A DNA stretch of 49,833 bases from Escherichia phage phi2013. The stretch lies in the sequence record MT427400.3. The stretch is one strand, 5' to 3'. The notes below the pieces were generated by a model that saw only the letters and a program-made list of their open reading frames with translations, was not told the origin of the DNA and made no database searches. Shown piece after piece: positions 1 to 49,833 of this stretch. How positions within the stretch are numbered: position 1 is the stretch's first letter; each line of letters begins with the position of its first letter. A program made the position numbers and the translations under genes.

Positions 1-35
1 GGATCTAGTGTGGACTGTAAGCACTGAGCGGTAAA

Positions 36-78
36 TAGCACTTTTTGTTAAAACCGGATCGGGATAACGCGGTATAGT
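36..78 (+). promoter_or_regulatory. early promoter cassette: TAGCAC-N5-TTGTTA palindrome-like box, 22-bp spacer with GC hairpin, -10 TATAGT
   Basis: tagcactttttgttaaaac at 36-54; gggataac/gttatccc dyad; TATAGT at 73-78; ATG at 110. Confidence 0.5.
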
Positions 79-109
79 TATCCCATCAACAACGAATGAG
101 AAAACGAAG

Positions 110-304
110 ATGGAAACGCAAATTGACGTAGTGGTTGTTCAGCGAGACTCAACTCATGAAAAGGGTCTGTTTAAGAAGGGAACGGAAATCACGATCGACC
201 TTGAGGATATGGTTGCTTATCACTCTGGACTTACCTGGAACGTGGTGCGCGTAGGCAGCGACTATAAACTCAAAGGCTTTAACACTTACTTTGCAGAGGC
301 TTAA
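110..304 (+). CDS. hypothetical early protein
   Basis: 64-aa ORF directly downstream of promoter cassette; stop abuts next gene. Confidence 0.5.
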   Translation: METQIDVVVVQRDSTHEKGLFKKGTEITIDLEDMVAYHSGLTWNVVRVGSDYKLKGFNTYFAEA

Positions 305-306
305 TC

Positions 307-777
307 ATGACAACCATTACCGTATTTCTGGCTAAAGATGAGATTGATGGCGAAATGTCATTCTTCGCATTTGAGCACAAAACCGGATCGCACTGGCATA
401 TGTATAGCCGCTACACGGTTATCGATATCAACTCATACCGCGCAGGCTCACTTACTGAAAAGCTGGGTTGCTTCATTGGAGCTATCAAGGTGAACAATGG
501 CTGCGAGTGGGCAGATGAGCACGAAGAGCGCCGCATGTGCAATATGATTAACCCGGTCTATCTTGAGTCGTTCGAGCTTGATGCTGATGTGAACATTAAG
601 GTGAGAAAGTCTGGTGAGTTATTGCCAGGGATGCGTGTGCTGACTGGTTACTCGGGCCGTAAGGTGTGGCGCACCGTATCGAAGATTCGCCAGCGTTCTG
701 CAACATGCTACAGCGTATTCTTTGAAGATGGCTGGAATATGATGTCCGGTAGTGAGGTGAAGTATCTCACCAAATAG
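307..777 (+). CDS. hypothetical early protein
   Basis: 156-aa ORF, tightly packed after preceding gene. Confidence 0.55.
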   Translation: MTTITVFLAKDEIDGEMSFFAFEHKTGSHWHMYSRYTVIDINSYRAGSLTEKLGCFIGAIKVNNGCEWADEHEERRMCNMINPVYLESFELDADVNIKVRKSGELLPGMRVLTGYSGRKVWRTVSKIRQRSATCYSVFFEDGWNMMSGSEVKYLTK

Positions 778-817
778 CACGAATTGTTAAAACCGGATCG
801 GGGTATCTTGCTATAGT
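775..817 (+). promoter_or_regulatory. early promoter cassette (TAGCAC-N5-TTGTTA, 22 bp, TGc-TATAGT extended -10)
   Basis: tagcacgaattgttaaaac 775-793; ggggta/tacccc dyad; TATAGT 812-817. Confidence 0.5.
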
Positions 818-855
818 TACCCCATCGAAACGAGATACCAATCAGAGGAATAACC

Positions 856-1086
856 ATGTCAATCGTCAAGAACCAGCAAGCCATCGATTAAACCAATAAC
901 AACCGCTTTGCTATTTTCATCACATCGATAGGTCGCCGATTTGCAGTCAAAGCCGTTCCGGGTGGATACAAAACCTACATGGAAGATAAAGGAAAGTGGG
1001 TGTGGTGCGAAAACCTTGCAAACTTCCTAGTCTGGAATGCAGACCTCCAGGGCTTTGATGATATCAGCACCTTAATTGAGGAATAA
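856..1086 (+). pseudogene. early ORF interrupted by in-frame TAA at 889-891 (nonsense mutation, readthrough or sequencing error)
   Basis: strong SD cagaggaa then ATG 856; 11 codons, TAA, then the same frame stays open 64 codons to 1086; no ATG to restart. Confidence 0.35.
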
Positions 1087-1092
1087 ATAATT

Positions 1093-1320
1093 ATGCCACG
1101 TTACAATAAACAGACTAAACTCACCCGCGTAAACGGGCACATGATTCCGGCTGAATCCACTCACTACGCAATGGGCGCAAAGCACGGAGTCTATTTCAAG
1201 TGGCGCGGTCAATGGAACTTCACGGCGGTTAGTAATTTCTACATGCGCGTCCCAGGTATTGACCCGCAGACGGTCGTAGAGGACTCAATCGGCAACAACA
1301 AGATCGAGGTGCTAAAATGA
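1093..1320 (+). CDS. hypothetical early protein
   Basis: 75-aa ORF. Confidence 0.5.
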   Translation: MPRYNKQTKLTRVNGHMIPAESTHYAMGAKHGVYFKWRGQWNFTAVSNFYMRVPGIDPQTVVEDSIGNNKIEVLK

Positions 1321-1423
1321 ACTTCAATACAATTGCTTTATGGTCTGCCGTCTGGTTCTTCTGTATGGGTCATGTCATGGTTGGAATCGTAGTTATGCTG
1401 CTACTGTGTGCGGGAGCGTTCGA

Positions 1424-1597
1424 ATGATGCGCATTCTGATTTGCATGATGGCGGCGGTCGCACTGGCTATCCTGGTAGTGTCCGGCTGCGGAGAGGCCAA
1501 AGAGCGATGCCATGAAACCGGAAACCAGGTTACTACTTTCGTGATGGTTGGCAACGTATTGCTACCAATCACATCAAATGAAATCACTTGCGAATAG
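1424..1597 (+). CDS. small putative lipoprotein
   Basis: SD gggag 7 nt before ATG 1424; N-terminus MMRILICMMAAVALAILVVSGC has a hydrophobic signal and lipobox-like VSGC. Confidence 0.5.
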   Translation: MMRILICMMAAVALAILVVSGCGEAKERCHETGNQVTTFVMVGNVLLPITSNEITCE

Positions 1598-1606
1598 GAT
1601 GTTAAA

Positions 1607-1798
1607 ATGGCTGATTTTATGCACCAAATGATTGCAGTATTCAAAGGTAGTGATGACCAGGAGGTGAAAGAGTGCTTTACTGTAGACAAGCCTTATAGCG
1701 CATCGCTAACCAGCTTCGGGAATATCTCATTGCTTGATGATAACGGCGACCCCTGGGTATTCGACGAAGACACTGATTGCTTCGAAATTAAAGAATAG
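1607..1798 (+). CDS. hypothetical acidic early protein
   Basis: 63-aa ORF, D/E-rich C-terminus. Confidence 0.45.
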   Translation: MADFMHQMIAVFKGSDDQEVKECFTVDKPYSASLTSFGNISLLDDNGDPWVFDEDTDCFEIKE

Positions 1799-1838
1799 CA
1801 CTTTTTGTTAAAACTCAATATCGGGGTTGCGCTATAGT
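1796..1838 (+). promoter_or_regulatory. early promoter cassette
   Basis: tagcactttttgttaaaac 1796-1814; 22-bp spacer with ggggtt/aacccc dyad; TATAGT 1833-1838. Confidence 0.5.
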
Positions 1839-1869
1839 AACCCCATCGACAACAAACGAGGACACTAAC

Positions 1870-2358
1870 ATGAAAATCAAATTGCTTTGCACTGGCGGTT
1901 ACAAGGGCTTTACTCGCGACCTGGAAGCGGATCCTATCGTGATTGATGCGGTGAAGTGTGATGATAGCCTCGGCGGCTACCGCGTGAAGGTTGACGACCT
2001 GGTGAAAGCTGGCGTGTACGATCTGGGCTATGGACTTTCGGTTAGCCCGGTAGTTGGTCCGGCAGACTTCAACGAGAAGGATGGAACGATGTTCTTCTTC
2101 GAATGGGAAGTCCAGGCAAATCCTAAGCCGCGCAAGGTTCGTCTTCTCAGTAATGGCGGCTACCCGATGCGTCCAGGTTATGAGAATCGCACATTCCCGG
2201 TTATCGTTGACTTTGAAGAAATCACCGCACACTTAGCTTATATCAACGGTGAACAGCTTCATGCTGTTGGATTCGTGGGATGTATGAATCAAGAGGCGCT
2301 ATGCTTCTTCCATTGTAAAGCCGAGCCGTTCGATATTGAGTGCGAGTTAGTATACTAA
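1870..2358 (+). CDS. hypothetical early protein
   Basis: 162-aa ORF with SD acgagg upstream. Confidence 0.55.
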   Translation: MKIKLLCTGGYKGFTRDLEADPIVIDAVKCDDSLGGYRVKVDDLVKAGVYDLGYGLSVSPVVGPADFNEKDGTMFFFEWEVQANPKPRKVRLLSNGGYPMRPGYENRTFPVIVDFEEITAHLAYINGEQLHAVGFVGCMNQEALCFFHCKAEPFDIECELVY

Positions 2359-2399
2359 GCACGAATTGTTAAAAGGGGATTTGGCCTGACTGGTATAAT
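2357..2399 (+). promoter_or_regulatory. early promoter cassette
   Basis: agcacgaattgttaaaa; 22-bp spacer; TGg-TATAAT at 2394-2399. Confidence 0.5.
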
Positions 2400-2429
2400 C
2401 CCCGCATAAACCACTAAGAGGAAAGCATC

Positions 2430-2936
2430 ATGTTAAAATTAGAAGACGTAAAATTCCCGATTAAATTTATCAGCCTAGGTTGCGGTGAAATTACATTCAC
2501 CAGTGAAGATAAAGGCAAGTGGGACAATGATAAAATGTCTCAGCTTAAGTTGGATTGGTTTATCAATCGGCACAATGAAGTAAATCCTGAAAACTCAGCC
2601 AAGAAGGATTACCATTACATTATTAGTGGTAGTCAGGATGCGTACGAAAAGTATGATGGTTGGAAAACTGTTCGATCAATCTTCCACCCCGCAAAGCCAG
2701 AAATTAAACCGATGTTACAATGCGCTCAGATCGAGAACATTCCATTGAGCGCGACGCTAAAAGGAGTGCAGCTTGATGATAAATCCTGGCTTGAAATAAC
2801 CGCCACGCCGAAAACTATTGAAGTGCACGACGATATCGTCACTCTTCTATTGCATTACGGCAGCTTTAAGCACAAAGCGGTATCAGGTGAAATCAGCATT
2901 AAGCGCGGAACACTTGTGCGCTATGAGGTGAAATAA
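2430..2936 (+). CDS. hypothetical early protein
   Basis: 168-aa ORF, SD aagagg. Confidence 0.55.
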   Translation: MLKLEDVKFPIKFISLGCGEITFTSEDKGKWDNDKMSQLKLDWFINRHNEVNPENSAKKDYHYIISGSQDAYEKYDGWKTVRSIFHPAKPEIKPMLQCAQIENIPLSATLKGVQLDDKSWLEITATPKTIEVHDDIVTLLLHYGSFKHKAVSGEISIKRGTLVRYEVK

Positions 2937-3082
2937 TGGCTGCATGGGTTTTGATTATCTTAATGAGTACCGGGCCGGATCACGTATACATGGAAAGTCA
3001 GCAATCATGAAACAAGGTACGGGAAGTAATTGCAGAGAATAAGCCGTTCGGATATGAAGTAAAAACGATGTGCGTTAAACGA

Positions 3083-3125
3083 TAGCACGAATTGCTAAAC
3101 CTTCCGCAAGGCCATTTGATATAGT
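3083..3125 (+). promoter_or_regulatory. early promoter cassette
   Basis: tagcacgaattgctaaac; TTGCTA 3092-3097; 22-bp spacer with aaggcca/tggcctt dyad; TGa-TATAGT 3120-3125. Confidence 0.5.
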
Positions 3126-3165
3126 GGCCTTATTGAAGCAAGGCAACCAATCAGAGGAATCAGCT

Positions 3166-3372
3166 ATGGCTACACGACTAACTCAGTGGCAGATTTACGA
3201 CAAGGCCTCACGCCTTCGTGAATCGCTTCGCGGACTGACGCCGAATGACCGAATGGAGATTATCGGGCACGCATTGCACGAACTAACATCTCAGGACGTA
3301 ATCTATCATTCATGCGGCAATAAATTCTGGAACGTGACATTCGAGGTAAAGAAAGATGAGCAAAACTCATAA
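3166..3372 (+). CDS. hypothetical protein
   Basis: start chosen at ATG 3166 after SD cagaggaa (track ORF begins 3124). Confidence 0.45.
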   Translation: MATRLTQWQIYDKASRLRESLRGLTPNDRMEIIGHALHELTSQDVIYHSCGNKFWNVTFEVKKDEQNS

Positions 3373-3643
3373 GTTAAAAATCGCCCCGATACATTTCATT
3401 GGTGTAATGAACGGAACCAAAACGGCAGAGTTCCGCATCAATGACCGCAACTTCCAGGTTGGTGATATCCTTGAGCTACGCGAGTTCGATCGTGACGACT
3501 TTACCGGGTGGGAAGTTCACGCCAGGGTGTCCGATGTTACAGACGTGACGCCATACATCAATCGCGGTTATGACGAGCAAGAATGCGACTTCACGCAATA
3601 CGTGATGTTATCAATCAAGCCTTACAGGAAGGTTAGACCATGA
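3356..3643 (+). CDS. ASCH/DUF3850-like (PUA-fold) protein
   Basis: 95 aa; pattern GxKTAEFRxNDRxFxVGDILxLxE recalled as typical of DUF3850/ASCH. Confidence 0.55.
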   Translation: MSKTHKLKIAPIHFIGVMNGTKTAEFRINDRNFQVGDILELREFDRDDFTGWEVHARVSDVTDVTPYINRGYDEQECDFTQYVMLSIKPYRKVRP

Positions 3644-4278
3644 AATTTGAGTGCGTATCAAGTAGCGGATCTGGTTTTAAGTGGGGAAAAACTTACAAAG
3701 GTGTTCGCGTAAATGATGACAGCTTCATCATTACTGATGAGAACGGTTGCAACGTGAACGTTGTACGGCGTCACGAATATCAGGAAATTTTCCTGCCTTA
3801 TGGCGGTAGCTCAAAATATATCTTCCATCGAATCGTGGATGGTGTTAAATTTAACGACGTAATCGAAGCAATCAACCAACTGCATAATAAAGAGGTAAAA
3901 TTTATGAAATTCGAATGTATCAGCGACAACACTAAAAAATTTACCGTTGGAAAAATTTACAACGTTCCTTCTGAGCACGCTAAGCACACTTTAGCGCTGA
4001 CCGACGACACAGGCTGCCAACGCATTGCAACCGTGACGCACAATGGCGAAGGTCTTCGCTGGAACAGCGGCGGCACTAAGTTCGCAACTTTCGGTAAGAA
4101 GCGCAAGCGCAATTTCCGCGTCAACGGCAAGATCAACACCAGCAAGATTAGCAACGTCAAGCCTATTAATGTTGACCACAAGCCAGAGCTTGATCTTAAA
4201 GGCAAGGTGGATATTCCTGATATGGCTTTAGCGATCCTTATTCTTGTTGCTCTAATTTCTATCATGCTCATCATGTAA
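3640..4278 (+). CDS. hypothetical protein with internal tandem duplication and C-terminal transmembrane anchor
   Basis: two copies of MKFEC(V/I)S...GK(T/I)Y(K/N) about 85 aa apart; C-terminus MALAILILVALISIMLIM hydrophobic. Confidence 0.55.
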   Translation: MKFECVSSSGSGFKWGKTYKGVRVNDDSFIITDENGCNVNVVRRHEYQEIFLPYGGSSKYIFHRIVDGVKFNDVIEAINQLHNKEVKFMKFECISDNTKKFTVGKIYNVPSEHAKHTLALTDDTGCQRIATVTHNGEGLRWNSGGTKFATFGKKRKRNFRVNGKINTSKISNVKPINVDHKPELDLKGKVDIPDMALAILILVALISIMLIM

Positions 4279-4285
4279 TTTTAAC

Positions 4286-4319
4286 GGGGAATTGGCTCTG
4301 AGCGGTTCCCCTTTCTTTT
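4286..4319 (+). terminator. rho-independent terminator
   Basis: gggga...tcccc stem followed by TTTCTTTT. Confidence 0.5.
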
Positions 4320-4426
4320 GGAGAAAACACTATGCCAGACTTTTCTAACTGGAATAACGAGCCGCCATCATTTCAGGAGTTGCTATTCTGCCTCCTGGTC
4401 CTGACATTATCTCTTAAGGGTGTTTT

Positions 4427-4645
4427 ATGGCTACTATCATAACAGCAGAAGATGCAGCACGCGACGCAGTGGAAGGAATGCGCCCAAATACCTCCAGAAT
4501 AGCACACTACTACAAATCTGAGGTGTCGGCAGTGCAATTGGTCAACGAAATTTTAAGGCTACCACAAGTCGATTCAGCGCGCGTGGTGACGTGCTTAAAA
4601 AATTATTTTTGCATCGCTATTAAAACGAATAGCACGAATTGCTAA
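4427..4645 (+). CDS. hypothetical protein
   Basis: 72-aa ORF. Confidence 0.4.
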   Translation: MATIITAEDAARDAVEGMRPNTSRIAHYYKSEVSAVQLVNEILRLPQVDSARVVTCLKNYFCIAIKTNSTNC

Positions 4646-4672
4646 AACCTATCAAGGGGAATGCGCTATGAT
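4630..4672 (+). promoter_or_regulatory. early promoter cassette
   Basis: tagcacgaattgctaaaac; 22-bp spacer with gggaat/attccc dyad; TATGAT 4667-4672. Confidence 0.5.
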
Positions 4673-4702
4673 TCCCATGCACCAACAAACGAGGAAGCAC
4701 TC

Positions 4703-5149
4703 ATGAAACACTTAATTTGCATTGAAACGCCTAACGACCAGCACACCCTGCACGGCATTGGAATGTTCAAAGGTCACTACATGACAGCAAGTATTCATGA
4801 TTCGCGTTGCGTCAATGGCGATCTGATGATTACGTCAAAAGAAGTAACTCCGTACATTATGCAGAATCTTGGCAATAACGAATATATGGCCTACGGATGC
4901 AATGCGGTGTACAAGCATATCAAGATCAGAAAACGCGTTGTTCGCGCATTCAAGAAAATTGCAATGAAACAATGGAAGATGAGCAAGAAAGATGCTGGAC
5001 GCTGGGCGCGTAACGTTGCAGATTCATACTTCTACCGTAACGGTGAGTCCTGCCACTTCCTTATCGATGAACTTATGGAAAACTACGGCGGCGACTTCAG
5101 TCAGGGTGGCTTTGACGCTTGGGCTGACTACGAGGTCGATTACTGGTAA
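4703..5149 (+). CDS. hypothetical protein
   Basis: start at ATG 4703 after SD acgagga; 148 aa. Confidence 0.5.
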   Translation: MKHLICIETPNDQHTLHGIGMFKGHYMTASIHDSRCVNGDLMITSKEVTPYIMQNLGNNEYMAYGCNAVYKHIKIRKRVVRAFKKIAMKQWKMSKKDAGRWARNVADSYFYRNGESCHFLIDELMENYGGDFSQGGFDAWADYEVDYW

Positions 5150-5192
5150 TAGCACGAATTGCTAAAACTTGCTCAAGGGCATTTGATAGAAT
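5150..5192 (+). promoter_or_regulatory. early promoter cassette
   Basis: tagcacgaattgctaaaac; 22-bp spacer with agggcat/atgccct dyad; TGa-TAGAAT 5187-5192. Confidence 0.5.
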
Positions 5193-5232
5193 GCCCTTCG
5201 TTGAGTTAAGCAACCAATCAGAGGAATAAATC

Positions 5233-5844
5233 ATGGATAAAATTACCATTTGGGGCCAGACAATCAACCTGTTTCTCGGCACGCGCCGCGTAGCAATCTT
5301 TGACTTTGATGGAACACTTAGCGATGGATCTGGTCGACTTCACCTGCTACCTACAAAGGATTTGCACTTAACTGAAAGCTGGTCCGAGTTTAACCGCGCG
5401 GCAATATTTGACAACCCTATCCAAAGCACGATCGATGTGATGAACTCTATGTATGCCGCTGGTCATCATGTGATCATTTTAACCGGGCGAAGTGATGAGG
5501 TGCGTTACGCATCTGAGTTGTGGCTTAAGCATCACGGCGCTCGATATGATTACCTGATTATGCGACCATACACCGATAACCGGAAAGACACAGTAATGAA
5601 AGAAGAGGCGGTGCGCGCGATCGGCATTGATAACATTCTGGCGGCCTGGGATGACTCACCGCAAATTATTCCATTATTCCGCTCACTTGGAATAACCACT
5701 TACGCTGTAGTTGACTATGGCGATAAAGTTCACGATCATTTAAAATCTCACGGGGTAGATGAGGTTTGCAATCATGAACCATCTGAGCCGCTACCGCCAT
5801 TTGGTGAGAAAATTTGCATTAAGTGCAAGGAGTTATTGAAGTGA
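5233..5844 (+). CDS. HAD-superfamily phosphatase, polynucleotide 3'-phosphatase-like
   Basis: DxDGT motif (FDFDGTLSDG), ILTGRS, RKDTVMKEE; recalled as resembling the T4 Pnk phosphatase domain; C-terminal CxxC...CIKC. Confidence 0.6.
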   Translation: MDKITIWGQTINLFLGTRRVAIFDFDGTLSDGSGRLHLLPTKDLHLTESWSEFNRAAIFDNPIQSTIDVMNSMYAAGHHVIILTGRSDEVRYASELWLKHHGARYDYLIMRPYTDNRKDTVMKEEAVRAIGIDNILAAWDDSPQIIPLFRSLGITTYAVVDYGDKVHDHLKSHGVDEVCNHEPSEPLPPFGEKICIKCKELLK

Positions 5845-5952
5845 ACCTATACGAATTTATTGCAGCACATCCGGTACTAACAGTTATCATTCTGTTAATC
5901 ATAAACTCCACCATCATCAATGTGGCGAAATTATTTTTAGGGAGATACTGAC

Positions 5953-6525
5953 ATGAAAACAGCTATCATTTTAAACGGTGCGCCTGGCGCGGGAAAAGAC
6001 ACTATAGGGTGCATCCTGGCTGACACTTACGATCATGTAGCGCTACGCAGCTTTAAAGCTCCAATGTTTGAGATTGCCCGAGCAATCCTGGGTGAGACTA
6101 ATTTTGAGTATTTCATGTTCTTGTATGAGGACCGTCGCTATAAAGAAGAGCCAGCATCAATCCTGAACGGTAAAAGCCCGCGCCAGTTTATGATCTGGAT
6201 TAGCGAGGAGGTTATCAAGCCGCAGTTCGGAAATCGCTTCTTCGGTATGCGAGCGGAAAGCAAGGTGAAAGAGTCTCACTCCCTTTCGGTATTTACTGAC
6301 GGTGGATTCAAAGACGAAATCTTGCAGATGATTGAAGGTGAAATCCAGGTCAAGCTATGTCGAATCCATCGCAACGGTTGCAACTTTGACAACGACAGTC
6401 GCGACTACATCTATCTTGACGATATGATCGGGGTCAACGGTTATCAGGAATGTGACTTCTTCTCTGTCGAAGGTCATCCAGAAATTACCGCTCAGCACAT
6501 AGCCGCCACGTTCATCAACAAATAG
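5953..6525 (+). CDS. P-loop nucleotide kinase, dNMP kinase-like
   Basis: Walker A GAPGAGKDT at N-terminus; LNGKSP motif recalled from T4 gp1-type dNMP kinase. Confidence 0.6.
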   Translation: MKTAIILNGAPGAGKDTIGCILADTYDHVALRSFKAPMFEIARAILGETNFEYFMFLYEDRRYKEEPASILNGKSPRQFMIWISEEVIKPQFGNRFFGMRAESKVKESHSLSVFTDGGFKDEILQMIEGEIQVKLCRIHRNGCNFDNDSRDYIYLDDMIGVNGYQECDFFSVEGHPEITAQHIAATFINK

Positions 6526-6565
6526 CACGAATTGCTAAAACGTCGGTGGGGTGACTTGATATAGT
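6523..6565 (+). promoter_or_regulatory. early promoter cassette
   Basis: tagcacgaattgctaaaac; 22-bp spacer; TGa-TATAGT 6560-6565. Confidence 0.5.
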
Positions 6566-6597
6566 TACCTCATCGACAACGAAGAGAGAAAATCGAA

Positions 6598-6807
6598 ATG
6601 ATGGTATCAACTGATAAGTTTTTCACTTGCACTAAAACTTCTGAAGTATTCGAACTGGTTCATACTGATAATGGTGACTTCATGCATGACGGTTGCGACG
6701 TTTTCATTGAAGTGAAAGAAAGCGACTATGACTATGGGGTTTATTATAACCCGGCAGTGAACACTCAGTTTTTTACACCGATCGAAGAGGAAGGAGAAGA
6801 AGCATGA
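6598..6807 (+). CDS. hypothetical protein
   Basis: 69-aa ORF; stop overlaps next start (ATGA). Confidence 0.45.
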   Translation: MMVSTDKFFTCTKTSEVFELVHTDNGDFMHDGCDVFIEVKESDYDYGVYYNPAVNTQFFTPIEEEGEEA

Positions 6808-7148
6808 TCACGATTAACCTGTCAGATAAACAAGCGCGTGAAATCCTCGATACTATCGGCGAACAGCTTCACGTAAAAGGCGCTACCGCTGAGATTCTTA
6901 ACCAGATCGAAAGACAGCTAACCCCGGTGTCGACGAATCAGGCTGAGTTCTCAATCTGGAAAAGCGAGCGAATCCTGCCAAATATCATCAAGGCATGGAA
7001 GCGCAAGAATAAAAAAGAAATCAATGTTGATGACTTATTTTCTGATGAATTAAGTCCTTCAAAGGTTGCTCAATATCAGTTGCGATACATGGAATCAGTT
7101 TGCAATCAGGTTTTAAATGTCAACTTTTCATTCGGGAGTGGTAAATAA
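6804..7148 (+). CDS. hypothetical protein
   Basis: 114-aa ORF, translationally coupled. Confidence 0.5.
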   Translation: MITINLSDKQAREILDTIGEQLHVKGATAEILNQIERQLTPVSTNQAEFSIWKSERILPNIIKAWKRKNKKEINVDDLFSDELSPSKVAQYQLRYMESVCNQVLNVNFSFGSGK

Positions 7149-7378
7149 TGTTTGGTTTAAGTGAAGCGGAATGGAACGTGGTAAAGCGCGCGGCGAAGGA
7201 ATTGAATAAATTCGTTAGCGGAATGAAGAAAGAAGATCGCAAAAACGAAAAGATTATGATTGATGTGATCTCAACTCATCACAAAAAGGTTGAGCTACTC
7301 ATCGACCGCTACAAGTTTGTATGGACCGCCGGATATATTGCAGGGCGCGTAGGTAACAAAGAGGGTGATTACGAATAA
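7148..7378 (+). CDS. hypothetical protein
   Basis: 76-aa ORF, overlapping start/stop. Confidence 0.5.
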   Translation: MFGLSEAEWNVVKRAAKELNKFVSGMKKEDRKNEKIMIDVISTHHKKVELLIDRYKFVWTAGYIAGRVGNKEGDYE

Positions 7379-7581
7379 TGGCTAACTTACCGAAGAAAGG
7401 CGATCAGGTTCGATGTGTTACATCACGCAATGGTGATGCTTTCTCAGCGGGATGCTTGTATGACGTTGAAAAAGTAAGTAAAGCAAAGAGACTCGTATTT
7501 GTATACGGAGACGATGGAAATATTCATGAGATTGACTACCCGCAGGATATTACTAAGGGCCAATTTGAAATTAATGATTGA
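7378..7581 (+). CDS. hypothetical protein
   Basis: 67-aa ORF, overlapping start/stop. Confidence 0.5.
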   Translation: MANLPKKGDQVRCVTSRNGDAFSAGCLYDVEKVSKAKRLVFVYGDDGNIHEIDYPQDITKGQFEIND

Positions 7582-7745
7582 CCTGAATCTCTGAGCGGTG
7601 ATAGTATTAATCCCGTAGACAGACGAGGCGCAAATAAGCGCAACGCGTGAGACGATTCTCACACTTCCAGCTAACAAGCTCGGTTGCATAGTGGTTAAGC
7701 AACGCCGCAGACCCGTAAGCGGCAACAATTCAAGAGGATTGCATA

Positions 7746-7907
7746 ATGCAAAAAACTAAAGACGAATCAGTCAAAATTGAAATTAAAGTAACTCGCAACG
7801 GTGAAACCACTAGTTATAAAAAACGATTAAATCCTGGCGAGGCTGTTATTGGTCGCATTGCTGGCGTTATGATTAAGGCGCAGGAAGATGAAGCGATTCA
7901 AAGTTAA
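7746..7907 (+). CDS. small hypothetical protein (53 aa, below track cutoff)
   Basis: SD aagagga 6 nt before ATG 7746; open to TAA 7905-7907. Confidence 0.3.
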   Translation: MQKTKDESVKIEIKVTRNGETTSYKKRLNPGEAVIGRIAGVMIKAQEDEAIQS

Positions 7908-8073
7908 ATTAATTATTCGAAAGATGGGAATGTTTTGCCAGTCGTGCAAGCAATCTTTCGAAACTGAATTATCAGCAACCAGTCAGGATGAAGCCATCAC
8001 GAAAGCAAAAAAACTTTCCGGCGCTAACCTTGACACTCACAAAATAAATATTGAATTAATCAAGGAGATTTAA
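7888..8073 (+). CDS. hypothetical protein
   Basis: 61-aa ORF, Cys pair CQSC. Confidence 0.4.
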   Translation: MKRFKVKLIIRKMGMFCQSCKQSFETELSATSQDEAITKAKKLSGANLDTHKINIELIKEI

Positions 8074-8074
8074 C

Positions 8075-8302
8075 ATGACAATTTTTTTATTGATTATCGC
8101 TGGTGTCATTATTTTTGGTGCTGGTTTGTTTGCTGGCTTCGCACTTGTGGCGGCAGCAATTGCGATGGACGCGAAGGATAAAACTGGTGTATGGCTGACC
8201 TACTCGCCTAAGAAGGATCAATGGGAAATGACTGGCGACCTTGCTCACTGCTACTCTAAAGCTCAGACCCACCCTAAAGGCATTAAACGACGATTATCGT
8301 GA
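8075..8302 (+). CDS. small membrane protein
   Basis: N-terminal 30 residues strongly hydrophobic (IFLLIIAGVIIFGAGLFAGFALVAAAIA). Confidence 0.5.
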   Translation: MTIFLLIIAGVIIFGAGLFAGFALVAAAIAMDAKDKTGVWLTYSPKKDQWEMTGDLAHCYSKAQTHPKGIKRRLS

Positions 8303-8310
8303 TAAATACT

Positions 8311-8334
8311 AACCCGCTTCGGCGGGTTTTTTTA
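8311..8334 (+). terminator. rho-independent terminator closing the early region
   Basis: cccgc ttcg gcggg then T7. Confidence 0.6.
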
Positions 8335-8386
8335 TGCCTGCAATATGGTAAAATAGCACTAAATGTTAAACAAAGAGGATGGATTT

Positions 8387-8911
8387 ATGAGTGAACCTAA
8401 GAACGCCCCCGTAGTCCAGGGAGGTAATTTCAAGGAGCTATACAAGAAAAAGTTCGGCACTGTTCTTGCTAAAAACCGGGCAATGACGCCTGAGCAACTA
8501 TTCGATCTGTCAGTTAAGTATTTCGAATGGGCTGAGGACAACGCAATCAAGGCGTCAGAATCAGCCAGCTTTCAGGGTGGCGTTTATGAATCGCTAGTTC
8601 ATAAGCCGCGAGTCTTCACCTGGACCGGATACCGACTATTCATCGGTGCAAGCGAGGCAGCAATCATTAAGTGGAAGCGAGAGGAAGAATACAGTGAGGT
8701 TATGGAGTTTGTGGAATCGGTAATCAACGAGCAAAAATTCCAGCTTGCCGCCAACGGTGTTATTAATGCCTCCTTTATCGGTAAGGATCTCGGAATCGAT
8801 AAGCCAGCCTCAATCAATATCGAAAACTCGTCAGCTTCCGCATCGACAGTAGTCGCCACCACTGAGGATGCAATGAAAGAGGCAGTAAATAGCATTCTTG
8901 ACATGCTTTAA
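8387..8911 (+). CDS. terS: terminase small subunit
   Basis: SD aaagagga before ATG 8387; 174 aa; directly upstream of large terminase. Confidence 0.55.
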   Translation: MSEPKNAPVVQGGNFKELYKKKFGTVLAKNRAMTPEQLFDLSVKYFEWAEDNAIKASESASFQGGVYESLVHKPRVFTWTGYRLFIGASEAAIIKWKREEEYSEVMEFVESVINEQKFQLAANGVINASFIGKDLGIDKPASINIENSSASASTVVATTEDAMKEAVNSILDML

Positions 8912-8950
8912 CGTTACGGGCGCGCGAGCGCCCACATGGGAGACTTAATC

Positions 8951-10519
8951 ATGATTCAATGGGAAGACCTTAACGCAACGCAGAAGTTAGCGATCAAGAA
9001 AATGAGCGAGGCCAATTTCGAAAAAATGATTCGGATCTGGTTCCAGCTTATGCAGGCGCAGCAGTTCCAGCCTAACTGGCATCACCTTTACCTATGTCAC
9101 GAAGTGGAGGAAATAATTGCAGGCCGACGCGGCAACACTATCTTTAACGTCACGCCTGGTTCCGGTAAAACTGAAGTGTTCTCAATTCACCTTCCGGTAT
9201 ACGCAATGCTCAAGTGTAAAAAGGTGCGAAACCTTAACGTGTCGTTTGCCGACAGCTTGGTTAAGCGTAACAGTAAGCGTGTCCGTGAGATTATCAGCAG
9301 CAACGAATTTCAAGAGCTATGGCCTTGCAAGTTCGGCACATCGAAAGACGAGGAGATGCAGGTTCTTAACGAAGATGGAAAGGTTTGGTTTGAGTTGATA
9401 TCCGCAGCGGCTGGAGGTCGTATTACAGGTTCGCGTGGTGGCTACATGACGCCGGGATTCTCCGGTATGGTAATGCTCGACGATATCGACAAGCCTGATG
9501 ATATGTTCTCAAAGGTTAAGCGTGAGCGTACGCATATGCTACTGAAGAACACCATTCGCTCGCGCCGTATGCACAACGAAACGCCAATCATCGCAATTCA
9601 GCAGCGACTACACGCACAGGATTCAACATGGTTCATGATGAATGGCGGGATGGGGATCGAGTTTGATCAAATCTCAATTCCGGCACTGGTGACTGAAGAA
9701 TACGGAAAGACGCTTCCTGACTGGTTACAACCATACTTCGAGCGCGACGTTTTGTCGTCTGAGTATGTAGAATTGGATGGAGTTAAGCATTACTCATTCT
9801 GGCCCAGCAAGGAAAGCGTTCACGACCTGTTAGCTCTTCGAGAAGCGGACCAGTATACCTTTGACTCTCAGTATCAGCAGAAGCCGATCGCGCTTGGTGG
9901 CTCCGTGTTCAATTCGGAGTGGTGGACTTATTACGGCAGCAGCCTTGACGCTGATGAGCCGGATCCTGGTAAATATGATTACCGTTTTATCACCGCTGAT
10001 ACCGCTCAGAAGACAGGTGAGCTAAACGACTACACAGTCTTTTGTTTATGGGGTAAGAAAAACGATAAGGTTTACTTTATCGACGGCATTCGCGGAAAGT
10101 GGGAAGCGCCGGATATGGAGAAGCAATTTACCGCTTTCGTCAACCAAGCATGGAGGCACAATAAATCAATGGGGGTGCTTCGTAAAATCTATGTGGAAGA
10201 TAAGGCGAGTGGTACGGGCTTAATCCAGAATCTAAGGAAAAAGACTCCGATATCCATCACTCCATTGCAGCGTAACAAAGACAAAGTTACCCGAGCTATG
10301 GATGCCCAGCCAGTTATTAAAGCCGGGCGCGTGGTTCTGCCAGAAGAGCACCCCATGCTTGCGGAAATTATCGCGGAACATAGCGCGTTCACTTACGATG
10401 ACACGCATCCGCACGACGATATTGTCGATAACTTCATGGACGCTGCAAACATTGAACTACTGACAATTGACGATCCTATCGAGAGAATGAAGCGACTCGC
10501 CGGGATGGTTAAGCGGTAA
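8951..10519 (+). CDS. terL: terminase large subunit
   Basis: 522 aa; P-loop-like TPGSGKTE near N-terminus; position before portal. Confidence 0.8.
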   Translation: MIQWEDLNATQKLAIKKMSEANFEKMIRIWFQLMQAQQFQPNWHHLYLCHEVEEIIAGRRGNTIFNVTPGSGKTEVFSIHLPVYAMLKCKKVRNLNVSFADSLVKRNSKRVREIISSNEFQELWPCKFGTSKDEEMQVLNEDGKVWFELISAAAGGRITGSRGGYMTPGFSGMVMLDDIDKPDDMFSKVKRERTHMLLKNTIRSRRMHNETPIIAIQQRLHAQDSTWFMMNGGMGIEFDQISIPALVTEEYGKTLPDWLQPYFERDVLSSEYVELDGVKHYSFWPSKESVHDLLALREADQYTFDSQYQQKPIALGGSVFNSEWWTYYGSSLDADEPDPGKYDYRFITADTAQKTGELNDYTVFCLWGKKNDKVYFIDGIRGKWEAPDMEKQFTAFVNQAWRHNKSMGVLRKIYVEDKASGTGLIQNLRKKTPISITPLQRNKDKVTRAMDAQPVIKAGRVVLPEEHPMLAEIIAEHSAFTYDDTHPHDDIVDNFMDAANIELLTIDDPIERMKRLAGMVKR

Positions 10520-10573
10520 TAAATGAGATATAATCAGGGCTGTCAATTGACGGCCCTTTTTATTGGAGGAAAC

Positions 10574-11857
10574 ATGAAAATTGTTAAGCATGATGGATAT
10601 AACGATATTTTTAACGGCGGTGCAGACGGATCGCCTAAGCCATTCTTTATGTCTGATGCATCATATCACGTCGGTTCTTTCTACAACGACAACGCAACCG
10701 CGAAGCGAATTGTGGATGTTATCCCGGAAGAGATGGTGACGGCTGGTTTTAAAATGTCAGGCGTTAAGGATGAAAAAGAGTTCAAGTCTTTATGGGATAG
10801 CTACAAACTTGATTCAAGTCTGGTGGATCTTCTTTGTTGGGCGCGACTTTACGGTGGCGCGGCGATGGTGGCAATCATCAACGACAACCGGATGTTAACC
10901 AGTCAGGCAAAGCCTGGAGCCAAACTTGAAGGCGTCCGAGTTTACGATCGATTTGCTATCACTGTTGAAAAGCGAGTCACCAATGCAAGATCCCCTCGCT
11001 ATGGTGAGCCTGAAATCTACAAGGTATCCCCTGGCGACAATATGCAGCCGTATCTGATTCATCACTCAAGAGTCTTTATTGCTGATGGTGAGCGAGTAAC
11101 GCAACAGGCAAGAAAACAGAATCAAGGATGGGGAGCATCGGTATTGAACAAGTCACTGATTGATGCAATCTGTGACTATGATTACTGTGAATCTCTGGCT
11201 ACTCAGATCTTGAGACGTAAGCAACAGGCTGTATGGAAGGTCAAAGGTCTTGCCGAAATGTGTGATGATGATGATGCTCAGTACGCCGCGCGCCTGCGAC
11301 TTGCTCAGGTTGATGATAACTCCGGCGTGGGCCGTGCGATCGGTATCGATGCTGAGACTGAGGAATATGACGTTCTCAACTCTGATATCAGCGGAGTTCC
11401 TGAGTTCTTATCAAGCAAGATGGACCGCATCGTCTCCCTATCCGGGATCCATGAGATTATCATCAAGAATAAGAACGTAGGCGGCGTATCAGCGAGCCAA
11501 AACACAGCGCTTGAGACTTTCTATAAGCTAGTCGATCGCAAGCGCGAGGAAGATTACAGGCCGCTTCTTGAGTTCTTGTTGCCGTTCATTGTTGATGAGG
11601 AAGAGTGGTCGATCGAGTTTGAGCCTTTGTCTGTTCCGAGTAAGAAAGAGGAATCAGAGATCACGAAGAATAACGTTGAGTCAGTCACGAAGGCTATCAC
11701 TGAGCAAATCATCGATCTGGAAGAAGCTCGCGACACGTTGCGATCCATTGCCCCTGAGTTCAAACTCAAGGATGGTAATAACATCAACATTCGCGAACCG
11801 GAAGAAACAACCGAACCGGAGCCGGGATTAGGGGAGAAGTTAGAAGATGAAAATTAA
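10574..11857 (+). CDS. portal protein
   Basis: SD ggagga before ATG 10574; 427 aa; acidic C-terminus; follows TerL. Confidence 0.7.
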   Translation: MKIVKHDGYNDIFNGGADGSPKPFFMSDASYHVGSFYNDNATAKRIVDVIPEEMVTAGFKMSGVKDEKEFKSLWDSYKLDSSLVDLLCWARLYGGAAMVAIINDNRMLTSQAKPGAKLEGVRVYDRFAITVEKRVTNARSPRYGEPEIYKVSPGDNMQPYLIHHSRVFIADGERVTQQARKQNQGWGASVLNKSLIDAICDYDYCESLATQILRRKQQAVWKVKGLAEMCDDDDAQYAARLRLAQVDDNSGVGRAIGIDAETEEYDVLNSDISGVPEFLSSKMDRIVSLSGIHEIIIKNKNVGGVSASQNTALETFYKLVDRKREEDYRPLLEFLLPFIVDEEEWSIEFEPLSVPSKKEESEITKNNVESVTKAITEQIIDLEEARDTLRSIAPEFKLKDGNNINIREPEETTEPEPGLGEKLEDEN

Positions 11858-12608
11858 TGGCGTTGCAACACAGTGGCGCTATCCTGAAATGAGCGAGCGC
11901 GCAATGTCGCGCTCCCTACAGGATGTTGCAGCCAAACTAACTGAAAAAATGCGTGACGAATTAAAGCCGATGAAATTTGACGCTACTGACGAAGAGATAG
12001 ATCAGACAGAAAGGTCATTGCTTGATTACGTCGAATCACTCATCGCTCCGATTATTGGTTCTCTATCATCCGTTGCGCTCGCGATCTATAAATTCAACTC
12101 TAAGCAGTGGCTGCGCATCGCTCGCAATGCTGGAGGTAAGAAGAATCAAGCCGTGATGCTACTAGCCCTGATTGGTCCTACCGCTGCCGAAAGCTGGTAC
12201 TCAGGACAATATAATCTGTGGCGATCGCAGGTGACTACTTCTATCAGGAAATTTGCCGCCAACATGGTTACTGATTTCACTGATAAACTTCGTGCGGCAT
12301 CCGGTCAGGGTAAAAGCAAGGATTTTGTTGTTGAACTTGCTAAGGAGCGATTTGGTATTTACCGTAGCTGGGCCAAAAATAGAGCGTCGGGAATTGTCGG
12401 AACCTGGAACAGTAGACTGATGCGGCAGCGCATAAAAGACGCTGGTGTATCTTACTATTTCTGGCGCGGGGTGATGGATTTACGCGAACGTGAAAAACAT
12501 GTAAGATGGGAAGGTAAGCGCATAGCGGTAGATTCCGATCACGTATTCCCGGGTGAAGAATACAACTGCCGCTGTTGGGCTGTTCCAGACTTTTCTACAG
12601 GAGATTAA
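11847..12608 (+). CDS. head morphogenesis protein (Mu F / SPP1 gp7-like)
   Basis: 253 aa after portal; C-terminal H..W.G...DHVFPGEEYNCRCW motif. Confidence 0.6.
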   Translation: MKINGVATQWRYPEMSERAMSRSLQDVAAKLTEKMRDELKPMKFDATDEEIDQTERSLLDYVESLIAPIIGSLSSVALAIYKFNSKQWLRIARNAGGKKNQAVMLLALIGPTAAESWYSGQYNLWRSQVTTSIRKFAANMVTDFTDKLRAASGQGKSKDFVVELAKERFGIYRSWAKNRASGIVGTWNSRLMRQRIKDAGVSYYFWRGVMDLREREKHVRWEGKRIAVDSDHVFPGEEYNCRCWAVPDFSTGD

Positions 12609-12610
12609 AA

Positions 12611-13723
12611 ATGAAGGCAAAGCAAAGATTCGATTCAGTAAAAATCAAGGCTCACTTTGATGATAACGGTTTTTTAGTTGACCGCCCAATCGTGGCGCGA
12701 ATCGGCGCTCAGGTTTACAAAACGCCGCACGGCGATCGAGTTGAGTTCCGTCCGGCGTCCGAAGTTTTCAAGCAAGATTCCTTGCAAAGTTTTGCAGGCA
12801 AGCCGATAACAGTCGGTCACGTAACGGTGACACCCCAAAATGCTAAGGACGTTGTTGTCGGATCGTGTGCTGGCGCTGGTATTGCTTCAGGGGTTGGCGT
12901 TGAAGTTCCTTTGAGTATTTACAGCGACTACGCGATCAGCAAAGCTAAAGCGAAGGAGGCCGGGGAATTATCTGTAGGGTATACGTCGGTAGATATTGAT
13001 AAGCCCGGCTGGGGTTCAAATGAGACTGGAGAATATATCTTCGAAGAGGATATGAAACAGGACGAAGCGCCGCCTGAAGGTTGGGTGAAATTCGACGCGG
13101 TACAAACTAATATCAAGGTCAACCATATTGCCCTAGTTTTTAAAGGTCGTGCGGGAATTGCTAAATTAAATCTTGATGCCGAACAGGAGTTCCCGTATGA
13201 TAATAACGTTCAATTAACTAACGAGGACAAGCAAATGAAAAAAATTAAGATCGACTCAGTTGATGTGGAAGTAACCGAAGACGTTGCGAACCATATCGAA
13301 AAATTAACCGCGCAGATTGCCACCATTCAGGGGAAAGCTGATGGCTTCGAAGCTGAGCGCGATGCGCTGAAGGTTAAGGTTGACTCTCTGCCGGAACTTG
13401 TGAAGGCCGAGGTAGAGAAGCAAAAAGCCGATGCCGCCGCACGCGCAGAAGTTACCGCAGTAGCAGAAACCGCAGGCGTCAAACATGATGGTCTTGATAT
13501 CAAAGACGTCAAGATTGCCGTAGTTAAAGCCATGCTTGATAAAGATGTTAGTGAAAAATCAGACGCATATATCGACGCTATGTTTGATGTTGCTAAAGAT
13601 TCTGATATCATGGCTATTCAGCGTAAAGCAGTAAAAGGCGACTCTATCGAAGGCGGTAAGCCGGAAGAGAAAAACGACGCCGCGCCTGTTACGCCAAATT
13701 CACGTTTAAGCAAAGTAATGTAA
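12611..13723 (+). CDS. scaffolding / prohead-associated protein
   Basis: SD aggaga before ATG 12611; C-terminal half coiled-coil-like (KxE/A-rich); between head protein and capsid genes. Confidence 0.5.
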   Translation: MKAKQRFDSVKIKAHFDDNGFLVDRPIVARIGAQVYKTPHGDRVEFRPASEVFKQDSLQSFAGKPITVGHVTVTPQNAKDVVVGSCAGAGIASGVGVEVPLSIYSDYAISKAKAKEAGELSVGYTSVDIDKPGWGSNETGEYIFEEDMKQDEAPPEGWVKFDAVQTNIKVNHIALVFKGRAGIAKLNLDAEQEFPYDNNVQLTNEDKQMKKIKIDSVDVEVTEDVANHIEKLTAQIATIQGKADGFEAERDALKVKVDSLPELVKAEVEKQKADAAARAEVTAVAETAGVKHDGLDIKDVKIAVVKAMLDKDVSEKSDAYIDAMFDVAKDSDIMAIQRKAVKGDSIEGGKPEEKNDAAPVTPNSRLSKVM

Positions 13724-13734
13724 GGGGAAATGTC

Positions 13735-14211
13735 ATGGCACAAATTAATGCATCTTATCAGCGAGATATGGCGATTGCGCTTCCGGGTATGGTTGCGGAT
13801 ACTTCAAAGTACAATATTGACGGCGCTTGTGTCGTTAATGAAGGTGATGTTCTTGTTGGCGCTGCCGTACAAGTTGTTCAAGCTCAGGCGGTTGATGGTC
13901 ATAAGTTGGTTAAGGCTCTTACTACCGGAACCACTCCTTACGGCGTGGCAATCCGATCTCACTGGCAGACTGTTAACGCTCAAAATCAGATGATTTACGA
14001 AGATGGCGGCGCTATCAACGTGATGACTTCAGGCCGAGTATGGATGCTTTCCAAATCCACCGAAGCACCAACTTTCGGCTCTGCCGTTAAACTTGATGTT
14101 GATGGTCAGGAAAAATCTGATGGCACGATCGAAACAACCTGGACCTACGCTGGCGGTTGGACTAAATACAAAGATATTCAGCTTGTTGAGGTTCAGTTGC
14201 ATCAACTGTAA
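13735..14211 (+). CDS. head decoration-like structural protein (paralog A)
   Basis: N-terminus shares TSKYNIDGACV...G.AVQVV...GTTPYG with next gene. Confidence 0.45.
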   Translation: MAQINASYQRDMAIALPGMVADTSKYNIDGACVVNEGDVLVGAAVQVVQAQAVDGHKLVKALTTGTTPYGVAIRSHWQTVNAQNQMIYEDGGAINVMTSGRVWMLSKSTEAPTFGSAVKLDVDGQEKSDGTIETTWTYAGGWTKYKDIQLVEVQLHQL

Positions 14212-14225
14212 TTAGCGTTTAATAT

Positions 14226-14260
14226 GGGGACTATCTTTTTTTTGGATAGTCCTTTTTTTA
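14226..14260 (+). terminator. stem-loop with T-runs
   Basis: ggactatc T8 gatagtcc then T7. Confidence 0.45.
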
Positions 14261-14273
14261 TGGAGAAATCATT

Positions 14274-15041
14274 ATGGCTTACGAAAATTTGTTCTTGCGC
14301 CCCGCGTGTCCGGGAAATATTTCTGATACTTCAACCTACAATATTGATGGAGCTTGTGTGGCTCAAGGTGACATTGGGTTCGGCTCAGCGGTTCAGGTTG
14401 TAGGCATCGTTGACGGTGTAAAAGTTGTGGCGGCGCTTCCTGATGGTGGAACTCCTTACGGTATCGCTTTCCGTTCCCAATATGAACACCTGAGCGGTAA
14501 AATCCTTGACGGTGAAGTGTGCAACGTCGTTTCTCACGGTCGCGTATGGACTCTTACTTCTCTTGGTGAGGCTCCCAGCTTGTTCTCAAAGTTACAGTTT
14601 GGGTCTGGTGGAGTTGTTACTGGTGGATCTGGTTCCGCAGGTTGGACATTTGCGGGTGGCTTTGTTAAGCATGAAGATGGCTACATCATTGAGGTTCAGG
14701 TGAAACAAAATGCTTTCATCGCTCCACCGCCACCGCCCCCTGTCGTTCTTGTTGAATCTGCTACAATCGCCACTGACAAGGAAAGCCCTCAACCAAACAA
14801 TGTTACGATCCAGTGTGTAGCTAATGCTCTTCCGGATAATGCAACCGATAAGACTGGTAAATGGTCAATCGACGCTACCAATATCGCCACTGTCGATCCG
14901 GACTCAGGTCTTGTAACTCCTGTTGGTGGAGAGGTAGTCGGTGATTTCAATATTACCTGGACGGCTAACGATGCCAGCAAGACGACGGCAACTATTGCTT
15001 ATCGCGTAGAAGCAGTGCCAACGCCAGAGGTTGATGCATAA
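14274..15041 (+). CDS. structural protein with poly-Pro linker and C-terminal Ig-like domain (paralog B)
   Basis: N-terminal domain paralogous to 13735-14211; APPPPPPVV linker; C-terminal region resembles a bacterial Ig-like fold. Confidence 0.5.
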   Translation: MAYENLFLRPACPGNISDTSTYNIDGACVAQGDIGFGSAVQVVGIVDGVKVVAALPDGGTPYGIAFRSQYEHLSGKILDGEVCNVVSHGRVWTLTSLGEAPSLFSKLQFGSGGVVTGGSGSAGWTFAGGFVKHEDGYIIEVQVKQNAFIAPPPPPPVVLVESATIATDKESPQPNNVTIQCVANALPDNATDKTGKWSIDATNIATVDPDSGLVTPVGGEVVGDFNITWTANDASKTTATIAYRVEAVPTPEVDA

Positions 15042-15084
15042 CATAAAAACACTTTGACGCTTTAACAAAAAGTGCTATTATTGA

Positions 15085-15112
15085 AGCCGTGAACATAATC
15101 ACGGCTTTTTTA
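15085..15112 (+). terminator. rho-independent terminator
   Basis: agccgtg...cacggct stem then T6. Confidence 0.5.
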
Positions 15113-15132
15113 TTAACTACGGAGAAGTAATC

Positions 15133-16092
15133 ATGACTACTAAAAAATTTGATGAAGCAGATAAAAGCAATGTTGAAATGTATCTGATCCAGGCTGGCGT
15201 AAAACAGGATGCAGCCGCAACGATGGGTATCTGGACCGCTCAGGAACTACACCGCATCAAGAGTCAGTCCTATGAAGAAGACTACCCGGTCGGCTCCGCT
15301 CTACGAGTATTCCCGGTTACAACCGAACTCTCTCCGACCGACAAGACGTTTGAGTACATGACCTTTGATAAGGTTGGTACTGCTCAGATTATCGCTGACT
15401 ATACCGATGACCTGCCTCTGGTTGATGCACTTGGTACTTCTGAATTTGGTAAGGTGTTCCGTTTGGGTAACGCGTATCTGATCTCAATCGACGAAATCAA
15501 AGCAGGTCAGGCAACTGGTCGCCCACTGTCAACCCGTAAGGCGAGCGCGTGCCAGTTGGCGCATGATCAGCTTGTTAACCGCCTGGTGTTCAAAGGTTCC
15601 GCACCGCACAAGATTGTGTCCGTGTTTAACCATCCGAACATCACTAAAATTACCTCCGGTAAGTGGATTGATGCATCTACTATGAAGCCGGAAACTGCGG
15701 AAGCTGAGCTAACTCAAGCGATCGAAACCATCGAGACGATTACTCGGGGTCAGCACCGCGCAACCAACATCCTGATCCCGCCTTCCATGCGTAAGGTTTT
15801 GGCGATTCGTATGCCTGAGACAACCATGTCTTATCTGGACTATTTTAAGTCTCAGAACTCCGGTATCGAAATCGACTCTATCGCAGAGCTTGAGGATATT
15901 GACGGCGCAGGCACCAAAGGCGTACTGGTGTACGAAAAGAATCCGATGAACATGTCCATCGAGATCCCGGAAGCATTTAATATGCTGCCAGCACAACCGA
16001 AAGACTTGCACTTTAAAGTGCCTTGCACTTCTAAGTGTACTGGTCTTACAATTTATCGCCCGATGACTATTGTCTTAATCACTGGCGTGTAA
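15133..16092 (+). CDS. major capsid protein
   Basis: 319 aa; strong SD ggagaag; flanked by terminators; position in head module. Confidence 0.65.
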   Translation: MTTKKFDEADKSNVEMYLIQAGVKQDAAATMGIWTAQELHRIKSQSYEEDYPVGSALRVFPVTTELSPTDKTFEYMTFDKVGTAQIIADYTDDLPLVDALGTSEFGKVFRLGNAYLISIDEIKAGQATGRPLSTRKASACQLAHDQLVNRLVFKGSAPHKIVSVFNHPNITKITSGKWIDASTMKPETAEAELTQAIETIETITRGQHRATNILIPPSMRKVLAIRMPETTMSYLDYFKSQNSGIEIDSIAELEDIDGAGTKGVLVYEKNPMNMSIEIPEAFNMLPAQPKDLHFKVPCTSKCTGLTIYRPMTIVLITGV

Positions 16093-16099
16093 TATTATA

Positions 16100-16127
16100 G
16101 GGGCTAACTTAGTTAGTCCCTTTTTTA
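16100..16127 (+). terminator. rho-independent terminator after capsid gene
   Basis: ggggctaac...gttagtccc then T6. Confidence 0.5.
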
Positions 16128-16141
16128 TTGGAGAAATCAAA

Positions 16142-16429
16142 ATGGCTAAAGAAAAAACTGTTGTTATCGTAAACGTTGGTGTAGCTCTTCAGATGTTCCG
16201 TCTTGAAGATGGTTCCTTTGCTAAAGTTCTTCCAGATGAAGAGGTCACGCTTCCGGCGTCCGTTCTTGATTTGCCTGGCCTGCGTTGCTTAATTGCTCGC
16301 GAAGAAATCGAAGTTAAAGACGACAGTGCAACCAACCGCAAAATCCGCGCTGAAATGGCAAAGATCACTAAGCCAGATCCGTGGGATAGCAAAAGCGTTA
16401 AAGAGCTTGAGGACGGCGGCGAATATTAA
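16142..16429 (+). CDS. hypothetical structural protein
   Basis: 95 aa, SD ggagaa. Confidence 0.45.
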   Translation: MAKEKTVVIVNVGVALQMFRLEDGSFAKVLPDEEVTLPASVLDLPGLRCLIAREEIEVKDDSATNRKIRAEMAKITKPDPWDSKSVKELEDGGEY

Positions 16430-16435
16430 TCATCA

Positions 16436-16460
16436 AGGCGCTCATGTAGCGCCTTTTTTT
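16436..16460 (+). terminator. rho-independent terminator
   Basis: aggcgct catgt agcgcct then T7. Confidence 0.55.
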
Positions 16461-16472
16461 ATGGGGGTAATT

Positions 16473-16883
16473 ATGAATCAAGAAACTTTAATTGCAGCTG
16501 TTGAGCAAATGCGAAAGCTGGTTCCGGCACTTCGTAAGGTTCCAGACGAAACGCTTTATGCGTGGGTAGAAATGGCTGAGCTTTTTGTATGCCAGAAGAC
16601 CTTTAAAGACGCATACGTCAAAGCGATCGCTCTTTATGCATTACACCTTGCTTTCCTTGATGGGGCGCTAAAAGGTGAAGATGAGGATCTGGAATCGTAC
16701 TCACGCCGCGTTACGTCATTCTCACTGAGCGGTGAATTTAGCCAGACTTTCGGAGAGGTTACGAAGAACCAGTCAGGGAACATGATGCTTTCTACGCCGT
16801 GGGGTAAGATGTTCGAACAGCTTAAAGCGAGACGCCGTGGTAGATTCGCATTAATGACAGGACTCCGTGGAGGATGCCACTAA
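16473..16883 (+). CDS. head-tail connector/completion protein (by position)
   Basis: start at ATG 16473 after gggggt; 136 aa. Confidence 0.45.
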   Translation: MNQETLIAAVEQMRKLVPALRKVPDETLYAWVEMAELFVCQKTFKDAYVKAIALYALHLAFLDGALKGEDEDLESYSRRVTSFSLSGEFSQTFGEVTKNQSGNMMLSTPWGKMFEQLKARRRGRFALMTGLRGGCH

Positions 16884-17254
16884 TGAACTACTCACAGATT
16901 GAAAGAATGGCTCGCAAAGGCGTGGCTTTCTTCACCGATCCGTCAAGACCTATGAACCTGATAAAACAAGGTGAATACGGATATGATGAAAACGGATTCG
17001 AGATCCCACCGATGGAACAGGTTATTCCAATATCCGGCGCGACGAGAAGACCGAACGCGCGTGAGATTGACGGGGAAACTATCCGCGCCTCAGATATTTT
17101 GGGGATCTTCAATAATGATCATGAAATAAACGAAGGTGACTATATAGAGATTGATGGCATTCGTCATGTTGTCGTTGATGCTCGCCCGGTTCAGGCGTCA
17201 CTGGAACCAGTTGCCTATCGTCCAGTGTTGCGGAGGGTATCAGTCGGTGGCTAA
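16883..17254 (+). CDS. head-tail adaptor protein (by position)
   Basis: SD ggagga 8 nt before ATG 16883; 123 aa. Confidence 0.45.
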   Translation: MNYSQIERMARKGVAFFTDPSRPMNLIKQGEYGYDENGFEIPPMEQVIPISGATRRPNAREIDGETIRASDILGIFNNDHEINEGDYIEIDGIRHVVVDARPVQASLEPVAYRPVLRRVSVGG

Positions 17255-17690
17255 TTATCAGATTCGTAGATTTCAAGGCGAGATTGATGCGTGGATTAAG
17301 GCAGCTGAAAGCACGTTAGAACATGCCATTGAGATATTCGTAAGGGATGTTCACGACGCTCTTGTTAGCCGCTCCCCTGTTGATACAGGTCGATTCAAGG
17401 GTAACTGGCAGATAACTTTTAACGAAATCCCTAACCACGCATTAAACCGATACGATAAAACTGGCAGTGTCGTAAGAGGTGAGGAGCAGGCCAAAACTTA
17501 TGGCATGTTCAGCCGTGGCGGCGCGATAACATCAGTTCACTTTTCAAACATGTTGATTTATGCAAACGCTCTTGAGTACGGTCATTCACAGCAAGCACCG
17601 AGCGGAGTTGTCGGTCTTGTGGCATTAAGGCTGAGATCATATATGGCTGACGCAATCAAGCAGGCAAGGAGACAGCAAAATGCACTATGA
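17247..17690 (+). CDS. neck/tail completion protein (by position)
   Basis: start uncertain: GTG 17247 after ggaggg; track ORF 17151-17690 overlaps upstream gene. Confidence 0.4.
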   Translation: MANYQIRRFQGEIDAWIKAAESTLEHAIEIFVRDVHDALVSRSPVDTGRFKGNWQITFNEIPNHALNRYDKTGSVVRGEEQAKTYGMFSRGGAITSVHFSNMLIYANALEYGHSQQAPSGVVGLVALRLRSYMADAIKQARRQQNAL

Positions 17691-18078
17691 GTTATCAGCG
17701 GCGGCGCGAGCCGCTTTTCTATCAAAGTACAGAGACTTTCCTCACTACATGGAAAACAGAAATTTCACACCTCCTAAGGATGGCGGCATGTGGCTGAGGT
17801 TCAACTACATTGAGGGGGATACGCTTTATCTATCCATTGACAGAAAGTGTAAATCTTACATCGCAATCGTTCAGATCGGCGTAGTGTTCCCTCCAGGCTC
17901 CGGCGTTGACGAAGCAAGATTGAAGGCAAAAGAGATTGCTGATTTTTTCAAAGATGGTAAAATGCTTAACGTTGGTTATATTTTCGAGGGTGCAATCGTG
18001 CATCAAATTGTTAAACATGAAAGCGGGTGGATGATTCCGGTTCGCTTTACAGTACGAGTAGACACAAAGGAGACTTAA
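17680..18078 (+). CDS. tail terminator-like protein (by position)
   Basis: 132 aa, SD aaggaga. Confidence 0.45.
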   Translation: MHYELSAAARAAFLSKYRDFPHYMENRNFTPPKDGGMWLRFNYIEGDTLYLSIDRKCKSYIAIVQIGVVFPPGSGVDEARLKAKEIADFFKDGKMLNVGYIFEGAIVHQIVKHESGWMIPVRFTVRVDTKET

Positions 18079-18079
18079 T

Positions 18080-18748
18080 ATGCACTTACCAAATGGCGCG
18101 CAAATTTTCGTGGAAACCTCTCGCGGAGAAGAGATAGAGGCGACCGCTGTCACTAACGAAAAAAATCCTGTTGCTACAGTTGCATCTAAAGGTGACTTAG
18201 TAAAAGGTGATTACGTTATTGTAACTCAGTCAACTTGGGCTAAGATGGTTAGTCGAGTACTAATTGTTACTGACGCTCAGGAAACAAGTATTACTCTTGC
18301 TGGAATTGACACTACTGATACTCTTGTTTTCCCGGCTGGCGGTACAATGAGCTTTGCAAAAGTTACTGGTTGGACTGAGATCCCTTGCGTACAGGAGATT
18401 GGTCAGGACGGCGGCGAGCAGCAGTATTACACTTATCAGTGTTTGTCCGACGATAAAGAACAGCAGATCCCTACGTTTAAATCTGCAATCTCGCTAACGT
18501 ACACCTTCGCGCACGAATTTGATAACCCTATCTATCCTATTCTGCGTAAGCTGGATTCTTCTGGTCAGGTAACTGCGGTTCGGATGTATGTTCCAAAAGC
18601 GAACGAGATGCGCATGTGGGCTGGTATCTTGTCTTTTAACGACATTCCGTCTACGCAAGTAAACGAAATGGAAACGGTACAACTAGCCGTATCCCTGAAA
18701 GGTGACTTTACTTTCATCTCATCCACTCTGGCATCGCCTGGTGCTTAA
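18080..18748 (+). CDS. major tail (tube) protein
   Basis: 222 aa; SD aaggaga; immediately upstream of chaperone and tape measure genes. Confidence 0.6.
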   Translation: MHLPNGAQIFVETSRGEEIEATAVTNEKNPVATVASKGDLVKGDYVIVTQSTWAKMVSRVLIVTDAQETSITLAGIDTTDTLVFPAGGTMSFAKVTGWTEIPCVQEIGQDGGEQQYYTYQCLSDDKEQQIPTFKSAISLTYTFAHEFDNPIYPILRKLDSSGQVTAVRMYVPKANEMRMWAGILSFNDIPSTQVNEMETVQLAVSLKGDFTFISSTLASPGA

Positions 18749-18760
18749 ATACCATCCATA

Positions 18761-18785
18761 GGGGGCTTGCGCCCCCTTATTCATT
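18761..18785 (+). terminator. rho-independent terminator
   Basis: gggggc ttgc gccccc then T-rich. Confidence 0.5.
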
Positions 18786-18861
18786 TCTGTAAAATCATCC
18801 TATCAACTCTATTCACTTAACTTTTAACAAAAAGTGCTATCAACCAATCAGGAGAAACATC

Positions 18862-19179
18862 ATGGCTAAATTCAATTTCGTGTTGGGCCAGCTTCCAGAC
18901 TTCAAACTTCCGGTGACGTTCACCATGCCAAACGGCGAGGATGCAACTATTATTTTTACAGTGCGCCACCTTTCCAGTAAAGAAGTGCAAGATATGTATG
19001 CGAAGCAGGGCGAAATGAATGATAGCGATTTCATCACTAAGATCGCGTCAGGCTGGAATCTGGAAGAAGAATTTAACGAAGAGAATACGCGTAAACTGGT
19101 ACAGTATTATCCTTCCGCAGCGTACAACCTGACGGCAACTTACATCAAGGCGCTTGCCGGACACCGCGCAAAAAACTAA
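18862..19179 (+). CDS. tail assembly chaperone (G-like, short form)
   Basis: 105 aa directly upstream of tape measure gene; ends at slippery site. Confidence 0.6.
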   Translation: MAKFNFVLGQLPDFKLPVTFTMPNGEDATIIFTVRHLSSKEVQDMYAKQGEMNDSDFITKIASGWNLEEEFNEENTRKLVQYYPSAAYNLTATYIKALAGHRAKN

Positions 19180-19496
19180 AAAGGGCGGTTTATCTGTTAT
19201 ATCAGAAACCGCCGACAGAAGAGCAATTACGATCGGTTGGCCTCAGTCTTTCTGACTATGAAGACGAGGAACCGGAAACGATAATCGGCGATACTGAAAT
19301 GGTGAAGGCGTGGAATGTTTTTACGTCAATGCTCACTCAGTGGAGAAGTTCAGGCGCTGGAGCTTATGGTCTTGACTATAATGTTTTGCCTATGTTGTTC
19401 AAAATCTATAAAATAGAAGATGAAGAACTGGCATTGCAGGACGTTAGAATCATGGAAGCGAAAGCGCTTGAAATGGTTGCTAAGCAAAACAACTAA
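18862..19496 (+). CDS. tail assembly chaperone, -1 frameshift-extended form (GT-like)
   Basis: slippery A_AAA_AAC 19170-19176; -1 frame open with no stop from 19176 to TAA 19494-19496, in frame with track ORF 19299-19496. Confidence 0.5.
19170..19213 (+). promoter_or_regulatory. -1 programmed ribosomal frameshift signal (slippery heptamer plus stem-loop)
   Basis: A_AAA_AAC at 19170-19176; 7-nt spacer; 8-bp stem GGCGGTTT(19184-19191)/AAACCGCC(19206-19213). Confidence 0.55.
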
Positions 19497-19518
19497 GCCG
19501 CCGTTTGGCGGTTTTTTC
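19497..19518 (+). terminator. hairpin with T-run between chaperone and tape measure genes
   Basis: ccgcc gttt ggcgg then T6. Confidence 0.45.
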
Positions 19519-19534
19519 GTATATAGGGGGTTAT

Positions 19535-22408
19535 ATGGTTGATAAGGTAGCAGGTCTGTCGCTTGACGTTGATGTGTCAACAGTGCAGCGCGCCGTCAAG
19601 TCACTGAAAGAGTTTTCAAAGGCCAACGACCAGGCCGCTGATTCTATGGGTTCTTTAATCAATGAGTCAGAGGTTGCAAAACAGAAGGCCAAAGAACACG
19701 CTGAACAACTAAGGCGCCAGAGAAAAGAGTATGAGGCCGTGGAGAAGGCAATCGATCCTACAGTATCAAAAATGGAAAGGTTGAAGATTGCATCTCAGCA
19801 GCTTGATAAACTCTGGCAGCAGGGAGTCGTTCCAGATGAGACGTTTTTCCGTTTGGGTGAAATGCTGGATCTGCAAAACGCAAAACTTGCTCGCAGCCGG
19901 GCTATGCTTACGGAAGAAGGTCAGGCGGCATTGCAGGAAGCGAAAGCAAAAGAGCAGGCGGCAGCACGAAGCAAGGCGTTCATGGATGCCCTGAATGGTC
20001 AAGTTAACGCGATCGGCAAGACTCATGCTGAATTGATGGAACTGAAAGCGGCTGAGCTTGGTTTATCGAAAGAAGCAGCACCACTAATCGCAAAACTTAA
20101 AGATCAAGGCCGAGCTATGAATGCAGCAGGTATTAGCGCCGGGGAATACAGGCAAGCAATGCGAATGCTTCCTGCACAGATTACCGACGTCGTTACATCT
20201 CTTGCGTCCGGCATGCCAGTTTGGATGGTTGCCATCCAGCAAGGCGGTCAAATCAAGGACTCGTTCGGCGGGATTGGTAATACGTTTAAAGTGTTGCTGA
20301 GTTATATTAATCCAGTCACAGCAGGTATTGGCGTTCTTGTTGGTTCGTTAGGTCTTCTGGCGAAAGCTGGTTATGACTCTTACAAGTCAATAACTGATAT
20401 TCAGAATGCGCTTATTGAGACTGGCGGTTATGCAGGTGTTACGGCTGAAGATCTTGATTCAGTGTCTAAAAAGATCGCGCAGACAAGTAACTCAACCATT
20501 GGGAGTATTCGCGAGATTGTAACGGAGTTGGCAAGTTCTGGTAAGTACACCCGCGAGCAGATCCAGAACATCACTAAGGCTACCGCAGAGTGGTCAGCGT
20601 CAACAGGAAAATCAGCAAGTCAAATTATTTCTGAGTTCGACAAAATCGCAAGCGATCCGGTAAAAGGTCTGAAGAAGTTAAATGAGCAATATAATTTCCT
20701 TGAAAAAGGGCAGCTTACCTATATCGATACATTAAGCCGGACGAAAGGAGAAACTGAGGCAGTATCTGAAGCAACGAAATTATTCGCCGACGTAATGGAA
20801 AAGCGAATGAAGTCAATAGCGGATAATGCTACCCCTCTGGAAAAAATGTGGAACGATATTAAACAATGGGCTTCGGACGCGTGGGGATGGGTGGGTGATC
20901 ATACACTTGGGGCGCTAAACCTGATTATTGATGTGGTTCAGGGTACAGTGATTCAGGTAAAAATGATTCTTGCGAAAGGTGACGAATACATCTCAAACTT
21001 TATTGCCTCTGCGATTAAGGCTACACAGTCTCTTCCTGGTATGAGTGATTTCGGCGCTGATGTACTGAAGGAGCAGGAGAATATTGTAAAAAGTTCTCGC
21101 GACAACTACGATCAGTTATCTTCAGAGCTTGACGCTATTAACGCTCGTGTAGAAAAAGGAGAGATGGGATACATTGAAGCAATGAGGCAGCGTCGCACTC
21201 TTGAAAAGCAGTACAGCGAGGAAACTAAGGAGGCAATAAGGAAAGAAGCAGAAGAGATCGAGAAGCGAAACCGAGAACGAAATAAGCAGTCGAAAATTGT
21301 ACGCTCACCGACAGAGCAATTCGACAAGGAGTTAATTTCACTCAAGGCTCAACTTAAGGTATTGCAGGAGCACAAGGAGATCGGGCAAAAACTTTCCGCA
21401 CAGAGAAAGGCGTTGTTTACAACTGAGGCTACGATCGCTGTTCTTCGCGAAGCCAGCTCTAAGCGTCAGTTGTCTGCGGAAGAAAAAGCGTTGCTGGCAA
21501 GTCAGGAGAGAGTTATTGAGCTTGCAAAACAGAAGGCCGAGATTGGCGATCAGATTGTTAAGCAACAACAGTTGAATGATCTTACCGATAAATCTCTGAA
21601 GTTTGTCAATGAGATGACGGCGGCGACAGAACAGCTTAACGCGTCACGCGGTCTTAGCACGCGCGAAATGGAACGACAAGCGGAACTGGCTAAAATAACC
21701 ACTGATTACATCAACTCTGGAGGTAGTGAGGGAGACGAAAAACTCCAGAACATGATTAAGGCGCAAAATGATTACTACGCTGCGGAAGATGCCAAGCGTG
21801 CTGACTGGTTAGCTGGTGCTGAAAGTGCTTTTGCTGATTACGGTGATGCAGCAATGGATATGTACGGCAATGTTAACGATATCGCGTCAAGTGCACTTAA
21901 CGGAATGTCAGATATGATGGTTCAATTTCTGACCACAGGAAAAGCGAACTTTGAGGACTTTGCGAAAAATATCATCGGCATGATTATAAAGATGATTGCT
22001 CAGATGGTAATCTTCAATACGATCTCAGGCATGATGGGCGGTAAGACGTGGAGCTTTGCTGGAGGGGCGTCGTCTGGTGCTTCTGCGGCATCACAGGCAA
22101 CCCCTACACCTGCCGCTTCTGTTTTTAGATCTGCATCATCCGGCGGGGCCGCTGTATCACTTGCTGCCGCAGCGGGTAGCGTGGCAACCTCTGGATTCAA
22201 CGCATCAAACTCGGCGCCAAAGGCGATAAACCATTCAGGAGGTGGAACGGTAGTTGATGTTAGTGGAATGGAGGTGAGAGTTGACAACGGCTCAGATCCG
22301 AGGGGGATTTCTCAGGGTGTAGAAATGATGTTCAAAAAGATGATTCGCGAGTCTTGTTCGCAGGGCGGCGAGGTTTATAATTACATTCAGGAAAAAACAG
22401 GAGGCTAA
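19535..22408 (+). CDS. tail tape measure protein
   Basis: 957 aa, the longest helical/coiled-coil-rich ORF; SD aggggg; position after chaperone. Confidence 0.85.
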
Positions 22409-22410
22409 TA

Positions 22411-22764
22411 ATGGCTGCACTTGACACTTTCGGTTGGTGTACGCAGGTTCAAGGGGGCGGCGGCTCCCTTACCACTACCAATAACGACCGCTCCATCCAG
22501 TTTGGTAACGGCTACATGCAGCTTGCATCGTCTGGATTTAACACCACTCGACGCGAGTATTCAGTCGTCTATGCCGGGGAAGATTTCATGGCTGTTTACG
22601 ACTTCTGCAACTCTCACCGCATAAAGCCGTTCGCATGGACGCCGCCGGACGGGAAGATCGGAATATGGGTTGTAAAGCCTAACAGCTTGGGAGCTAAGCC
22701 AGTATCACGCGACGTGATGGAAATTAACGTAACGTTTATGGAGCAGTTTACATCTATGGAATAG
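22411..22764 (+). CDS. minor tail protein (lambda M-like, by position)
   Basis: 117 aa directly after tape measure, before L/K/I/J-like genes. Confidence 0.6.
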   Translation: MAALDTFGWCTQVQGGGGSLTTTNNDRSIQFGNGYMQLASSGFNTTRREYSVVYAGEDFMAVYDFCNSHRIKPFAWTPPDGKIGIWVVKPNSLGAKPVSRDVMEINVTFMEQFTSME

Positions 22765-22777
22765 CACCTCATGACAA

Positions 22778-22802
22778 AAGCCCGCCTTGCGCGGGTTTTT
22801 TT
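22778..22802 (+). terminator. rho-independent terminator
   Basis: cccgc cttgc gcggg then T7; same hairpin as 24958-24982. Confidence 0.55.
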
Positions 22803-22843
22803 GTAGCTGTAGAATGGTTGCAACTAAACAAGAGGAAAAGACA

Positions 22844-23626
22844 ATGAGCGAAAACAAAAAACTTTATGATGAAGAAAGCGGAAAGAGCCTGTTTCACAAC
22901 TGCCTTCAGTCACTGTATCCAGGGGAGATAATCACACTGATTGAAGTTGATGGTAGCAAGTTCGGCGCTCAGGTTTACAGATTTCACGGAGAGAATATCC
23001 AGTACACTCCAGAAGAAATAATGCAGGCCCAGCAAACCGGAACACTACCGCCGAAAGAAATTACATTCCGTGGTGAGCAATACGGAGCGCGCCCGTTCGG
23101 TATATCCGGGATCTCGTTTGATAGTTCCGGCAAGGCAACAAAACCACAATTAACAGTGGCAAATATTGATAGCAGAGTGTCGGCAATGATTCGCGCATAT
23201 AACGGATTGATGCAGGCGAAGGTGACAATCTGGATCACTCAAAAGGACTTAATTCAACCTGACGGCTCAATCGCTGATGGAGCTTACCGTAAACTGGTAT
23301 ACTATATCGAACGCCCGAGCTATGTCGATAAGAGTGTTGCGTGGTTCGATCTCACATCACCGTATGATATGGATGGCATCATGATCCCATCTCGACTCAC
23401 ACAAAGCGTATGCTATTGGGCGCAGCGTGGATGGTATAAAACCGGGAAGGGCTGCGGATATAACGGGCAAAACGGTTACTTTGATAAAGACAATAACCCG
23501 GTAGATGATCCTTCACTGGACTTTTGCCCAGGAACGGTAACGGCCTGCCGCCTGCGATTCGGCGCAAACAATGAATTGGATTTTGGCGGTTGCGCTGTCG
23601 CTTCACTACAGAGGAAAAATCAATGA
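22844..23626 (+). CDS. minor tail protein (lambda L-like)
   Basis: SD aagagga before ATG 22844; C-terminal Cys cluster (C..C...C...C) as recalled for Fe-S-binding gpL. Confidence 0.65.
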   Translation: MSENKKLYDEESGKSLFHNCLQSLYPGEIITLIEVDGSKFGAQVYRFHGENIQYTPEEIMQAQQTGTLPPKEITFRGEQYGARPFGISGISFDSSGKATKPQLTVANIDSRVSAMIRAYNGLMQAKVTIWITQKDLIQPDGSIADGAYRKLVYYIERPSYVDKSVAWFDLTSPYDMDGIMIPSRLTQSVCYWAQRGWYKTGKGCGYNGQNGYFDKDNNPVDDPSLDFCPGTVTACRLRFGANNELDFGGCAVASLQRKNQ

Positions 23627-24357
23627 TTAGTGCAAAAATTAAACTTGAAATTATGACTCACGCTCAAGAAGAATACCCACGCGAATGCTGCGGGGTAGTC
23701 ACCCAAAAGGGCCGATTGCAAAAATACCATCGCGTTGATAATGTACATCGCGATCCTGAGAATCACTTCATGATGGACGCAGTGCAATACGCATGTATTG
23801 AGGACGACGCAGACTCAACCACGATCGCAATTGTCCACAGCCACACCGGTGACGGAGCTACAACTCTTCCCAGCGCTCACGATACGTGCATGTGTAATGA
23901 GATGGAAGTGACCTGGATTATTGTTAGCGTGCCGGAAGGAGATATGCGCTTTGTGAAGCCTGAGAAATTGCCCCTGATTGGTCGCCCGTGGTCGTTAGGC
24001 TCCTTTGATTGTTACGGCCTTGTGATGGCGTGGCATAAAGAGCATGGCGTAGAGTTGCGCGATCGCCGATTGAATTTTGAATGGTGGAAGCCTGAGCACG
24101 GACTTAATCTCTATCAGGATTATTACAAGCAAGATGGATTCGTAGAGATTCCAGATCAGAATAACCCGTCATTCGGTGATATGGTAATCATGCAGATAGG
24201 GCAAAACGTTCCGGTATGGAACCATGCAGGGATTTACCTGGGAGATAATCAGATCTTGCATCATGCCTTCGGCAAGCTATCTCGTCGTGATATTTATTCC
24301 GGATGGTATCAGGATCACACTGTTTTAATTGTTCGCCATAAGGATCTCAAATTATGA
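23623..24357 (+). CDS. tail tip assembly protein (lambda K-like; JAB/MPN plus NlpC/P60-like)
   Basis: HSHTGDGATTLPSAHD fits JAMM motif HxH...S..D; C-terminal Cys/His-containing half. Confidence 0.7.
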   Translation: MISAKIKLEIMTHAQEEYPRECCGVVTQKGRLQKYHRVDNVHRDPENHFMMDAVQYACIEDDADSTTIAIVHSHTGDGATTLPSAHDTCMCNEMEVTWIIVSVPEGDMRFVKPEKLPLIGRPWSLGSFDCYGLVMAWHKEHGVELRDRRLNFEWWKPEHGLNLYQDYYKQDGFVEIPDQNNPSFGDMVIMQIGQNVPVWNHAGIYLGDNQILHHAFGKLSRRDIYSGWYQDHTVLIVRHKDLKL

Positions 24358-24953
24358 ATGATGTAAAAGTAATCAAATTATCAGGTTCACTTGGAAGGCG
24401 CTTTGGCGTCTTTCACCGATTTGCTGTTGACTCTTACCCGGAAGCTATCCGGGCGCTATCTAGTCAGGTAGACGGATTTAAAGAATACATGCAAAGTGAG
24501 GTAGGTTCGCGTAGCAAGTTTGCAATATTTGTGGACGGCGTTAACGTAGGCCACCATGAAGAGGAGAAATTCAAGTGCGCAAAAGAGATAAGAATTGTGC
24601 CGATCCCAACTGGTTCTAAGTCCGGCGGTCTATTCCAGGTGGTATTGGGAGCGGCAATAATGGTTGCGGCATTCTATACTGGAGGCGCATCTCTGGCGTT
24701 AATGGGTACAATGTCCTCATCACTGTTTATGATGGGCGGCGCTATGGTGTTGGGTGGAGTGATGCAGATGATTTCACCGCAGCCGGGAGGCGCAAACTTT
24801 GAAGTTCAATCAAGCAAGAATAAACCTTCTTACGCGTTCGGCGGTGCTGTCAATACGACGGCGGCTGGATACCCTCTCCCGGTCCCGTATGGATATCGCG
24901 CCGGAGGTGGCGCAACTTTCTCAGCAGGTTCTTATGCCGAGGATATGAGTTAA
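24354..24953 (+). CDS. tail tip assembly protein (lambda I-like)
   Basis: 199 aa; Gly/Ala-rich hydrophobic C-terminal half; overlaps K stop. Confidence 0.55.
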   Translation: MNDVKVIKLSGSLGRRFGVFHRFAVDSYPEAIRALSSQVDGFKEYMQSEVGSRSKFAIFVDGVNVGHHEEEKFKCAKEIRIVPIPTGSKSGGLFQVVLGAAIMVAAFYTGGASLALMGTMSSSLFMMGGAMVLGGVMQMISPQPGGANFEVQSSKNKPSYAFGGAVNTTAAGYPLPVPYGYRAGGGATFSAGSYAEDMS

Positions 24954-24957
24954 AATT

Positions 24958-24982
24958 AACCCGCCTTGCGCGGGTTTTTTTT
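24958..24982 (+). terminator. rho-independent terminator
   Basis: cccgc cttgc gcggg then T8. Confidence 0.55.
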
Positions 24983-25030
24983 CGCCTGTATAATGAGTCC
25001 ACCGATAAATAGCACAAAAAGGTAAACATC

Positions 25031-28000
25031 ATGATTCAAAAAGTGATAAGTGGATCTAAAGGCGGCTCGCCTAAGCCTCATAATCCAGTTGAGATGGAAG
25101 ACAATCTAATCTCAATCAACAAAATCAAGATCCTGTTAGCTGTATCTGATGGTGAAATTGACGAAACATTCAGCCTGAAGCAGTTGATGTTTAACTCAGT
25201 CCCGGTGCAAAACGAGGATGGATCGTTCAACTTCGAAGGGGTAAAGGCTGAGTTCAGGCCGGGAACTCAGACGCAGGAATACATCAAGGGCATGGAGGAT
25301 AGTTCCAGCGAGGTAACTGTAAATCGTGAGGTTACTACCGATAACCCATACACGATCTCAGTGACCAATAAAACACTATCGGCAATACGCATCAAAATGT
25401 TCATGCCTCGCGGCGTACGAATTGAAAGTAACGGTGATAAAAATGGCGTAAGAGTTGAGTATGAGGTGCAACAAGCTGTTGATGGCGGTTCGTTTGAGAC
25501 TGTTCTTACTGACGTAATTGAAGGCAAAACAATGTCAGGTTACGACAGAAGTCGACGTGTAAACCTGCCTAGCTTTAACAACCAGGTAATATTCAGAGTT
25601 GTTCGAAAGACTCCAGACTCTAACGACTCTAACGTTGTTGATGCGATCCAGGTAAAGAGCTATGCCGAGGTGATTGATGCCAAATTCCGTTACCCTCTGA
25701 CAGGTCTTCTTTTCGTCGAGTTCGACTCGAAGATGTTCCCAAACCAGTTACCTACGATCTCAATTCGTAAGCGCTGGAAGATTGTAAACGTTCCATCAAA
25801 CTACGATCCGGAATCACGAACCTACAACGGCAATTGGGATGGGACTTTCAAGAAGGCGTGGACTAACAACCCGGCATGGGTTCTATACGATCTGATGATT
25901 AATCAGCGCTACGGTCTGGATCAGAAGGAGCTTGGAATCTCCGTCGATAAATGGGCGCTCTACGAGGCCGCGCAATATTGCGATCAGATGGTTCCTGATG
26001 GGAAGGGCGGGACGGAGCCTAGATACCTTTGCGACGTGATAATTCAGTCACAGACTGATGCGTACAAGGTGATTCGAGATATTTGCTCAATATTCCGTGG
26101 CATGAGCTTCTGGAATGGTGAAAGCATCTCGGTAATCATCGACAGACCGCGTGAGCCTGCGTACATCTTCACTAACGACAACGTTGTTAATGGTGACTTC
26201 TCCTATACGTTCGCAAGCGAAAAGAGTATGTACACGACGTGTAACGTGATGTTTGACGATGAACAAAACATGTATCAACAGGACGTTGAGCCAGTATTCG
26301 ATCGTGAGGCGACTCTGCGGTTCGGTAATAACGTAACCAGCATTACAGCGATAGGTTGCACGCGTCGAAGCGAGGCTAACCGACGAGGGCGATGGATTCT
26401 GAAGACCAACCTTCGCAGCACTACGGTAAACTTCGCGACCGGACTGGAAGGGATGATCCCGACAATCGGAGATGTTGTGGCAATAGCTGATAACTTCTGG
26501 TCAAGTAACTTGACGATGAACCTATCAGGGCGCTTGCTCGAAGTGTCTGGAAGTCAGATTTTCTTGCCGTTCCGTGTGGATGCACGAGCGGGTGACTTTA
26601 TTATCGTAAATAAGCCAGATGGCAAGCCCGTGAAGCGCACAATCTCAAGCGTTAGTGCGGATGGCAAGACTATAGAGATTAACATCGGCTTTGGCTTTCC
26701 TGTAAAGCCTAACACGGTATTCGCTATCGACAGAACCGACATTGCGTTACAGCAGTACGTCGTGACAAAAATCGATAAGGGCGATGATGACGAGGAATTT
26801 ACCTACAAAATCACGGCGGTGGAGTACGATCCTAACAAGTACGATGAGATTGATTACGGAGTTAACATCGACGACAGGCCGACGAGCATCGTTGAACCAG
26901 ATCAGATCCCTAGACCGGAAAACGTGCAAGTGTCCTCAGAGTCGAGAATCGTCCAGGGGATGAGCGTAGAAACGATGATTGTTAGCTGGGATAAAGTGCC
27001 GTACGCAGTTTTCTATGACGTACAGTGGAGAAAGGATAACGGCAACTGGCAAAACGTTCCGCAGACAGCAAACAAAGAGGTTTATGTTGAAGGGATTTAC
27101 GCTGGCAACTATCAGGTTCGCGTTCGCTCCGTAGCTGGTTCCGGTACGACTTCAGGATGGTCAAATGTCGTAGCTGCGACGCTGACGGGCAAACAAGGTG
27201 AGCCGGGTGGACCGATTAACCTTACAGCTACGGATGATGTTGTTTTTGGTATCCGTACAAAATGGGGGTTCTCTGATGGTTCTGGAGATACGGCCTATAC
27301 AGAGTTGCAACAGTCACCAGATGGAACAGTGGATAACGCAAGTTTGCTTTCTTTGATTCCGTACCCGCAGCATGAGTATTATCACTCACCGATGCCTGGA
27401 GGGAATATTGTTTGGTATCGTGTAAGGACGGTTGATAGGATCGGTAACGTGTCTCAGTGGACTGATTTTGTCAGAGGTATGGCATCAACAAACGTTGACG
27501 ATATCATTGGGGAGATTTCTGTCGATATCGAAAACTCGCCGGGTTACGAGTGGCTTGTTGATAACGCAACCGACAACGCGGCGCAGAACGCAGCTAACGC
27601 AGAGGCAGCAATAGAAAACGCGCTCGCCAATGACAAAGACGCGATCTACATGAAGAAGGAGAACGGAAAACGAAAAGCTGAGTACACGAAATCACTGAAA
27701 CTTATTGCTGATGAGACGCAGGCGCGAGTGACGGCGATCGAGCAATTGAAGGCAAGTTTTGGCGATCAGATTAGCGCTAGCAACAGCGAATTGCGTGAAG
27801 TTATCGCAACTGAGACTGGAGCGCTATCGCGTGAAATTGACCAACTCAGGGCAGAGATTGGTGATGATATCCAGGCAAGTTTGACCGATATCAGAGAGGC
27901 TATAGCAAACGAGACTGAGGCGAGAACGCAAGCTGACTTGTCGTTAAGCGCGAGGCTTGGGAATAATGAGGCAGCACTTTCTCAAAAACTTGATTCGTGG

Positions 28001-28450
28001 AGCAATGCAGATTCGACTGGTGCAATGTACGGCGTCAAGCTCGGTCTGAAGTATAACGGCCAAGAATACAGTGCAGGCATGGCTATGTCTCTGATTGGTT
28101 CCGGAGCTGCGGTTAAGGCGCAGATTTTGTTTGAGGCATCACGATTTGCCATCATGAATGGAATGAATGGTCAGACTCAGTACCCATTCGTTGTTGAGAA
28201 TGGCCAGGTTATTTTAAGTAGCGCGATTATCAAGAACGGATTCATCACTAACGCAATGATTGGAAACTTCATCCAGTCGAATAACTATGTATTTAACCAG
28301 TCCGGATGGAGTCTTGACAAGGGTGGAACATTCGAAAACTACGGAAGTGACGGTGAGGGTGCAATGAAGCAAACTAATACCACAATATCTGTTATGGATG
28401 CGAGTGGTCGCCTGAGGGTTCAGATTGGCAGGTTGACTGGTTCATGGTAA
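25031..28450 (+). CDS. tail tip / host specificity protein (lambda J-like)
   Basis: 1139 aa immediately after M-L-K-I-like genes. Confidence 0.8.
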   Translation: MIQKVISGSKGGSPKPHNPVEMEDNLISINKIKILLAVSDGEIDETFSLKQLMFNSVPVQNEDGSFNFEGVKAEFRPGTQTQEYIKGMEDSSSEVTVNREVTTDNPYTISVTNKTLSAIRIKMFMPRGVRIESNGDKNGVRVEYEVQQAVDGGSFETVLTDVIEGKTMSGYDRSRRVNLPSFNNQVIFRVVRKTPDSNDSNVVDAIQVKSYAEVIDAKFRYPLTGLLFVEFDSKMFPNQLPTISIRKRWKIVNVPSNYDPESRTYNGNWDGTFKKAWTNNPAWVLYDLMINQRYGLDQKELGISVDKWALYEAAQYCDQMVPDGKGGTEPRYLCDVIIQSQTDAYKVIRDICSIFRGMSFWNGESISVIIDRPREPAYIFTNDNVVNGDFSYTFASEKSMYTTCNVMFDDEQNMYQQDVEPVFDREATLRFGNNVTSITAIGCTRRSEANRRGRWILKTNLRSTTVNFATGLEGMIPTIGDVVAIADNFWSSNLTMNLSGRLLEVSGSQIFLPFRVDARAGDFIIVNKPDGKPVKRTISSVSADGKTIEINIGFGFPVKPNTVFAIDRTDIALQQYVVTKIDKGDDDEEFTYKITAVEYDPNKYDEIDYGVNIDDRPTSIVEPDQIPRPENVQVSSESRIVQGMSVETMIVSWDKVPYAVFYDVQWRKDNGNWQNVPQTANKEVYVEGIYAGNYQVRVRSVAGSGTTSGWSNVVAATLTGKQGEPGGPINLTATDDVVFGIRTKWGFSDGSGDTAYTELQQSPDGTVDNASLLSLIPYPQHEYYHSPMPGGNIVWYRVRTVDRIGNVSQWTDFVRGMASTNVDDIIGEISVDIENSPGYEWLVDNATDNAAQNAANAEAAIENALANDKDAIYMKKENGKRKAEYTKSLKLIADETQARVTAIEQLKASFGDQISASNSELREVIATETGALSREIDQLRAEIGDDIQASLTDIREAIANETEARTQADLSLSARLGNNEAALSQKLDSWSNADSTGAMYGVKLGLKYNGQEYSAGMAMSLIGSGAAVKAQILFEASRFAIMNGMNGQTQYPFVVENGQVILSSAIIKNGFITNAMIGNFIQSNNYVFNQSGWSLDKGGTFENYGSDGEGAMKQTNTTISVMDASGRLRVQIGRLTGSW

Positions 28451-28495
28451 TATCAAGGGCATCGAGAGATGCCATTTTCTTTTGGAGGATTTATT

Positions 28496-28801
28496 ATGGC
28501 GTACGGTATATCAACTTGGGACGCAAATGGCGTTTATAATAACTATGGAATTAAGCCTGTTACGGTTGTTGGTTGGAACTTTTTGTCAGCAGGACAGAAT
28601 TCAGCATCGTTCAGCTATCAAGTTCCTCCTGGTATGCATGTGAACTACGTTATAAGCCTTGACGATGGCGCCATTAGTGGGCCTGGCAGGAAAATTATTG
28701 CTAGCGGTAATACGATAACAGTAACGCCAACAAACTCACCTGGGCCAAACGTGTACCCATCATCAAACTGTTACTTAATAGCATATCTGGAGAATGATTA
28801 A
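28496..28801 (+). CDS. hypothetical tail-associated protein
   Basis: SD ggagg before ATG 28496; 101 aa. Confidence 0.45.
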   Translation: MAYGISTWDANGVYNNYGIKPVTVVGWNFLSAGQNSASFSYQVPPGMHVNYVISLDDGAISGPGRKIIASGNTITVTPTNSPGPNVYPSSNCYLIAYLEND

Positions 28802-29490
28802 TGTCATACGGTGCTTTTATAGATGTAAACGGAAACCCATTCATAACCCCGTTATCCACGCCATTCGCCTTATATGAGAGAGGGGAAATTCAATCAGTAA
28901 ATGTTAGTGGTTCACAGGTTGCGGAGAGATATGTTCGGATACCTACAGGTGTTCCGGTTATAGCTTTTTGCAAAACAACAAACACGCAGCAGGGGACCGC
29001 GCTTTCAGCCTTTACTTTCAGAAGCGGACCCAATGTTGGAACTGTTTATATAAGGGGGACAAATCCAGCAAACCAATCATACACGCTAACATACTACATA
29101 TTTGCCATATTTGAGCAGTCACTACCGAGCTGGGGTATGGCAATATGGGATTCGTCAGGAAAGCTAGTGCTGACAAATGAGACAAAAGTCCTTAGTGATT
29201 TGGTTACAATCGGCACTCCTGGATACGCTGGAGGTGGATTAAACATAGACACAACACTCAGCGGAAGCTACGCAGTTGTTCCAACTATACTTGGCAACTA
29301 TCAAATTGTTATTGGCAGGCTGCCAACTGGGCAACCCATAATAGGAAACTCAACAGCAGGCAGCTCATGCAGGTACAACGGGAGCGCAACTAGGATAAAT
29401 GCAGCAGCAACCACAGCGGCAGGTCAGATAATGAACACCACGAATAATGGAAATATCATAACAGCAATCAACACAGCAGCGTATGACTAA
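28801..29490 (+). CDS. hypothetical tail-associated protein
   Basis: 229 aa, overlapping start/stop. Confidence 0.5.
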   Translation: MSYGAFIDVNGNPFITPLSTPFALYERGEIQSVNVSGSQVAERYVRIPTGVPVIAFCKTTNTQQGTALSAFTFRSGPNVGTVYIRGTNPANQSYTLTYYIFAIFEQSLPSWGMAIWDSSGKLVLTNETKVLSDLVTIGTPGYAGGGLNIDTTLSGSYAVVPTILGNYQIVIGRLPTGQPIIGNSTAGSSCRYNGSATRINAAATTAAGQIMNTTNNGNIITAINTAAYD

Positions 29491-29514
29491 GCCCCTTGCG
29501 GGGCTTTTCTTTTA
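29490..29514. terminator. bidirectional rho-independent terminator
   Basis: gcccc ttgc ggggc then T-rich; separates convergent genes. Confidence 0.55.
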
Positions 29515-29739
29515 TATCGAGCAATCGTGAGACTTGAAGTTTTTCTCTGATACGTAGTTGAATGAGAATGGGTATCCAGCACGCAATAGCATCTCCTCTC
29601 CGCGCATCTTAGATCCAAAAACGTAAACCGAGTACTCTGCGCCTCCTGATTCATAAATTGCCGTACAAGTGCGCTCAGGCATCGATGAGCAACCAGTCAG
29701 GATGAATGCCGCAGCGATAATGGTGATTAACTTTTTCAT
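29512..29739 (-). CDS. outer-membrane lipoprotein, possible Cor/Llp-type superinfection exclusion factor
   Basis: N-terminus MKKLITIIAAAFILTGC has signal peptide and lipobox LTGC; 75 aa; SD gagga; next to tail genes. Confidence 0.5.
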   Translation of the reverse strand: MKKLITIIAAAFILTGCSSMPERTCTAIYESGGAEYSVYVFGSKMRGEEMLLRAGYPFSFNYVSEKNFKSHDCSI

Positions 29740-29819
29740 TTGTATGTCCTCGTCGTTAGTGTGATTGCATTGTATGTCGCATTTACTTTTATTGCAATAG
29801 CACTATTACAATTTTTTCG

Positions 29820-29835
29820 TGTAACAGGTGTCTAT
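29820..29835. repeat. iteron-like direct repeat copy 1 (TGTAACAGGTGTCTAT)
   Basis: second copy at 29961-29976, inverted related copy at 30168-30184. Confidence 0.6.
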
Positions 29836-29901
29836 TTTTGTAACCGGAGCGGGTGTTACAAAATCCACCCCATCCGACCGCAGAGGGATATGATAAAAAC
29901 T

Positions 29902-29918
29902 CTATATAATATATATAG
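29902..29918. repeat. 17-bp AT-rich repeat CTATATAATATATATAG (copy 1)
   Basis: exact second copy at 49001-49017. Confidence 0.65.
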
Positions 29919-29960
29919 ATAGATAATATTTAATTTTAGCTTTATATATAATTATTGTTG

Positions 29961-29976
29961 TGTAACAGTTGTCTAT
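29961..29976. repeat. iteron-like direct repeat copy 2 (TGTAACAGTTGTCTAT)
   Basis: 15/16 identical to 29820-29835. Confidence 0.6.
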
Positions 29977-30263
29977 TGTGTAACTGGTGATTTGATTGAT
30001 TCGTCAAATTTCTATCATATATGTTCAAAATTTAATCAATATGGATTCTACTTGTAGCTATCTCTGTATTTCTAAGAAAAAGCGGTTACAAGTATTACAC
30101 AGTAGACATCACATAAAAATAGACTTAAGCCATTGATTCCGTTAATGCTGGTTGTAACTTGAGCGATATAGACACGCTATTACACACCAATTACATGTAT
30201 CCGATTGACTAAACGCTGTTAATGGCTATAATGGATTCATCGTAAACGAAGGAGATAAACGCA

Positions 30264-31328
30264 ATGTTCCAAGTATTCACATCAAGTCAGCTTTCTAATG
30301 ACGAGTATCATAGCAACGAAGGTTGGGCGGCAGAGTATGTAAGCGGTTCGAGCCTTGCAGAAATTTATCAGACTTGCCCGGCTAACTGGCGATTCAAGAA
30401 GAACGAGACGACTAAAGCGCTGGAGTTTGGCACTCAGTCGCACACCAACTTTGAGAGCCGAGATCTGTTTACTGCATCGTATGCGCGTTGTCCGGCTCCG
30501 GCAGAGTTTAAAGATCTCATTACTTCGCAGGCGGCGCTGGCAGCAAAATTAAAATCTTTTGGCCTGAAAGGCACATCCGGTAAGCAGTACCCGGACCTCA
30601 TCAAAATGATGGTTGATTGTGGCGAAGACCTTAACGTTCAATACCTGATTGAACTGATCGCAGAGGCTGAGGCGCGCGCTGAAGGAAAGAAACTCGTCGA
30701 CGCTGATAAATACGACGCCTGCATGAAGATGAGAGCTATACTTGAACAGAACCCCGATCATGAAGCGTGCATCAACAGCGAAACAGCGCAGCGTGAAATC
30801 TCAATATTCGGTGAAATATCCGGCGTCAAGGTTAAGGTTCGACTAGATCATCTTGACTACAAAGAGAATGTACCAGGTCGTGTACTGACTGGTTATGATG
30901 AGAATGGTGATCCGGTATTTGAAGGCGTAATTTTCCCGGAAGCACTGATTATCACAGATTTCAAAACTACGATGAGCGCCAACCCGTTAGAGTTCCCGAG
31001 ACTGGCATACAATCACGGTTATTACCTGAAGATGGCATTGCAGCATGACCTGCTACGTCGCGCAATCCAGGCTGGCGCTTTTGAAGGAAACTTCCCGGAA
31101 GATATTCCGATCGTAGTTCGATTGCTTGCGCAGGAGAAAAAAGAGCCTTATATCGCACTGGCTTACCGTATGACTATGGAGCAAATCAGGATCGGTCGTA
31201 ACCAGTACATTAGCGTAGTCCACACTTACAAGGCTTGCTCTGAAATGGATGTTTGGCCTGGGTACGCTGGCGACGCAAGCGAGATCGAACTTGAAACGCC
31301 ATCATGGGTGCGTTACCAAAATAAGTAA
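30264..31328 (+). CDS. recombination exonuclease, PD-(D/E)XK RecE/YqaJ-like
   Basis: 354 aa directly upstream of Erf and SSB; IITDFKTT resembles the D-x-K core of PD-(D/E)XK nucleases. Confidence 0.5.
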   Translation: MFQVFTSSQLSNDEYHSNEGWAAEYVSGSSLAEIYQTCPANWRFKKNETTKALEFGTQSHTNFESRDLFTASYARCPAPAEFKDLITSQAALAAKLKSFGLKGTSGKQYPDLIKMMVDCGEDLNVQYLIELIAEAEARAEGKKLVDADKYDACMKMRAILEQNPDHEACINSETAQREISIFGEISGVKVKVRLDHLDYKENVPGRVLTGYDENGDPVFEGVIFPEALIITDFKTTMSANPLEFPRLAYNHGYYLKMALQHDLLRRAIQAGAFEGNFPEDIPIVVRLLAQEKKEPYIALAYRMTMEQIRIGRNQYISVVHTYKACSEMDVWPGYAGDASEIELETPSWVRYQNK

Positions 31329-31402
31329 ACGGCACAAATAGCTAAACAAATAATTAATGAGGTGTTATAATGCACCTCATACACCAATCAGGAGAAGTTA
31401 AG

Positions 31403-32050
31403 ATGCAATTATCACCAGAAACAAACGAAATCCTTCCTGCACTGTTCAATGCTCGCAACAAATTCGCGAAAGCAAAGAAGGACGCTAAAAACAATCACCT
31501 GAAAAACTCATACGCAACTCTTGATGCAATGATGGCGGCAGTAAGCCCAGCACTAACCGATAACGATATTATGATCCTGCAATCAATGCTGGATACCAGC
31601 ACTGAAACAACTTTCCATCTTGAAACTATGCTTATTCACAAATCCGGGCAGTGGGCCAAATTCTTCATGATGATGCCGATTGCAAAGCGCGATCCGCAAG
31701 GCGTAGGTTCCGCAATGACGTATGCTCGACGTTACTCATTAGCCGCAGCGCTGGGGATTAGCCAGAGTGATGACGATGCTCAGCTTGCAGTGAAATCTGT
31801 CAAGGACTGGAAAAAAGAACTTGATGCGTGTGAAGATATCGAATCACTGAAAGAGGCATGGGCTAACGCTTACCGCCAGACGGACACGGCAAGCAAGTCA
31901 ATCATTCAGGATCACTACAACGCACTTAAGGCTAAGTTTGAGATCGGTAAAGCTCGTGGCATTCGCCCGGCGCAACCGGAACAGAAAAAACAGGTTGAAG
32001 CAACGAGCGCGAAGCCTGTACAATCTCAATCAATCACCAACTTCGAATAA
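31403..32050 (+). CDS. ERF-family single-strand annealing protein
   Basis: SD aggaga before ATG 31403; GSAMTYARRYSLAAALGI recalled as ERF signature. Confidence 0.6.
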   Translation: MQLSPETNEILPALFNARNKFAKAKKDAKNNHLKNSYATLDAMMAAVSPALTDNDIMILQSMLDTSTETTFHLETMLIHKSGQWAKFFMMMPIAKRDPQGVGSAMTYARRYSLAAALGISQSDDDAQLAVKSVKDWKKELDACEDIESLKEAWANAYRQTDTASKSIIQDHYNALKAKFEIGKARGIRPAQPEQKKQVEATSAKPVQSQSITNFE

Positions 32051-32095
32051 CCATCAGGGCGGCTTCGGTCGCCCATAAATTTTAGGAGAGAAATA

Positions 32096-32512
32096 ATGCA
32101 TATTATCACTGGCGAGATCCGCAAAGAACCTAAGATTCTTGAACGTAACGGCGGCAATACTTATATCATCGAACTGGCAGAAAGCTATAAGCCTCGCGAT
32201 GGCGATCGTGAATACACCAACTACACATTCTTTTTTAGCGATGGTGGAAAGCCTGGCCTTGCTGACTGGTATCGTGAAGCGTTCCAGGTTGGTCGCGTAG
32301 TATCAGTGTCGTGCGAAACTCTGAAAATCTCATCCCGTGAGCACAACGGAACTGTTTACAATTCATTGCAGGCCGCTGATTTTCCTAAGCTGGTATTCAG
32401 TCAGCGAGGACAAAGCAATCAACAACAGCGATCGCCTCAGCAACAACAGCGAACTCAACAACAACCACAACCGAACCATCAGTCAACATTTGACGATGAT
32501 ATCCCATTCTAA
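32096..32512 (+). CDS. ssb: single-stranded DNA-binding protein
   Basis: ends with canonical SSB tail FDDDIPF after a Q-rich linker. Confidence 0.75.
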   Translation: MHIITGEIRKEPKILERNGGNTYIIELAESYKPRDGDREYTNYTFFFSDGGKPGLADWYREAFQVGRVVSVSCETLKISSREHNGTVYNSLQAADFPKLVFSQRGQSNQQQRSPQQQQRTQQQPQPNHQSTFDDDIPF

Positions 32513-32515
32513 TAA

Positions 32516-32544
32516 GAAAGCCCCGCATTGCGGGGCTTTTCTTT
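32516..32544. terminator. bidirectional rho-independent terminator
   Basis: agccccgc att gcggggct then T-rich; between convergent ssb and tail fibre genes. Confidence 0.6.
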
Positions 32545-34390
32545 ATGATTGTTTAAGTGATTTTATTTCTTCTTTTAGAGAAGATACTTGCTTTGAAAGC
32601 TCCTGTATCGCAGCTATAGCGTCAAGCAAAAGAACGTTCTCATCCAGTGATAGCGTGTAATCTTCTCCATTCATATTTCCGTACTTTCTAACGTACTGAC
32701 TATCTATGCTCATAAGTTGTTGAGCTATGAACCCTCTCCTTACAGTTTTCTCCTTGTCATAATTGTATGTGAATGATCGGTATTTCATTTTCATCAAATT
32801 ATCAAGCGCCAATCTTGTTTCAATATCATTTATGTCGCTTTTAAGTCTCTCATCTGACACTGGAGACTTTGAAAATATATAGTTGACAGTACCTGAGTTA
32901 TTCCCAAACGTTATGTCGTAACTCTCAGCGTTGAACGATGTATTCCTTACAATGTTACCGTTTGGCTGATTACCTGAAGCTATATCATAATCGTACACCT
33001 GAGATATTACCGCGTGGGGGTGAGAACCATTTGGAAAAATAAGCGAACCAAGAGAGATAAAATTCCTCCAACCGCCGTTGGATACACCAACGCCGCCACC
33101 AACTAAACCAATATAACCGCTGTACTGAGAACTCATCCATGTGTTAGCCAATGTCAAATAGGTATTACCTGGAGCATATCCAGTTCCATTTGGTACTAGA
33201 CCCTTGTTAAAAATCAACTTTCCGTCCAGTTTGAAATCCCACGTTGCCGCGCCCTGCTTATATCTGTCATTGATTGTTGTTATCCTTGTCCATATATCTA
33301 TTTCATTACCTCCCTGCAATTCGAAAGAGGATCTGTACTTATCAACTTCACCAACCTTGAATTTTGAATCAATCCTGCCGCCTGAAGAATCGGAACCGCT
33401 TGGCGGCTCAGAGTCTACATTTTTATAAATAGACCAGTCGTTTACTTTTAGGCCTTTCTCAACCCAACCCTTAGTAGTTGCGTCCATATTGCCTTCAGGA
33501 TCTTTAAGTAACTCTAATGGGGCGTCTGGCCTCAAGTTTTTCCATGATTCTAATTTATCCTCAAGACCAGCTAAATTACCGTCCTTAGTTAAAAGATTGT
33601 CAGCATTAACGCTATTTGCTGCGTCTTTCGCTTCCTGAGCACTTACTGCCGCCGCGTCTTTTGAACTAACCGCATCATCACGCGCCGATTGAGCATCGTT
33701 CTTTGCAGAGGTTGCAGTTTGTGCTGCCGTTTGAGCGTCATTAACGTAACCTGATAAATCACCTTTCGCCTCATTAATGGCCTGAATCGCTGCCGCCTCT
33801 TCAGTGTCAATGTGAGTGATGACAGATGATTCCTTAGATCCGATATCAGTAATAGCCTGTTCCTTTGCTGCATTAATACTACCTACAGCACCGTCAACAA
33901 TTTGTTGAGTCTGGTTCTTGATTGAGTTAGTTTCATCGCGTGCAGCGTTGGCTGCGTCACGCGCTAATTCAGCCTGATTTTGCGCAGCTTGAGAATCAGG
34001 TTTCGCCTTATTCACCTCAGTAACTATTTGCTCAAGTTTATCCATATCAAGCTGATTGATGATATCAAGAGCCGCAGCAATCTCAGTTTCTTTGCTCTGG
34101 TAGTATCGCAGCGTTTCAGCAACGTTTTGAGCTAAGCCGTTTACAGTCAGTGAATCGTTAAGCAGGATCACATACTTACCGTCAGCGGCAGTCTGACCAT
34201 CCGTAGAGATAGCCTTTAACTCAGTGTCGCTCACGATATCGCTGATTACAGCCAGCTTAATTGGTTGCTCCAGGAATACGATAGTTGCACCTACTCGAAT
34301 CAGAGCAAGCTGATCCTTCCATTTTGTATCGGTTCCGCGAACCGTTCCATCTGCATCCATTGATGCTGTACCGCGTCTATATAAAGCCAT
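32543..34390 (-). CDS. tail fibre protein with C-terminal intramolecular chaperone (peptidase S74-like)
   Basis: 615 aa; SDERLK motif about 104 aa from C-terminus (32546-32857); SD aaggag. Confidence 0.8.
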   Translation of the reverse strand: MALYRRGTASMDADGTVRGTDTKWKDQLALIRVGATIVFLEQPIKLAVISDIVSDTELKAISTDGQTAADGKYVILLNDSLTVNGLAQNVAETLRYYQSKETEIAAALDIINQLDMDKLEQIVTEVNKAKPDSQAAQNQAELARDAANAARDETNSIKNQTQQIVDGAVGSINAAKEQAITDIGSKESSVITHIDTEEAAAIQAINEAKGDLSGYVNDAQTAAQTATSAKNDAQSARDDAVSSKDAAAVSAQEAKDAANSVNADNLLTKDGNLAGLEDKLESWKNLRPDAPLELLKDPEGNMDATTKGWVEKGLKVNDWSIYKNVDSEPPSGSDSSGGRIDSKFKVGEVDKYRSSFELQGGNEIDIWTRITTINDRYKQGAATWDFKLDGKLIFNKGLVPNGTGYAPGNTYLTLANTWMSSQYSGYIGLVGGGVGVSNGGWRNFISLGSLIFPNGSHPHAVISQVYDYDIASGNQPNGNIVRNTSFNAESYDITFGNNSGTVNYIFSKSPVSDERLKSDINDIETRLALDNLMKMKYRSFTYNYDKEKTVRRGFIAQQLMSIDSQYVRKYGNMNGEDYTLSLDENVLLLDAIAAIQELSKQVSSLKEEIKSLKQS

Positions 34391-34467
34391 AGTATAAACT
34401 CCTTAAGTAAATAGCACTAATTGCTAAACGCTGATTTTATCATTGTGCTATCCGACTTGCAATAGAC

Positions 34468-34490
34468 AATAAAAAACCGCCAGAAGGCGG
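34468..34490 (-). terminator. rho-independent terminator after primase gene
   Basis: ccgcc agaa ggcgg with T-run on minus strand. Confidence 0.5.
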
Positions 34491-35426
34491 TCAGAGTAGG
34501 TCACTTGCTGAGAATAACTTGGCTTGCATTCCTGAGCGGTATCCTCCAGGATTTGGGATGATTATTTTTAATTGTCGGTCGTCTGCCATGTATAAAGTCT
34601 CCTTGTCTGAAGGTTCGCACGCAACCCTTACTTCTCGATCCCCTTTATATCTGTATGCAACCATTTCCAGATTCTCAGGAGTGAAGCAGGCCCATACCTC
34701 TTGCTTTGTGTGAAATGCAATATGCTGAGCATCAATCCAATTAAGGCATAAGTAGATCGCTTTTTCTGTTTTACCAGTCACGGCAACCGAGCAACTTGTG
34801 TATTTCTTAGCGTAAAATGACTCCCTACCCTCCTCATCAATAATCAAAATATTACAAAACTCATCATCAAGACCGTCCTCGTGTACAAGTTGACATGGTA
34901 TGGTGTGAAATACGCTCTCGCCGCCATCCTCGCGACGTTTTACGCCAGCGTCGAATGATTCAGTAGGTAGAGATTCAAACATGCTTAGAGGTGTGTTTAC
35001 GCGCTTCTCTGTACGCTCCATGACTTTCATCACCGCTTCATGATCTGCCATCATGACATTGACACCAGATACCGGAGTTCGGCGCGCTTTCTTGTTTGCC
35101 TTGACGATGTATTCCTGCGGAACTTTTCCGAGAAATCTTCCCAGGATATTTATGCATTCGCTATACGGCATACCAGTTAATTTCATTAGCCACCCGATCC
35201 CGGAGTCGTTACCGCATGAGTTGCAGATCGCACCTCCGTCGCCCGGAGTGTTCAGGTTATCAGTCCAGCGAAAGCGGTCTTTACCTCCGCAGTTAGGGCA
35301 AGGTTGGTGCTTCTTATTAAAAACATCATTCGGCAATCCGCAGATTGATTGGAAAGCCTCGCGCCATAACCCCTTCATGTACGGCAAAACGTCCTCTTTC
35401 TGAAACATCATAAATTCTTCGTTCAC
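34491..35426 (-). CDS. DNA primase (zinc-ribbon plus TOPRIM-like)
   Basis: CPNCGGKDRFRW...CNSCG zinc ribbon; probable GTG start 35426 after SD ggaga. Confidence 0.55.
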   Translation of the reverse strand: MNEEFMMFQKEDVLPYMKGLWREAFQSICGLPNDVFNKKHQPCPNCGGKDRFRWTDNLNTPGDGGAICNSCGNDSGIGWLMKLTGMPYSECINILGRFLGKVPQEYIVKANKKARRTPVSGVNVMMADHEAVMKVMERTEKRVNTPLSMFESLPTESFDAGVKRREDGGESVFHTIPCQLVHEDGLDDEFCNILIIDEEGRESFYAKKYTSCSVAVTGKTEKAIYLCLNWIDAQHIAFHTKQEVWACFTPENLEMVAYRYKGDREVRVACEPSDKETLYMADDRQLKIIIPNPGGYRSGMQAKLFSASDLL

Positions 35427-35440
35427 TTCCAGATCTCCAA

Positions 35441-35487
35441 AATAAAAAACGCGTAGAAGGATGTTAACCCGCTACGCGTCGTTTGTT
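35441..35487 (-). terminator. hairpin terminator after HTH gene
   Basis: acgcgtag/ctacgcgt 8-bp stem with T-run on minus strand. Confidence 0.45.
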
Positions 35488-35940
35488 TTAACTAAAAATG
35501 CTATTGGTCGTTCCGATATCTTCCTTCTTCACGACGCGCATAAATTTCTTGTTCTTGCATCGCTTCTCAAGGCACTTGCCGTTACCGTCAAACTTCAGGT
35601 CGAATCGCAACCATGCGGCACGAAATCCTTTGCACCCCTGTCGGCGGTAAGCGCGATGCGCAGCTTCAGCGCCTTGCCATGAAATCATATTTCGATCTTT
35701 CCAGCCTTGCACCGTCTGATTGCTAACTTTTAGAGCCTTTGCGCAGGCCGCAGGGCCGCCGTAATATTCGATAAGAGCATCAAGTCGCGCTCGCAGTCCG
35801 GCGCGTGTTTCTTCTTTATGAATATAGAACCCGCAACGCTGTCGAGGCTTTTTATCTTTACCGCGCCGTGTTCCGTTGTTACCATTGATGTGACGTTTAT
35901 CGATTTTACCAGTTGATTCTGCGATACGTTGAATACTCAT
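35488..35940 (-). CDS. HTH DNA-binding protein (Cro/YdaS-like), candidate transcriptional regulator
   Basis: GGPAACAKALKVSNQTVQGWKDRNMISWQGA helix-turn-helix pattern; SD aggaga; divergent from helicase. Confidence 0.5.
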   Translation of the reverse strand: MSIQRIAESTGKIDKRHINGNNGTRRGKDKKPRQRCGFYIHKEETRAGLRARLDALIEYYGGPAACAKALKVSNQTVQGWKDRNMISWQGAEAAHRAYRRQGCKGFRAAWLRFDLKFDGNGKCLEKRCKNKKFMRVVKKEDIGTTNSIFS

Positions 35941-35953
35941 CTTGATTCTCCTA

Positions 35954-35996
35954 TAGCACTTTTTGCTAAAAACGTTTACTTTATGCCGTGTATTAT
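35954..35996 (+). promoter_or_regulatory. helicase promoter cassette (TAGCAC-N5-TTGCTA, 22 bp, TATTAT)
   Basis: tagcactttttgctaaaa; TTGCTA 35963-35968; TATTAT 35991-35996; the palindrome also covers the SD region of the divergent HTH gene. Confidence 0.5.
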
Positions 35997-36033
35997 AGCG
36001 TAAACGTTACAACGATTCAAAGGATTAATAGCC

Positions 36034-38052
36034 GTGACAATGAACATTAAAAAACAGATTGCGTTACTTGGAGAGGACTACATAAAGCGAACTCAGGAGC
36101 GATTCACTGTAGGTGAGGTAGTTCCTTATCCGTATCAGGTTGTTGCTTACGCCGAGATCGCGAAGCGCTTGTCAAATTATGAGCACCCATTCTTCGTTAA
36201 AGCGTCTGTATCCGCAGGCAAGACAATTATTTTCGCTATGGTGGCAAAGCAGTGTCAGAAAATGGGCTTAAAAATGCTTGTCCTGGCTCGACAGGGTGAG
36301 ATTGTCGATCAGGATAGCGAAGAGATCGACAACTTCGGGGTAACGAACTCCATCTTCTCAGCATCGCTTGGAATCAAGTCCTGCTACTTCCCGATCGTGG
36401 TTGGCTCTGAGGGTACGGTTGCAAATGGCCTCGACAATGAGTTGGCTGATTTTGTCCCGCATGTAATTGGGATCGACGAATGTCACCAGGTGGATTGGGA
36501 AGACCTTGCGCAAGCCATCGAGGGTAAGGAAACAATGGAACAGATGAGGGGCGAGAAAGGGAAAATTATCATGGACGGAGATATTCCCCTGATTGGTAAT
36601 GATGGAAAACCTTTGCTTGGAACTAAGCGTAGTCAGTACACGATCGTAATCATGGAAATGATGCGGCGCTGTAAAAAGGTTCACGGGCACGATCTTAGAA
36701 TATTCGGCATGACGGGATCTGAATTTCGTGGCGTAGTTCCTATTCTGGTAGAGAATCCGAAAGCATTGGGATTCTGGCGTGAGCGAGTAACTGATATCGA
36801 CACAAACTATCTGATTGAGTTCGGCTCTGTCGTTCCGACTATATTCGGATCAACAGACGGAGTTCATTACGATCTGGATAAGTTCAAGGCGTCTAGCGAG
36901 GACGGAGTGCAGGACTTTACAGAGAAAGACATGAAGGCTATGGAAGATGAGATCCTTCATGATAAATCTCTGACTCAGCGAATCATGCAAATGGTCGCCA
37001 AAAAGGCAGAAGAACGCAATGCGGTCTTGATTACATGTGCTGGTGTGCGCCACTGCAAAGAGGCAGCGGCAGCACTTCCTCCGGGAAGCACCTATGCAAT
37101 TATTACTGGCGACACAGACAACAAATCGCGCAAGAAGATTCTGGACGATGTAAGGGCTGGGAAAATTAAATACACCTTTCAGGTTATGGCGCTCACTACT
37201 GGCGTTAACGTTCCAAATTGGGATTTCAGTGTCATACTCCGCAAGATAGGGTCGCTCACACTATTGATTCAACTTTTGGGTAGGGGTATGCGTCTGCTTA
37301 AATCCTGGCAGGTTGCTGAGGGAATGGTTAAGCAGGACCATCTGGTATGGGATTTCGCAGGTACGATGGATGAGTTGGGTCAGCTTTATTTCGATCCGAT
37401 ACTTGAGCAGGCGCAATTCCAAAATCGTTTTGAAAACGGCAAAGATCCGAAAACATGTCCGAAATGCGGTTGCGTAAATAGCTTCTATGCTCGACGATGC
37501 GTTAATGTCATTGATGGTGAACGTTGCGATCATTTCTGGACTTCTCAAATTTGTGAGGACCAGGTTGACGAGCGCACCGGAAAAATCCTTGTTAAAGGAT
37601 GCGGTGCAGAGAATGACGTTGTGGCCCGAGTCTGTCGCTGTTGCGATGTTTCTCTTGTTGATCCTAACCTTAAGTTATCCGGTAAGGCGTACACTAAGAA
37701 TGACTGGTACGAGGTCAAGAATTTTGAAGTTACGTTAACCAAAAACCAAAAGGGTGTGATATACAAATACACACTTATTAATGATGAGGGTGACGAGTTC
37801 AAGGCGTATGAAAAATTCTTCCCTGAGTCAGACTCTAAGATTTGCGGTACGCTATGGAAAACGAAAGGAGTATTACCTCACGTATCAGATCCTAAAATGC
37901 GCCGCTACTTTATCGGAATGAAGAACGCCATCAAGATCGTGCAGTACGCACATCATATTGCTCACCCGGTGCGCGTAACTCATCGTCGCAACCAGAAGAA
38001 AGAAGATATTATCTCACGCAAAGACTTCGGTATGGAGGATATCCCGGAATGA
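36034..38052 (+). CDS. SF2 DEAD/DEAH-box helicase with C-terminal zinc ribbons
   Basis: motif I SAGKT, motif II DECH; CPKCGC...C..H and CRCCD clusters; start GTG 36034 or ATG 36040. Confidence 0.7.
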   Translation: MTMNIKKQIALLGEDYIKRTQERFTVGEVVPYPYQVVAYAEIAKRLSNYEHPFFVKASVSAGKTIIFAMVAKQCQKMGLKMLVLARQGEIVDQDSEEIDNFGVTNSIFSASLGIKSCYFPIVVGSEGTVANGLDNELADFVPHVIGIDECHQVDWEDLAQAIEGKETMEQMRGEKGKIIMDGDIPLIGNDGKPLLGTKRSQYTIVIMEMMRRCKKVHGHDLRIFGMTGSEFRGVVPILVENPKALGFWRERVTDIDTNYLIEFGSVVPTIFGSTDGVHYDLDKFKASSEDGVQDFTEKDMKAMEDEILHDKSLTQRIMQMVAKKAEERNAVLITCAGVRHCKEAAAALPPGSTYAIITGDTDNKSRKKILDDVRAGKIKYTFQVMALTTGVNVPNWDFSVILRKIGSLTLLIQLLGRGMRLLKSWQVAEGMVKQDHLVWDFAGTMDELGQLYFDPILEQAQFQNRFENGKDPKTCPKCGCVNSFYARRCVNVIDGERCDHFWTSQICEDQVDERTGKILVKGCGAENDVVARVCRCCDVSLVDPNLKLSGKAYTKNDWYEVKNFEVTLTKNQKGVIYKYTLINDEGDEFKAYEKFFPESDSKICGTLWKTKGVLPHVSDPKMRRYFIGMKNAIKIVQYAHHIAHPVRVTHRRNQKKEDIISRKDFGMEDIPE

Positions 38053-38465
38053 TTACAGACAAAGGTGATTATTTAGAGTTTTACGAGCGAGATCCCAGCG
38101 ACACTCGAAAGGAGGACGCTCATCAGGTGGATTGTGTGTCCTGGCTGAAATACAATTTCCCTCACCTTCTATTTTGGCACACTGTCAATGAAGGTGAAAA
38201 AACAATCACATCAGCGCTCAGGGATGAGCAGGCCGGATTACTTAAAGGAGTGTCGGACTTCGTTATCCTGATTGGTGTTAACTCAAGATACCCGTTTGCA
38301 GCAATCGAACTTAAGCGGGTTAATAAGTCAGGCAAAGGAAAGGCGTCACCAGTCAGCGACAAGCAAAGGGAATTTCTCAGAAAGGTCATGGAGCGTGGCG
38401 GCTTCTCTGCCGTCGCATACGGATTTGAGCAATTCAAGATCGCAATTTACGAAATGATGAAATAG
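38049..38465 (+). CDS. VRR-NUC domain nuclease (PD-(D/E)XK)
   Basis: GVSDFVILIG...AAIELKR (D...ExK) and SDKQREFLRKV...GG pattern. Confidence 0.6.
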   Translation: MITDKGDYLEFYERDPSDTRKEDAHQVDCVSWLKYNFPHLLFWHTVNEGEKTITSALRDEQAGLLKGVSDFVILIGVNSRYPFAAIELKRVNKSGKGKASPVSDKQREFLRKVMERGGFSAVAYGFEQFKIAIYEMMK

Positions 38466-38508
38466 CACTTTTTGTTAAAACTGCCGGAATGGAATCTGGC
38501 ATTATTAT
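38463..38508 (+). promoter_or_regulatory. promoter cassette
   Basis: tagcactttttgttaaaac followed about 22 bp later by TATTAT-like hexamer. Confidence 0.4.
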
Positions 38509-38532
38509 CTCACCAACACTAGAGGACTAAAA

Positions 38533-39246
38533 ATGAAAGACTTTAATGATATCGAAACTATCGACTTTGCTGAAACTGGTTGCTCATTCACTCGCGAAGC
38601 AATAGCGTTTGGCGGTTATTATCAGGCACTAAAAACTCCAACATGCAAAGAGATTTCAGGCCGTCGATATAAGGGAACCAATACGCCGGATGTTGTTCGT
38701 GATTTATGGTCAACCCCGCGCGAGGTTATTGCGTACCTTGAGGGGCGTTATGGAAAATACGATCTCGACGCTGCGGCAAGCGAAGAAAATAAAGTTTGCG
38801 AGAAGTTTTATTCTCAGGAAACAAACTGCTTAAAACGTTGGTGGGGTAAAAACAAGCATGTATGGTTAAACCCTCCTTATAGTCGACCTGATATATTCGT
38901 CAAGAAGGCGATCGAGCAAATGGAGCACAATAATCAGATTGATATTCTGTTGCCTGCCGATAATTCTACAGCGTGGTTTACTGAGGCGCGACAGCACGCG
39001 GCTGAAATCATCTGGATTGAAGCTGACTTGACTGAGGATATTGACGGCAACGAGTATGCTCGATCCGGACGACTGGCGTTTATATCCGGTGAAACCGGAA
39101 AGGCCGTAGATGGTAATAACAAAGGTTCGGTAATTTTTATCATGCGCGAACTTAAAGATGGTGAGACGCAGCAAACTCACTATATCCCAATCACAAGCAT
39201 TTGCCCTTCGGTGAAAAACAAGCGCGCAAAAGTGAGGAAAGTATGA
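38533..39246 (+). CDS. DNA N6-adenine methyltransferase (phage Dam family)
   Basis: NPPY motif (WLNPPYS); 237 aa. Confidence 0.7.
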   Translation: MKDFNDIETIDFAETGCSFTREAIAFGGYYQALKTPTCKEISGRRYKGTNTPDVVRDLWSTPREVIAYLEGRYGKYDLDAAASEENKVCEKFYSQETNCLKRWWGKNKHVWLNPPYSRPDIFVKKAIEQMEHNNQIDILLPADNSTAWFTEARQHAAEIIWIEADLTEDIDGNEYARSGRLAFISGETGKAVDGNNKGSVIFIMRELKDGETQQTHYIPITSICPSVKNKRAKVRKV

Positions 39247-39494
39247 TGAACGAGAAAATGATTCCGGTTAAGTTAACTGATCAAGGTTTATGGCTGCTTT
39301 ATCGAGCTACCTGCTGCGAAATTATGGAGCGAAACGGATTGACTCAGGATGTTATTGGTTGCGATCTGTGGGAGTTCACTAGTTCTCTTGATATGTCTTT
39401 CGATGAGATAAAAAATGAATACATAGAGAATTGGCCTTCAATCATACAGAAAGACGTGGAAGAACTTAAAGCTGATACAATCGTACAGCACTAA
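39243..39494 (+). CDS. hypothetical protein
   Basis: ATG overlaps Dam stop (ATGA); SD gtgagga. Confidence 0.45.
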   Translation: MMNEKMIPVKLTDQGLWLLYRATCCEIMERNGLTQDVIGCDLWEFTSSLDMSFDEIKNEYIENWPSIIQKDVEELKADTIVQH

Positions 39495-39528
39495 TTGCTA
39501 AAAATACCCGACGAAAGTCGGGTATAGT
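39487..39528 (+). promoter_or_regulatory. promoter cassette
   Basis: agcactaattgctaaaa; 22-bp spacer with acccgac/gtcgggt hairpin; TATAGT 39523-39528. Confidence 0.5.
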
Positions 39529-39560
39529 TATTTCATAGAAACGAAATGAGGAATCAGAAG

Positions 39561-39770
39561 ATGGCACGCATTAATGCAAACTTTTTCAATATCGCTCAAC
39601 AGTCCGCAAAAATGGCTGTTCATATCACTGACAAGAAAGGCGGCAACTTTGATTGGGATATTTCTATGAACTTCCTAAAAATGGCTTATTACCTCTGCTC
39701 AGTCAAAGAGGTTGAGTGTTTTATTGAAAGCGTGGAGAAACTAACTAATGCTGATAAAAAAACAAGGTAA
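39561..39770 (+). CDS. hypothetical protein
   Basis: ATG 39561 after SD gagga; 69 aa. Confidence 0.4.
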   Translation: MARINANFFNIAQQSAKMAVHITDKKGGNFDWDISMNFLKMAYYLCSVKEVECFIESVEKLTNADKKTR

Positions 39771-40020
39771 ACGCGAGGTTTGGGAACACGCGAAGGAATG
39801 TGGGATCTCAGACGATATAGCGCTAATAGCGAAATATTTCGATATAAAGGATGTTAGCATTATCTCAAACGGCAAGATTTCATTTATGGAAGATATGCCG
39901 AGAAAAATGCATAGAGTTCCAGCAACTCCATCACTTGAGTTTTACCGCGAAGAGGGAAAGAGAATTGAGCGAGAAAGAAAATCCACAAAAAACGGCAAGT
40001 CTTCCCGGCTTAAATATTAA
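39748..40020 (+). CDS. hypothetical protein (uncertain, overlaps alternative frame)
   Basis: 90-aa ORF overlapping the previous gene and the 39851-40252 frame. Confidence 0.25.
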   Translation: MLIKKQGKREVWEHAKECGISDDIALIAKYFDIKDVSIISNGKISFMEDMPRKMHRVPATPSLEFYREEGKRIERERKSTKNGKSSRLKY

Positions 40021-40252
40021 TGCGGACGAATACCAGGCAATATGGATCGGTAAAAAGCAGGTTAAGCAAATTCCTTTCTCTGACTGGTTGCCACCTGACT
40101 TTGTTAACGTGCTTTGCACTATCGGTATTGAGCAGGAGTTGCATATAGGTTACTACTCACCTGGCCGAAACAGTATGATGCTTGAGGTTGACGGAAAACT
40201 CGTTGAGTTTAAATCTTCAGATCTAGGATTCTGGTTGAAGGCTGTGGCATGA
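39964..40252 (+). CDS. hypothetical protein (uncertain start, possibly TTG)
   Basis: track ORF 39851-40252 has no ATG until near its end; TTG 39964 follows a purine-rich stretch. Confidence 0.25.
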
Positions 40253-40330
40253 AACTTTATTTTGCTGTAGTATTAACACCGCTAATTTCATTTTCAGTAA
40301 TGTATTTCATTATCATGTAAGGATTAAAAT

Positions 40331-41482
40331 ATGTCACAAGCTAAAATCACTACCGAGCAACTTGTCGAAGAGCGCATGAACGGCCTTACACTTCGCGAGA
40401 TCGCGGAAAAGTACGGTATGCATATTCGAACTGTTGAGGCTCGACACGCAAAATTGGCAAAAGAAGGCCACTTTCACGGCAATGAGCATGTTGCTAAAAA
40501 CGTTCCTGAAGGCTTCATGGTAAAAGGCACATCAACAATGATTCGCGGTGATGGGACTGAGGTCGTGCGATGGGTTAAGACCGATCAGGACCGTGAGAAG
40601 ATTGCAGCTATGATGGAAGCTGCACGCATTGCATTTTGTGAAGACTTGCCGCGAGCAAAGCCAACTGAGCTGCTCACATCGCAAGGTCTTACAACCTCTA
40701 TTGGAAAGCTGGCACTATACCCGGTGTTCGATCTTCACATTGGCGCGCTTGCTCATAAGCATGAATGTGGAGAGAACTACTCTACCGACGTAGCGGAAAA
40801 AGTGCTTAGCGACTTCTTTAATTACGCGATCGATATTGCTCCGAACGCAGAGAAGGCCGTTCTTTTAATCGGCGGTGACTTCCTTCACTCGGACGGTCTT
40901 GATGCTGTTACCCCGGCAAGTGGTCACGTTCTGGATCAGGATTCACGATATGCAAAATTGGTGCATGTAGCTATTAGATCTGTTCGTCGCGCTATCGACA
41001 AAATGCTACTGAAACACAAAGAAGTCGAGGTCCAGGTTATCGAAGGGAACCACGATCAGTCTGGGATGATTTGGCTGCGCGCTGCAATGTCGGCATATTA
41101 TGAAGACGAGCCGCGAGTATTCGTTGACGTTAGTCCTATGATTCTGCATAAGACTCGTTGGGGAAATACCTTGTTGGGATACACTCACGGGCACACTATG
41201 AAAAAGGCAGAGACTCGACTCGCAGCTATGGCAGCAGATTTCCGCGCAGATTTTGGTGAAAGCAAATACGTGTACACGCATAGCGGTCACTGGCATCACC
41301 AGACAATCACTGAGCACTCACTCGGTATTGATGAGGTTCACGGCCAGTTAGGCGCGAAAGACGCATACGCAGCACGAGGAGGGTGGCGCTCGTATCGCCA
41401 GGCGGCTGTAATTGTTTACGATAAGCAATTTGGGGAAATCGGTCGTTTCATCTATCGTCCAGAAATGACAGGATCGCACTAA
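40331..41482 (+). CDS. calcineurin-like metallophosphoesterase with N-terminal HTH
   Basis: GDFLH, GNHD, GH and GHWHH metallophosphatase motifs; N-terminal LTLREIAEKYGMHIRTV helix-turn-helix. Confidence 0.65.
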   Translation: MSQAKITTEQLVEERMNGLTLREIAEKYGMHIRTVEARHAKLAKEGHFHGNEHVAKNVPEGFMVKGTSTMIRGDGTEVVRWVKTDQDREKIAAMMEAARIAFCEDLPRAKPTELLTSQGLTTSIGKLALYPVFDLHIGALAHKHECGENYSTDVAEKVLSDFFNYAIDIAPNAEKAVLLIGGDFLHSDGLDAVTPASGHVLDQDSRYAKLVHVAIRSVRRAIDKMLLKHKEVEVQVIEGNHDQSGMIWLRAAMSAYYEDEPRVFVDVSPMILHKTRWGNTLLGYTHGHTMKKAETRLAAMAADFRADFGESKYVYTHSGHWHHQTITEHSLGIDEVHGQLGAKDAYAARGGWRSYRQAAVIVYDKQFGEIGRFIYRPEMTGSH

Positions 41483-41516
41483 TTGATAAAAACTCCCGAA
41501 GGGATTCGGGCATAGT
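41476..41516 (+). promoter_or_regulatory. promoter cassette
   Basis: gcactaattgataaaaac; 22-bp spacer with cccgaa/ttcggg hairpin; CATAGT. Confidence 0.4.
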
Positions 41517-41546
41517 AACCACATCGAAAACAAAGAGGCTATATCA

Positions 41547-41723
41547 TGAAGCTAGTTAAGTGCATCCGAAATGATTCCAAAACGCTTCCATTCCGCGTAA
41601 ATCAGATCTATAGTGTTGGTTATGATTTCGGTGGTGGATTATTTGAGGTTTACGACGGGAGAGGCTCGGCAATCCATGTTCCTCTGAACGGTCACTACCT
41701 GGAATTTATTGAGATAGATTAAC
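41547..41723 (+). CDS. small hypothetical protein (58 aa, below track cutoff)
   Basis: SD aaagagg before ATG 41547. Confidence 0.3.
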
Positions 41724-41840
41724 AATAGCATTCATCACCTTACAGGCTGGCATGATTTAGATGCTGGCCTTTTTGCGTTGTGTCAAATAAATTTGAAGGT
41801 TAAAATCAACTCACTTGTTCAAAAAATATATGGTGAGATT

Positions 41841-42056
41841 ATGAAAGAATTTTTAACCGCAGCTACGTCTAGCACGGGCGGGGCTTCATTAGTGGGGGCG
41901 GCGACCGGGCAGCTTTATATTGCTGGCGCTACATTCATTTGCTTTCTGCTTTTTGGTGCTTGGGGCGCATACTGGAAGTATCGTGATAGCAAGGCGATTC
42001 AGGAAGCGTTAAACGATGGCGATCTAAATAAGGCACTTAAGATCAGGGGGAGATAA
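41841..42056 (+). CDS. putative holin
   Basis: 71 aa with hydrophobic segment [19 protein letters not shown] and charged C-terminus; immediately upstream of endolysin. Confidence 0.5.
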
Positions 42057-42544
42057 TGAGCTTAAAAAATAACGTTATAGGCGCATCGATCGGGGCTGCT
42101 TTGACGTTGACGCCTACCCTGCTGGAACGAATCGAAGGGATAGAATACGAGGTGTATTACGATATAGCCGGAGTCCCTACCGTATGCAGCGGAATAACCG
42201 GGCCGGACGTCATACCTGGTAAGAAATACACTAAGCGAGAATGCGATGCATTGCTGATAAAACATATCGGCGTCGCTCAGCGATACGTTGACAAAAAGGT
42301 GAATGTTGATATTCCGGTAACGATGCGCGCGTCACTGTACAGCTTCACTTTCAACGTCGGTACTGGCGCGTTCGGATCTTCTACAATGCTTAAGCTAATA
42401 AATCAGAGTAAGCACAAGGAAGCGTGCAATCAGTTATGGCGATGGGTATACTACTACAACCCAAAAACCAAAAAGCGCGAAGTGTCTAGAGGACTAAAGA
42501 ACCGACGCGCTGAAGAATACGCGTATTGCGTTAAGGAATTATGA
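42056..42544 (+). CDS. endolysin (GH24 T4-lysozyme-like)
   Basis: EG...Y.D..G..T..G catalytic pattern ([23 protein letters not shown]). Confidence 0.8.
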
Positions 42545-42945
42545 TGAAACTGAAGAAAACGTGCATTGCGATTGCAGTGGCTGTTGGCGTTATTTCCCTA
42601 TCCGGTTGTTCGACGGCATCTGCCCTGAGCGGTTTAATCGGATCTAAACCGGAAGTTACAGCACAAATCGGAGAGGAGAACACAAAGCAATTAGCAGGAG
42701 TAACCGCAAAATCCGAAGATAAGCGAGATGTTAAAGTTGAGAAGTCCAATGTAGGAAAGATTGACTCTTCCTTGAAGAAGTCAATTGAAGTGTCAACCAT
42801 TAAGGCTAACACGGTTAACGCTGAAAGCATCACAGTAACAAAACCGGAAAACTGGTACGATGCTATCGTTGGCTGGATTCTCGTTTTTATCGGTCTATTG
42901 CTGGTTTATTTTTCACTTCGTAAGGACGAAAAAAAGGAGGCTTAG
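42541..42945 (+). CDS. unimolecular spanin (lipoprotein signal plus C-terminal TM)
   Basis: N-terminus [23 protein letters not shown] (lipobox LSGC); C-terminus [13 protein letters not shown] transmembrane; follows endolysin. Confidence 0.7.
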
Positions 42946-42960
42946 CCTCCTTTGTTATTT
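42930..42960. terminator. bidirectional rho-independent terminator
   Basis: A6 ggaggc tta gcctcc then T-rich. Confidence 0.55.
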
Positions 42961-43066
42961 GTACCTTTTTACGTTAAGTAGTAACTCCCCATCCTGGTCG
43001 CAAAGATTATGCTCGCTTTCGTTACTGGCCCTCATTGAAGTGAGCAACAGACTCAACAACCCTTGC

Positions 43067-43474
43067 TCAAATTCTTCTTTCGTAAGCTGGAGCCTTGCGC
43101 ACAATTCGACGTTCCGATCTATCAATGTTTCTACGTTCTCCAAACAAATCCTCATCACTCATCTCTCCAATGTGCATCATTTCCCACGTATACCGATTGT
43201 TGTAGCCATCAATACACATCAGCTTCATCATTACCGGGCGCTTAATCTTTCCCTTGCACCAGTAAAACCCATCCCTGCAATCAAGATAACCCTCAGTTAC
43301 ACAGCGTGAGCAAAACTCCTTAGATAGCGCGCTTGTAAATTCACGGCGAGTCATTCCTGCGGCCTTAGCAAATCGCTCACTTTCCTTGTGGGCGTATATA
43401 AATTTCGCTATGTGCTGTCGAGTGTATTTGTCGTAACCTTCGCAGAACCTGAACAGATCTAAAAGAAGAAGCAT
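43067..43474 (-). CDS. hypothetical Cys-rich protein
   Basis: 135 aa with 7 Cys; overlaps stop of upstream gene. Confidence 0.5.
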   Translation of the reverse strand: MLLLLDLFRFCEGYDKYTRQHIAKFIYAHKESERFAKAAGMTRREFTSALSKEFCSRCVTEGYLDCRDGFYWCKGKIKRPVMMKLMCIDGYNNRYTWEMMHIGEMSDEDLFGERRNIDRSERRIVRKAPAYERRI

Positions 43475-43478
43475 ATTA

Positions 43479-45047
43479 TTAACCCATCAGTCGAGGGTTG
43501 ATGAAAACAATATCATCAATCCGGCAAGTGTAGTTCATCTCTTCGAGCGTGATCAGCAGGCTGTCGATTCGCTCAGATACTTTCTGTTGACCGTTGAACG
43601 GCGTAACGTTCCGGCACTTTGCAACGATGCTATGAATAGGTGCGCGGCCTTTGTTCTTCTTCGCGATCTCAGTGATAACATCAATCAGCTTACGAGATTC
43701 AGCCTCATCACCTGCATACCCGGCAGCGCTGGCAGATGACAGGTAAGTCCTGGAAAGCTCATTGAAGATCATGATCGCTTCCTGCATTGTTTCAAGGTCA
43801 ATCTCACGATTAGATCGGTTCGGTGATTCACCCTCCCAATTCTTGATCGTGTGAAGAACTGAAGCAATGCGCAAAGCGTGCTTATCGAACTTACCGAGAT
43901 GACCGCGTAGCATTGAGTGAGAGTATTTGCCCCCGGCGGCGAAATCAGGCTCCATCGCCTGGCGAGCAAGGTTTAATTCACGCATAGCGTTACGGCTTAC
44001 AGAGAGAACGACGTTGTCCTCCTTCATAATGTTGTGCACGAGTCTGTAATATTTGCTAACCAGTCCGCGATCTACTTCCTTATACAGCGCATCACCATTT
44101 TCATCGCAAAGAATACGAGTACCTAAAAGCGGTTCCTCTCGAACCAGGAGGAAACGCTCAGATACACCGATACCGCGCTGGCCTGCGTCCATGATACCCT
44201 TGATTGTTTCATCCTGCGCAATGACGCAGATCGAACCGACCGGGCAAAGAGATAAGTTGTTGTCCTGATTTGAACGCGCGACCTCCATATGGTTTTTATC
44301 CCACGCCTTAAGAATAAGCTCGCTGTTTGATTTCTTATCAGAACCGCCATAAGTCAGACCAAGCAATGTATTGATTGCCGTTGCTTCATCAGATATTACG
44401 GAAAAGTGGCCTTGAACAGCCGCAACTTTCGCAAGACCTTCAGGTGTAGGATCTGATACCGCGAAAACAATATCAGCCATCTTCTTGATCTTTTCTTCCA
44501 GTTTTTCCTTGTCTTCGTACAGAGCCGCCGTCGTGTTACCCTTTGGATCGTTTTTTATTTCTTTCTCGACCTGACGTAGCTGACTGGTTAAACGTATGCG
44601 CTCCTTTTTGCGCTCTTCATTCAGTCGCTGAATCTCCGCACGCATAGGTGTAATCGCCGCTGAGTTAATAGCGGACTTACCTGTTGATGGTGGCTGGCTG
44701 ATTACCATGTAAAGCGCGGTCGGCTGTTCTTCGCCGTGATATTGCACCCAAAACTTCCCGAGCATAGCGGCTGAGATGCACCCAATGAAATGAGCGTACG
44801 CAGACGAAACAGGGAACTGTACAGACTCAGCCTTTGCCTTTGCATATTCGAATACCAGGTTATCGCCACCTAACGAAATCAGCGGGAACTTATCGTTTCC
44901 ACTGTTGATATCGATCGGATCTTGCCAAAACGAAACTGAATCCCCATAGCTGTTTTCACGAATTGCGATCGACACCGGATTAACTCCAGTGCTATTTGCG
45001 ATCTCAATAATCTGTTGGTAATTCAATTTTGGCTTAATATTAAACAT
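43479..45047 (-). CDS. P-loop NTPase with SF3-helicase-like Walker A (PPSTGKS)
   Basis: start at ATG 45047 after SD aaggag; Walker A ISQPPSTGKSAI; 522 aa. Confidence 0.55.
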   Translation of the reverse strand: MFNIKPKLNYQQIIEIANSTGVNPVSIAIRENSYGDSVSFWQDPIDINSGNDKFPLISLGGDNLVFEYAKAKAESVQFPVSSAYAHFIGCISAAMLGKFWVQYHGEEQPTALYMVISQPPSTGKSAINSAAITPMRAEIQRLNEERKKERIRLTSQLRQVEKEIKNDPKGNTTAALYEDKEKLEEKIKKMADIVFAVSDPTPEGLAKVAAVQGHFSVISDEATAINTLLGLTYGGSDKKSNSELILKAWDKNHMEVARSNQDNNLSLCPVGSICVIAQDETIKGIMDAGQRGIGVSERFLLVREEPLLGTRILCDENGDALYKEVDRGLVSKYYRLVHNIMKEDNVVLSVSRNAMRELNLARQAMEPDFAAGGKYSHSMLRGHLGKFDKHALRIASVLHTIKNWEGESPNRSNREIDLETMQEAIMIFNELSRTYLSSASAAGYAGDEAESRKLIDVITEIAKKNKGRAPIHSIVAKCRNVTPFNGQQKVSERIDSLLITLEEMNYTCRIDDIVFINPRLMG

Positions 45048-45076
45048 CACAATAAACTCCTTAGTTGACGGTGTGA

Positions 45077-45120
45077 ATGATACACCGCCAATGGTACACG
45101 CGTTTTGCAAAAAGTGCTAT
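45077..45120 (-). promoter_or_regulatory. promoter cassette (minus strand)
   Basis: minus-strand tagcactttttgcaaaa, 22-bp spacer, TATCAT, upstream of ATPase gene. Confidence 0.45.
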
Positions 45121-45123
45121 TGG

Positions 45124-45540
45124 TTATAAGTATTTGGCCTCAAAGGTTGTGCCATCTGCGATACTAAAACCGATCTCTTCGCGAAATAATGTCCAACGGC
45201 ATCCGTCCTCATCAAAGATGTAACCAGCTACGCCGCCGAGAGCGCGACCGCTTTCTACCTGGTAACGCTTTCCAACTTTGAATGATTTTTTCATCGGGTT
45301 GCGATGGTCAAGTCCGGTGCACTTTAGCGTCTTTGTTTTCAACTCGGTGAATTTCGCGAAGAAGATTTCATCAGTTCCGTGAATCTGTAATTCATCATGC
45401 TTTTCAAGTTTTAAATACTTCCCGCATTTTAGTTTTACTTCGCGAGTACCATCATAGCGCTCACGACCTTTATACAAATTGTTTACTTCGAATCCTGTGA
45501 TCTTGTCTGCGGAAGTGCATTTCAGTTTGATGGATTTCAT
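45124..45540 (-). CDS. hypothetical protein
   Basis: 138 aa, SD aggag. Confidence 0.5.
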   Translation of the reverse strand: MKSIKLKCTSADKITGFEVNNLYKGRERYDGTREVKLKCGKYLKLEKHDELQIHGTDEIFFAKFTELKTKTLKCTGLDHRNPMKKSFKVGKRYQVESGRALGGVAGYIFDEDGCRWTLFREEIGFSIADGTTFEAKYL

Positions 45541-45577
45541 GGCGCTAGCTCCTGATTGGTTATCTTGAATAAGGCCA

Positions 45578-45620
45578 CTTTATCAAATGACCTTACGGCA
45601 ATATTAACAAATCGTGCTAT
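45578..45620 (-). promoter_or_regulatory. promoter cassette (minus strand, approximate)
   Basis: minus-strand tagcacgatttgttaa then about 21 bp then TGa-TAAAGT. Confidence 0.4.
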
Positions 45621-45830
45621 TTACCAGGGAATATAATTGTCGTCGTCCTCATCAATATCATCACCAGGTAACTCGAAGTCTGGATTATATTCGCTTTCTG
45701 CGTCCATATCCATATTCCCTAGAGCGTCATCAAGCGTAATTTCTTTATACGCAACCTTTATACACCATTCCGCACTAAGCCCAGCATCAAGAGCGGCAAA
45801 ATAACGAGTCCAGAAATTATCCTGCTCCAT
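45621..45830 (-). CDS. small acidic protein with SSB-tail-like C-terminus
   Basis: about 30% Asp/Glu; ends DDIDEDDDNYIPW, compared with SSB tail DDDIPF. Confidence 0.5.
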   Translation of the reverse strand: MEQDNFWTRYFAALDAGLSAEWCIKVAYKEITLDDALGNMDMDAESEYNPDFELPGDDIDEDDDNYIPW

Positions 45831-45833
45831 CAA

Positions 45834-46058
45834 TCAACCCCATGAATTAATGTAAATTGAGTTAGCCTCAAGCGTAGCGCGCACATCCGCATCTGTTGCA
45901 TTTACTAAGCGCGAGCCTGGCGTGCTGCCGATAACGTTATTACCGTTACGAGCCTTAGTTACCGTCATTGAAATAAAACCGGAAGACTTATCCATTTTGA
46001 TAACTACACGGCCTTTAGCGTTCAGGTGCGTGATGATATTCTCAACTTTAATGCTCAT
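45834..46058 (-). CDS. hypothetical protein
   Basis: 74 aa, SD aagga. Confidence 0.5.
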   Translation of the reverse strand: MSIKVENIITHLNAKGRVVIKMDKSSGFISMTVTKARNGNNVIGSTPGSRLVNATDADVRATLEANSIYINSWG

Positions 46059-46091
46059 TTTTAATTCCTTTGTTTCGTTTGGTGTGGGAGT

Positions 46092-46136
46092 AATATACCT
46101 TACCCCCTATTGTATGTCTTTAGCAATTCGTGCTAT
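46092..46136 (-). promoter_or_regulatory. promoter cassette (minus strand, approximate)
   Basis: minus-strand tagcacgaattgctaaa then about 22 bp then TATATT. Confidence 0.4.
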
Positions 46137-46275
46137 CAGTACTCAGAAATTACTTTGCACTCTTTGATTGTTCCACCCAAAACTACTTTCTGCATCATTG
46201 CTTTTTGTTGGCTATCGTAAACGCGAACATTTTTTACTCTGTTAAATTTGCCAGTATAGAAGGTGTGAATATAAA

Positions 46276-46596
46276 TCATTTTTTACCGTCCCACGTTTGA
46301 TATGCCGTAACCAGGTTAATGCTGTGGTCGAACTCGTCAACGCTAAGCGATCCGATTCTAACAAGCTCTTTGTCGTGCTTAATATCAATCATCCGGCTAT
46401 ATGGATGGCCTGGCACATACTTGAACAGTCGTTTGCTGTCGGCAATGTCTGCGTTGATTCCGTAGAATCGGCCTACCGCCGCCTTAACGCGCTCCATGAT
46501 GTTTTTTTCGTGGATTGCCGCCGCGTTATTTAGTGCCGCAACCGTGCTTCCGTTAATCTTCGGTGACTTCGTTGTGATTTTGTAAGTGTGGTTCAT
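46276..46596 (-). CDS. hypothetical protein
   Basis: start moved to ATG 46596 after SD aggggg (track ORF extends to 46662). Confidence 0.45.
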   Translation of the reverse strand: MNHTYKITTKSPKINGSTVAALNNAAAIHEKNIMERVKAAVGRFYGINADIADSKRLFKYVPGHPYSRMIDIKHDKELVRIGSLSVDEFDHSINLVTAYQTWDGKK

Positions 46597-46612
46597 CATT
46601 CCCCCTAACCAG

Positions 46613-46813
46613 TCAGGATAGCTTTCGCGCTTCATCAATGATAACAGGCTCAAGGCGTTCAAGTCGAACGCGGAACGAGTTCATAAATCCTTCGTTGTTC
46701 TTCAGTAGTTCGAATGCGTCTGTAGCTTCAATGGCGCTATTCCCCATGTAGGCAATTACTTTTTTCTGAGTCTTACGTGAGATCGCCACTACGCGGTAAA
46801 TATTATCACTCAT
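46613..46813 (-). CDS. hypothetical protein
   Basis: ATG 46813 after SD aagagg; 66 aa. Confidence 0.4.
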   Translation of the reverse strand: MSDNIYRVVAISRKTQKKVIAYMGNSAIEATDAFELLKNNEGFMNSFRVRLERLEPVIIDEARKLS

Positions 46814-47177
46814 ACAATGCCTCTTTAACACGATCCGCTACACATGAGTTAACGGTGATTGAATAGTTAGCCACGCCCCATAATGCAATATTGCCAAGCT
46901 CGGTACGCATTGATGGATTGTTTAGCTGAATGATTGTCTCGCCAGTATCTTTATCGACGAAGCGAGACACGCCAGAATGGTCCACCACGCGCGTTACTCG
47001 GTTCACGCACTCCATTGCATCACTTACACCATAATAGGCGGTTAGGGCGGCTCTCACGGCCTTCTCTTGCTTGTTGTAAATCTTGCGAGCGATGTTCTCG
47101 ATCGCTACGCTTTCTTTCTCGTCAGTCTGGATTGCCGTGCTGGCTGAGAAGTCCAGATCTGTGAACTGCTTAAACAT
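46806..47177 (-). CDS. hypothetical protein
   Basis: ATG 47177 after SD acgagga; promoter cassette immediately upstream. Confidence 0.5.
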   Translation of the reverse strand: MFKQFTDLDFSASTAIQTDEKESVAIENIARKIYNKQEKAVRAALTAYYGVSDAMECVNRVTRVVDHSGVSRFVDKDTGETIIQLNNPSMRTELGNIALWGVANYSITVNSCVADRVKEALYE

Positions 47178-47208
47178 GATTATTTCCTCGTTTGCTGCTG
47201 ATGGGATG

Positions 47209-47252
47209 ACTATACCAGCCATCCCGGATGCGCGTTTAGCAAAAAGTGCTAT
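47209..47252 (-). promoter_or_regulatory. promoter cassette (minus strand)
   Basis: minus-strand tagcactttttgctaaa, 22-bp spacer with gggatg/catccc dyad, TATAGT. Confidence 0.5.
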
Positions 47253-47438
47253 TTAGAATTTTACTTCCTCAACAAGCTCAACCATTTTATAACCCAGGCG
47301 ATATGAGTCGCCGAACAACAACAGACCCATAAATTCATCGTTGGTTATCGACTCCTTACCAACAGTTTTAAGTTCTCCGTTGTGAATCACAGTATCGCCG
47401 ATCTTGATTTCTGATTTATGCACTAATTTCGTTTTCAT
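47253..47438 (-). CDS. hypothetical protein
   Basis: 61-aa ORF. Confidence 0.4.
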   Translation of the reverse strand: MKTKLVHKSEIKIGDTVIHNGELKTVGKESITNDEFMGLLLFGDSYRLGYKMVELVEEVKF

Positions 47439-47453
47439 TTGTTAGCCTGTTAA

Positions 47454-47639
47454 TTAAAAGAACGCTACATAGTTTGCAATACCTTTTGCATCGTCGTTAG
47501 GCATCGCCTTGACAGCCAGGTCATAACCAGCCTCTACCTTCTGCTTTGCTGATTCTTCGTTGTATCCCCAAATAACCAGGATTTTAACTACGTTTTCTTT
47601 GTTCAGAACTTTAAGGTATTTAGTGATGCGACGTGCCAT
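47454..47639 (-). CDS. hypothetical protein
   Basis: ATG 47639 after SD gagga; track start 47654 is TTG. Confidence 0.45.
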   Translation of the reverse strand: MARRITKYLKVLNKENVVKILVIWGYNEESAKQKVEAGYDLAVKAMPNDDAKGIANYVAFF

Positions 47640-47672
47640 TTTGTTTTTCCTCAATCTCGTTTCGATGAGGTA

Positions 47673-47717
47673 ATTATGCCAAATCGCACCGATCGAGTTT
47701 TAACAAAAAGTGCTATT
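47673..47717 (-). promoter_or_regulatory. promoter cassette (minus strand)
   Basis: minus-strand tagcactttttgttaaa, 22-bp spacer, CATAAT. Confidence 0.45.
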
Positions 47718-48404
47718 TGCGATCGCTTTGAAAAATCCACGAGGAGATAAGGAACGTATCAGCTTCGTTTTGGCAGACTTGCCGCCCAGCTTGTTTTGCT
47801 GTGCAGAGTACCCGTCAGGCAGGTTTACAGGCTTCCTTTCTGGCATGACAAAGTCGTCCGAAGTCCAAAGACAAGTTTTCTTCGGGTAAGCATCGCGCGG
47901 CGCAATATACATCGGGAACCAGGGGTGTGCGTCATTCTCAGGAAGATAGCCGCCATACTCCCAGGGATTGAAAGTGTGGTCAGCCTTTCGCCAGGCTGAT
48001 GACAGGACGCTAACCGGATTCTCAATGATGTAAGTCACACCCAGGCTATCACCGATGTTCGCGGCAATCCGGGCGGTGGCAACAGCTTTCTCCTGGAATA
48101 GCGGATCACGTTTACGCTTGCTGGCAAAGTGTCGAGCACCACTAACGGCCAGGTCAGTGCACGGCGGGAAGGCCATAATGAAATCCGGCTTGCCATACAC
48201 ACCCGCGATCGCATCACGTTCGAACGTTTCATCAATGAACACGTTCACATACTCAATGTTGGGATGCTCTACCCGGGCATTGTACTTTGCATAATCTCCG
48301 TGATCGGCTCCGTCAAAGTTGAAGCACATCACTTTATGACCTTGCTTTGCCAGTTCATGACCAGCCAGGCCCGAGCCGTCGAATAGTGACCAGATTAATT
48401 TCAT
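47700..48404 (-). CDS. compact DNA (cytosine-5)-methyltransferase-like protein
   Basis: motif I-like LFDGSG, motif IV-like FPPC, motif VI-like IIENP; SD aggagg; only 234 aa. Confidence 0.5.
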   Translation of the reverse strand: MKLIWSLFDGSGLAGHELAKQGHKVMCFNFDGADHGDYAKYNARVEHPNIEYVNVFIDETFERDAIAGVYGKPDFIMAFPPCTDLAVSGARHFASKRKRDPLFQEKAVATARIAANIGDSLGVTYIIENPVSVLSSAWRKADHTFNPWEYGGYLPENDAHPWFPMYIAPRDAYPKKTCLWTSDDFVMPERKPVNLPDGYSAQQNKLGGKSAKTKLIRSLSPRGFFKAIANSTFC

Positions 48405-48613
48405 TTCGTTACCTCCTGGAAAACAGTTTGTCCGCTATTGGTCAGGAAGCGCCCGATCTTATTCATTGACCGGAACACGCCGATCTGATTCTGATGATTG
48501 TCAGTCGCGAAGTAACCGCCATCAATAAGGTAGATTTCATACACTGATTGATTCGTGAAGCTGTCAGTGCTGACGCTAACACATCGTACGGTACATTCAA
48601 ATTCTGGTTCCAT
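48401..48613 (-). CDS. hypothetical protein
   Basis: 70 aa; stop overlaps methyltransferase start. Confidence 0.45.
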   Translation of the reverse strand: MEPEFECTVRCVSVSTDSFTNQSVYEIYLIDGGYFATDNHQNQIGVFRSMNKIGRFLTNSGQTVFQEVTK

Positions 48614-48645
48614 TGCCTGAGTCCTCTGATTGGTTGATGTGATGA

Positions 48646-48690
48646 ATCATACCCTGCCGACCTGGCTGAGTCGTTAGCAAAAAATGCTAT
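48646..48690 (-). promoter_or_regulatory. promoter cassette (minus strand, approximate)
   Basis: minus-strand tagcattttttgctaa then about 22-23 bp then TATGAT. Confidence 0.4.
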
Positions 48691-48740
48691 TCCAATAATT
48701 GCTCATTATTCCATCAATAGCGGAATAGGTGGAATAATTC

Positions 48741-48830
48741 TGATTGCGATTGATTGCAAATGATGAAACGTGATTATTGCATGGTTTGCAACAGTTGGTT
48801 GATTTGTTGCTTAGATTGCAATGATTGTGA
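48741..48830. repeat. imperfect tandem array with 10-bp period (TGATTGCnAT-like units)
   Basis: tgattgcgat / tgattgcaaa / tgatgaaacg / tgattattgc at 48741-48780, further gattgcaatgattg copies to 48830. Confidence 0.55.
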
Positions 48831-48832
48831 GA

Positions 48833-48839
48833 GGGGGGG
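48833..48839. repeat. G7 homopolymer tract
   Basis: ggggggg in an otherwise AT-rich noncoding region. Confidence 0.7.
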
Positions 48840-49000
48840 ATCTAGTGTTGCCCGGTTCGCCTGGTAGTCATCTCCATTTTTAGCAAAAAGTGCTATCGAT
48901 TACACTTTACCTTGTCACAGATGTAATATTTGTCTAGAATCGCACTTGTGACAAAATTACACACTGTGACGCCTCTAAATATACATATAGATATATGTAT

Positions 49001-49017
49001 CTATATAATATATATAG
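49001..49017. repeat. 17-bp AT-rich repeat CTATATAATATATATAG (copy 2)
   Basis: exact match to 29902-29918. Confidence 0.65.
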
Positions 49018-49240
49018 TGTTTTCTTTATTTATATATATAGATAATTATATTGTAATAGTTGTGTATAGTTGTCTTACATTGTCTAGCGTACTGTTGGCA
49101 TATTTCTATCTGCATGTTTATATATACAGTACTTTTTTGAGAGCTATATATTTCTATAGTGACTCTAGACAGCTAGACAAATGTTACACAGCTTAATATC
49201 GGCTCGCAGTCATTGACAGCTCTGTATCGCACTGTCACAA

Positions 49241-49255
49241 TGTCAATTGTTGACA
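49241..49255. repeat. perfect palindrome TGTCAA-TTG-TTGACA
   Basis: 6-bp arms; nearby related half-sites tgtcaca, tgtgaca, ctagaca, tgtctag. Confidence 0.6.
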
Positions 49256-49299
49256 CATTATGACGCCATTTACACACGAATAGACAAAGAGGATATATT

Positions 49300-49815
49300 A
49301 TGAGCAATACCAATCAGGAATTAAAAATCACCGATATGATTCGACTAACCTGCGATGCAATGTATCGCGACAAAGGCATGAATGAGTTCTCTTTCGTGGC
49401 TGATGATATGGCCCTCGAGGCCGCGCGATTCTACTTCCGTGACCAGGAGGTAAGTGATAGCGATCTTGAATCTGCCGCTGCCGGATGGGTGGACCAGAAC
49501 CAGGGTGAGGTGGAGAAGCGATTCAAGTCTGCTTTCATTACGCCAATCATTACCCGGCACTTTTGCAAGTATGGCAAGGTGGCAAAGGTGAAGGTAGGCC
49601 GGAATGACGCTGCAATCACAATGATAACGGTTATCGTTACCGACGAAGAGATTCCCGTGAAGAAGCGCCGCAGTCGGAAGAAAGTTAGCCTGGCCGATTG
49701 CCTGGATTCGTTTGTGGTTGATGTGGGTAAACTGGCTGATAGCGAATTGATGACTCGTGACGTAAACGAGATCGTTCGCCAGATGAAGGCGCATATCGAA
49801 AAGTGTGGACTGTAA
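49300..49815 (+). CDS. hypothetical protein (first rightward gene after the noncoding hub)
   Basis: 171 aa; SD aaagagga; stop lies inside the terminal 26-bp repeat. Confidence 0.55.
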   Translation: MSNTNQELKITDMIRLTCDAMYRDKGMNEFSFVADDMALEAARFYFRDQEVSDSDLESAAAGWVDQNQGEVEKRFKSAFITPIITRHFCKYGKVAKVKVGRNDAAITMITVIVTDEEIPVKKRRSRKKVSLADCLDSFVVDVGKLADSELMTRDVNEIVRQMKAHIEKCGL

Positions 49816-49827
49816 GCACTGAGCGGT
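49802..49827. repeat. terminal direct repeat, identical to 7-32
   Basis: agtgtggactgtaagcactgagcggt at both window ends. Confidence 0.8.
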
Positions 49828-49833
49828 TTAATC

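Follow-up and report, generated by a model that had tools for sequence, protein, structure and literature searches.

What does the largest noncoding region of the phage phi2013 genome do: start replication, direct divergent transcription, initiate DNA packaging, or some combination of these? The window analysed here, 49,833 nucleotides of Escherichia phage phi2013 (MT427400.3), is a whole T1-like genome of the genus Tunavirus, and a genome comparison gives 99.97% identity to IME167. T1-like phages are frequent contaminants in the laboratory and in fermentation, act as generalized transducers, and are of interest as candidates for therapy. The region in question is a gap of 686 bp (48614-49299) bordered by a leftward and a rightward gene:

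48401..48613, minus strand: first leftward gene, 70 aa, phrog_16851; left border of the gap
49300..49815, plus strand: first rightward gene, 171 aa, phrog_11083; right border; its alleles go with the repeat types of the right half

A preliminary description of this DNA had singled out the gap as the largest noncoding region, and the annotated, near-identical IME167 agrees (686 bp versus 524 bp for the next-largest unannotated gap). Nearly all of the observations in that description are present in the sequence, but several of its interpretations fail, as set out below. The gap is poorer in GC than the genome (35.7% versus 45.6%), and its two halves differ: 48674-48896 is a conserved module, whereas 48900-49299 consists of AT-rich blocks with lineage-specific flanking repeats. 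We conclude that the gap is a combined pac site and divergent promoter region, a region of a known kind; specifically, it is likely to be a T1-type left-end control and packaging region, with a pac module on the left, promoters, and repeats resembling regulator sites on the right.

A conserved module in the left half

By sequence comparison, the left-half module (48674-48896) has been kept across four Drexlerviridae lineages. It contains two copies of a direct repeat (DR), four TATTCC/GGAATA half-sites, a cluster of GATTG and TTGCA words, and a purine tract that includes a run of seven Gs:

48646..48690, minus strand: leftward promoter module, with DR1 ATAGCATTTTTTGCTAA (48690 to 48674), a spacer of 22-23 nt, and a -10-like TATGAT (48651 to 48646)
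48686..48737, no strand: four TATTCC/GGAATA half-sites at 48688, 48707, 48722, and 48731, the first two pointing right and the last two left
48741..48830, plus strand: cluster of (T)GATTG and TTGCA words on the same strand, described previously as a 10-bp array; candidate recognition array for the small terminase
48827..48839, plus strand: purine-rich tract GTGAGAGGGGGGG including G7, with counterparts GTGAGAGGGAGG in relatives, GAGTAGTGAGTGAGTAG in TLS, and GTGGTGAGTGAGTG in MSK
48776..48875, plus strand: putative pac cleavage zone for rightward packaging, placed from the ends and record breaks of relatives
48880..48896, minus strand: DR2 ATAGCACTTTTTGCTAA, unchanged throughout Tunavirus; an orphan copy that lacks a -10-like hexamer where the layout would call for one

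The two DR copies share TTAGCAAAAA(A/G)TGCTAT (48674-48690 and 48880-48896) and had been described as palindrome cassettes; both are indeed there, but the element is a promoter-associated repeat found genome-wide rather than something special to the gap. A 21-nt intergenic direct repeat of Drexlerviridae, aaATAGCACnnnTTGnTAAAA, has been described in the TLS paper, where its function is stated to be open (PMC11447400). DR1 departs from that consensus at one position and DR2 at none, and both are oriented with local transcription. Judged by consensus match (ATAGCACnnnTTGnTAA), orientation with transcription, and a distance of about 76 nt to a start codon, DR1 is a member of this family: the TLS repeat is described as lying ~76 nt upstream of the start codon, and the leftward module likewise lies 77 nt upstream of the ATG of the first leftward gene, in a layout that recurs at ~20 other DR copies in the genome. 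DR2 differs from the family in having neither a -10 hexamer nor a gene downstream, and it adjoins the putative cleavage zone. The DR-type promoter would serve the operon on the methylase/helicase side.

The remaining elements are conserved to different depths. The TATTCC/GGAATA half-sites are kept in Tunavirus, Badaguanvirus, and Webervirus; TLS has two copies of AGACCGATTGGTCT in their place, and Braunvirinae lack them. The word cluster is found in five of the five lineages compared. GATTG alone occurs five times in 94 nt (0.18 expected), and the combined density of GATTG and TTGCA, 9 words per 100 nt, is the unique maximum of the genome, the next-best window having 4. The spacing within the cluster is irregular, and the claim of a 10-bp tandem array does not survive: Tandem Repeats Finder recovers just 2.4 copies (48741-48764), and self-matching at a lag of 10 falls short of significance (p=0.07), the p=0.02 at a lag of 9 being uncorrected for the number of lags, so that the iteron and bent-DNA readings which rested on this periodicity lose their basis. 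The G7 run is present at 48833-48839, as described, but is not conserved, T1 having G6 and most relatives GGGAGG.

Genome ends of several relatives fall within the module

That T1-family packaging starts in this untranslated region is already known, and the suggestion of a packaging-related site is upheld by homology, the T1 start, the TLS pac site, and the PhageTerm termini of MSK and SU57 all lying at the equivalent place. Specifically, i) position 1 of the T1 reference record NC_005833 corresponds to window position 48776, and the record annotates a repeat_region at 1..2800, a terminal repeat of 2800 bp; ii) the pac of T1 and T1-like phages has been placed in this untranslated region (SU57 paper); iii) the TLS pac site was mapped by restriction digests (TLS paper), and the break of the TLS record lies 195 bp rightward of the last leftward gene, inside the same layout of DR1 and GATT array; and iv) the PhageTerm terminus of MSK, at its position 36,862 in the forward direction (p=1.6e-9), lies ~20 bp past a GTGAGTGAGTG tract which itself follows DR1 and the TTGCA/GATTG array, and the SU57 record ends ~17 bp beyond the MSK terminus, both aligning to window positions ~48860-48875. 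Transferred from relatives to phi2013 by alignment, as all of these positions are, the ends and breaks are:

48776: T1, JMPW1, JMPW2
48830: Shfl1
~48843: Sanco
48845: SH2
~48859: IME347
~48860: MSK (PhageTerm)
48865: IME167, Henu5_2
~48875: SU57

The ends of these relatives scatter over ~100 bp and do not coincide. Some of the record break points may have been copied from T1 by convention rather than measured. The mtp23 break, from a phage whose termini were determined with PhageTerm by its authors, lies ~150 bp to the right of these, where the AT-rich block begins, and for two other T1-like phages PhageTerm gave no terminus. According to a secondary citation, five ATATA repeats, which correspond to the AT-rich block, have been proposed as the T1 pac signal; in the literature we surveyed we found no definition of the sequence signals of a T1-family pac.

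The packaging proteins of phi2013 are of the appropriate kind. It encodes headful (pac)-type small and large terminases; identity to the T1 proteins is 100% for the former and 99.8% for the latter, and the small terminase matches both the Pfam family GP3_package (PF16677, 39.4 bits against a curated cut-off of 29.4) and the P22 gp3 structure 3P9A (E=1e-15). T1 itself packages by pac-initiated headfuls (Ramsay and Ritchie 1983, as reported by citing papers), and transduction by the phage was used in the 1980s to assay its pac site. We therefore envisage a scheme in which the small terminase ring, of the P22 gp3 family, would bind repeated short words, with the GATTG/TTGCA cluster as prime candidate and the TATTCC half-sites perhaps sharing in recognition; the large terminase would cut concatemeric DNA within ~100 bp, roughly 48776-48875; and packaging would proceed rightward by headfuls, so that the first chromosome would start in this zone and carry a terminal repeat of ~2.8 kb. 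Counting against recognition of the word array by the terminase, lineages that have the cluster in common differ in their small terminases, which are only ~50% identical.

Comparison with known systems places phi2013 closest to T1, whose left end has the orthologous order of last leftward gene, DR1, four TATTCC half-sites, GATTG array, G tract, DR2, AT-rich block, and first rightward gene; the differences are the right-half repeat (TGTCTAG in phi2013, TGTTAATC in T1), the first-gene allele (52% identity), and G7 versus G6. P22 shares the small-terminase family and, as predicted for phi2013, headful packaging and initiation cuts spread over ~100 bp; however, P22 pac is a single 22-bp site within gene 3, whereas the phi2013 candidate is an intergenic word array of ~150-200 bp located 9.4 kb upstream of terS. 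A 9-mer beside DR1 (GAGTCGTTA in phi2013, AAGTCGTTA in T1) resembles the 3′ end of P22 pac, but it is not conserved in other Tunavirus or in Webervirus and is probably a chance match (p ~0.07). Like the pac sites of P1 and SPP1, the phi2013 region has several copies of a short word beside its putative cleavage zone, and AT-rich or bendable DNA is close by. P1 pac, however, includes an IHF site and consists of GATC-containing hexamers that are under Dam control and flank its cut on either side, whereas the GATTG and TTGCA words of phi2013 are confined to one side of the putative cut; with a single GATC in the gap (3.4 expected) and no IHF consensus, we reject a P1-type pac. Conserved as they are in four Drexlerviridae lineages, DR1, the word array, the purine tract, and the cut zone delimit a fragment of ~200 bp for work on terminase binding, transduction, and engineering.

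Could the left half be a gene or a structured RNA?

Conservation of the left half could also reflect a product encoded there. A 37-codon ORF (48754-48867, beginning MMKRDYCMVCNSWLICCLDCNDCE) would specify a small cysteine-rich protein in which the GATTGC and TTGC words are simply Asp-Cys and Cys codons; its ATG falls in the same alignment column and TGC/TGT-rich codons recur in all lineages, and in one Webervirus an ORF of 47 aa has been called here by automatic annotation. Yet the frame is broken in various ways, by TGA after 12 codons in T1 and phiD2-2, by TAA after 18 in IME347, and by a 1-nt deletion in mtp23 and Sanco, while in phi2013 the G7 run amounts to a +1 shift against the relatives; beyond each break the DNA remains conserved, as does the word cluster that underlies the ORF; and no ribosome-binding site precedes the ATG. 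We consider a protein-coding origin of the conservation very improbable. Scarcely more probable, and still very unlikely, is a structured RNA, either the leader of a leftward transcript or a small RNA. Some 200 nt of conserved noncoding sequence, with DR2 upstream in the leftward direction, would suit such an RNA, and in an RNAalifold analysis of both strands of 11 sequences from four genera the consensus fold energy was far below that of column-shuffled alignments. However, the energies are alike on the two strands (-10.6 and -10.4 kcal/mol) and arise from the same short palindromes, as expected for inverted repeats in DNA; the covariation term contributes just -1.0 kcal/mol, nearly all predicted pairs being invariant; DR2 has no -10 hexamer; and a scan of 48300-49500 against Rfam gave no match at E<=1. 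For annotation, the gap is better left without small-ORF calls, and genome records can open there.

Promoter and lineage-specific repeats in the right half

The right half is built from AT-rich DNA, short repeats in both orientations, and a rightward promoter:

48912..48954, no strand: inverted repeat TTGTCACA / TGTGACAA, enclosing the distal site TGTAATATTTGTCTAG (48922-48937), with overlapping promoter-like hexamers on both strands
48975..49050, no strand: AT-rich block 1, up to 90% A+T; contains the 17-mer at 49001-49017 in common with 29902-29918
49072..49087, plus strand: middle repeat copies, TGTCTTA and TGTCTAG
49163..49190, minus strand: promoter-proximal copies, CTAGACA twice and then TTACACA, followed after 22 nt by the -35 hexamer
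49213..49241, plus strand: rightward sigma-70 promoter, TTGACA-17-TGnCACAAT, score 10/12, ~60 nt upstream of the first rightward gene
49241..49255, no strand: TGTCAA-TTG-TTGACA, an imperfect palindrome not conserved in relatives

The earlier reading of a divergent control region stands, with a sigma-70 promoter facing right and a DR-type module facing left, one for each outward gene block. The rightward promoter, whose hexamers are spaced within the 16-18 nt range sought, is annotated as such in SA30RD and has positional counterparts in T1, Webervirus, and TLS; it would drive the block of small rightward genes. Promoter-like sites as a class are not in excess in the gap (6 versus 3.9 in shuffled sequence).

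The AT-rich block that had been noted reaches 90% A+T at 49001-49040, and the 17-mer CTATATAATATATATAG does occur at both 49001 and 29902; block 1 is kept in Tunavirus, and Webervirus, TLS, MSK, and SU57 have analogous blocks. The TGTCTAG/CTAGACA half-sites are likewise real, four of the five copies in the genome lying in the gap where 0.07 would be expected, and three of the four TGTCACA copies lie there too. Together the promoter-proximal copies (49163-49190) and the distal site (48922-48937) form a 16-nt inverted repeat, complementary at 15 of 16 positions, around AT-rich DNA. What had been taken for a perfect palindrome, TGTCAATTGTTGACA at 49241-49255, is by contrast imperfect, having 6-bp arms about a 3-nt centre, one of which reads TGGCAA in most relatives; it is probably incidental.

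The repeats differ among lineages. At the equivalent places T1 and ISF001 have TGTTAATC (five of six genome copies), DELF2 has CGGTTGCA, and Webervirus and TLS carry motifs of their own. Each of the three Tunavirus motif types goes with its own allele of the first rightward gene, and these alleles share 24-52% identity. Between the two promoters, then, are AT-rich blocks bracketed by inverted copies of TGTAAYATTTGTCTAG (CTAGACA..TTACACA on the other strand), which we read as sites that would bind a regulator of early transcription encoded by the phage; the adjacent first gene may be its source. An ST23-like regulator is a poor candidate for the binder of lineage-specific repeats, since T1 and phi2013 differ in their repeats yet have versions of this protein that are 98% identical. 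The 171-aa first-gene product has an AlphaFold model (pLDDT 84), for which we found no significant fold match and no detectable DNA-binding fold; protein family searches returned just DUF-level noise, and comparison with the Webervirus and TLS first genes showed no homology. Nearly all matches in an IMG/VR scan with a 15-mer were due to chance. We think it unlikely, on present evidence, that phrog_11083 is an unrecognised family of early DNA-binding proteins acting at the right half and at its look-alike upstream of recE (29740-30263), with a variable N-terminal part co-evolving with the repeats; if it were, phrog_11083 and its repeats could be the long-sought origin and initiator of the T1 family, or a looping autoregulator of early transcription. 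Repeats that change with the adjacent gene point to a candidate early regulator or initiator that can be tested.

Is the right half a replication origin?

The preliminary description had raised a second origin. In such an origin the lineage-specific repeats would be iterons for a phage initiator and the AT-rich block the unwinding element, a function that the right half, and perhaps also the similar region 29740-30263, could combine with pac and promoters. Several features would accord with such an origin: the AT-rich blocks (78-90% A+T) are bracketed by repeats almost unique to the right half; across three Tunavirus clades the motif type follows the adjacent-gene allele, and Webervirus and TLS have yet other motifs, much as iterons go with their initiators; the two AT-rich intergenic regions share TAGACA (nine of 16 genome copies) and TGTGTAA (seven of nine); and the T1 origin is not named in the literature surveyed. 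On the other hand, no exact DnaA box (TTWTNCACA) is present in this region of phi2013, T1, Webervirus, or TLS, near-matches being enriched only in phi2013, and the gap has no IHF consensus (WATCAANNNNTTR). The repeats number just 4-5, in mixed orientation and with irregular spacing (an iteron origin would have at least three direct copies in helical phase beside an AT-rich unwinding element, and the AT-rich DNA is present); in both AT-rich regions the promoter-proximal repeat sits ~20 nt upstream of the -35 hexamer, the position of an activator site or operator; GC skew follows the direction of transcription only; and the primase and helicase genes are elsewhere in the genome. A second origin is therefore not supported, and we regard it as a doubtful reading of the right half, although considerably less remote than a gene or RNA in the left; sites for a regulator of early transcription remain the preferred interpretation of the repeats.

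The ends of the phi2013 record

The first bases of the window invite comparison with the gap, because the 10-mer GGATCTAGTG at 48838-48847 recurs at window positions 1-10:

1..32, plus strand: record-end artefact; bases 7-32 repeat 49802-49827, and bases 1-6 and 49828-49833 match no relative

The match is present as described, but positions 1-10 are part of a duplication of 38 nt at the record ends, which the closest relatives lack, and the match therefore involves a likely artefact of the record. We reject it as evidence for a physical end (~0.1 chance 10-mer matches are expected in the genome) and treat it as a coincidence, although the copy at 48838-48847 lies inside the cluster of break points.

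Anatomy of the region

The 686-bp gap at 48614-49299, between a leftward gene for 70 aa and a rightward gene for 171 aa, is the largest stretch left unannotated in IME167 (the runner-up has 524 bp), and is by homology the T1-type left end, comprising pac and divergent promoters, a role documented earlier for T1. Tunavirus (Drexlerviridae) T1-like phages match it at 88-100% identity. The preliminary description of the region captured something real and was mostly accurate: the two palindrome cassettes TTAGCAAAAA(A/G)TGCTAT, the G7 run, and the shared 17-mer are all where it placed them; the AT-rich block is borne out (GC is 35.7% in the region vs 45.6% in the genome), as is the 10-mer common to the region and window 1-10; and 4 of the 5 genome copies of TGTCTAG/CTAGACA lie here (0.07 expected). 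Its suggestion of a packaging-related site agrees with the T1-type left-end region with pac known from T1 and with the ends of relatives, which map here; that of a divergent control region agrees with a predicted leftward promoter at DR1, the first of two copies here of a Drexlerviridae direct repeat (DR), and a rightward sigma-70 promoter. The 10-bp tandem array proves weak (2.4 copies by TRF; uncorrected self-match p=0.07 at lag 10 and p=0.02 at lag 9), and the supposedly perfect palindrome is imperfect: its two arms of 6 bp are separated by 3 nt, and one of them is missing in most relatives. Nor is the G7 run conserved, reading G6 in T1 and GGGAGG in most relatives. Comparison contributes three points: a candidate pac module that is conserved and has defined limits; evidence that what is conserved is a G-rich tract and a cluster of words and not an iteron array of 10-bp period; and an association of the right-half repeats with the allele of the neighbouring gene.

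The principal features are:

48690->48674, leftward: DR1, with TATGAT at 48651-48646, 77 nt from the leftward ATG
48896->48880, leftward: DR2, with no -10-like hexamer found at the expected distance
49213-49241, + strand: sigma-70 promoter TTGACA-17-TGnCACAAT, annotated as a promoter in SA30RD
29740-30263: second largest gap, AT-rich, between cor and recE, upstream of recE

A conserved DNA module in the left half

In alignments covering Tunavirus, Badaguanvirus, Webervirus, Tlsvirus, and Braunvirinae phages, the parts follow a common order: DR1, TATTCC/GGAATA half-sites, a GATTG/TTGCA cluster, and a purine-rich GTGAG-type tract. Four half-sites follow DR1 in the window; in TLS their place is taken by two AGACCGATTGGTCT palindromes, and Braunvirinae have no such half-sites. 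Of the whole gap, only ~80 nt (48674-48758) can be recognised in ~200 Klebsiella Webervirus records, at ~80% identity. In place of the claimed array, the GATTG/TTGCA words form a same-strand cluster (5 GATTG copies within 94 nt; 0.18 expected) whose density, 9 words per 100 nt, clearly exceeds that anywhere else in the genome, where no stretch of that size has more than 4.

By these comparisons the left half is conserved as a DNA element and is neither gene nor RNA. A 37-codon Cys-rich ORF (48754-48867) overlies the cluster, but its frame is cut at different points in T1, phiD2-2, IME347, mtp23, and Sanco, and the DNA beyond each interruption remains conserved; the small ORFs called here by some automatic annotations of relatives are almost certainly spurious. 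As for a structured RNA, the consensus fold is identical on both strands and consists of short palindromes with almost no covariation, and an Rfam search of the region gave no match.

Genome ends and a proposed pac cut zone

Record starts and breaks of relatives, in window coordinates, are:

48776: start of the T1 reference record, whose terminal repeat is annotated over T1 1..2800
48776: starts of JMPW1, JMPW2, FCWL1, and phi2457T, at the same base as T1
48830: Shfl1 break
~48843: Sanco break
48845: SH2 break
~48859: IME347 break
48865: IME167 and Henu5_2 breaks

Some of these may be conventions, not measurements. In MSK, PhageTerm placed a forward terminus at 36,862 (p=1.6e-9), ~20 bp past the GTGAGTGAGTG tract; the SU57 record end, which was set where coverage changes abruptly and PhageTerm made its call, lies ~17 bp beyond the MSK terminus, and joint alignment puts both at 48860-48875. 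The TLS pac site was located by restriction mapping (PMC11447400), and the TLS record breaks 195 bp right of the last leftward gene, where the GATT array begins. For mtp23, whose authors used PhageTerm to determine termini, the record break falls where the AT-rich block begins; in two T1-like phages PhageTerm found no terminus. According to a secondary citation, the T1 pac signal is attributed to five ATATA repeats. Because the ends of relatives lie at the module, and the small terminase, a member of the P22 gp3 family, shows 100% identity to its T1 counterpart, we place a putative pac cut zone at ~48776-48875, with packaging rightward, all ends being transferred from relatives. The small terminase being a P22 gp3 homologue, we note that the 9-mer GAGTCGTTA at 48668-48676 (AAGTCGTTA in T1) matches the 3′ end of P22 pac; it is not conserved in phiD2-2, IME347, and Webervirus, and the match is probably due to chance.

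The ends of the record itself are a separate matter. Brought into register by rotation and reverse complementation, the whole window and Enterobacteria phage IME167 (species Tunavirus JMPW1) are 99.97% identical. Window bases 7-32 repeat 49802-49827 (25-26 nt at both ends), and bases 1-6 and 49828-49833 have no match in the relatives compared. Since the 38 extra bases that result at the window ends (1-32 and 49802-49833) are missing from JMPW1, IME167, and Henu5_2, they look like an artefact of the record, an unresolved circular overlap.

DR repeats and a probable leftward promoter

The motif ATAGCACnnnTTGnTAA, which occurs ~26 times in the genome (for example at 35-90, 774-830, 3082-3140, and 47252-47190), is a 21-nt direct repeat known from TLS; the paper on that phage lists its function as open (PMC11447400). 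Read on the DR strand, copies with one mismatch or none carry ATAGCAC at a constant offset and then share a downstream layout: DR, ~22 nt, and a TATAGT-like hexamer, often preceded by TG. We read the DR1 module as a probable leftward promoter. The hexamer lies within an inverted repeat whose sequence varies by copy while complementarity is kept (GGGATAAC/GTTATCCC, GGGGTT/AACCCC, AAGGCCA/TGGCCTT), and the DR is centred at about -42 relative to the inferred start of transcription, a typical position for an activator site.

The right half and the first rightward gene

Counterparts of the promoter at 49213-49241 occur at the corresponding place in T1, Webervirus, and TLS. Upstream of it are two AT-rich blocks flanked by TGTAATATTTGTCTAG (48922) and its inverted copy CTAGACAAATGTTACA (49173), complementary at 15/16 positions and separated by 235 nt; the right half contains further copies of TGTCTAG and TGTCACA. 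The layout of the gap upstream of recE matches that of the right half: it has a near-consensus promoter, TTGACT(30205)-16-TATAAT(30227), holds two GTGTAACAGKTGTCTAT copies, and has TAGACA-N5-TTACACA immediately before its -35 hexamer. The two gaps together hold 9 of the 16 genome copies of TAGACA and 7 of the 9 of TGTGTAA, and in both a TAGACA..TTACACA site ends ~20 nt upstream of a -35 hexamer. Such a layout would suit binding sites for a sequence-specific regulator.

Repeats beside AT-rich DNA had also suggested a second replication origin, and we keep this reading as a rival because the literature searched names no T1-family origin. We nevertheless consider it unlikely and unsupported, since neither the studied gap nor the recE-upstream gap contains an exact DnaA box in the four lineages checked, the region lacks an IHF consensus, GC skew tracks gene orientation, and the right-half repeats are few and irregular.

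At the positions aligned with the right-half repeats the motif is TGTTAATC in T1 and ISF001 (5 of 6 genome copies being there), CGGTTGCA in DELF2, (A)ATCTTACC in Webervirus, and GTGAACA-type words in TLS, and within Tunavirus each of the three motif types goes with its own allele of the first gene (49300-49815, 171 aa, phrog_11083), whose product bears a KKRRSRKK patch. This protein is 52% identical between window and T1, and that of DELF2 is 24-28% identical to both; it is among the most diverged between this phage and T1, most other window proteins being 90-100% identical to those of T1. Because repeat type is linked to first-gene allele, we suspect that the product is a candidate binder of the right-half repeats, a step that we infer since its confident AlphaFold model (pLDDT 84) has no significant structural match in the PDB. 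In the Webervirus Klebsiella phage phi1_146047, the 8-mer ATCTTACC occurs 8 times, 7 of them in two large AT-rich gaps (25929-26222 and 41220-41327), echoing the two-gap pattern of the window.
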